A program made the translations under genes and the position numbers. A stretch of DNA of 41,416 bases, taken from the sequence record DRR378314_174; one strand, written 5' to 3'. Numbering within the stretch: the stretch's first letter is position 1; each line of letters opens with the position of its first letter. Under the pieces are notes generated by a model. The model made no database searches. It was not told the origin of the DNA and saw only the letters and a list, made by a program, of their open reading frames with translations. Shown here piece after piece: positions 1 to 41,416 of the stretch.

Positions 1-9
1 ATACGGGAC

Positions 10-50
10 AAAGAAAAACCCCTGACCTGCATGGCAGATCAGGGGTTTTC
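10..50 (-). terminator. Intrinsic terminator after atpF
   Basis: Inverted repeat AAAACCCCTGA...TCAGGGGTTTT, followed on the minus strand by a T-tract, 40 bp after the atpF stop. Confidence 0.8.
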
Positions 51-90
51 GGTGTTCAGGGCCGGGGAGAGGCCGGATGGTGTCCCCGGA

Positions 91-675
91 TCAGCCGAGC
101 GCTTTCTCGATTTCGCGCGCTGCAGATTCGAACTGGTCGACCGCAGTGTCTTCATCGAGCAGGCGGCGGGCCGCCTCTGTCGCAGCGTCGGCAGCGGCGC
201 GGCGAACTTGCTCGGTTGCTTCGGCTTCGGCGCGGGCGATGCGGGCTTCGGCCTGCGCTTCACGGCGGGCGAGGCGTTCTGCAATGTCCTTGCGGGCCTC
301 TTCCATGATGCGCTTGGCGTCTTCCTTGGCCTGGGCGATCATCGCTTCGGCTTCCTTGTCGGCATCCTGCTGGCGACGCTCAGCCAGAGCGAGGGTTTCA
401 GCAGCCTGCTCACGAAGGTTCTGGGCTTCGTCCAGCTCGTTGCGGATGTCATCCGCGCGCTTGTCGAGACCGCTGGTGATGGCCTTCAAGGCGCCCATGC
501 GCCAGGCAATCAGCAGGAAGACGGCAAGCGCCAGGAATGCGGTATGCGTGACCGGATCGGTCAGCGAATACATCAGGCCGCCAACGAACCCGCCGCCATG
601 CGAATCGGACGCCGCAAAGGCGGGCGATGCGGCCAGCGCGGCCAGGGTCAGGGCAGGGACAAGACGAAGGGTCAT
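91..675 (-). CDS. atpF: F0F1 ATP synthase subunit b
   Basis: One TM helix followed by an Ala/Glu/Arg coiled coil (LDKRADDIRNELDEA); last gene of the F0 operon; signal-peptide-like N-terminus. Confidence 0.9.
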   Translation of the reverse strand: MTLRLVPALTLAALAASPAFAASDSHGGGFVGGLMYSLTDPVTHTAFLALAVFLLIAWRMGALKAITSGLDKRADDIRNELDEAQNLREQAAETLALAERRQQDADKEAEAMIAQAKEDAKRIMEEARKDIAERLARREAQAEARIARAEAEATEQVRRAAADAATEAARRLLDEDTAVDQFESAAREIEKALG

Positions 676-686
676 CTGCGTGTCTC

Positions 687-1226
687 TTAGTTCAGCGCCG
701 CCGAAACGGCTTTCTTGAGGTCTGCTGCCGACGCTTTCAGCCCGAAACGGCTGGTCATGGCGTCCGCGGCATCCACGGCAATCTGTTCGACGTTCTGCAT
801 GGCGTTTGCGCGCAGGGCGGAGATCCGCTCTTCGGCAGCGTCCAGCTTCTTTTCGATCTCGGCATCGACCCGAGCGGTTTCAGCCGTCATTTCGGCTTCG
901 ACCTTGGCGGTGGCCTTGTTCGCGGTTTCGCGAGCCTTGGCCTTCGCCTGAGCGATGCGCAGTTCGAGCGCCTGCTGGGCCTCTTCGGCCTGCTCGTTCA
1001 GTTTTGCAGCCTGGTCGAGGTCAGATGCGATCCGGTCAGACCGTTTTTCGATCGTGTCCGACATCTTCGGCAGGATGAAGCGCGAGAGGGAGAAGTACAG
1101 GACCGCGAATAGGATCGCGAGCCAGAACAACTGGCCCGGCATATGCCATGCCTCGAAAGGCGGGAATGGCGGCGGGGCGTCATCCGGCAGGTGATGGGCA
1201 GTTTCCGCTAGCAGGGCGAGCAGCAT
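687..1226 (-). CDS. F0F1 ATP synthase subunit b' (AtpG/AtpF2)
   Basis: PPF...GQLFWLAILFAVLY...ILPK...R..RI..DL motif typical of b'; operon context. Confidence 0.9.
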   Translation of the reverse strand: MLLALLAETAHHLPDDAPPPFPPFEAWHMPGQLFWLAILFAVLYFSLSRFILPKMSDTIEKRSDRIASDLDQAAKLNEQAEEAQQALELRIAQAKAKARETANKATAKVEAEMTAETARVDAEIEKKLDAAEERISALRANAMQNVEQIAVDAADAMTSRFGLKASAADLKKAVSAALN

Positions 1227-1259
1227 TTCAATACCTCTGGTGCAGCATCAGGCTGGATC

Positions 1260-1289
1260 GGGCCGGAGACGTTTACATCCCCCGGCCCG
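1260..1289. other. GC-rich stem-loop between atpE and b' (possible mRNA stabiliser or partial terminator)
   Basis: CGGGCCGG...CCGGCCCG inverted repeat in the intergenic gap. Confidence 0.5.
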
Positions 1290-1312
1290 TTCTTGGCGTG
1301 TTCGAGTTGGTC

Positions 1313-1549
1313 TTAGACCACGAACAGGATCAGGACGGCCACGAGGAACGACAGGATGCCGAGTGCCTCTGCGAGAGCCATACCGATGAAGAGGTTACCA
1401 GTCTGCTGTGGAGCAGCGGACGGGTTGCGCATGGCAGCGTCGAGGAACGAGCTGAAGATGTTGCCCACACCGATTGCGGCACCGATCATGCCGAGCGTTG
1501 CGAGGCCAGCGCCTACGTATTTCAGACCGAGAGCGATATCGCCTTCCAT
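1313..1549 (-). CDS. atpE: F0F1 ATP synthase subunit c
   Basis: 78 aa hydrophobic hairpin, GAAIGVG, RNP loop, conserved Glu (ALAEAL). Confidence 0.97.
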
Positions 1550-1666
1550 GGGTAGTCTCCTGTTTGGAATGCAAGGGTTTCAGTATTTTGCGGCCCGTGA
1601 AGCGTGTTCGTTAGGCTGCGTCAAGGTTTTTAGTGTGCGCCGGGGCCCACACTGGCGAAGGGGTCC

Positions 1667-2449
1667 TTAGTGTGACGGGTGCAGTGCGTCGTTCAGGTAA
1701 ACGCAGGTCAGGATTGCGAAAACATAGGCCTGAAGACCTGCCACAAGAAGCTCGAGCGCGTTGAGCGCAACCCCCATGCCGAAGGCCAGCAGACCCACAA
1801 CACCCATGAACACCGCGCCGGACAGGGCCGCGCCGATGAGCTGGGCTGCAAAGGTTGCAAACAGTTTCAGCATGATGTGACCGGCCAGCATGTTGGCGAA
1901 CAGACGCAGCGCCAGCGTGACCGGACGGGCCAGGAAGGAAATGATCTCGATCGGGACGAGGATGAGATAGATCAGGAACGGTGCGCCGGACGGGGCAAAC
2001 AGCTTGAAGAAGCTGAGGCCGTTCTTCCAGATGCCGAAACCGATGACGATGGAAATGACGAGCATGGCCAAGGCGCCGGTGACAACCAGGTGGCTGGTCG
2101 TTGTGAAGGCGTATGGCACCATGCCGATCATGTTCGCGAAGAAGACGAAGAAGAAGAGCGTGAAGACGAACGGGAAGAAGCGCAGGCCTTCTTCGCCAGC
2201 CGTGGAGCGGACCATGTCCGCCACGAAGCCGTAGCCGATCTCGGCCATGGACTGGGTGCGGCCCGGTACGAGCGCTTTCTTGGAGGCGGCATAGCCGAAG
2301 AAGGCAATGCACAGAACCACGCCGAGCAGCATGAAGCCGGACGCGTTGGTGAAGGAAATGTCCACGCCGCCAATGCTCAGGTCCAGCCACTTCGTGACCT
2401 GGAACTGGTGGATCGGATCAATCGCGGTGTTTTGCAGAGCGAAGTTCAT
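1667..2449 (-). CDS. atpB: F0F1 ATP synthase subunit a
   Basis: DPIHQF, RPVTLALRLFANMLAGH, LQAYVFAILTCVYL motifs. Confidence 0.97.
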   Translation of the reverse strand: MNFALQNTAIDPIHQFQVTKWLDLSIGGVDISFTNASGFMLLGVVLCIAFFGYAASKKALVPGRTQSMAEIGYGFVADMVRSTAGEEGLRFFPFVFTLFFFVFFANMIGMVPYAFTTTSHLVVTGALAMLVISIVIGFGIWKNGLSFFKLFAPSGAPFLIYLILVPIEIISFLARPVTLALRLFANMLAGHIMLKLFATFAAQLIGAALSGAVFMGVVGLLAFGMGVALNALELLVAGLQAYVFAILTCVYLNDALHPSH

Positions 2450-2802
2450 TCGTTCCCGGTCCCGTCTGTTGGAGCCTCCGGCTCCTCTAAGTGTCCTTGC
2501 GCCCGGGCATTCAGTTCCCGATAAGCGCGCATCATCGCTCGAATACCTGCTGCGAAGCCGAAAGTCCCGACAATCAACAGGCCCCAGGGCTTTGTTCCTG
2601 CGAATGCGTCAATCCAGAAACCAATCAGGCCTCCGACAAAGATGCAGGCGACAAACTCCGCGCCATATCGCAGGGCATAGGCCCCGGCCGAAAGACTTCC
2701 ATCATCTGGTTCAAGCTTGCGCTTGGCTGCCTCTTTTGCCGCTCGGGCCGCCTGAGCCTTGGCGATGCGTTCACCGAGGTCGTTCGGGCCTTCACTGGAC
2801 AT
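2446..2802 (-). CDS. atpI: AtpI/AtpZ family ATP synthase accessory protein
   Basis: Two TM helices (GGLIGFWID...PWGLL..GFAAG); 4-nt overlap with atpB; start placed at ATG 2802. Confidence 0.85.
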   Translation of the reverse strand: MSSEGPNDLGERIAKAQAARAAKEAAKRKLEPDDGSLSAGAYALRYGAEFVACIFVGGLIGFWIDAFAGTKPWGLLIVGTFGFAAGIRAMMRAYRELNARAQGHLEEPEAPTDGTGNE

Positions 2803-2863
2803 GATATGACAAGCTTCGCGCGTGCGAATCCCTTCTGATGGGGTGCCCCCCGGATTTCGGCGC

Positions 2864-2892
2864 AAACTATGTATACGGGGCGGGCAAGTCAA
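2864..2892 (-). promoter_or_regulatory. Candidate sigma70 promoter of the atp F0 operon
   Basis: Minus strand TTGACT-N17-TAGTTT about 60 bp upstream of atpI. Confidence 0.6.
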
Positions 2893-2951
2893 CCGCGATT
2901 GCAGAAAGCTAGACGCCTGATTTTATTGAGTTTCTATTGTGCAGGTGTGCG

Positions 2952-5900
2952 CTACTCCGCCGCAACAAGCTCTTCGGCTGCCTGAAGGTCCACGGAAACC
3001 AGCTTGGAAACGCCTTTTTCGCGCATCGTGACGCCGAAAAGACGGTCCATCCGGCTCATCGTGACCGGATTGTGCGTGATCACCACAAAGCGCGTATCGG
3101 TACGCTGGCGCATCTCGTTCAGCATGTTGCAGAAGCGGTCGACATTGGCGTCGTCCAGCGGAGCGTCCACCTCGTCCAGCACGCAGATCGGGGCAGGGCG
3201 GGACAGGAAGACCGCAAAGATCAGCGCTGCCGCTGTCAGGGCCTGCTCTCCGCCCGACATCAGGTTCAGCGTGCCGAGCTTCTTGCCGGGCGGCTGGGCC
3301 ATGATTTCGAGTCCCGCCTGAAGGGGGTCGTCCGCATCGACGAGGCGCAGCTCGGCCTGCCCGCCGCGGAACAGGGCCGTGAACAGTGCCTTGAAGTGCT
3401 CATTCACGGTCTCGAACGCGGTCAGCAGGCGTTCGCGGCCTTCGGCGTTCAGCTTGTCGACGCCCTGGCGCAGCTTGGCGATGGCCGCGATCAGGTCTTC
3501 CTTCTCGGTGACCTGTGAGCCGAGGCGTTCTTCCAGCTCTGCGGCCTCTTCCTCGGCATTCATGTTCACGCCGCCGAGTTGGTCTCGCGTGCGGCGCAGT
3601 TCGTCGGCCTTGCGCTCTGCGTCGCGCGGGGAGAATTCGCCCATCTCTTCTTCGTCGAGGCCCGCTTCGGCAATCGCCAGCAGGCCTTCGGGCGTGCGCT
3701 GGAAATTGTTGCGGGCGATCTCGACCGATTCTTCGAGACGGCCTTCGGCGTTTTCGAGCTTTACTTTCCAGCCAGCCAGATTCTCGCGCGCTTCAGAGGC
3801 TTCATTGGCGGCGCGGCGGGCGGCCTGTTCGGCTTCGCGGATCGCGGTTTCTTTTTGGGCCAGCTGGTCAGCGACGCGCTTGCGCTCTGTTTCCAGCGTT
3901 TCGACCTCATTGCTGCGGGTCTCGATCTCGCTGGCGAGTTCTTCCGGGCGCGCCTTGGCGGCGAGCGCTTCGGAGGCTGCGGATTTGCGGCGCTCGATCA
4001 GGCGGCCAACGCGTTCCTCGGCTGAGGCGATGCGGCCAGACCAGGTCTTGATGTCCCGCTCCAATCCCTCGCGCCGGGCAGCGGCCTGTTCCCGGCCACG
4101 GGTGATGTCGGTCAGGCGGCCACGCGCTTCGACCTCTTCGGTGCGGGCCTCGGCTACCATTGTCCGTGCTTCCGCGAGGCGGCCCTCCAGCGCACTTTCA
4201 TCCTCTGCCGGGCCTTCAGGGGAGATCATGGCCAGCGTTTCATTGACGATGGCAAGGTCTGATTCGGCGCGGGTCAGCGCTTCGCCGCTGGTGTCGCGCT
4301 TCATCGCCGCGCGTTCAGAGGCCTGCGCCTCCTGCGAGACGCGATTGCGGGCTTCGCTCAGCGCCCGCTGGGCCGGGGCAATTGCCTGACGCAGGTCGCG
4401 CAGATTCGTTTCGGCGGCCTGACGGGCCTCGCGCGCCGCGACCCATTCGGCTTCGCGCACTTGATAAGTTTCGGTCAGCGGGCCAAGCTCGGCTTCGGCC
4501 GCTTCCAGTCGGGCCTGCTGCTCCAGACGGGCGGCGGCGCTGACGGGGGCATCCGGCGTGCGGATATAGCCATCCCAGCGCCAGAGATGGCCTTCGACCG
4601 AAACGAGGCGCTGGCCCGGCTTCAGCTCAGCCATCAGGCGCTCACCATCCGCCACATCCACCGCGCCACACTGGGCAAGGCGCGCGGCCAGTTCGCCGGG
4701 GGCTTCGGTTACGTCCGTCAGCGGGCGTGCGCCATCTGGCAGGGTTTGTCCGGCGAGAGAGGCTCCGCCCCAGAACATGGCCGCGGACCGGTCTGTCGGC
4801 GCTTCGATGTCATCCCCAAGGGCGGCGGCGATAGCCTTTTCGTATCCATCCTGCGTGCGGATGCGCTCCACGACCGGCGGGGCCTTGGGGCCTTCCGCCT
4901 TGCGGAGCAATTTGCGCAAGCCGGCAATCTCGGCTTCCAGCGCGCGAACTTCCTGTTGCGCTGAGTCCCGTGGGGGTTGGGCGGCAGTCTCTGCGTCACG
5001 GGTTTCGGCCAGCTTCGCTTCTGCGGCCTCTACGGCGCGTTCCGCCTCGTGCAGCGCCGTTTCGGCAGATTGCTCAGCCGTCTTGGCGTCTCTCAAACGG
5101 GAGGTGAGGGTCACCACGTCTTCGATGCGGGACATTTCGCCCTTGAGGCGGTCGATCTCTGCGGTCAGTTGCGACTGGCGACGACGCTGGGCGGCGGCAT
5201 TCTCTTCAGACGCGCGGCGTTGGGCGCGGACCTGTGCCAAACGTTCTTGCGCTTCGTCGGCAGTCTTTTCAGCTTCGGCGAGGCGCATGCGGGCATTTTC
5301 CAGCGCACGGCGCGTTTCGGCCTCAATCTCTTCATTGCGGGCTTCGTCCAGCACCGGCAGGGAGGAGAGTTCGAACTTCGCATGGGCCAGCGCGTCTTCA
5401 GCTTCCAGCTTCTGGTCCTGTTCGCGCTCGATGTCTTCCATCAGGCGGGTCGCTTCGGCGTCGAGACGCTGATGCGTTTCGGCGGCGATTTTGCGCTCGG
5501 TTTCCAGTTTCGCCAGCGTGATCCGGGCCTGGCCCAGCTTGGCGGCGGCGATGCTCTCGGCTTCGCGCAGCGGGTTCAGGCCCTCGCTGGCCTCGATGCG
5601 CTCACGCTCGCGCACGGCATCTTCGCGGGTTTTCTCTTCAACGGCGCGGCGGGCGTCTTCCAGCTGGGTGCGGGCGGTGTCGCAGGCGAGCTTGGCCTCG
5701 TGCCAGCGCAAGTGTGCGATCAGCGCGTCGAGGGCATGGATTTCTTCGGACAGGCGCTTGTAGCGGCGCGCCTTTGCGGCCTGCCGCTTCAGGCTTGCCA
5801 GCTGACGTTCGACCTCGGCGGAAACTTCGGACAGGCGCTCCAGATTGGTCTCTGCGCCATTCAGCTTCAGCTCAGCCTCGTGACGGCGGGAGTTGAGACC

Positions 5901-6413
5901 CGCAATGCCAGCCGCCTCTTCGAGGATGCGGCGGCGGTTCTGGGGCTTGGAGCCAATGAGTTCGGAGATCTGACCCTGACGCACCAGCGCCGGGGAGTTC
6001 GCCCCGGTGGAGGCATCCGCGAACAGGAGCTGGATGTCCTTGCCGCGCACGGTGCGCCCATTGAGCTTGTAGGTGGAACCCGCACCGCGCTTCAGGCGGC
6101 GGATGATCTCCAGCGTGTCGGAGGCATTGAATTCCGGTGGCGCGGTGCGCTTGGAATTGTCCAGCACCAGCGTGACTTCCGCCGTTTCGCGGGCCGGGCG
6201 ACCGTCTGCACCTGAGAAGATCAGGTCATCCATCTCGCCACCACGCATGGCGCGGGCAGAGCTGGCGCCCATCGCCCAGCGCAGGGCTTCAAGTAGATTG
6301 GACTTGCCGCAGCCATTCGGGCCGACGATCCCGGTCAGGCCGGGTTCGATCGGCACATCCTGAGGGTCCACGAAGGACTTGAAGCCAGCGATACGGAGTT
6401 CGGTTATCTGCAT
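2952..6413 (-). CDS. smc: Chromosome segregation protein SMC
   Basis: GFKSF, Walker A GPNGCGKSN, long coiled coils with hinge, signature SGGEQ, Walker B VLDEVDAPLD. Confidence 0.97.
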   Translation of the reverse strand: MQITELRIAGFKSFVDPQDVPIEPGLTGIVGPNGCGKSNLLEALRWAMGASSARAMRGGEMDDLIFSGADGRPARETAEVTLVLDNSKRTAPPEFNASDTLEIIRRLKRGAGSTYKLNGRTVRGKDIQLLFADASTGANSPALVRQGQISELIGSKPQNRRRILEEAAGIAGLNSRRHEAELKLNGAETNLERLSEVSAEVERQLASLKRQAAKARRYKRLSEEIHALDALIAHLRWHEAKLACDTARTQLEDARRAVEEKTREDAVRERERIEASEGLNPLREAESIAAAKLGQARITLAKLETERKIAAETHQRLDAEATRLMEDIEREQDQKLEAEDALAHAKFELSSLPVLDEARNEEIEAETRRALENARMRLAEAEKTADEAQERLAQVRAQRRASEENAAAQRRRQSQLTAEIDRLKGEMSRIEDVVTLTSRLRDAKTAEQSAETALHEAERAVEAAEAKLAETRDAETAAQPPRDSAQQEVRALEAEIAGLRKLLRKAEGPKAPPVVERIRTQDGYEKAIAAALGDDIEAPTDRSAAMFWGGASLAGQTLPDGARPLTDVTEAPGELAARLAQCGAVDVADGERLMAELKPGQRLVSVEGHLWRWDGYIRTPDAPVSAAARLEQQARLEAAEAELGPLTETYQVREAEWVAAREARQAAETNLRDLRQAIAPAQRALSEARNRVSQEAQASERAAMKRDTSGEALTRAESDLAIVNETLAMISPEGPAEDESALEGRLAEARTMVAEARTEEVEARGRLTDITRGREQAAARREGLERDIKTWSGRIASAEERVGRLIERRKSAASEALAAKARPEELASEIETRSNEVETLETERKRVADQLAQKETAIREAEQAARRAANEASEARENLAGWKVKLENAEGRLEESVEIARNNFQRTPEGLLAIAEAGLDEEEMGEFSPRDAERKADELRRTRDQLGGVNMNAEEEAAELEERLGSQVTEKEDLIAAIAKLRQGVDKLNAEGRERLLTAFETVNEHFKALFTALFRGGQAELRLVDADDPLQAGLEIMAQPPGKKLGTLNLMSGGEQALTAAALIFAVFLSRPAPICVLDEVDAPLDDANVDRFCNMLNEMRQRTDTRFVVITHNPVTMSRMDRLFGVTMREKGVSKLVSVDLQAAEELVAAE

Positions 6414-6431
6414 GCTGGCTCCCCCATATCC

Positions 6432-7094
6432 TTATTCGCCTGCAGCCTCGAGTGCGGCGTCCAGTGCGGCAGTGACCTTCTCGGCAGAGTTCATGTTGGC
6501 GAACTGGTGCACTTCACCATTGATGATGAAGGTCGGGGTGCCGGTCACGCCATAGGCTTCTGCGGTCTGGTACACATCCGCCATCTGCTCGCGCAGCTCG
6601 CGATTGTTCATGCAGGCATCAAAATCAGCTTCGGATTCAATGCCGTGGCGCTGTCCGATGGTTTGCAACATGGCTTTCAGAACGCCATTCTGGGCCGATT
6701 CAACGATGCCGGACTGGTATTCGAAAAGCTCGTCCAGAACGTCGAAATACTTGTCTTCGCCCGCGCACATTGCCACGAGGTAGGCAGGCACGTCCGGCCC
6801 GTGGATCGGGTATTCGCGGAATACGAACTTTACCTTGCCGGTGTCGACATAGTCTGACTGAACGACCGGGCTGATGTCATCATGCCAGTATTTACAGGCC
6901 GGGCAGGTCGGGGACGCGTATTCGATCAGCGTGACCGGCGCATCGGCATTGCCCTTCACATGGCCCAGTTCGCTACCGGCGCTTACCGTGCCGCCTGCCG
7001 GCGTGTTGGCCGCGCCGGAGTCACCGCAGGCAGCCAGGGCCAGCGCCGAGAGTGCGGCAAGCGCAGTGCGTCGTGAGAAGATGTTCATGGTCAT
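6432..7094 (-). CDS. DsbA-family (thioredoxin_4) lipoprotein
   Basis: Lipobox LAAC, EYASPTCPAC, GTPTF cis-Pro loop. Confidence 0.9.
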   Translation of the reverse strand: MTMNIFSRRTALAALSALALAACGDSGAANTPAGGTVSAGSELGHVKGNADAPVTLIEYASPTCPACKYWHDDISPVVQSDYVDTGKVKFVFREYPIHGPDVPAYLVAMCAGEDKYFDVLDELFEYQSGIVESAQNGVLKAMLQTIGQRHGIESEADFDACMNNRELREQMADVYQTAEAYGVTGTPTFIINGEVHQFANMNSAEKVTAALDAALEAAGE

Positions 7095-7162
7095 AACCTT
7101 CGCGTTAAGAATTGAGTCGGTTAGGTTGCCAATTGGTTAACTGCAACCCCGGTGTCTGTTAA

Positions 7163-7798
7163 CTATTCTGCCTGCTCGGCAGGCGTTTCGGAAAGCGCGG
7201 CCAGCTGGTCATCCAGAAAGGCGGCGAAAGCGTCGGCGGATTTGAAATCCTCATCGACATATTTCTCCTCGCCATTCACGATCAGGGTGGGCGTACCGCG
7301 CAATTCGTAGAGTTCGGTGGTTTCCTGCACTTCGATCATGTCGAGGCGGATATCCATGTCCTCGTAGCAGGCCTCGAACTCGGCCTGTGTGTTGATGCCG
7401 AACTCCGCGCCAATATCGAGGAAAGTGTCGAGCACTTTGCCGGCCTGCGCGGATTTGATGATCTCCGGCTGTTTCTCAAAAATCGCATTTGTGATCGCGA
7501 AGAATTTGTCAGACCCCTTGCAGCGCGCCATGGCGATGAGGGCCGTATCCACATCGTTGCGCAGCGCTTCGCGGAAGATGAAGCGGACCTTGCCGGTCTC
7601 GATATAATCCTGCTCGACGCGCGGCATGATCTTGTCGTGGAAGAATTTGCATCCGCCGCAGGTGACCGAGCCATACTCGATCAGCGTGATGGGCGCGTCT
7701 TCCGACCCCTTTGAGTGCCCGATCAACAGATCATCCGCGAGCGCAGGCAGGGCAAGCGCGGCGGCAGAAATGAGGGCGGTCAGAAGGGGTTTCAGCAT
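7163..7798 (-). CDS. DsbA-family (thioredoxin_4) periplasmic protein
   Basis: Signal peptide ending ALA, EYGSVTCGGC, GTPTL. Confidence 0.88.
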   Translation of the reverse strand: MLKPLLTALISAAALALPALADDLLIGHSKGSEDAPITLIEYGSVTCGGCKFFHDKIMPRVEQDYIETGKVRFIFREALRNDVDTALIAMARCKGSDKFFAITNAIFEKQPEIIKSAQAGKVLDTFLDIGAEFGINTQAEFEACYEDMDIRLDMIEVQETTELYELRGTPTLIVNGEEKYVDEDFKSADAFAAFLDDQLAALSETPAEQAE

Positions 7799-7828
7799 GT
7801 CGGGGCTCCTTGCAGGCAGCGCGGATGT

Positions 7829-8410
7829 CTAAAAGGGCAGGTCACCGCCTGTACCGAACGTGTCGGCGGGCGGCGTGTCTTCAGCGGTTAGCATGGCCTC
7901 TCCAAGCGCAACAATTGCGGCGCGCAGCTTGTCGTCCTGGATGCGGGCGGCGGATTCCTGCAGTGCCTCACGCTCGGCGCGGGTCAGGGGGCGTGTCTTG
8001 CGGCGCATCGGCTTGGCAGGCTCGTTTCCGAGTGCGCCCTGCTTGATCTTGATCGCGGTGATGTCACCCCCGGCAGAGACCGAGACACGCTGGCGCAGCG
8101 TTTCGGACTGGTGCTGCACCATCGGCGCGGCCTGGGGCACGACGAGCAGGGTGAGCACGCGGCCATCCTTGCCGCCACTGAGTCGTTCCGGGCGGCAGTA
8201 TTTGTAGAGTTGCTCCCCGGCAATCTCGCGCCAGCGCTGGCGGAGGATCTGGATGGGGGGAAGTTTCTTGGCGCCGGACTTGCGCCCGATCCGCTCTGCC
8301 GACAGGCCGATCTGGCGCATGCCCGGATGGGCGCGCGTCGCCCGCTGGAAGCGAAGGCGAATCCGCGCGCGGGCTTCCTCAATGGGATCAAGACTTGATC
8401 TCGTGACCAT
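7829..8410 (-). CDS. DUF721/DciA-family protein (helicase loader-like)
   Basis: W.EIAG..L...CRPE.L...VL.L.V...AP..QH....L..R pattern; divergent from mutY; start placed at ATG 8410. Confidence 0.75.
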   Translation of the reverse strand: MVTRSSLDPIEEARARIRLRFQRATRAHPGMRQIGLSAERIGRKSGAKKLPPIQILRQRWREIAGEQLYKYCRPERLSGGKDGRVLTLLVVPQAAPMVQHQSETLRQRVSVSAGGDITAIKIKQGALGNEPAKPMRRKTRPLTRAEREALQESAARIQDDKLRAAIVALGEAMLTAEDTPPADTFGTGGDLPF

Positions 8411-8448
8411 TCGCACGAGATTGCACGGCTTTCGGGCGAGGAAAAGGC

Positions 8449-9498
8449 ATGGCGCCGGCAAAGCACAGAGATTTGAACAGCCTGCCGGGCAAATTGCTGC
8501 CCTGGTTCGAGCGGCATGCGCGCGATTTGCCGTGGCGGACGCTGCCGGCTGACCGCGCCGTGGGAGAGCGGCCCGACCCTTACCGCGTCTGGCTATGCGA
8601 GATCATGATGCAGCAGACCACCATCCCGCACGGCACGCCATACTTCCACGCCTTCACGGAGCGCTGGCCAAGTGTCGAGGCGCTGGCGGCGGCGAAGGAT
8701 GAAGACGTGATGAGCGCATGGGCCGGGCTTGGCTATTATGCGCGGGCGCGGAACCTCCTGAAATGCGCGCGTGAAGTAACGGCGCGCGGCGGATTTCCGG
8801 AAACCGAGGCAGAGCTGCGCAAGTTGCCGGGCATCGGGCCATATACGGCGGGCGCGATTGCGGCGATTGCCTTCGATCAGAAAGCCGCAGCGGTGGATGG
8901 CAATGTCGACCGTGTGTTCGCGCGCCTGCTGGCCCTGAAGGGCGAATGGGCGGCAGAAAAGAAAGTGATCGCGGAAACCGTCCGCGCGCTGGTGCCGGAA
9001 GATCGGCCCGGAGAGTTCGCCGAAGCGCTGATGGACCTTGGCGCGACCGTCTGCACGCCGACCAAGCCGAACTGCCTGATCTGCCCCGTCTCAGACCTTT
9101 GCGCCGCTCGGGCCGAAGGGGAACCGGAGCGCTATCCCATCAAGCCTGCCAAAGTGGCCAAGCCTGTGCGCTACGGAACGGCCTATGTGCTGCGTGTGAA
9201 GGATCAGGTCCTGCTGGTCCGGCGCCCGGATAAGGGCCTGCTGGGCGGCATGCTCGCCCTGCCAACGGAAGACTGGGTGGAAGGCGGCTTTGCCGAAACC
9301 CGACCCCCGGCAACGGCAGAGTGGGAAGACATTGGCGAAGTGCGCCATGTCTTCACGCATTTCGCGCTGCGCTTTCGCGTGATGCGGGCCGAAACCGCAC
9401 GCAAACCGAAGATCCCCGGCGCGATCTGGACCAATGCCAACGCCGTCGAAGGCCTGCCCAGCGTCTTCGAAAAAGCCTACAAACTCGCTTTGAAGTAG
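8449..9498 (+). CDS. mutY: A/G-specific adenine glycosylase
   Basis: RDLPWR, EIMMQQT, WAGLGYYARARNL, HhH LPGIGPYTA, VDGNV, CX6CX2CX5C, NUDIX-like C-terminus. Confidence 0.96.
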   Translation: MAPAKHRDLNSLPGKLLPWFERHARDLPWRTLPADRAVGERPDPYRVWLCEIMMQQTTIPHGTPYFHAFTERWPSVEALAAAKDEDVMSAWAGLGYYARARNLLKCAREVTARGGFPETEAELRKLPGIGPYTAGAIAAIAFDQKAAAVDGNVDRVFARLLALKGEWAAEKKVIAETVRALVPEDRPGEFAEALMDLGATVCTPTKPNCLICPVSDLCAARAEGEPERYPIKPAKVAKPVRYGTAYVLRVKDQVLLVRRPDKGLLGGMLALPTEDWVEGGFAETRPPATAEWEDIGEVRHVFTHFALRFRVMRAETARKPKIPGAIWTNANAVEGLPSVFEKAYKLALK

Positions 9499-9581
9499 GT
9501 CTCGCAAGTTACCGCTAACACTGGACAAGGCTGTCGGGTTTGGGGAATGTCGCTTCAAACAAAGAGGGCGGAGGCGGATTC

Positions 9582-11522
9582 GTGATTCAGAAGTTTGGGC
9601 TAAGCGCATTGGCGATTGCTATGCTGGCGGGATGTGCTGAACCAAACAGCGCCGAACTGGCAGATGTGTTTGGCGACCACATGGTCATCCAGAGAGGCCA
9701 GCCGGTGCGCGTGTTCGGCACCGGCGAGCCCGGAACCGAGCTGGCGGTAAAACTCGATGCGGCCGAACGCACGGTGACCGTCGCCGAAAGTGGCGCGTGG
9801 CAGGTGGAGTTTGCCGCTCTGCCCGCGGGCGGCATTCACGAAATTTCTCTCCATGAAGGCGGTCGCAAGCTGGATCATGTCGGCGACGTTCTGTCAGGTG
9901 ATGTGTTCCTGTGCTCCGGCCAGTCGAACATGAAATATCCGCTGAGGAACATGCCTTACGCGCCGCAGATTCTTGAGGAAGCGAGCGAGGAAAATATACG
10001 CCTGCTGATTATTTATCAAAAGGCAGCGCTGGAGCCGCAGTCAAAACTGCCCGAGCCGACCGCGTGGAGCAAGGCGACGCCGGAAACCGCGGAGTGGTTC
10101 TCTGCGATGTGCTATTTCACTGGGCGAGACATTGCCGAGACTTATGATGTGCCGGTCGGCCTGATCCAGTCAGCCTGGGGCGGCTCTCGTATCGAATCCT
10201 GGATCGATGCCCAGGTTGCGGGCGCGGCGGCGGGGCATACCGAACAGGTTGAGTTGCTGCGCACTCATGTTGATGATCCGGTCAAGGCGGCGAAGGATTA
10301 TTCGGAAAGTTGGCAGGCGAGCTGGCTGGCCGATCCGGCAACGGGTGGAGACGCCGTTTGGGACGCGCCGGACGAAGGCGACTGGGCAGCGGTGCCCGGC
10401 CAACTACGCGACTGGCGCACATGGGGAGACCCTGAACTGGCCGATCACAAGGGGATGGTGTGGCATAAGGTGAGCTTCGATCTGACAGACGCGCAGGCCA
10501 GCCAGTCAGCCAGTGTGCACATCGGATCAATCGACGATACGGACGTAACCTGGCTGAATGGTGTGGCGATCGGCACGACGTTCGATTGGGGCGGATTGCG
10601 GGTCTATGACGTGCCGGCGGACCTGTTGAGGGCTGGGCGCAATGTCCTGCTCGTCAATGCGCATAATGATTATGGCGAAGGCGGCATGAACGGTCCGGAT
10701 GCGGAGCTACGGCTAGAGCTTTCCGATGGCAGTTCGGTTTCGCTCGCGGAGGGGTGGTCCTATCGCAAGGTGCCGACGGATGTGACGCGGCCCAAGCCTG
10801 CCCCCTGGCAAACCATTCAGGGATATTCGATGCTGCACAATGCGATGATCGCGCCATTGGAAGGCGTCGGGCTGAAAGGCGCGATTTGGTATCAGGGCGA
10901 GTCCAATGCCGGAGCCGGTGCGGCTTATGAGGAATTGCTGACTCTGCTTGTTCAGGACTGGCGCGCGAAGTTCGGCGCGGACCTGCCTGTGGTGGTGGTT
11001 CAGCTGCCGCGCTTTGGCGCGTTGCCGACAGTGGCCGGGGAGCCTGGCTGGGGCATGGTTCGGGAATCCATGCGCCGGGTCGCTGCGCAGGATGACCGGG
11101 TCGGGCTGGCCGTCACCATAGACCTTGGTGATCCGTATGACATTCACCCGGCCGACAAGATTTCAGCCTCCAATCGGGTCATCCGTGTCGCGAAGGCACT
11201 GATCTACGGCGAGGCGATTGACGGGCCGAGCGGGCCGGTCGCGACAGACGCCGAAATTCTGGAGGATGAGATTCGCGTCTCATTTCAGGGAATTGATCAG
11301 GGGTTGATCACTATCAGCTCCAGCAATGTGACCGGCGTCGAGCTTTGCGATGGCGCGGCTTGCCGGTTTGCCCCGGCGACGCTGGACGGGGATGTCATGG
11401 TCATTGAAACCGATGGCGCACAGGTTTCGGAAATCCGCTACTGCCAAGGCGACTCGCCGCTGTGCAATCTGTTCGACGGCAATGGCCTGCCGGCAGGCCC
11501 GTTCTGGATGCAGATCGACTAA
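9582..11522 (+). CDS. Sialate O-acetylesterase-family (SGNH) lipoprotein with internal sugar-binding domain
   Basis: GDVFLCSGQSNM, WGGSRIESW, WYQGESN, DIHP; lipobox LAGC; GTG start after GGAGG. Confidence 0.85.
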   Translation: MIQKFGLSALAIAMLAGCAEPNSAELADVFGDHMVIQRGQPVRVFGTGEPGTELAVKLDAAERTVTVAESGAWQVEFAALPAGGIHEISLHEGGRKLDHVGDVLSGDVFLCSGQSNMKYPLRNMPYAPQILEEASEENIRLLIIYQKAALEPQSKLPEPTAWSKATPETAEWFSAMCYFTGRDIAETYDVPVGLIQSAWGGSRIESWIDAQVAGAAAGHTEQVELLRTHVDDPVKAAKDYSESWQASWLADPATGGDAVWDAPDEGDWAAVPGQLRDWRTWGDPELADHKGMVWHKVSFDLTDAQASQSASVHIGSIDDTDVTWLNGVAIGTTFDWGGLRVYDVPADLLRAGRNVLLVNAHNDYGEGGMNGPDAELRLELSDGSSVSLAEGWSYRKVPTDVTRPKPAPWQTIQGYSMLHNAMIAPLEGVGLKGAIWYQGESNAGAGAAYEELLTLLVQDWRAKFGADLPVVVVQLPRFGALPTVAGEPGWGMVRESMRRVAAQDDRVGLAVTIDLGDPYDIHPADKISASNRVIRVAKALIYGEAIDGPSGPVATDAEILEDEIRVSFQGIDQGLITISSSNVTGVELCDGAACRFAPATLDGDVMVIETDGAQVSEIRYCQGDSPLCNLFDGNGLPAGPFWMQID

Positions 11523-11528
11523 GGCGAC

Positions 11529-12446
11529 TTATTCGGCTGGCACCATGTCGGGCGCGTCGCGGCGGATGGCGCGTCGGATGACATCGCCATAGCCGTGCGA
11601 GATGCAATCGAACTCATCATAGTATCCGCGTGAGGATAACAGCGTGTGCAGCCGCTTCAGCCGGTAGGGCGGGATCGACGCGAACATGTGATGCTCCAGA
11701 TGATAGTTCACATCATTCGGTGCAATCAGAACGCGTTGCCAGAAGGGCGCCACTGTCGTGCCGGTGTTCAGGCGTGGGTCCAGGCTGGTGCGATCCAGTG
11801 CCGTGCCATGTTCACCAATCTGGCGCAGACGGACAATTGCAGGGTAGACGAACAATTCGGCCGCCCACCACATCAAATAGGCCCACGGGGCGCCGACCGC
11901 TGTCAGCACGCCAAGCAGGCCGACATGGAAAGTCAGCCAGGGCCAGTGGCGAGAGAGTTTGAAACTCCGAATCTTGCGCATCGTGTCGCGAAACCCGGTC
12001 TGCCCGGTCAGGTCGCGCACGAATTTGCGGCGCAGGCTCTCTTTCGGAACCGGATAATTCTTCACGAAGATGATGTCCGGATCGTCCGGCGTGCCGGCAT
12101 ATTTGTGGTGCTTCAAATGGTAGGCGCGATAGGCGGGCAGGGAGATGTTCATCGGTGCGCCAGCAATCCAGTGCCCGACGAACTCATCCATTTTCGGGCT
12201 CTTGAAGAAGGCGTGATGCGCGCAGTCATGATTGATAATGCCAAGCCCCAGCTGCCGCCCGCCAAGAATCAGCACGCCGCCCAGAATGGTCAGTGGGTTC
12301 GGCCAGATGATCGCCACCGCGAACGCCGCAATGATCAGGCCCCAGTTCCAGCTGAGCGTGGCCAGCGCACGAATATCGGATTTCTTGCGCAGCTCCCGCA
12401 ATTCCTCCTTGGTAACGGCTTCCGACAGCTTCATCTTGGCGGACAT
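11529..12446 (-). CDS. Membrane fatty acid desaturase family protein
   Basis: His boxes HDCAHH, HLKHH, HLEHH; TM segments. Confidence 0.9.
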   Translation of the reverse strand: MSAKMKLSEAVTKEELRELRKKSDIRALATLSWNWGLIIAAFAVAIIWPNPLTILGGVLILGGRQLGLGIINHDCAHHAFFKSPKMDEFVGHWIAGAPMNISLPAYRAYHLKHHKYAGTPDDPDIIFVKNYPVPKESLRRKFVRDLTGQTGFRDTMRKIRSFKLSRHWPWLTFHVGLLGVLTAVGAPWAYLMWWAAELFVYPAIVRLRQIGEHGTALDRTSLDPRLNTGTTVAPFWQRVLIAPNDVNYHLEHHMFASIPPYRLKRLHTLLSSRGYYDEFDCISHGYGDVIRRAIRRDAPDMVPAE

Positions 12447-12496
12447 GGCAGGCCTCCCATCCTGTGCTTTAATTTTTTGTTACATAAAATGTCGGT

Positions 12497-13336
12497 ATGA
12501 GTCAATTCATGTATTATTATGAGCCCCTGACCCCCGAAGACGTCTCGGCCCGCGCGCTGGTCCTCTCCTTGATGAGCAGCACAGACGCGTCTCCTCAGGC
12601 CATCGGGCGATTGATCCACGCCGCGGCCCTGTTCGGGATCGAGGCGTCGACCTTGCGCGTGGCCGTTACGCGGCTGATCAAGGATGAATTGCTGGAAAGC
12701 CCTGAGCGCGGCATCTATTCCCCCGGCCCGAAGGCGCAGGCGTTGATGCGGCGGGTGAAACAGTGGGAGCATGTGGCCGGGCGCATGGTCGACTGGAATG
12801 GTGACTGGCTGGTCGCGCTGACCAGGCATCTCGGCCGCAGCGATCGCAAGCAGCTGCGCGCGCGGGAACGGGCATTGGCCCTGTTCGGCTATCAGCAGAC
12901 GGAGGAAGGCTTCTGGGTACGGCCCGCAAATCTGGCAGGCGATCTGGAAAGTCACCGGGCGGGCCTGACAGAGATCGGCGCGGACGAGGACATTATCCTC
13001 ATGCGCGCGTCCGACATGGCGATGGCCGGGCCGCAGGATTGGGCGAGCCTGTGGTCGCCGGATGCGCTGTCGCGTTCCTATGCGCACGCAATCGACACAA
13101 TGGACAAGAGCATGGCCACGCTGGACGGGAAGGCGGTGGATGCAGCGGCGCGCGAGACGCTGCTGATCGGACAGCCCGTGATCCGTGCCATCAACTTTGA
13201 TCCGCTACTGCCGCCAGAGCTGGGCGATCAGGATGGATTGTTGCGCATGGCGGACAAGATGCGCGCCTACAACAAGATCGGTCAGGCCTGCTGGCAGCGA
13301 TATTATGCCTCCATAGAAAAAGCGGCGCAGGAGTGA
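12497..13336 (+). CDS. PaaX-family transcriptional regulator
   Basis: N-terminal wHTH (LFGIEASTLRVAVTRL...RG.Y), WNGDWL, DPLLPPEL as in PaaX. Confidence 0.8.
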   Translation: MSQFMYYYEPLTPEDVSARALVLSLMSSTDASPQAIGRLIHAAALFGIEASTLRVAVTRLIKDELLESPERGIYSPGPKAQALMRRVKQWEHVAGRMVDWNGDWLVALTRHLGRSDRKQLRARERALALFGYQQTEEGFWVRPANLAGDLESHRAGLTEIGADEDIILMRASDMAMAGPQDWASLWSPDALSRSYAHAIDTMDKSMATLDGKAVDAAARETLLIGQPVIRAINFDPLLPPELGDQDGLLRMADKMRAYNKIGQACWQRYYASIEKAAQE

Positions 13337-13352
13337 TCCCGCGCCGCTTCGT
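13316..13352. terminator. Stem-loop between convergent regulator and ccrM
   Basis: AAGCGGCGC...GCGCCGCTT with an A-tract on the left (T-tract on the minus strand). Confidence 0.6.
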
Positions 13353-13374
13353 GTTCTGATAGTCCGGAGGCGGT

Positions 13375-14550
<1,176 letters not shown>

Positions 14551-14594
14551 AGCCCGGAAATATTTCGGGTCCGAAACTAACAGCGAAAATGACC

Positions 14595-14639
14595 TGTGGA
14601 TAGAGTTGTGGATAGAGTTGTGGATAATCCTGTGCACAA
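14595..14639. promoter_or_regulatory. Four tandem DnaA-box-like 9-mers with a 12-bp period
   Basis: TGTGGATAG 14595, TGTGGATAG 14607, TGTGGATAA 14619 (perfect), TGTGCACAA 14631. Confidence 0.7.
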
Positions 14640-14761
14640 GGCTCGGGAAACCCTGTAAAATCTGCGTGGGCATCCTGCTGCAGCGCCTTACTCGGGAAAT
14701 GTCCTTATCCCGTTTTCTGCCGTGCGCATTACGGTGCTCGTCAGTCCAACGGAGAAAGATC

Positions 14762-15790
14762 ATGACTGAGGCTACGATGAAGGCTGCCGTGGTGCGGGAA
14801 TTCGGCAAACCGCTGGTGATCGAGGAGGTGAAGACGCCGAAGCCGGGGCCAGGGGAAATTCAGGTAAAGATCGAGGCGTGCGGCGTATGCCATACGGATC
14901 TGCACGCCGCGCGCGGCGATTGGCCGGTCAAGCCGCAACCGCCCTTCATTCCCGGTCATGAAGGTGTGGGTTACGTGTCCGGCGTTGGCGCTGGCGTTAC
15001 GCATGTCAGGGAGGGCGACCGCGTGGGCGTCCCGTGGCTCTACTCGGCGTGTGGACATTGTGAGCATTGCCTCGGCGGATGGGAGACCCTGTGCGAGAGC
15101 CAGCGCAATACCGGGTATTCGGTGAATGGCGGCTTTGCCGAATATGTCATCGCCGACCCGAATTATGTCGGGCACCTGCCGGACAATATCTCCTTCGTAG
15201 AGATTGCGCCGGTCCTGTGCGCTGGAGTGACCGTCTACAAGGGGCTGAAGGTGACCGACACAAAGCCCGGCGACTGGGTTTCGATTTCCGGCATTGGCGG
15301 GCTGGGCCATATGGCAGTCCAGTATGCGCGCGCAATGGGACTGCGTGTGGCCGCAGTCGATGTTGACGAGTCCAAGCTCGCCCTCGCGAGGCAATTGGGG
15401 GCAGAGGTGACGGTGAATGCTGCCCAGACGGATCCGGCGACTTTCCTGCGCAAGGAAATCGGCGGGGCACATGGCGCTCTTGTTACAGCGGTTTCGGTGA
15501 AAGCGTTCGAACAGGCTCTCGGCATGGTACGTCGCGGCGGGACCGTGTCGCTGAATGGCTTGCCGCCCGGTGATTTTCCCCTGTCCATCTTCAACATGGT
15601 GCTGAACGGCATCACGGTGCGCGGTTCAATTGTCGGCACCCGCCTCGACCTTCAGGAGTCGCTGGATTTTGCAGCGGCGGGCAGGGTGCGCGCGCACACG
15701 GCTACCGCGCGCCTGGAAGAGATCAACGCCGTCTTTGACAAGATGCTGGAGGGCGGTATCGACGGGAGAATTGTGCTCGATTTCGCCTAG
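14762..15790 (+). CDS. adhP: Zn-dependent alcohol dehydrogenase (AdhP type)
   Basis: CHTDLH, GHEGVG, structural Zn motif CGHCEHC...C, GIGGLG; ATG after GGAG. Confidence 0.92.
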
Positions 15791-16875
15791 ACATCCAGTC
15801 GCATCTGGCCGCCTCTGTCCTCGACTACGCGAAACAGATCCGTGCGCAGGGGCTCTACCGGGTGGTTCATGTCGAGCTTTGCGATGGCGCGGCCAAACCG
15901 TTTGGAAATCAGGTCCGCCATCGGCCCGCCGCCGCGCATGCGTTCATGCCAGGTGGCGTCATAATCCTTCCCGCCGCGCATTTCCCGGACAAGGTTGATC
16001 ACCCGTGCGGCCCGGTCCGGCACATGCTGCACCAGCCATTCAAGGATCAGGTCCTTGATCTCATAGGGCAGGCGCAACATCACGTAGCCCGCCCGGGTCG
16101 CGCCATGATCGGACACCGCTTCCAGAAGGCTTTCAATCTCGTGATCGTTCAGGCCGGGAATGATTGGCGCGGTCATGGCGGTGACCGGAATGCCCGCATC
16201 GGCCAGTGCGCGCATCGTGTCCAGTCGTTTCTGGGGCGTTGCGGCGCGCGGCTCCATCTTGCGGGAGAGTGTGCGGTCCAGCGTGGTGATGGACACGCCG
16301 ACACGGGCAAGCCCGGCCTTGGCCATGGGCGCGATCAGGTCGATGTCCCGCTGGATCAGGGCAGACTTTGTCAGCAGGCTGACCGGGTGGCGATAGGCGT
16401 ACAGCACCTCCAGTAATTCGCGGGTCAGGCGCTGTTCCCGCTCAACCGGCTGGTAGGCATCCGTGTTCATGCCCAGCGCGATCACACGCGGCACATAGTC
16501 GGGCTTTGACAGCTCCCGCTTCAGCAATTCGACCGCGTTCTCCTTGTAGAAAAGCTTGCTCTCGAAATCGAGACCGGCCGAAAGCCCTTCCCAGGTATGC
16601 GTGGGCCGGGCGAAGCAGTAGATGCAGCCATGCTCACAGCCGCGATAGGGGTTCACAGTCCGGTCAAAGGAGATGTCCGGCGACTTGTTGTAAGTGATGA
16701 TCTTGCGGGCGGTATCCTTCATCAGGACCGTTTCCAGCCGCCCGGCATCATCCTCTATCGCGCCCCAGCCATCGTCAAAGGCATGATGAGTCTGCTTTTC
16801 ATACCGGCCAGTCTGATTGGAAACGGCGCCGCGTCCGCGATGTTCAAAGCGTTCCTGCGCGGCGTTGGTGTCCAT
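15787..16875 (-). CDS. PA0069-family radical SAM protein (SplB-like, DNA-repair associated)
   Basis: [24 protein letters not shown] (CX3CX2C), TDAYQPVE; start placed at ATG 16875. Confidence 0.9.
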
Positions 16876-16944
16876 CAGTGTGACACGGCCCTTGGGCGAA
16901 AGTTTCTGTCCTGTCCTCATGAGGAGAACAGGTCACAAGCCCAA

Positions 16945-16959
16945 GAACAAATCAAGAAC
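16945..16959 (-). promoter_or_regulatory. Alphaproteobacterial LexA (SOS) box
   Basis: GAAC-AAATCAA-GAAC (GTTC-N7-GTTC on the minus strand) 70 bp upstream of the radical SAM gene. Confidence 0.8.
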
Positions 16960-16992
16960 ATTTGTTGCCGCGTCTGGCGGAAACCTGTGAAA

Positions 16993-17403
16993 TCAGATGC
17001 CCTTCAGGGAGGCGAAATTATCAAACACCTTGCGCACGCTGACGGGCATCTCGCGGTCGAGCACATCTGTCATGACGTGCATCTTCTTGAACTTCTCTTT
17101 GCTTTGCAGCTCCGGCGTCTTGCGCGCGACCATGCGCCAGTCTGAAAAGATCCGCAGCTGGGCTGGTTCAACAAGGACAGTCGTCACTGAAACGTGTCGC
17201 TTGTCGGTCAGAATGCGATTGTAGATATTCTCGACATTCGATTGCGGGCCTTCCAGCAATTGCAGGAAGTTCAGGCCATTGAACAGCAACACACCCGTCA
17301 GGCTCTGCACCTCGTTTACGCGCTGAGCCGTTGCCACGATATCGTCGATATCGCTTTCCTGAATCGTGTCGATTGCTGTGCTGATATAGATCAGTCTTTT
17401 CAT
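16993..17403 (-). CDS. Stand-alone BLUF blue-light sensor
   Basis: LIYIS (Tyr), N...LTGVLL....FLQLLEG (Gln), D.RH, R.F..W.M. Confidence 0.9.
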   Translation of the reverse strand: MKRLIYISTAIDTIQESDIDDIVATAQRVNEVQSLTGVLLFNGLNFLQLLEGPQSNVENIYNRILTDKRHVSVTTVLVEPAQLRIFSDWRMVARKTPELQSKEKFKKMHVMTDVLDREMPVSVRKVFDNFASLKGI

Positions 17404-17474
17404 AGGTGTCCTGTTGCCTGAGCGCGCCCCCCTTGGACACCGCTTCCAGATTTTGTTCGATAACTTAAATCAAG

Positions 17475-18080
17475 TTAACAGAGATTGTCAGCACTCCAGA
17501 TTTTCCAATCTTCCTTCGTGTCTACGTCCTGTAGCGTTGGCAACAGGGCCACGCGAAAGCCGGGAGGCAGATTCTTGCGAAGATCGGCCATTGCGTGAGG
17601 CCCTGACCAGCGCACATTTTCAAACATAGGTGGCAAACCGGGCCTTTTGTTCAACCCGAATAGCCAGAATCCGCCATCTGTCGCCGGGCCGAAGATGGCG
17701 TCATTGCGCGGCAAGAGCCGCTCGGCGCGCAAGAGCAGGGCGGGGCTGATGTCCGGCGCATCCGTGCCGATGAACATGACCGGCCCGTTTGGGGAGTCAG
17801 CAAGCCCTTTTGCCAGCTTCTCGGTCAGTGTGCCCGGCCCCTGACTGACGCGCGGCAGATGTGGCGGCAGCAGGCCCCCCAGCGTTTCGCCCAGCGCGCG
17901 GTCGGGTGAGAGATACAGCGACACATCAAGCCCGCTGGCTGCGGCGGCGCGCATCGTGCGGGCCAGGGTGAAATGGGCAATGCGGCGCGCCTCCGTCCGG
18001 CCCATACCCGCGGCAAGCCGTGTCTTGGCAAGGCCCATACGCGGCGGCTTGGCATAGATGAGAAGCCGGGCGCGGCGCAT
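17475..18080 (-). CDS. DUF2064/TIGR04282-type transferase (CofC-like fold)
   Basis: AK.P..G.AKTRLA, IGTDAP, GPATDGGFWLFG, V.WS, L.DVD. Confidence 0.85.
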   Translation of the reverse strand: MRRARLLIYAKPPRMGLAKTRLAAGMGRTEARRIAHFTLARTMRAAAASGLDVSLYLSPDRALGETLGGLLPPHLPRVSQGPGTLTEKLAKGLADSPNGPVMFIGTDAPDISPALLLRAERLLPRNDAIFGPATDGGFWLFGLNKRPGLPPMFENVRWSGPHAMADLRKNLPPGFRVALLPTLQDVDTKEDWKIWSADNLC

Positions 18081-18763
18081 CAGCGATACGCCTTTGCCAG
18101 CGTCTCCGGCTTTGCCCCGAGCAGGAACCGCGTCAGCAGGGCGGCATTGCCCCAGGCCCGTTTGCGCCAGCCATCGCGTTCGTATTTCTCGGCGGAGGTG
18201 CGCGCTTCAGCACTCAGGAATGAGAGCCGCGCCTTGCCCAGCGCCCGCACGATCATCACGTCTTCCATCAGCGGCACATCCGCATAACCGCCAATCTCGT
18301 CATACAGCTTGCGGGAGACCAGCAGGCCCTGATCCCCATAAGGCAGGCCAAGCCAGCGGGCGCGGCGATTGGCGCGCGCCTCCAGCCAGCGGGCCGCGCG
18401 ATCATCCGAGCGATACTTCAGGGTAAAGGCCGCTGCATTGCCGGGCCGAGTGTCCATATGGTGCGCGGCGCGTTCGGCCCAGTCGGGGGAGAGATACGTG
18501 TCGGCATGCAGGAACAGCAGCCACTCGCCCCGCGCGGCCTTTGCGCCGGCCGCCAGCTGTGCCCCGCGCCCACTTGCCCCGGTTACCAGTGTCGCGCCCG
18601 TGTCCCCGGCAATGCGCGGCGTTGCATCATCAGAGCCGCCATCGGAGACAATCACCTCACGGATCAGGCCCAGCTCCAGCCCCGGCATCAGCGCCTGCAG
18701 ACAGTCCGGCAGGCTGCGGGCGGCGTTCAGTGTGGGAATGATGACAGAGAGTGGGGCGGCCAT
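18080..18763 (-). CDS. TIGR04283-type family 2 glycosyltransferase
   Basis: SVIIPTLN, DGGSDD, GRGAQL..GA, LFLHADT, YGDQGL, LMEDV; TGATG overlap with the downstream gene. Confidence 0.88.
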   Translation of the reverse strand: MAAPLSVIIPTLNAARSLPDCLQALMPGLELGLIREVIVSDGGSDDATPRIAGDTGATLVTGASGRGAQLAAGAKAARGEWLLFLHADTYLSPDWAERAAHHMDTRPGNAAAFTLKYRSDDRAARWLEARANRRARWLGLPYGDQGLLVSRKLYDEIGGYADVPLMEDVMIVRALGKARLSFLSAEARTSAEKYERDGWRKRAWGNAALLTRFLLGAKPETLAKAYR

Positions 18764-18794
18764 GAATTTCCCCTAGCAGGCAATTGTGCGCTGC

Positions 18795-18819
18795 GGAACC
18801 GACGAGCGGTTAACACGTT
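18795..18819 (+). promoter_or_regulatory. EcfG/SigT-type general stress promoter
   Basis: GGAAC-N16-CGTT 33 bp upstream of the hemerythrin ATG. Confidence 0.7.
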
Positions 18820-18852
18820 CAGCAGGGACAGAATTGAACAAGGATCCCTCAC

Positions 18853-19329
18853 ATGCCGTCGATTTACGAAACCCTGAAGAAAGACCATGATACGCATCGC
18901 GAGCTGCTCGCCCAGCTGGCTGAGACAACCGGCGATTCGTCGCGCCGCCGCGAACTCTGGAAACAATTCTACTATGATGTCGGTGGCCACGCCGCAGCCG
19001 AGGAAGAAACCTTCTACAGCCCGCTGATGGAGAAAGAAGACGGCCAGCCCAAGGGCCGCCATTCAGTTGCCGAGCACAAGGAGCTCGACGACATCATCCA
19101 GGAACTGGACGAGATGGATATGAGTTCCCCCGGATGGATGACGCGCTTCAAGACGCTGCGTCATGACTATGAGCATCATATCGACGAGGAAGAAGAAGAG
19201 ATCTTCCCGGTTGCTAAGAAGGTTATCGGCAAGGATGAAGATGGCGCGATCAGCCAGTCCTTCCTCAAGCGCAAGGAACGCGAACGCAAGATCGTCGACG
19301 AAAAGGCCGAAGCCGCGCTGGAGGAGTAA
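18853..19329 (+). CDS. Hemerythrin/HHE domain protein
   Basis: L..DH, H...EE..FY, EH, HH..EEE..IFP. Confidence 0.88.
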   Translation: MPSIYETLKKDHDTHRELLAQLAETTGDSSRRRELWKQFYYDVGGHAAAEEETFYSPLMEKEDGQPKGRHSVAEHKELDDIIQELDEMDMSSPGWMTRFKTLRHDYEHHIDEEEEEIFPVAKKVIGKDEDGAISQSFLKRKERERKIVDEKAEAALEE

Positions 19330-20118
19330 TTATCCCTCCAGTTCCCCAAGCCGCTGTTCGACCAGCAACAAGTCCCGCCATGCGCGGGATTTGTCTTGTG
19401 GGCGGCGCAAAAGATAGGCCGGATGCAGGATAGGGATCAGCGGCGCGGCAAAGCCGCCCGCCGTTTTGTACACATGTTCCGTGCCGCGCAGTCGCATGAT
19501 GCCATCCGAGCTTGCCAACAGGGATTTCGCCGGAACGCCGCCCGCCGCGATGATCACTTTCGGCTGGCTCAGCTCGATCATCCGGTCCACGAAGGGGCGG
19601 CACACGGCCAGCTCCTCGGCTTCGGGATTCCGGTTTCCGGGCGGGCGCCAGTAATTCACATTCGTGATGAAGGCATTTTCCGTACGGTCGCGCTTAATCG
19701 CCGCCAGCATCCGGTCCAGCAATTGTCCGGCCGGACCAACAAAAGGGACACCGCGACGATCTTCTTCCGGACCGGGGCCTTCACCGATCACCATCAGGCT
19801 CGCGCCCGGTGTGCCATCATAGACGGCGGTTTTTTCTGCAGCGGCTTTCAGGGGGCTGCCCTCAAAGGCTTCGATGGCCGCTTTCAGCGCTTCGACCGAA
19901 TCACACGCCGCAGCAGCGTTTCGGGCCTCTTCCACCCAGTCGACTTTCTTGCGACGCGGACGCCGTACAGGCGTTGCAGAGGCTGCAGGCGCGGCTGGCG
20001 CGGCGCCCTCGGCAACCTTCAAATACGCCTGTACCGTGGCGTCATCGACCTCCACGCCCATGTCGCCCCACCATTCGGTGAGGGCCTGAATTGCATCAAT
20101 TGACGCAGGGGCGGGCAT
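19330..20118 (-). CDS. Uracil-DNA glycosylase family 4
   Basis: IGEGPG.EED..G.PFVGPAGQLLDRML, WRPPGNRNP, HPAYLLR; start placed at ATG 20118. Confidence 0.9.
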   Translation of the reverse strand: MPAPASIDAIQALTEWWGDMGVEVDDATVQAYLKVAEGAAPAAPAASATPVRRPRRKKVDWVEEARNAAAACDSVEALKAAIEAFEGSPLKAAAEKTAVYDGTPGASLMVIGEGPGPEEDRRGVPFVGPAGQLLDRMLAAIKRDRTENAFITNVNYWRPPGNRNPEAEELAVCRPFVDRMIELSQPKVIIAAGGVPAKSLLASSDGIMRLRGTEHVYKTAGGFAAPLIPILHPAYLLRRPQDKSRAWRDLLLVEQRLGELEG

Positions 20119-20212
20119 CTGGACGCTCTGGACCTTCCTGATAGACGCTGTAATTGCTTTACCAAATGGGCTTATGAGCGGGCAACCTATCACCCGCAAG
20201 GAGGAGAAACCA

Positions 20213-21895
20213 ATGGCTGATGACGCTATTCAGCGCGAGTCGATGGAATATGACCTGGTCATCGTCGGCGGCGGCCCTGCGGGTCTGTCCGCGGCGATCC
20301 GCGCGAAACAGCTGGCACAGGAAGCTGGCGAAGACATTGAAGTGGTCGTGATCGAGAAGGGCGGCGAGATCGGCGCTCACATCCTGTCCGGCGTGGTCAT
20401 GGACCCGGTCGGCCTCGACAAGCTGATTCCTGACTGGCGCACGCGCGATGATCGCCCGCTGAAGACAGAAGTGACCGGCGACAAGTTCAAATTTCTCGGG
20501 CCAAACGGCGAAGCGGACATTTCCTGGCTGCCAATGCCGGGCTTCATGAAAAACCATGGCAATTTCACCGGCTCGCTGGCAAATGTGGCTCGCTGGCTTG
20601 GACAGGAAGCCGAGAATCTTGGCGTCGAGATTTTCCCGGGCTTTGCCGCGTCTGATCTCGTCATGGGCGAGAATGGCGAAGTGAAGGGCATCGTGGCTGG
20701 TGTCATGGGCATCGCGGCGGATGGCTCTCACAAGGCCGACTATGAGCCTGGCATGGAATTGCTCGGCAAATACGTCCTGTTTGCCGAAGGCGCACGCGGC
20801 TCGCTGACCAAGCAGCTGATCGCCAAGTACAATCTGGACGAGGGCCGTGACCCGCAGAAATTCGGCATCGGCCTGAAAGAGCTGTGGTCCATTCCGGAAG
20901 AGCAATTCAATGAAGGCTATGTCCAGCACACGATGGGCTGGCCGCTCGACAACAAGACTGGCGGCGGCAGCTTCCTCTATCACTTCCGCGACAATGGCGA
21001 GCCCTTCGTATCGGTCGGCTTCGTGGTTCACCTGAACTATGAGAACCCGTACATCTCGCCGTATCAGGAGTTCCAGCGCTTCAAGCACCACCCATCCGTT
21101 CTGCCACACCTTCAGGGCGGCAAGCGCGTGGCCTATGGCGCGCGGGCGATCACCGAGGGCGGCTTCCAGTCCGTTCCGAAGCTGGCCTTCCCGGGGGGCG
21201 CCCTGATCGGTTGCGGCGCAGGCTTCGTCAACGTGCCCCGCATCAAGGGCAGCCACAACGCCATCCTGACCGGCATGATGGGCGCTGAAGCCGCCTATGC
21301 AGCCATCAAGGGTGGCCGCCAGGGCGACGTGCTGACGGATTATGAAGAGGCTTACAAAGCGTCTTCCGTCTACAAGGAGCTGAAGCAGGTGCGGAACGTG
21401 AAACCGCTCTGGTCGAAGCTCGGCACGGCGATCGGCATTCCGCTCGGCGGTCTCGAAATGTGGATTTCCAGCCTGTTCGGCGGCTTCTCCTTCTTCGGCA
21501 CACTCAGCCACGGCAAGACCGATGCAGCGGCGCTCAAACCGGCGAAGAAGTTCAAGCCGATCGAGTATCCAAAGCCCGATGGCGTGATCAGCTTCGACAA
21601 GCTGACCAATGTGTCCTTCACCAACACCTATCACGGCGAAGACCAGCCTGTTCACCTTGTCGTGAAGGACATGGCGCTTCAGAAGGCGTCCGAGCATGAC
21701 GTGTATGCCGGTCCGTCGGCGCGCTACTGCCCGGCCGGTGTGTATGAGTGGATCGAGGAAGGCGGAGAGCTGAAGTTCCAGATCAACTCGCAAAACTGCA
21801 TTCACTGCAAGACTTGCGACATCAAGGATCCGAATCTGAACATCAACTGGACCGTGCCGGAAGGCGGCGGCGGCCCGGCCTATCCGAACATGTAA
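20213..21895 (+). CDS. Electron transfer flavoprotein-ubiquinone oxidoreductase
   Basis: GGGPAGL, EKG.E.GAHILSG, YCPAGVYE, NCIHCKTCDIKDP; ATG after GAGGAG. Confidence 0.96.
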   Translation: MADDAIQRESMEYDLVIVGGGPAGLSAAIRAKQLAQEAGEDIEVVVIEKGGEIGAHILSGVVMDPVGLDKLIPDWRTRDDRPLKTEVTGDKFKFLGPNGEADISWLPMPGFMKNHGNFTGSLANVARWLGQEAENLGVEIFPGFAASDLVMGENGEVKGIVAGVMGIAADGSHKADYEPGMELLGKYVLFAEGARGSLTKQLIAKYNLDEGRDPQKFGIGLKELWSIPEEQFNEGYVQHTMGWPLDNKTGGGSFLYHFRDNGEPFVSVGFVVHLNYENPYISPYQEFQRFKHHPSVLPHLQGGKRVAYGARAITEGGFQSVPKLAFPGGALIGCGAGFVNVPRIKGSHNAILTGMMGAEAAYAAIKGGRQGDVLTDYEEAYKASSVYKELKQVRNVKPLWSKLGTAIGIPLGGLEMWISSLFGGFSFFGTLSHGKTDAAALKPAKKFKPIEYPKPDGVISFDKLTNVSFTNTYHGEDQPVHLVVKDMALQKASEHDVYAGPSARYCPAGVYEWIEEGGELKFQINSQNCIHCKTCDIKDPNLNINWTVPEGGGGPAYPNM

Positions 21896-21919
21896 TCTGG
21901 CCGCTCAGGTCATGGTTTC

Positions 21920-21958
21920 CGGAAAGCGCGGTGGGGTTAACCCTGCCGCGCTTTCTCC
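21920..21958 (+). terminator. Stem-loop/terminator after ETF-QO
   Basis: GAAAGCGCGG...CCGCGCTTTC inverted repeat. Confidence 0.65.
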
Positions 21959-22033
21959 ATTTCGCGCCTTGCTCTCGCCGCATCCGGCTGCTTCACTCAC
22001 AGCCAAAGCGAATTCGGAGCAAGCCTCGTTACC

Positions 22034-23956
22034 ATGCATTTCAGACTGACCTTTGCCGCCTCTGCCCTGACCCTTTCCGCCATGATGAGCGCCTGTGCCA
22101 CCGAACCGGCCCCGGCGCAGCCTGTCGCCGAGATCGACGCGCCAATTGTTGAGAGCAGCATTCCGCTGTCCCCGGCCGCGCGCGCCACGGCGGTCATCGG
22201 CGACAATGGCATGCCGGTCGGCATCTCCGCATATCCCGCGCCGCTGGACGCGGTGAAGGCAGGGGACATGGCCGCGTTTCTGGAAATGACCTCCGGCCTG
22301 TCCCAGGAAGACCGGGACGTCAGCCCTCTATTTGACGCCTTCCTCGCGCTGGACCGCGCCGCTGATGGCGACATGCTGGCCGCGCGCAACATCCTGCAAT
22401 CCTCCAACAGCCAGGATGATGAAGACGGCGAGACCGGGTTTTACGCCTTCCTCGACGCCTGGCTGCTGGCAATGGAAGGCAAGCCGGACGAAGCGATTGA
22501 GCGTCATCGCGGCGCTGCGGGCTCCATGCCGGGCCTGACCGGGGACCTCTCGCTGGCCGCCATGCTTGAGGCGCTGGGCCGACCGGAGCAGGCGCTCGCC
22601 GTCTACGAATTCATGACGCCCGCAGAGATCGAGGCCCCGGAACACCAATTTGACCCGAAGGGCCTGCTCTACAGCCATGTCCGGACGGTGATTTCCCGCC
22701 ACGCCTTGCTGCTGCAGCGCCTTGGCAGGATCGAGGAAGCGAAGGCCGTGTATCAGAAACTCGCCGATGCCGAGCCGGAAGAGGCGATCAGCTACGCCGC
22801 CGCGCTGGAAAGTCTGGAAACGGGCAAGAACCTCGACAATGAAGCGCTGGACGTGCCCGCCGCCTTTACCCAGTCGCTGGCCGACGTGTCCCGCGCCCTG
22901 CAGGAACAGCGCATCATCCGCACCATCATGATGGGCGGCCAGATCGAAGGCTTTGACGACCAGCGCTCGGCGTTTGATCAGGTGGCACTGCTGATAAATC
23001 CGGAAGACGAAGGCCTGCGCGCCGCTGTCATCGACCAGCTTTACGAGCACGCGCTCTATGAAGGTGTTGCCCATGTCGCGATGAGCGCGCCGGAAGATAC
23101 CGCATCGCTGCAGATCGCTGCCGGGCAGGCGCTGATCATGTCCGGCAAGGAAGACGAGGCCCGCGCTGCCGTTACTCGCGCGCTGGAAATCACCGATGAG
23201 GATGACCGGTTGCAGACGCTCTATGGCGCGTTGCAGCTGCGCACGATGCTTCATGACAAGGACGGGTCGACCGAATTGGTGGAGGAAGTGATCACATTGG
23301 CCTCCAATCAGGCCGAGCGTGCCTCCGCCCACGGGCTGGCCGCCGAGATCAATGACCAGTTCGGAGACCTCAAGGCGGCGGCCTACCATGCCGGGAAGGC
23401 CCGGGAGCTGGACGATACGCACGACCGGCGCATGGCGCTGGCCAATGCGCTAGGCAAGGTGGGAGAGATCAATCCCGCGCTGGCCATTTTGCGCACAGAG
23501 CTTCTGGGGCGTCCAAACGACCCTTACACGCTGAATTCACTCGGATATTTCCTGATCGAGAATACTGACAAGTACGAAGAGGGCTTCAAGATCCTCTACC
23601 GTGCCCGGTCACTGGCAGAGCGTGATCCCTATATCGCGGACTCGCTCGGCTGGGCCTATTATCGCCTCGGTCACCTGAAGGATGCGCAGCGCCTGATCGA
23701 ACAGTCACGTGCCAAGCTGGAGCCGCACAAGCATTGGGAAATCGAAACCCACCTGGGCGACATCTACTGGCATCAGGGCGATGAGGAAGCCGCGCGCGAA
23801 GCCTGGCAAAATGCGATTGAGGCCCGTCCACCGGCCAGGCAGCGCGCTGAGCTGGAAGACAAGCTGGCCAATGGCCTGACGACGCCAAAACCAGAGCGTC
23901 AGGCCCTGCCAAGCGTGTCCATCGGTGACGGCGAGATCGACCGGCAGGATATCTGA
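22034..23956 (+). CDS. Tetratricopeptide-repeat lipoprotein
   Basis: Lipobox MSAC; C-terminal TPR motifs LNSLGY, YIADSLGWAYY, HLGDIYW. Confidence 0.85.
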   Translation: MHFRLTFAASALTLSAMMSACATEPAPAQPVAEIDAPIVESSIPLSPAARATAVIGDNGMPVGISAYPAPLDAVKAGDMAAFLEMTSGLSQEDRDVSPLFDAFLALDRAADGDMLAARNILQSSNSQDDEDGETGFYAFLDAWLLAMEGKPDEAIERHRGAAGSMPGLTGDLSLAAMLEALGRPEQALAVYEFMTPAEIEAPEHQFDPKGLLYSHVRTVISRHALLLQRLGRIEEAKAVYQKLADAEPEEAISYAAALESLETGKNLDNEALDVPAAFTQSLADVSRALQEQRIIRTIMMGGQIEGFDDQRSAFDQVALLINPEDEGLRAAVIDQLYEHALYEGVAHVAMSAPEDTASLQIAAGQALIMSGKEDEARAAVTRALEITDEDDRLQTLYGALQLRTMLHDKDGSTELVEEVITLASNQAERASAHGLAAEINDQFGDLKAAAYHAGKARELDDTHDRRMALANALGKVGEINPALAILRTELLGRPNDPYTLNSLGYFLIENTDKYEEGFKILYRARSLAERDPYIADSLGWAYYRLGHLKDAQRLIEQSRAKLEPHKHWEIETHLGDIYWHQGDEEAAREAWQNAIEARPPARQRAELEDKLANGLTTPKPERQALPSVSIGDGEIDRQDI

Positions 23957-24057
23957 CGAAACTGTCAGGCAGCTGAGACCTTTTACCCGCCTCCGACGCG
24001 CCTTACTATCGCCGGATATCAATGCGATTCCGCGATGCGAACGCTGACGGGAAAACT

Positions 24058-26736
24058 ATGTCGAACGAAATGAATCCGCACATGCAGGAACCGGAGCCAA
24101 AGCGCAGCTTTCTGCCGGGGCCACCCTGGGTCTGGACCTGGGCAAGACGCCTTCTGATCCTCGGCTTCGTCCTCGCCGCGCTCGGCTTCGTGGCGCTCTG
24201 GATGTATTTCGCGGCGCTTGGCCGTCAGGTGCCGTCCATTGACAAGCTGAAACAGTATGAGCCGCCCATCACGTCGCGCGTCCACGCCGGCGATGGAACG
24301 CTGATTGCCGAATTCGCAAGAGAGCACCGCGTCTTCGTGCCGTATGAGTCGATCCCGACCCATGTGGTGCAAGCCTTCGTGGCGGCGGAAGACAAGACGT
24401 TCTTCACGCATGGCGGACTCGATTACAAAGGCATCGTGCGCGGCGGGGTGAACTCCGCCAAGAACAAGATCACCGGTTCCGGCGGTCTGGAAGGCGGCTC
24501 GACCATCACGCAACAGGTCGCCAAGAACATGCTGCTGACGCGCGACCAGAACCTCACGCGCAAGGCCAAGGAAGCAATCATTGCCCAGCGCATGGAGAAG
24601 GAGTTCACCAAGGAAGAGATCCTCGAACTCTACCTGAACGAAATCTATCTCGGCTATCGCTCCTACGGTGTGGGTTCTGCGGCGCTGAACTATTTCGACA
24701 AGTCGCTGCCTGAACTGGACCTGTCCGAAGCGGCGATCCTCGCCTCTCTGGCCAAGGCCCCGTCGTCGGTGAACCCCTATAGCCGTCCCAAGCGCTTGCT
24801 GGCGCGCCGCAACTATGTGCTCGGTCGTATGGTTGATGATGGCTACATCACGCGCGAGGAAGCTGAAGAGGCGATGGCTCTGCCCCTGTCCACGACGCGT
24901 CGCCTGAAGGGCCCGGAATACGCCGCGGCGACCTACTTCGTGCAGGAACTGCGCCGTGACCTGATCAAGAATTACGGCGAAGACACGCTGCAACAGGGCG
25001 GTCTGTCAATCCGCTCGACCATCGATACGAAACTGCAACTCGCCGCTCAGGACGCCCTGCAGAACGGCCTGATCGCCTATGACCGTCGTCATGGCTGGCG
25101 GGGGCCAATCACGCGTCTTGATCCCGAGGCTGACGATGTTCTGGAACAGCTGAACGACGTCACGCTGCCCGGTGGCTATGGCACGTGGGAGGCCGCGCTG
25201 GTGATCAGCACAGGCTCGCGCGGCGCGCAGCTTCTGCTGACTGACGGCGCAACCATTCCGCTGCCCGCCGAGGAAGTCGAATGGGCCGCGACCTACAAGC
25301 CTGCTGAAGGCACGGGTGGACTGAATGTCGGCGACGTTGTCCTGGCTGAGCTGAAGCGCAAGGTTCTGAATGCGGATGAAACGTCTGCGCCTGCGGACCC
25401 GCAACTGGACCCCGATGGCGATGAGATCGACGAGCCCGAACCCGAGCCGATGCTGGTGCCGGTTGGCAATGCCATCCTGCGTCAGGTGCCGGAAGTGGAC
25501 GGCTCCCTCGTGGCGCTGGACCCGCATACGGGCCGTATCCTTGCCATGCAGGGCGGCTATTCCTTCTTCAAGTCGAGCTATAACCGCGTCACGCAATCCA
25601 AGCGTCAGCCGGGCTCCAGCTTCAAGCCCTTTGTCTATGCAGCGGCGCTGGAGCGTGGATACACGCCGGCCACGCGCATGCTGGATGCCCCCTTCGTGGC
25701 GTTTGATGTGTCTACGGATGATTACTGGCGCCCGTCGAACTATACCGAAGGGCGCACCTATGGCATGGTCACCCTGCGTGTCGCGCTGGAGAAATCCCTG
25801 AACCTCGTCACCGCCCGCGTGGCGCAGGACATCGGCATGGAAGCGGTTTCCGAACTGGCCGAGCGGATGGGCGTCTATGAAGACCTTCCGCCCTATCCGG
25901 CCATGTCCCTCGGCGCCGGCGACGCGTATCTGATCGATGTTGCGCGCGGCTATGCCGGCTTCGTGAATGGGGGGAGGAAGATCAACCCGACCCTTCTGGA
26001 CCGTGTGCAGGACCGTCATGGGCGTACCCTGTTCCGCCATGACGAACGCCTGTGCGAAGGATGCTCTGCGGACGAGTGGGACGGCGAGGAACCGCCGCAA
26101 CTGGCAGAAGTGGGCGAGCAGGTGCTGGACCCGATCATCGCCTATCAGGTGACGCATATGCTGGAGGGCGTGGTCGAGCGCGGCACAGGCCGCCGGGCCC
26201 GCCGGGTCGGCAAGCCTCTGGCTGGTAAAACGGGTACTACGGATGATTATCGCGACGCGGTGTTCATGGGCTTCTCGCCTGACCTCGTCGTGGGTGTGCG
26301 GGTCGGCTTTGACGACAACCGCTCGCTCGGCGAGGGCGAAGCGGGCGGCTCGGTCGCCTCACCGATCTTCACGGACTTCATGGAACGCGCCCTGGCAGAC
26401 GAGCCAGCGACGCCATTCCGCATCCCGCCCGGCGTGCGCCTTGTGAAGGTGGATGCTCGCAATGGCGAACTGCCCGGCCCGGATACGGCTGTAATCATCG
26501 ATGAGGCCTTCCGCCCCGGCACAGAGCCTGGCATGAGCGCCTTCACCGACACCAGCGACTGCTTGTCCATTTCCGGCAATTGCGGGGGCGGCACGGGCAG
26601 CTCGACCAGCGGGTTCGATCCTGAGCGCGACGCCGGAATTGTCGAGGAAGCCGATGAGGGCTTCCCGTTCCAGCCGGCCCAGCCACGCCCCGCGCCTGAA
26701 GCGCCAGTGGATGACAGTCTCGGCGACGTTTACTGA
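24058..26736 (+). CDS. mrcA: Penicillin-binding protein 1A (bifunctional transglycosylase/transpeptidase)
   Basis: EDKTF, GGSTITQQVAKN, RK.KE, SSFK, SLN, KTGT; N-terminal TM; start uncertain (24022/24058/24070). Confidence 0.92.
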   Translation: MSNEMNPHMQEPEPKRSFLPGPPWVWTWARRLLILGFVLAALGFVALWMYFAALGRQVPSIDKLKQYEPPITSRVHAGDGTLIAEFAREHRVFVPYESIPTHVVQAFVAAEDKTFFTHGGLDYKGIVRGGVNSAKNKITGSGGLEGGSTITQQVAKNMLLTRDQNLTRKAKEAIIAQRMEKEFTKEEILELYLNEIYLGYRSYGVGSAALNYFDKSLPELDLSEAAILASLAKAPSSVNPYSRPKRLLARRNYVLGRMVDDGYITREEAEEAMALPLSTTRRLKGPEYAAATYFVQELRRDLIKNYGEDTLQQGGLSIRSTIDTKLQLAAQDALQNGLIAYDRRHGWRGPITRLDPEADDVLEQLNDVTLPGGYGTWEAALVISTGSRGAQLLLTDGATIPLPAEEVEWAATYKPAEGTGGLNVGDVVLAELKRKVLNADETSAPADPQLDPDGDEIDEPEPEPMLVPVGNAILRQVPEVDGSLVALDPHTGRILAMQGGYSFFKSSYNRVTQSKRQPGSSFKPFVYAAALERGYTPATRMLDAPFVAFDVSTDDYWRPSNYTEGRTYGMVTLRVALEKSLNLVTARVAQDIGMEAVSELAERMGVYEDLPPYPAMSLGAGDAYLIDVARGYAGFVNGGRKINPTLLDRVQDRHGRTLFRHDERLCEGCSADEWDGEEPPQLAEVGEQVLDPIIAYQVTHMLEGVVERGTGRRARRVGKPLAGKTGTTDDYRDAVFMGFSPDLVVGVRVGFDDNRSLGEGEAGGSVASPIFTDFMERALADEPATPFRIPPGVRLVKVDARNGELPGPDTAVIIDEAFRPGTEPGMSAFTDTSDCLSISGNCGGGTGSSTSGFDPERDAGIVEEADEGFPFQPAQPRPAPEAPVDDSLGDVY

Positions 26737-26747
26737 CGCAGTTGCTT

Positions 26748-26776
26748 TTGACGCAGGAAGGCGGGCGCGCTATGCC
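26748..26776 (+). promoter_or_regulatory. Candidate sigma70 promoter for prfB
   Basis: TTGACG-N17-TATGCC (preceded by GC). Confidence 0.5.
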
Positions 26777-26822
26777 CCGCCTTTCCAGTTTTTATCGAAC
26801 AAGATCACAAGAGGCAGATCCC

Positions 26823-27933
26823 ATGTCCGCAGAAATCAAATCCCTTACAGACCAGATCCGCCAGTCCGCCGATTTGCTACGGAGGCGTCTTTGACTGGGA
26901 TACTGCCACAAAACGCCTGGACGAGCTGACCGCGCTCTCCGAACGTCCCGATTTCTGGGACGACCCACAGGCCGCCCAGGCCATGATGCGCGAACGCCAG
27001 CGTCTGGCTGACGGCATCGAAACCGTCGAAACCCTGCAGCGCGAAGCTGACGATGCCGAGGAATTGCTCGAACTCGCCGAAGGCGACGAAGACATGATCG
27101 CGGACATCGAAACCAATCTGAAAAAAGCCGCCGAGCGCGCCGAGAAGGCAGAGCTGGCTGCCCTGCTTTCGGGCGAGGCCGATGGCAATGATTGCTTCAT
27201 CCAGATCAATGCGGGCGAGGGCGGCACGGAAAGCCAGGACTGGGCAAATATCCTGCGCCGCATGTATGTCCGCTGGGCCGAAGCCCACGACATGAAGGTC
27301 GAGGAACTCGACGAGCGCGAAGGCGAAGAGGCGGGCATCAAATCCGCTACGCTCCAGTTCAAGGGCGAGAACGCCTATGGCTGGCTGAAGTCCGAAACCG
27401 GCGTGCATCGCCTCGTGCGGATTTCGCCTTTCGACTCCTCCGCGCGGCGCCATACCAGCTTTGCCTCGGTCGCGGTGACGCCCGTGATTGACGACAATAT
27501 CGAGATCGAGATTGATCCCTCCGATGTGCGTACAGACACATATCGCGCGTCCGGCGCGGGCGGTCAGCACGTCAACCGGACAGACTCCGCCGTCCGCCTG
27601 ACGCACGAGCCGACAGGCATTGTGGTCCAGTGCCAGAACGACCGGTCGCAACACCGCAACCGCGATCAGGCCTGGCAGATGCTGCGCTCGAAACTGTACG
27701 AGCTGGAACTGCAAAAGCGCCGCGAAGTCGCCGATGCCAGCTATGCCGGCAAGACCGATATCGGCTTCGGCCACCAGATCCGCTCATACGTGCTCCAGCC
27801 CTACCAGATGGTGAAGGACCTGCGGACCGAAGTGGAAACCTCCGACACGTCCGGCGTGCTGGATGGCGACATCGATCTCTTCCTCTCCGCTGCCCTGGCC
27901 GCCTCCGTGGCCAAGAACGAGGACGAGGAATAG
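26823..27933 (+). CDS. prfB: Peptide chain release factor 2 with programmed +1 frameshift at CTT-TGA-C (26889-26895)
   Basis: ORF1 [23 protein letters not shown]-stop with internal SD GGAGG just before CTTTGAC; +1 frame continues DWD... into the ORF with SPF and GGQ motifs. Confidence 0.96.
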
Positions 27934-27981
27934 GGGGCTTGCCCCACGCAACCCAGTCCGGGGTCTGTGCGTTCGTCCTGA

Positions 27982-28485
27982 ATGGACGATCTGCTGACGC
28001 TATCTTTTGACAGCCACATGCCCCTCGGGGTTCTGGCTGTTCGCCTCATCGCGGCTTCCGTGGCGGGATTGATTGTCGGGTTTGAGCGCGAAGTGAGGAA
28101 CCGGCCTGCAGGCCTGCGCACACACATGCTAACAGCGCTGGCATCTGCCGTCTTCATGTTGATCTCTATAGAGATGATCCACTCCTTCGGCGGCAATGAT
28201 GACACCACCCAGCTGGACCCGACCCGTGTCGTGCAGGCTGTCACGGCGGGCGTCGCCTTTCTGGCAGCAGGCACGATCATTCACGGCAGCGGCTCGGTCA
28301 GAGGGCTAACGACAGGGGCGAGTATCTGGCTCGCTGGGGCGATTGGCCTTGCCTGCGGTGCTGGTTATTTGCGTCTCGCCTTTCTTGCCGTCATTTTTTC
28401 TGTGTTGATCCTGCTCCCGATCCGGATGCTGGAGACGCATCTCTTCGGGAAACAGCCCATTGGGGAAGGGAAGGATGATGAGTAG
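27982..28485 (+). CDS. MgtC/SapB family membrane protein (short form)
   Basis: G.ERE...RPAGLRTH.L, DPTR....V..GV.FL.AG.I, GLTTGA.IW...AIG.ACG. Confidence 0.9.
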   Translation: MDDLLTLSFDSHMPLGVLAVRLIAASVAGLIVGFEREVRNRPAGLRTHMLTALASAVFMLISIEMIHSFGGNDDTTQLDPTRVVQAVTAGVAFLAAGTIIHGSGSVRGLTTGASIWLAGAIGLACGAGYLRLAFLAVIFSVLILLPIRMLETHLFGKQPIGEGKDDE

Positions 28486-29044
28486 TGCCGCGCCGGCAAT
28501 GTGGGAGTATCGCGTCTGGCCTGATGATGCCGGGTCAATGGCGTATCAGCTTCAGACGACGCTACACTTTGTGGAAGAGTTGCCACGGACCGATACCTAT
28601 TTCATGGCGACGGCCCGTGCCCCCGCCCAGGCAAAGCTGAGAGGCGGTGCGCGGTTTGATATCAAGGAATTGCTGGCAAGGGAGGCGGGGCTGGAGCTTT
28701 GGCGTCCCGTAATCGCCGCGGAGTTTCCGTTTGATGATGAGGATCGCGCGACGCTAGCCCGTCTCTATCCAGCCATTCCGCACTCCCTGCAGAGCCTTGC
28801 GGCCCTGCGAGATGCCTTTCTGGCCGAAGGTGCGGAACTCACAGTCGACAAGAAGCGACAGATTGCGACTGAGCCGGGTGGCCTGCGCGCGGAGATAACG
28901 TCGGCCTCATTGGGGGAGGGCGCGCGGACCACGCTTTGCCTGGAACATGAGAGCGCCGCCGAACTGGCCCGGCATGTGGATCGCTTCGGTTTCAGCAATC
29001 TGCCCAATCTCAGCTATTCCGCCTGGCTGAGACAACACCTTTAA
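28475..29044 (+). CDS. Hypothetical protein, possibly CYTH/triphosphate-tunnel-like
   Basis: Overlaps the mgtC end with an SD; motifs WEYR, RTDTYF, KLR, DIKE, V.K.R, AEIT, LEHE, SY are suggestive only. Confidence 0.6.
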   Translation: MMSSAAPAMWEYRVWPDDAGSMAYQLQTTLHFVEELPRTDTYFMATARAPAQAKLRGGARFDIKELLAREAGLELWRPVIAAEFPFDDEDRATLARLYPAIPHSLQSLAALRDAFLAEGAELTVDKKRQIATEPGGLRAEITSASLGEGARTTLCLEHESAAELARHVDRFGFSNLPNLSYSAWLRQHL

Positions 29045-29499
29045 GCGAGCGCTGTGGCTGCGAGGCAGGTGATCACGACGGCCGACAGGATGAGGCGCAG
29101 GCGCATCCACCAGCCGGGCGCCAGCTTTCGCTGGACAAACCAGGTCTCGATGCCGAGCAGGCCGATATAGCCGATGATCAATCCCAATGCGGCGGAGCTG
29201 TGGCCGCCGCCCGTGGCGAAGAAGGCCCAGAGCGCAGGCAACACGCTGAGCCCATAGCCGATGACCGCCTCGCGTCCGCTGGATTTCGTGGCAAAGCCCC
29301 ACAGCACGCCGGACATGAAGGCGAGGATGATCGCGCCGTAGAACACTTGCACATAAGGCCCGACAAAGCGCGCCCCGAAGGCGGCGCTGCCAAACTCCTG
29401 CAGTGCGGGGATGAACAGGCTGAGCGTCCCCCAGACGAAGGGGATCAGCCCGGCAAGGCCAAGCGCCAGCGGCGCGGCGGGTATCTTTTGTCTGGTCAT
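29041..29499 (-). CDS. DUF3429-family membrane protein
   Basis: LG.AGLIPF, YGA.IL.FM.G..WG, P.WW..LR..L. Confidence 0.82.
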   Translation of the reverse strand: MTRQKIPAAPLALGLAGLIPFVWGTLSLFIPALQEFGSAAFGARFVGPYVQVFYGAIILAFMSGVLWGFATKSSGREAVIGYGLSVLPALWAFFATGGGHSSAALGLIIGYIGLLGIETWFVQRKLAPGWWMRLRLILSAVVITCLAATALA

Positions 29500-29692
29500 G
29501 CCTGCGAATTAGAGTGATCTGCCTCAGTGTCGAGGGCGCCGCGCGAGGGCCCTTATCCCCTCAAGTCAGGGGGATAGCGGGGACGGGGTGCGTTAGGAGG
29601 CATTTGGCGTGTGGGCGCGCACATGGCGCCAAACGCGGGGGACAGGAAATTTTTTCGGCCCCGGTGGGCGAAGTCGGGCCATGATGGCTGGT

Positions 29693-30448
29693 ATGAGATC
29701 GCTTTCGCCTGACGCCGAGATATTCCTGGAAGACAGCTGGATGATGCTGGGCGACATCTTTGCGTCGCTGCTGGATCTGTCCCGGCGATCGGTTGGGCAG
29801 TCTGTGACGCGTCGGTATTACAATTTCGTGCTGCGGCGGTTGCGGGCGGGGGAGGCGATGCTGCGCCGGATGATCCTGATGCTGGCCCTGACGCTGGAAG
29901 TCGAGCCGATCCTGCCGCGCGCGCAGTCGAAACCAAGCGGACCGGACGCGCCTGTTTCACCTGAAGACAGCGCACCCCGGCCTGAGCCATTTGGCCCACG
30001 CACGCCGACACCTTTCCTGCTCTGGGAAGCGGATGCATCGCGTCGGCAGACAGAGCGCTTTGCAGAGCCGCCGCGCATTTGGACGCTCGGCATGGACTGG
30101 AAATTGCTGCCATCCGAGTTGCGCGCCCTGAAGGCTGCCGAAGCCCCAGCGGACATTTCCCTCCAGCCCTTGCAATTGCGCCTCAAGCGTCTGGAGCTGG
30201 CCTTCCGGGACCCGGATGCGGCGGCGCGGCGCCTTGCAAGATGGCGCGCGCGGCAGGCCGGGCTGAGAACGCTTTGGCGTCAGCAATATGAAAGCGGTGA
30301 GGCAGAGCCAAAGGCGCCGTTCGGGCGCACCTCGCCACTGGGGCGGGCCCGGCGACTGGCCTCGCGCACCACACTGCCGGCGGACTATCGCCAATGGCTG
30401 GATGATCTGGACATTTATGCGCGCGATGAACTGATCAATTCATCCTGA
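29693..30448 (+). CDS. Hypothetical Arg/Pro-rich protein
   Basis: Long open frame filling the gap between DUF3429 and the phoH terminator; start uncertain (29681/29684/29693/29740). Confidence 0.55.
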   Translation: MRSLSPDAEIFLEDSWMMLGDIFASLLDLSRRSVGQSVTRRYYNFVLRRLRAGEAMLRRMILMLALTLEVEPILPRAQSKPSGPDAPVSPEDSAPRPEPFGPRTPTPFLLWEADASRRQTERFAEPPRIWTLGMDWKLLPSELRALKAAEAPADISLQPLQLRLKRLELAFRDPDAAARRLARWRARQAGLRTLWRQQYESGEAEPKAPFGRTSPLGRARRLASRTTLPADYRQWLDDLDIYARDELINSS

Positions 30449-30465
30449 TACGTCCTGAAATGAAT

Positions 30466-30502
30466 ATCGCCCGCCCTCTGTCTGTGGCAGGGGCGGGCGA
30501 AG
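30466..30502. terminator. Stem-loop between convergent genes
   Basis: TCGCCCGCCC...GGGCGGGCGA inverted repeat. Confidence 0.6.
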
Positions 30503-30524
30503 CTATGGGAAAAACGTCAGGGCG

Positions 30525-31334
30525 CTACAGCACGTCCAGCATTTCTGCGACCAGTGGGTGGCGCACCACGTCCTTGCCTTCGAGGCGGACGACAGACGCG
30601 CCGCCCAGCTTTTCCAGCCGTTCGGCTGCCGTGGCGAGGCCGGAGAATTCCGGCAGCAGGTCCGACTGGGCCGGGTCGCCCGTGATCACCATTGTGGAGT
30701 GCCAGCCGAGCCGCGTCAGCAGCATCTTCAGCTGGGTGTAGGTGCAGTTCTGCGCCTCGTCGATCACGATGAAGGCATTGTTCAGTGTACGCCCCCGCAT
30801 GAAACCGATGGGGGCAATCTCGATCACGCCCTCGGCCAGCATGTGCTTCAACTGTCCGGGCGACAGCCGGTCCGACAGCGCGTCATAAAGCGGGCGCAGA
30901 TAGGGGGCCAGCTTGTCTTCCATCGCGCCGGGCAGGAAGCCGATCTGTTCGCCTGCCTCAACCGCCGGGCGGGACAGGATGATCCGCGCGACCTTTCCTT
31001 TCTGCAGGGCCTCCACCGCCTTGCAGACGGCGAGATAGGTCTTGCCTGTTCCCGCCGGGCCGAGCGCGGCGACAAGGGCTTTTTCATCCATCGCCTTCAT
31101 CAGTTCGGCCTGGTTTTCCGTGCGCGGCTTGACCGTTTTCTGGTATTTCTGCGTACGCCCATTTTCTGCACGCTGATGATCTGCGCGGGTGTCTGAATCG
31201 TCCGGGTGCCAGCCCCGGCCGCCTTCTATGGCTTGCAGCTTCGGGCCCTTTCCACGGGCGCCCTCCTCGAACCACGCGTTCAGGTTCACTTCGGAACCGT
31301 GCTTCATCCGTTTTGCTGCGTTGCGTTTACCCAT
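30525..31334 (-). CDS. PhoH-family ATPase
   Basis: GPAGTGKTYLA, RPAVEAGE..GFLPG, FMRGRTL, IDEAQN, TGD..QSD, VVRHPLV. Confidence 0.93.
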   Translation of the reverse strand: MGKRNAAKRMKHGSEVNLNAWFEEGARGKGPKLQAIEGGRGWHPDDSDTRADHQRAENGRTQKYQKTVKPRTENQAELMKAMDEKALVAALGPAGTGKTYLAVCKAVEALQKGKVARIILSRPAVEAGEQIGFLPGAMEDKLAPYLRPLYDALSDRLSPGQLKHMLAEGVIEIAPIGFMRGRTLNNAFIVIDEAQNCTYTQLKMLLTRLGWHSTMVITGDPAQSDLLPEFSGLATAAERLEKLGGASVVRLEGKDVVRHPLVAEMLDVL

Positions 31335-31357
31335 GGAAGGTCTCCTTGGTTACGGGC

Positions 31358-31393
31358 AAGAAAAAAGCCACCGGCGAACTCGCGCGATGGCTT
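31358..31393 (-). terminator. Intrinsic terminator in the 5' region of phoH
   Basis: Minus strand AAGCCATCG...CGGTGGCTTTTTTCTT ending about 25 nt before the phoH ATG. Confidence 0.7.
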
Positions 31394-31591
31394 GGCGGAA
31401 ACTGGGAGGAAGAAAGGGCCGTCCGCCCGGAGGGCGGCGTGGCCAGGTCCCGGGATGTATCACCGGGCGGCGGGGTGTGACAGGATCGAGTGATGACCGT
31501 CTCCAACTCCGAATCTGTTGATGATTAGAGTGTAGCAAGGTTATCAGAAGATTAAATGAAAATTCCGCCCCGGATAAACAGAGGAGACCCC

Positions 31592-32122
31592 ATGGCCATT
31601 TACGAGATTGACGGAACCCGCCCACAGCTGCCCGAGAGCGGCAATTACTGGGTGGCCGAAAATGCGCAGGTCATGGGCAATGTCGTCCTGAAGGAGAATG
31701 CGTCGATCTGGTATGGCGCAGTACTGCGCGGCGACAATGACCCGATCACGATTGGCGAGAATTCCAACATCCAGGATGGCAGCGTGCTTCACACGGATGT
31801 CGGCTGCCCGCTGACCATTGGGCGCGACGTCACCGTCGGCCACATGGTAATGCTGCACGGCTGTACAATCGGAGACGAGACTCTGATCGGCATCGGCTCC
31901 ACCATCCTCAACAATGCGAAGATCGGGAAGAATTGCATCATCGGGGCCCATGCCCTGATCCCCGAAGGCAAGGTCATTCCGGATAACTCGCTCGTCATGG
32001 GCGCGCCAGGCAAGATCGTCAAAGAGATCTCCGACCACCAGGCTCAGGTGATCAAGATGTCAGCGGTCCATTATGTCGAGAACTGGAAGCGTCACCGCGC
32101 CAGCCTGAAGCGGATCGATTAG
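31592..32122 (+). CDS. Gamma carbonic anhydrase family (hexapeptide repeat) protein
   Basis: [29 protein letters not shown] after GAGGAG. Confidence 0.92.
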
Positions 32123-32730
32123 GAATCCGTCTCGTCAGGGCGCAGGAAGTTCACCGCGAACTCCACGCCGTTCGAGCGCACGACCCGGCCACGCAGATTG
32201 CCTGCTGTCACGACTTCGCCGATTGGAGGTGTCTGGAACTGGCCAGTGGTCTTGAAGCTCGCGCCGGTCAGGGAGATGTCCATGACGGTGCACGGGATCT
32301 GAAGACCGTCCTTGCGGGCGATGAAGGCCGGGCCACCGGTCGGGAAGCGTGCTGCCGCGCGCTGTTCCGGGGCTTCCATAAGATCCTTGTTGACCAGCCA
32401 GCTAAGACGGTCAGCCAGTTTCTTGCGCTTGTGAGGCACGACGTTGAACTCAACGGCAAAGCCATCCTTGGAGGTGCGCACGACCCGGCCCGCCACGCGG
32501 CCCAGATCGTCGAAATAGCAGATCACATTGGCCCCATGTTCCGGCACGGTCGCAGCGCGCAGATAGGCGCCAGAGCAGGACAGGTTTTCAGTGACAAGTT
32601 GATGGTCTTCGCTGGATTCATCCAGGAAGCAGCCTTCAAGTTCCAGGTCGACTCGCTGATACTGGCGGCGATCTTCCTCGTTTTTGATCACGGGGTTGAA
32701 TTGAGGCACAGACAAATCTAGTGCGGGCAT
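32119..32730 (-). CDS. Tandem PilZ-domain protein
   Basis: RRQYQR + NLSCSG and QRAAAR + DISLTG (RxxxR, D/NxSxxG) in both halves. Confidence 0.88.
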
Positions 32731-32875
32731 GTGGATTCTCCTGAGTCCGTTACGGCAACCTGTCTGTTCTTCTCCATCAAGCCTTTACTTAGCTGAGTTT
32801 CGTTCACAAACTGTTGCGGAAAACAGAAGGATTCACGCCAATCCTTCACCATAAGGTTTATTGGGAGGTCCTCCG

Positions 32876-34516
32876 GTGCTGGAGACATACGACTATATTA
32901 TCGTGGGCGCAGGAAGCGCTGGCTGTACACTTGCCAACAGGTTGAGCGAAGATCCGCGCATCAAGGTCTGCCTGATCGAGGCCGGCAAGAAAGATAACAA
33001 CCTCATGGTGCGGATGCCCGCCGGAGTTGGAAACCTGATCAAGGCTGAGGGGGATTTCAACTGGGGCTTCTGGACCGAGCCGCAGAAGCATATGAATGGT
33101 CGCAAGCTCTGGTGGCCACGCGGAAAGGGCTGGGGCGGCTCCTCTTCCATTAATGGCATGGTCTACATTCGCGGCCACGCGCGCGACTATGACCAGTGGG
33201 CGCAGATGGGCCTGCGCGGCTGGAGCTTTGCGGACGTGCTGCCCTATTTCAAGAAATCAGAAGGCTATGAAGGCGGCGACAATGACTTCCACGGCGGCAC
33301 CGGCCCGCTGAAAGTGTCGGAAAGCCCGCTCTCTTCTCCGGTCTATCGCGCCTTTCTTCAGGCAGGCGAGCAGGCTGGCTACAAGAGCACGAAGGATTTC
33401 AACGGCGCCGATCAGGAAGGCTTCGGCCGCTATCAGCGCACGATCCACAAGGGCGAACGCTGGAGCGCGTCCTATGGCTATCTGCGTCCCATCGTCGGCG
33501 TGCGGGACAATCTCACCGTGATCTCCACCGGTATGGTGACGCGCGTGCTGATCGAGAATGGCCGCGCCACGGGGGTTGAAGTCGTTGAAGGCAAGGGCCG
33601 TCTCACGCAGGAGATCCACGCCTCGGGTGAGGTCATCGTCTGCGCGGGCGCGGTGCAATCGCCGCAATTGCTGCAGCTGTCCGGCATCGGCAATCCTGAC
33701 CATCTCGGCCGGTTCGATATCCAGACCAAGGTGAAGTCCCCGAATGTCGGTCAAAACCTGCAGGACCATCTGGACGTCACTGTCATCCACGAGATGACCC
33801 AGCCGATTTCCGCTTACTCCATGCAGAAAGGCATCAAGAAGCTCGGCGTGGGCATCCAGTATCTCGTGAACCAGACCGGTGCTGGTGCCGACAACCACCT
33901 TCAGGCCGGCGCGTTCCTGAAGTCCCGCGAAGGGTTGGAGATGCCCGACCTGCAGCTCCACTTCGTGAATGCCATCATGATGGATCACGCCAAGCACCAG
34001 GCCAACAAGGATGGCTACACGGTCCATTCCTGCCAGCTGCGGCCGGAAAGCCGGGGCACGGTTTGCCTCGCTTCCGCAGACCCGTTCGCCCATCCGGCCA
34101 TCGATCCCAATTATCTGGAAGCCGAGGAAGACCGCCGCGCGATGCGGGAGTCGGTGAAGATGATCCGCGATATCTGCGGTCAGAATGCGCTGCAGCCCTT
34201 CACGGGCGCCGAGATGATGCCGGGCGAGAGCGTGAAGACAGACGAAGAGATCGACGCCTTTATCCGACGGTGTGGCGAAACGATTTATCATCCCATCGGG
34301 ACGGTCGCGATGGGAGCGAATGAGGACAGCCCGGTTGATGGGGAGTTGCGTGTGCGTGGTGTAGACGGTTTGCGGGTCGTCGATGCGTCCGTGATCCCGA
34401 CCCTGATCGGCGGCAATACGAACGCGCCAACCATCATGATCGCCGAGAAAGCGGCAGACATGATCCTCGGCAAGCCGCCACTGGAAGCGGAGGCGCCGGA
34501 GACGGTTGCGGCCTGA
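32876..34516 (+). CDS. GMC-family oxidoreductase (choline/alcohol dehydrogenase-like)
   Basis: GAGSAG, RGKGWGGSSSINGM, G.NLQDH, YHP.GT, GNTNAP.IMIAEK; GTG after GGAGG. Confidence 0.93.
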   Translation: MLETYDYIIVGAGSAGCTLANRLSEDPRIKVCLIEAGKKDNNLMVRMPAGVGNLIKAEGDFNWGFWTEPQKHMNGRKLWWPRGKGWGGSSSINGMVYIRGHARDYDQWAQMGLRGWSFADVLPYFKKSEGYEGGDNDFHGGTGPLKVSESPLSSPVYRAFLQAGEQAGYKSTKDFNGADQEGFGRYQRTIHKGERWSASYGYLRPIVGVRDNLTVISTGMVTRVLIENGRATGVEVVEGKGRLTQEIHASGEVIVCAGAVQSPQLLQLSGIGNPDHLGRFDIQTKVKSPNVGQNLQDHLDVTVIHEMTQPISAYSMQKGIKKLGVGIQYLVNQTGAGADNHLQAGAFLKSREGLEMPDLQLHFVNAIMMDHAKHQANKDGYTVHSCQLRPESRGTVCLASADPFAHPAIDPNYLEAEEDRRAMRESVKMIRDICGQNALQPFTGAEMMPGESVKTDEEIDAFIRRCGETIYHPIGTVAMGANEDSPVDGELRVRGVDGLRVVDASVIPTLIGGNTNAPTIMIAEKAADMILGKPPLEAEAPETVAA

Positions 34517-34532
34517 TCAGGCCGCGCCTGCG

Positions 34533-35105
34533 CTATTGGTAATTGTTGGCGACCAGCTTCAGCGTTGGCTCGGCAGGTTGGGAGTCTGGCGGTACCAGCA
34601 TCGCCACGCGGTGACGCCAGATCGGACGCCCTTTGAGTTTCGGCACGCCGCCCAGCGTCTGGTAGAGGCCGAGGAAACGGGTTGCTGAATTCGGCATGCC
34701 AGCCTGCTCCAGGGGCATCGTCGTGATCTCCACCTCGACACGCTGGCCTGTCAGGGTTTCGCCGCGACCTCGGATGACGCCCGGGGCGCCATCGGTGCGG
34801 ACAGCCTCCAGGAAGCCGCCAATCATTGCGCGGTCCGGGCCGGTCCAGAGATTTAGGAAGTCATGATTGGGCAGGGAGCGTCCAAGCAGGTCAGACACGC
34901 CGTCACCGGCCGTCCGGAAGATCCAGGCACCATCATCGGTTGCCTCGATCATGAAGATGTTGGCGATTAGGTCCGGATGGTCGTTCGCGCGGGGCGTCCG
35001 GTCTTCATTGGCAACCGGATCAACGCGCATGCGTTTCCAGGCTTCCAGCATGATGCGGGTGTTCGGATGTATAGACCGGTCTTGCATGATGGGCGTGGGC
35101 TCCAT
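34533..35105 (-). CDS. PAS-domain protein (PAS_5/DUF1457-like)
   Basis: HP.T..ML..W...R, FRTAG, GR.L....F..LW, E...PL, R.LG.YQ. Confidence 0.75.
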   Translation of the reverse strand: MEPTPIMQDRSIHPNTRIMLEAWKRMRVDPVANEDRTPRANDHPDLIANIFMIEATDDGAWIFRTAGDGVSDLLGRSLPNHDFLNLWTGPDRAMIGGFLEAVRTDGAPGVIRGRGETLTGQRVEVEITTMPLEQAGMPNSATRFLGLYQTLGGVPKLKGRPIWRHRVAMLVPPDSQPAEPTLKLVANNYQ

Positions 35106-35571
35106 TGATAGTTTGTGGGCCCAGCCGGGCCAGCGTCGGAGTCGTAAACCGCAATATATATTCCAGTTAGCAATTCCCCCGGCTGGGGAATTACAGGGGA
35201 TGAAATCGGGGAATTTCCCCGGTCAGGAAGTTTTCGAAGTGCCCGTACACGGCCATTCGCTCAATTGTGGGACAGGTGAGTCTCGACTCGGAACAGGATG
35301 AGACACGAAATTGGAGCGTTGAGGGAAGTTGATTTGATTCGCCTGTGCAATGTCTGGATGGATTGCATGACCGAGCGCGCAAGATCGTGCTCATTTCTTC
35401 GTCAAAAGCAGCGTTATGCGGCTGCAACACCACAGTCTCGGCAAAACTCCACTCTTAACTCATGGTGATGCCTTGCCATGCCTACCTGTTTGTTTAGTCC
35501 TAGGTAGTACAGCGCAGCTGAAAAAATTCCTCCCAAACCAAAAACAGAAATTTGCTCAAAGGGACCAACAC

Positions 35572-38115
35572 GTGAAATCCAGAAAATTTGTTGTATCGGG
35601 TGCACCGAAGTTCAAATCGGCGCTCACCCTCAGCGCGGGCTTTGCCGCGTTCGCCGCTCTCTCCATGCCTGCCATCGCACAAGACGCGCCGGAAGAAGAA
35701 GAGAGCCGGACCCTCCAGACTGTCACCATCACGGCCACCAAGCGCGAACAGACGCTGCAGGATGTGCCCGTGGCGGTGTCCGTTGTTGATGAGAGCGTGA
35801 TCGAGAAGGCCGAGATTGTCGATTTGGGAGATCTGCAATCCGTCGTGCCTTCGCTCCGCGTTAGCCAACAGCAATCCTCCTCCAACACCAACTTCATCAT
35901 CCGCGGCTTCGGCAACGGCGCGAACAATGCCGGCATCGAGCCTTCGGTGGGTGTGTTCGTCGATGGCGTTTACCGCTCGCGCTCGACCTCCCAGATTTCC
36001 GATCTGCCAAACCTGCAGCGCGTCGAAGTTCTGCGCGGGCCGCAATCGACCCTGTTCGGCAAGAACGCCTCCGCAGGTGTCATCTCCATCGTGACGCAGA
36101 AGCCGCAATTCGAATGGGGCGGCAATGTCGAAGGCACGGTCAGCAACTATAATGGCTACCGCGCTGGCGCATTCGTCACCGGTCCTTTGTCTGACACGGT
36201 TGCCTTCAGCCTTGGCGGCAATTTCAACACGCGCGATGGCTATGTCGAAGATCTGGGCGATGGCCCGGACACGAACGAGCGCAATCGCTGGGGCATTCGC
36301 GGTGACCTGCTCTGGGAACCGAGCGACGACCTCTCCTTCCGCGTGATCGCAGACTATGATGAGATCGACGAAATCTGCTGTGCAGCGTCGAACATCATCA
36401 ATGGCCCAACAGGGGCGGCGATCCTTGCGCTGGGTGGCAACCTCGTTGCCGAAGACCCGTTCTCCTATGAAGTGGCCTACAATTTCGGATCCGAGAACCT
36501 CATCAAGAATAGCGGTATCTCTCTGCAGGGCGACTATGATGCTGGCGCATTCACCGTCACCAGCATCACGTCCTACCGGACGTCTGACCTCAGCACGAAC
36601 CAGGATTCTGACTTCACCAGCGCAGACCTGCTCGGGCGCAAGTCTGACGATGTCGAAATCGAAACCTTCACGCAGGAAGTCCGCCTGACCTCAAACGGCA
36701 GTGGCCCGCTGAGCTGGATGGTTGGTGGCTTCTACTTTGATGAAACCGTCGATATCGAAAACCAGCTTCTCTATGGCAGCGACATTCGTGGCTATATCGA
36801 CATTCTGTCGTCTGGCCTGCTGTCATCGCTTGAGCCTGTGGTGTTCGGCGTGCCGACCGGCACCTTCTTCCAGCCAGGCCAGGGCTTCACCGAATTCTAT
36901 GGGCAGGACGATACGTCTGCTTCCCTGTTCGGTACGATCGACTATGAAGTCACCGACCGCCTGACAGCGACCTTTGGCCTGAACTACACGCAGGTGAACA
37001 AGGATGCCTTCTCGAACGCGGTTTCCACGGACACGTTTGCGGCAGTGGACCTGAATACGGCTGCGCCGTTCATCACGCAGGCAACGGCAGGCGGTCTGTT
37101 GCTGCAGGCTGGTGTGAACCCGACCGACCCGGCCGCTGTCGCCGCCTTTGCAACGGCGTTCCCGACAGAGTTTGCAACCATTCAGGCAACGGCCGCAGGT
37201 GCGCCCGGCGCATTGCAACAGCTGCAATTCCTGCCGCCATTCCTGAACTTCCCGAACGCCGTGGAAAGCGGCTCGACGGATGATGAGGATACGTCAGTCA
37301 CCTTCCGCCTGGCCTATGACGTGACGGATTCCGTCAACGTGTACGGATCTTATGCAACCGGCTTCAAGGCGTCCTCCTGGAACCTGTCGCGTGACAGCCG
37401 TCCAACTCCAGCCGACTATGCGCTCCTTGCACAAGGCGGCCTGTTGCTTCCGAACCTGACAACCGGTACGCGCTTTGCCGGACCGGAAGAATCGAAAGTG
37501 TTCGAGCTGGGCGTGAAAGGTGCGTATTCGGACTTTGCGTTTAACGTCGCCATCTTCGACCAGACGATTGAAGGGTTCCAGTCCAACGTCTTCACGGGAA
37601 CGGGCTTTGCGCTCGCCAATGCGGGTGAGCAATCCACGCAAGGCCTCGAACTGGATGCGCAGTGGAATGCCACCGACAATCTGCTGCTCAGCTTTGCCGG
37701 CACGTTCCTTGATCCGGTCTATGACAGCTTCGAGGAATCGGCGAGCGGCGACATTTCCGGTCAGAAGCCTTACGGCATTCCGGAAGTCTCCACATCGACC
37801 GCGGCGACATACACATTCAATGTGAAGAACTATGACGCCTTCATCCGCGGTGACTGGCAGTACGAAAGTGAGTCGGATTATTTCGACGAGCCAGCCAACC
37901 AGGCACTGATCAATGATCAGAAGAAAGTCAGCACGTTCAACGCATCGGCTGGCCTGACCACAGAATCGGGCCTGAGCTTCACGCTTTGGGGCCGGAACAT
38001 CTTCAACGACGAGTATATCACCGTGGCCTTCCCGGCTGTGGCCCAGGATGGCTCTATCTCCGGCTATCCGAACCAGCCGGCAACTTACGGCCTGACAGTC
38101 CGCAAGACGTTCTAG
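35572..38115 (+). CDS. TonB-dependent receptor
   Basis: Signal peptide, TonB box TVTITATKRE, plug RVEVLRGPQSTLFGKNASAG, C-terminal YGLTVRKTF; GTG start inferred. Confidence 0.95.
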   Translation: MKSRKFVVSGAPKFKSALTLSAGFAAFAALSMPAIAQDAPEEEESRTLQTVTITATKREQTLQDVPVAVSVVDESVIEKAEIVDLGDLQSVVPSLRVSQQQSSSNTNFIIRGFGNGANNAGIEPSVGVFVDGVYRSRSTSQISDLPNLQRVEVLRGPQSTLFGKNASAGVISIVTQKPQFEWGGNVEGTVSNYNGYRAGAFVTGPLSDTVAFSLGGNFNTRDGYVEDLGDGPDTNERNRWGIRGDLLWEPSDDLSFRVIADYDEIDEICCAASNIINGPTGAAILALGGNLVAEDPFSYEVAYNFGSENLIKNSGISLQGDYDAGAFTVTSITSYRTSDLSTNQDSDFTSADLLGRKSDDVEIETFTQEVRLTSNGSGPLSWMVGGFYFDETVDIENQLLYGSDIRGYIDILSSGLLSSLEPVVFGVPTGTFFQPGQGFTEFYGQDDTSASLFGTIDYEVTDRLTATFGLNYTQVNKDAFSNAVSTDTFAAVDLNTAAPFITQATAGGLLLQAGVNPTDPAAVAAFATAFPTEFATIQATAAGAPGALQQLQFLPPFLNFPNAVESGSTDDEDTSVTFRLAYDVTDSVNVYGSYATGFKASSWNLSRDSRPTPADYALLAQGGLLLPNLTTGTRFAGPEESKVFELGVKGAYSDFAFNVAIFDQTIEGFQSNVFTGTGFALANAGEQSTQGLELDAQWNATDNLLLSFAGTFLDPVYDSFEESASGDISGQKPYGIPEVSTSTAATYTFNVKNYDAFIRGDWQYESESDYFDEPANQALINDQKKVSTFNASAGLTTESGLSFTLWGRNIFNDEYITVAFPAVAQDGSISGYPNQPATYGLTVRKTF

Positions 38116-38137
38116 GGTTCACGCGATTCACGAACAC

Positions 38138-38172
38138 GAAAGCCCCGCCCATCACGGCGGGGCTTTTTATTT
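38138..38172. terminator. Bidirectional intrinsic terminator
   Basis: AAAGCCCCGCC-catcac-GGCGGGGCTTTTTATTT. Confidence 0.85.
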
Positions 38173-38547
38173 GGGCCGGTAGGCGGTCAACAACACGATT
38201 GCGATGACCAGACAGCCCATCTCGAAGCCGACAAAGGTCAGGAATCGGGAAGAGGGCGCATCCCCGGCAATCAGTCCGGCGATGCGAGCGAACATGTAGC
38301 CGCCCATATATGTCGTGATGAACCAAAGCGCTGGCCGCACCATGCGCGGGCGAATCAGGCCGGAGAGCGCCAGCAGACCCGCACCGAGGCTGACCCCGCC
38401 ATAGATGCCGCGCGCTTCATACACGCCATTCTCGCCACCAATCGTAACGCCAAGGCTTGCCGCCATACCTGTTGGATCAAGCAGGGACCATATTCCGAAC
38501 GCCACAAAGCTGGCCGCCATGAGAAAAAGGTAGATACGAATCATCAT
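38167..38547 (-). CDS. DUF4345-like membrane protein
   Basis: Four hydrophobic helices, E.R..YGG, R..G...G; start placed at ATG 38547. Confidence 0.7.
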   Translation of the reverse strand: MMIRIYLFLMAASFVAFGIWSLLDPTGMAASLGVTIGGENGVYEARGIYGGVSLGAGLLALSGLIRPRMVRPALWFITTYMGGYMFARIAGLIAGDAPSSRFLTFVGFEMGCLVIAIVLLTAYRPK

Positions 38548-38686
38548 GCAAGGGGAGCTAGAGCAAACGCAGTGATCGGAAAGGGTGGGCCTGCGCGAAG
38601 TTCGGCGACGTATTTCTGTCCTTACGGGGTGGATTTTGCCCGTCACGCCCCATCTGATGTGAAGCAAACCGGACAGGAGATCGCTT

Positions 38687-39397
38687 ATGCGCCAATCGCG
38701 GCGTGCGCCCCCCATTATCAATGCCCCGCCATTCGTTACGGCGTTGGCCTTGGGAATCATCGCGCTTCACGGCCTGCGGATCCTCGCAGGATCCTCGCTC
38801 GACCTGTTCTTTGTGGATCTCGGCGGGGTGTTTCCCGATCGATTCTGGGGCTGGATCGCAGGACAACAGGTCCCTGGAGGCTACGCGCCCTATAATAATG
38901 CCTTGGAGGCTCTGATTCCTTTGGCCGGAACGGCGCTTGTTCATGGCAGCTGGTCACACGTCCTGATGAATACGATCATGCTGATCGCCGTCGGGAAGCC
39001 GGTCTATTCGGTCTTTGCGCGGCTCTGGCGCTCTCAACTCAGTGTAAATCTGGCGTTCCTGGGCCTGTTTGTGGCTGCGGTCGTGGGTGGGTCTCTCGCG
39101 CATCTTGCGACTCACTACCCCTCTGGTCCGCCGGCCATTGGCGCGTCTGGTGGTGTTTCAGGGCTGATTGCTGCGGCTTTGATGATCCAGAACGGCCTGC
39201 CCGCGCAGCTTCTGGAGCGCCGATTCCTTTCGGCCAGCGCCGTATTCCTTGTGGGCAACATCGTTCTGGCATTCCTTGGGCCGTCATTGTTCGGGTCCGC
39301 AATCGCCTGGCAGGCCCATATTGGCGGCTATGTAGCGGGCGCAGTGCTGTTTCGCTTCATGGTGCGCCACGCAGGACGCGCACGATTCGGCACCTAA
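38687..39397 (+). CDS. Rhomboid family intramembrane serine protease
   Basis: HGSWSH..MN, IGASGG, AWQAHIGGY. Confidence 0.92.
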   Translation: MRQSRRAPPIINAPPFVTALALGIIALHGLRILAGSSLDLFFVDLGGVFPDRFWGWIAGQQVPGGYAPYNNALEALIPLAGTALVHGSWSHVLMNTIMLIAVGKPVYSVFARLWRSQLSVNLAFLGLFVAAVVGGSLAHLATHYPSGPPAIGASGGVSGLIAAALMIQNGLPAQLLERRFLSASAVFLVGNIVLAFLGPSLFGSAIAWQAHIGGYVAGAVLFRFMVRHAGRARFGT

Positions 39398-39477
39398 TCG
39401 CGTCTTCCAGGGAAATATGGTAGGCTCCTTCCATACGAGGCACCCAAAAAGGGGCCCAAACGCCAGGGAGGACGTGG

Positions 39478-39912
39478 ATGACCATAGACCAAATTCTGAA
39501 AGACAAGGGATTCGCCATCATTTCGGTGAGTGCCGGAGAGACATTGGCGGCTGCAGCGCAAACGTTGGATGCCAAGAGAATCGGCGCGGTCGTTGCGCTG
39601 GATGATGATGGCAGCATTGTCGGGGTACTTTCAGAGCGGGATATTGTCCGCCATGTGGCCCGGCAGGGCGCTAGCGCACTGAACTTGAATGTCGGCGACG
39701 CGATGACACGCGACGTAATCACGGTGGAATCCAGCTCCAAAATAGACGATGCGCTTCAGCTGATGACGGATCGCAGGATTCGTCACTTGCCTGTTTTGAC
39801 CGGCGGGAAGCTGGCCGGTGTGATCTCGATTGGAGATTTGGTGAAGTGGAAGATCGCGGAAACTGAAGCAGAAGCAGAAGCGATGAAGTCTTACCTTTCA
39901 GCGCAATACTAG
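39478..39912 (+). CDS. CBS-domain pair protein
   Basis: IGAVV, G.LSERDIV, MT..RIRHLPV, G.ISIGDLVK. Confidence 0.92.
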   Translation: MTIDQILKDKGFAIISVSAGETLAAAAQTLDAKRIGAVVALDDDGSIVGVLSERDIVRHVARQGASALNLNVGDAMTRDVITVESSSKIDDALQLMTDRRIRHLPVLTGGKLAGVISIGDLVKWKIAETEAEAEAMKSYLSAQY

Positions 39913-40018
39913 GCGAAAGCCCCCGTATTCATTGGGCTGTTTCAATTAACGCTCCAGACTGGCTGAGTTGCGTCTGAAGTTTCGCTGCAGTTTTGTGATG
40001 AAATCCTGCATTAGGGGG

Positions 40019-40047
40019 TTGCTGGATACGGGGGGCGGGAGTACATC
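40019..40047 (+). promoter_or_regulatory. rrn promoter copy 1 (diverged)
   Basis: TTGCTG-N17-TACATC followed by GCCACC, at the position homologous to the other copies. Confidence 0.5.
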
Positions 40048-40276
40048 GCCACCTCCGCTGACGAGGCCTTCGGGTTTCGGACGCGGGGCCCGGTGACGGA
40101 GCGCCTGACTGGCTACGGAAGTTTTCAACTCTTCCCCAGGCAGGACCCGGTGTCGGTTCCCTGAAATCGCTCGGATCTGCGAGCCGGACATGCTTCGGCC
40201 AACGGGATCTTTTGCGTCGTAAACAGGGCAGTTTGGATGGTTAAACATTCTACTGCAGGCGACGCAAAATAGGGTG

Positions 40277-40305
40277 TTGACGGGAAGAACGGCGGTCCAT
40301 ATAAG
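40277..40305 (+). promoter_or_regulatory. rrn promoter copy 2
   Basis: TTGACG-N17-TATAAG, GC-rich discriminator CCGCCAC. Confidence 0.85.
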
Positions 40306-40525
40306 CCGCCACTCGCTGACGAGGTCTTCGGATTTCAGAGGCGGCCCGGCAACGGGGTTTGGCCAGATTGGAAGACTTGATTTTCCGTGGACAGACAATG
40401 GTGCCGGTTTCCTGAAACGCTCGAATTTGCGGGCCGAATATGCTTCGGCCAACGAGTTCATTTGCGCCAAAATTGAGGCGGAAATGGTGTCTGACACCGG
40501 ACTGCAGAAGAGGCGGAAAAGAGTG

Positions 40526-40554
40526 TTGACGGGAAGAGCGGCGGTCCATATAAG
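40526..40554 (+). promoter_or_regulatory. rrn promoter copy 3
   Basis: TTGACG-N17-TATAAG, discriminator CCGCCAC. Confidence 0.85.
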
Positions 40555-40775
40555 CCGCCACTTCGCTGACGAGATCTTCGGATTTCAGAGGCGGCCCGGC
40601 AGCGGGTTTTGATCGGTTCGGAAGTCTAATTCTTCCGCGAGCAAAACAAGGTGTCGGTTTCCTGAAACGCTCGAATATGCGGGCCGAATACTTTTCGGCA
40701 GGCTGGTTCATTTGCGCCAAAATTGAAGCGGAAACGGTGGCTGACACCTAACTGCAGAAGGGGCGCAAAAGGGAG

Positions 40776-40804
40776 TTGACGGAAAGAACGGCGGTCCATA
40801 TAAG
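40776..40804 (+). promoter_or_regulatory. rrn promoter copy 4
   Basis: TTGACG-N17-TATAAG, discriminator CCGCCAC. Confidence 0.85.
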
Positions 40805-41034
40805 CCGCCACTTCCGCAGAAGATGCCTTCGGGCTTCTGAAGCGGGTCCGCTGAAAAGCTCACCTGGTTGGTGAAAAAGTTCTTGAACTTTTCGTCGAAC
40901 AGGGGCTATATATGCGGTTCCTCGAAACGCTCGAATTTGCGGGCCGGATCATTTCGGCAGGCGGTTCATTTGCGCTAAAATTCAGGCAGCCCGGATGGTC
41001 AAACGTCTAACTGCAGAAGGCGCAAAAAAGAGTG

Positions 41035-41063
41035 TTGACGGGATGATCGGCGGCCCATATAAG
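41035..41063 (+). promoter_or_regulatory. rrn promoter copy 5 (proximal)
   Basis: TTGACG-N17-TATAAG, discriminator CCGCCAC. Confidence 0.87.
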
Positions 41064-41122
41064 CCGCCACTTCCGGACGGGCCCACGGGCTTCTGATGGA
41101 GACCTTCGGAGCTTCGGTTCCA

Positions 41123-41136
41123 GCTGTTTGACATCG
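41123..41136 (+). promoter_or_regulatory. boxA-like rrn antitermination element
   Basis: GCTGTTTGACATCG resembles boxA (GCTCTTTAACA), lies after hairpins in the proximal leader, and occurs only once. Confidence 0.6.
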
Positions 41137-41368
41137 TAAGAGATTAGGAAGAGAAACGCAGGCGGCGTGATAGCTTGCGGATAAGGCTTCGGCCTTTCCA
41201 AACGATCACGACGGATGCGTTTCTTGAGAGAAAATTCTTTTTCCATCGACCAGGTCATACTGGTCTTTGTGACTAAGGGTTTCTCGTCAAAAGAACGCAA
41301 TACTTAAATGCTTAACAGCTTGAGTAGCCGTCCATATTCCAATGGATGGTTTTCGTCAGGTCAACACT

Positions 41369-41416
41369 CAACTTGAGAGTTTGATTCTGGCTCAGAACGA
41401 ACGCTGGCGGCAGGCT
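41369..41416 (+). rRNA. rrs: 16S rRNA, 5' end (truncated by window)
   Basis: AGAGTTTGATTCTGGCTCAGAACGAACGCTGGCGGCAGGC, the conserved alphaproteobacterial 16S start. Confidence 0.97.

Follow-up and report, generated by a model that had tools for sequence, protein, structure and literature searches.

In the marine Hyphomonas sequence analysed here, a window of 41,416 nucleotides, the 16S rRNA gene is immediately preceded by a tandem array (40019-41063) in which promoters are interleaved with modules that encode a conserved, covarying RNA fold. The array is made up of one weak distal promoter-like site, four promoters of identical type and, between them, four modules of about 215-225 nt. The array promoters are predicted to be active, of the rRNA type recognized by sigma-70, and stand in series 5' of the 16S gene on the same strand. 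The reading we favour, tentatively and with a little less than even confidence, is that each unit of about 250 nt couples such a promoter to a transcribed, self-folding leader module that protects the transcripts of upstream promoters and leaves stable fragments behind. Stacked rRNA promoters are already known; an RNA cassette coupled to each promoter appears undescribed, as no description of a conserved covarying cassette of this kind was found in open-access papers and preprints, supplements aside.

Bacteria with a single rrn operon must route all ribosome synthesis through one locus. Evolution has repeatedly copied this cassette of promoter and structured RNA, and the fold was kept in every copy across several species, which points to an RNA-level need of multi-promoter rRNA transcription that is undescribed in E. 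coli or mycobacteria.

Promoters and modules of the array

The features of the region are the following.

38687-39397, + strand: gene of a rhomboid-family membrane protease (Pfam PF01694, E 4.2e-17)
39478-39912, + strand: gene of a CBS-pair protein, the final gene 5' of the array (Pfam PF00571, E 4.3e-26)
40019-40047, + strand: P0, distal weak promoter-like site TTGCTG-N17-TACATC, read from the sequence
40049-40276, + strand: module u0, with 25 of 25 model pairs standard in its 3' half
Helices of u0, + strand (MFE and model alignment): A 40062-68/40073-79; C 40117-21/40131-35; D 40171-73/40180-82; E 40183-87/40195-99
Helices of the u0 arm, + strand (MFE and model alignment): F 40210-20/40259-69, in the shorter delimitation 40211-18/40261-68; H 40228-31/40253-56; G 40235-39/40246-50
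40277-40305, + strand: predicted promoter Pc1, TTGACG-N17-TATAAG then CCGCCAC (motif count)
40311-40525, + strand: module u1, with an R1 match of its 3' half at 40408-40525 and 22 of 24 model pairs standard
Helices of u1, + strand: A 40321-26/40331-36; C 40369-75/40381-87; E 40433-37/40445-49; G 40486-90/40494-98
40526-40554, + strand: predicted promoter Pc2 (motif count)
40560-40775, + strand: module u2, with an R1 match of its 3' half at 40658-40775 and 22 of 25 model pairs standard
Helices of u2, + strand: A 40571-76/40581-86; C 40619-24/40632-37; E 40683-87/40695-99; G 40736-39/40745-48
40776-40804, + strand: predicted promoter Pc3 (motif count)
40810-41034, + strand: module u3, with 25 of 25 model pairs standard
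Helices in the 5' part of u3, + strand: A 40817-39 (stem 40825-27/40832-34); C 40875-81/40886-92
40883-40912, + strand: Pint, internal promoter-like site TTGAAC-N18-TATATA in u3, a nearly invariant block in single-copy species
Helices in the D region of u3, + strand: D 40931-33/40940-42; D' 40933-40/40961-67; E 40943-47/40954-58
Helices of the u3 arm, + strand: F 40969-76/41019-26; H 40986-89/41011-14; G 40993-97/41004-08
41035-41063, + strand: predicted promoter Pc4, proximal to the 16S gene and kept in all loci of the genus (motif count)
41108-41136, + strand: hairpin GGAGC-UUCG-GUUCC then boxA-like GCTGTTTGACATCG, in the true leader only and invariant in the genus
41369-41416, + strand: first part of the 16S rRNA gene, which runs on beyond the window (positions 1-48 of Rfam RF00177, E 1.4e-07)

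The motif TTGACG-N17-TATAAG has four matches in the 41-kb window, where 0.04 would be expected; all lie on the + strand within 40277-41063, and each is followed directly on its 3' side by the GC-rich sequence CCGCCAC. The promoter of a unit consists of an A-rich tract, TTGACG, a 17-nt spacer, TATAAG and a GC-rich discriminator. In 47 of 61 loci, a regular expression found a motif related to P0 about 256 nt 5' of the first canonical promoter, and TACATCGCC, a variant of P0 in the window's clade, was spotted by eye. The −10 element of Pint is missing from u0-u2. Repetition of the whole unit was detected by TRF (period 250, 2.2 copies, 86% matches at 40274-40814) and by a repeat search of the window, which returned four-copy families spaced 250-260 nt apart.

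The 5' half of a module comprises three hairpins, A, B and C; the predicted transcription start lies a few nucleotides 5' of A. The 3' half, of about 115 nt, comprises the short helix D, an extended hairpin D'-E and then a long irregular hairpin, F-H-G, of about 17 bp with internal loops. D' is formed by the loop of D pairing with the linker 3' of E, while H (GCAG/CUGC) encloses G. The 3' strand of the F-H-G arm stops about 12 nt 5' of the next −35 element, and the 3' strand of F itself overlaps the A-rich tract of the next promoter (about −38 to −50). Helix F of u2 was read off the sequence as 40711-18/40762-69, with 8 of 8 pairs; that of u1, which the model mis-registers, was likewise obtained by reading as 40461-68/40512-19, with 7 of 8 pairs and one G.G. 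Next to the covarying stems, the sequences of loops and linkers are conserved: GGUYAAAC in the loop of G, ACUGCAGAAG and GUUCWKUU. Of the copies in the window, u3 is the nearest to the single module of other species.

The original prediction, made from the letters of this DNA, had proposed five sets of recurring helices, all of which are found here, at or within 1-2 nt of the predicted places. Its tetraloop hairpins are helix A; its GGAAG/CUUCC type is helix C, present in all four modules; the hairpin that it assigned to all four full units is helix E; its long-range pairing is helix F, which exists in u1 and u3 also; and its fifth set is helix G, again present in all four modules. Helices B (between A and C), D, D' and H are new.

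The true leader, downstream of the array, has a counterpart of hairpin A at 41081. The boxA-like GCTGTTTGACATCG occupies 41123-41136, in the leader that follows the fourth and last canonical promoter, and its exact match is unique in the window; together with the hairpin before it, it presumably resembles boxB/boxA. Within the modules, a single match with three mismatches (40486-40499) was found for the boxA-like element, which is chance level (5 found versus 4.2 expected). A scan of 39300-41416 revealed no intrinsic terminator in the array, the sole terminator-like site of the scan (39773-39790) being inside the CBS gene, and a search for tRNA and tmRNA gave no matches. Open reading frames of 112-183 aa run over the array on both strands; they match no Pfam family and were treated as spurious.

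Selection on the RNA fold

Covariation was assessed by a cognate-strand test, in which each distinct 5' strand of a helix is paired with each distinct 3' strand, so that the result is independent of column register. Cognate strands paired better than non-cognate strands in all eight helices, with 0-1 of 5000 permutations as low; the z-scores were −6.5 for A-inner, −5.4 for A-outer, −7.6 for C, −4.5 for D, −5.3 for E, −9.5 for F, −4.0 for H and −9.2 for G. As controls, 20 cross-helix pairings gave z-scores from −3.1 to +1.7, and 60 random window pairs gave a mean of 0.14 with an sd of 1.6 and a minimum of −5.0.

A covariance model of the 3' half, R1, was built from 19 sequences and contains 25 pairs. 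In the R1 alignment of 103 Hyphomonas copies, which is fitted to the model and so leans towards its structure, 92.3% of 2468 cells are paired versus 79.6% after shuffling, and the covariation score is 0.447 versus 0.235 for shuffled alignments and at most 0.074 with slid partners. Changes on both sides were seen in 20 of the 25 pairs; the copies share kinship, and such counts overstate the number of independent events. The 35 copies from sister genera, taken by themselves, are 91.1% paired versus 69.5% shuffled, with a score of 0.574 versus 0.216. The covariation that the original prediction expected in a larger alignment is therefore present in both sets, each of which beats its shuffles.

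The strand on which the fold acts can be read from its wobble pairs. At paired positions, G-U outnumbers A-C by 393 to 43 and by 132 to 15 (about 9:1), and the fold is therefore that of sense-strand RNA. The 3' halves of the four copies in the window fold with z = −3.16, −3.36, −2.70 and −2.88 in the sense orientation and with −1.69, −2.27, −0.86 and −0.23 in antisense. Across 32 modules the sense MFE was below the antisense MFE in every one, with mean z of −2.5 versus −1.7 (40 shuffles each). Compensatory changes, the excess of G-U and the lower sense folding energies together bear out the proposal that selection acts on RNA structure beyond promoter DNA.

Support for the fold is strong in the 3' half of about 115 nt and weaker in the 5' half, which contains A, B and C. 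On a sequence-only alignment, 75.9% of cells in the 5' half are paired versus 66.8% shuffled, with a score of 0.285 versus 0.160; two of five measures fail to beat shuffles (188/500 and 317/500), and a −1 slide reaches 0.184. Of 58 distinct sequences, nearly all are predicted to form the stem of hairpin B, with a mean z of −0.66 and z < −2 in 6. Of the structured unit of about 220 nt that had been proposed, the 3' half is thus well supported and widely conserved, while its 5' half, compared within Hyphomonas, is statistically weaker.

Helices D and D' overlap, and both covary. The inner two pairs of D are formed in each of 102 sequences, in three pair types; D' has the strongest cognate z of all helices, −9.7, which amounts to −9.9 in Hyphomonas and to −3.9 in the sister genera, whose sequences differ much. 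D and D' are either alternative pairings or an H-type pseudoknot. The signal of D' stands out only in the register-tolerant test. A closing helix K (CGCUC/GAGUG), suggested by MFE folds, was rejected (cognate z = −1.5, with 349 of 5000 permutations as low); K plus D', scored column by column on a MAFFT alignment, reached 0.270, barely above the 0.246 of a +1 slide. On the plain MAFFT alignment RNAalifold recovered only 16 pairs because hairpins are mis-registered there, and a naive column-stack scan was dropped as too noisy.

The suggestion that the fold lies outside known families agrees with searches of Rfam 15. No match in the window reached gathering score, and at E up to 10 the only credible match in 39900-41416 was 16S, the four others (three miRNA models and sul1) being far below gathering; the congener locus L066 gave the same picture at E up to 1. 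An identity with 6S RNA was considered and rejected: the region has no RF00013 match, and all 3 Hyphomonas genomes searched have 6S candidates at other places (over the cut-off in 2). With the module, the known set of structured bacterial RNAs gains a well-supported candidate.

Transcripts in a congener and the role of the modules

Expression was examined in a congener with a complete genome (locus L066, where the sense strand is minus). Between 92 and 100% of the words of a 900-nt stretch are present in eight RNA-seq runs from two studies, and long contigs span the whole 1718 nt in 3 of the 4 runs examined; such contigs give neither strand, true ends nor levels, and DNA carry-over is possible. 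In X4 and X6, many short contigs lie between the long ones, with a k-mer depth of 1.4e5-3e5 across about 431-618; in X3 the k-mer depth is 6.8e4 across about 522-614, where a 58-nt contig at depth 24,964 is included. For comparison, depth is 1.4e3-4.1e3 in the proximal leader and 4.4e2-8e2 in the upstream gene region. By this coarse contig measure, which is strandless and leaves ends unmapped, the 3' half exceeds its flanks in k-mer depth by a factor of roughly 10-100 in 3 of 4 runs. The fourth run, X1, yielded one flat contig with no depth peak over the 3' half. The upper depth edge lies near the start (about 620-623) predicted from an internal promoter-like site, TTGCCC-N18-TATATG, the equivalent of Pint; on the lower side, the edges fall at the bases of helix F (first copy) and D' (second copy), and the depth edges adjoin A/U-rich single strands. 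These data are a hint of transcription and unusual stability of the 3' half in the congener. The abundant fragment fits either of the roles first envisaged for the modules, a protective leader or a processed ncRNA.

In the model that we favour, the extra promoters would load more RNA polymerase on the only rrn operon. Transcripts from upstream promoters would have up to about 1.1 kb of untranslated RNA ahead of the boxA-like antitermination site, and every module, by folding during synthesis, would deny Rho, RNases and R-loops any free RNA. The 3' half, being resistant to nucleases, would outlast processing as the abundant fragment. We infer this protective role, and several points count against it. 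The conserved loops and linkers suggest a specific partner, of which a purely protective fold would have no need; in single-copy species only about 215 nt separate Pint from boxA, a distance short to need protection; and a dedicated small RNA would account just as well for a steady-state depth about 50-100 times as great as in the proximal leader. The absence of the peak in X1 (1 of 4 runs) also speaks against protection.

The main alternative, possible but on balance unlikely, is that the 3' half is instead the gene of an abundant trans-acting small RNA, which the rRNA-type promoters would express at a level tracking rRNA synthesis. Its targets might lie in protein or RNA titration or in ribosome biogenesis, for example; the array would be a multi-copy sRNA cluster and read-through into 16S secondary. 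The depth of the 3' half, 10-100 times that of both flanks in the three runs, argues for such an RNA, as the flanks include the proximal leader that is fed by all promoters. So do the depth edges near a predicted start and helix bases, the sequence conservation of loops and linkers beside covarying stems, and the preservation of an intact RNA in every copy through repeated amplification. However, no intrinsic terminator follows any module in the scanned region, the RNA always adjoins the next promoter and is found nowhere else in the 5 Hyphomonas genomes searched, X1 has no peak, and differential stability of a processed leader fragment accounts for the depth equally well. Somewhat more doubtful is the specific version in which the 3' half represents a new class of growth-rate-coupled small RNA of the Hyphomonadaceae, encoded by a tandem gene array, whose compact fold (a D/D' pseudoknot or switch plus F-H-G) would bind a specific partner such as a ribosome-assembly or transcription factor.

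The positions of the lower depth edges, at the bases of F and D' beside A/U-rich single strands, would also suit hairpins that serve as processing signals. Long irregular helices are typical RNase III substrates, and F-H-G with its A/U-rich linkers could provide RNase III/RNase E sites at which long 5' extensions are trimmed, so that all promoters yield the same pre-16S. Processing alone, however, leaves the high level of the fragment and the covariation of both D and D' unexplained, and as the whole explanation it is improbable. Support for both of the overlapping helices would be expected if the 3' half were an RNA switch in which the D/D' balance, set by a ligand, a protein or transcription speed, controls the passage of polymerase into the operon. 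Yet an H-type pseudoknot with a one-nucleotide first loop would fit both helices too, there is no terminator, ribosome-binding site or other expression platform downstream, and no known riboswitch was matched in Rfam; a switch seems slightly less probable still. Finally, a promoter always follows the 3' half directly, F extends with its 3' strand into the A-rich tract, and both parts travel together in every duplication, as they would if conservation acted at the DNA level only (on a UP element, activator sites or a cruciform) and the RNA fold were incidental. This is very improbable: paired positions change compensatorily without sequence conservation there, sense folding energies and z-scores exceed those of antisense, and contigs from RNA libraries span the region. 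In particular, a purely DNA-level explanation is disfavoured by the excess of G-U, which neither a DNA duplex nor a cruciform tolerates.

The nearest known systems share some features with the array and differ in others. The rrn operons of E. coli have a UP element, a leader with boxB-boxA-boxC, and two promoters about 120 nt apart. The Hyphomonas array shares with them tandem promoters, an A-rich tract 5' of the −35, a GC-rich discriminator, and a hairpin with a boxA-like element before 16S. It differs in that four to five promoters lie about 250 nt apart, rather than two at about 120 nt, and in that the boxA-like element occurs once, after the last promoter, whereas the modules lack it and have a fold of their own. 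Accounts of such arrangements include, in the parts of the sources that bear on them, the tandem P1/P2 promoters of E. coli rrn (PMC5179076) and mycobacterial rrnA, with two tandem promoters in M. tuberculosis and five in M. chelonae, for which duplication is invoked (PMC10218544). Mycobacteria resemble Hyphomonas in having one or two rrn operons with stacked, duplication-born promoters of sigma-70 type 5' of 16S, and there the stacking is thought to raise or tune rRNA synthesis; the relevant part of that source describes no conserved covarying RNA fold between the promoters (PMC10218544). In Hyphomonas, unlike mycobacteria, each promoter is tied to a structured RNA cassette that was amplified repeatedly with differing unit lengths.

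Small RNAs derived from stable RNA operons are also known, such as rrA, rrB and rrF from E. coli rrn operons (PMC8144298) and 3'ETS-leuZ from a tRNA spacer (as cited in PMC12559287). As far as the relevant parts of these sources go, they are like the Hyphomonas RNA in being co-transcribed with stable RNA genes and persisting past processing; they are unlike it in coming from the 3' end or a tRNA spacer, in being single-copy and in having known partners (Hfq, CsrA and sRNAs). The Hyphomonas RNA, in contrast, lies in the 5' leader between promoters and is tandemly repeated. A further comparison is offered by put of phage HK022, a cis-acting leader RNA that modifies the transcribing polymerase. 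The put RNA likewise forms two or three stem-loops in nascent RNA near a promoter, but it has no sequence or Rfam likeness to the Hyphomonas modules.

Distribution and history of the cassette

The leader was matched in 67 of 80 genomes of the genus, and in 50 of the 51 of good quality. All leader matches fall in one place in 6 of 6 single-contig genomes, indicating a single rrn operon; statements on whole genomes for the window's own lineage rest on G001, which is 99% identical, and on congeners. Every one of the 108 copies that R1 detected, from 70 sources, belongs to the rrn-upstream array and has the rRNA-sense orientation, and whole-genome searches of 5 Hyphomonas genomes confined it to that one locus. 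The cassette is specific to the rrn locus.

Among 61 loci the proximal promoter is always present and the count of further canonical promoters varies. There is no further canonical promoter in 37, three of which have a variant promoter and a second RNA copy. The remaining loci have one extra promoter at about 196 nt (7 loci) or 150 nt (2 loci); two at 194-195 nt (1 locus), 136-140 nt (5 loci) or about 252-259 nt (5 loci); or three at about 250 nt (4 loci, the window included). The four-copy layout of the window recurs in a Hyphomonas atlantica record. The short units retain just the promoter and the 3' half of the module.

Beyond the genus, R1 was found in 4 of 18 genera among 151 genomes of the family (28/28, 22/28, 5/19 and 3/4 genomes), and records of Henriciella carry the element; none was found in the other 14 genera searched or in 8 outgroup loci. 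In the sister genera, the matches of all 20 loci fetched stand shortly before the proximal promoter, at 320-390 nt from 16S, and some of these loci carry arrays in which up to five promoters follow one another at intervals of about 159 nt. The cassette of promoter and 3' half is ancestral to Hyphomonas, Henriciella and two further genera, and older than the array. It has been tandemly amplified several times independently, with periods of about 136-140, 150, 160, 196 and 250 nt. The array of units that had been predicted from the window is a real repeat, but the module itself predates the array and most congeners have it in single copy.

Related species with one to five copies and cassettes of about 136 to 250 nt constitute a natural test series. 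The survival of long untranslated pre-rRNA leaders against Rho, RNases and R-loops can be tested in it, as can the idea that the fragment represents a new small RNA linked to the making of ribosomes.

The order of duplications was examined in a tree of 76 full-length modules, from which four mis-trimmed or atypical rows had been excluded. Module u3 groups with the modules at the proximal position in eight other species and with the single modules found in the remaining ones. Modules in distal and internal position form position-specific clusters that span about nine species (SH-aLRT 95-100). Clustering by position across species indicates that the 250-nt array predates these species; the array is old, and its diverged copies kept the fold. 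The only recent extra duplication in the window's lineage is the one that gave u1 and u2.

Promoter segments and the sister-genus arrays

In each rRNA-type promoter of the array, the −10 hexamer is followed by a segment (TATAAG CCGCCAC) that we take to resemble the GC-rich discriminator found in rRNA promoters under stringent control, for example E. coli rrnB P1.

40300-40316, segment following the −10
40549-40565, segment following the −10
40799-40815, segment following the −10
41058-41074, segment following the −10

The rrn-upstream loci of the sister genus (L115-L126) carry up to five TTGACGG-type promoters in an array 5' of the 16S gene, spaced by approximately 159 nt, with the 3'-half RNA (the widely conserved core of the module) present in one copy ahead of each promoter. 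The −10 elements of these promoters are graded variants: TATAAG, TATATG, TAAGAG and TAGAAG.

At the opposite end of the promoter, the −35 element together with the bases directly upstream forms the sequence GAGTGTTGACGGGA (window positions 40521-40537 and 41030-41046). This sequence is complementary to TCGTCAGGTCAACACTC (41353-41369), which directly adjoins the 5' end of 16S, over 17 nt at 82% (inverted-repeat pairs I2 and I3), a match of which about one is expected by chance per 1.5 kb. Each of the two sequences is kept across the genus. Judged from their positions, GAGTGTTGACGGGA and TCGTCAGGTCAACACTC would reside together on one RNA only if it were transcribed from upstream promoters.

Helices of the modules and the true leader

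Two helices in the 3' half of the module, D and D', overlap, and each is supported by covariation; together they may represent a pseudoknot or alternative folds.

40931-40933/40940-40942, helix D, with an equivalent in every unit
40933-40940/40961-40967, helix D', with an equivalent in every unit

The true leader, between the last promoter and 16S, contains an inverted repeat 3' of its boxA-like site.

41152-41177/41199-41224, inverted repeat, 26 nt, 81% complementary

Genus-invariant sequence lies on the flanks of this repeat and the hairpin tip is variable; the element (41152-41224) probably belongs to the stem region involved in 16S processing.

BoxA-like matches and open frames

Hairpin G of module u1 (GGTGTCTGACACCG, window 40486-40499) is identical to the boxA-like sequence of the true leader at 11 of 14 positions, and such matches occur in the window at chance level (five found versus 4.2 expected).

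Three open frames cross the repeat array.

39946-40497, minus strand, 183 codons
40250-40747, minus strand, 165 codons
40274-40612, plus strand, 112 codons

A Pfam search of these frames returned no family, and gene finders would likely annotate them as hypothetical proteins.
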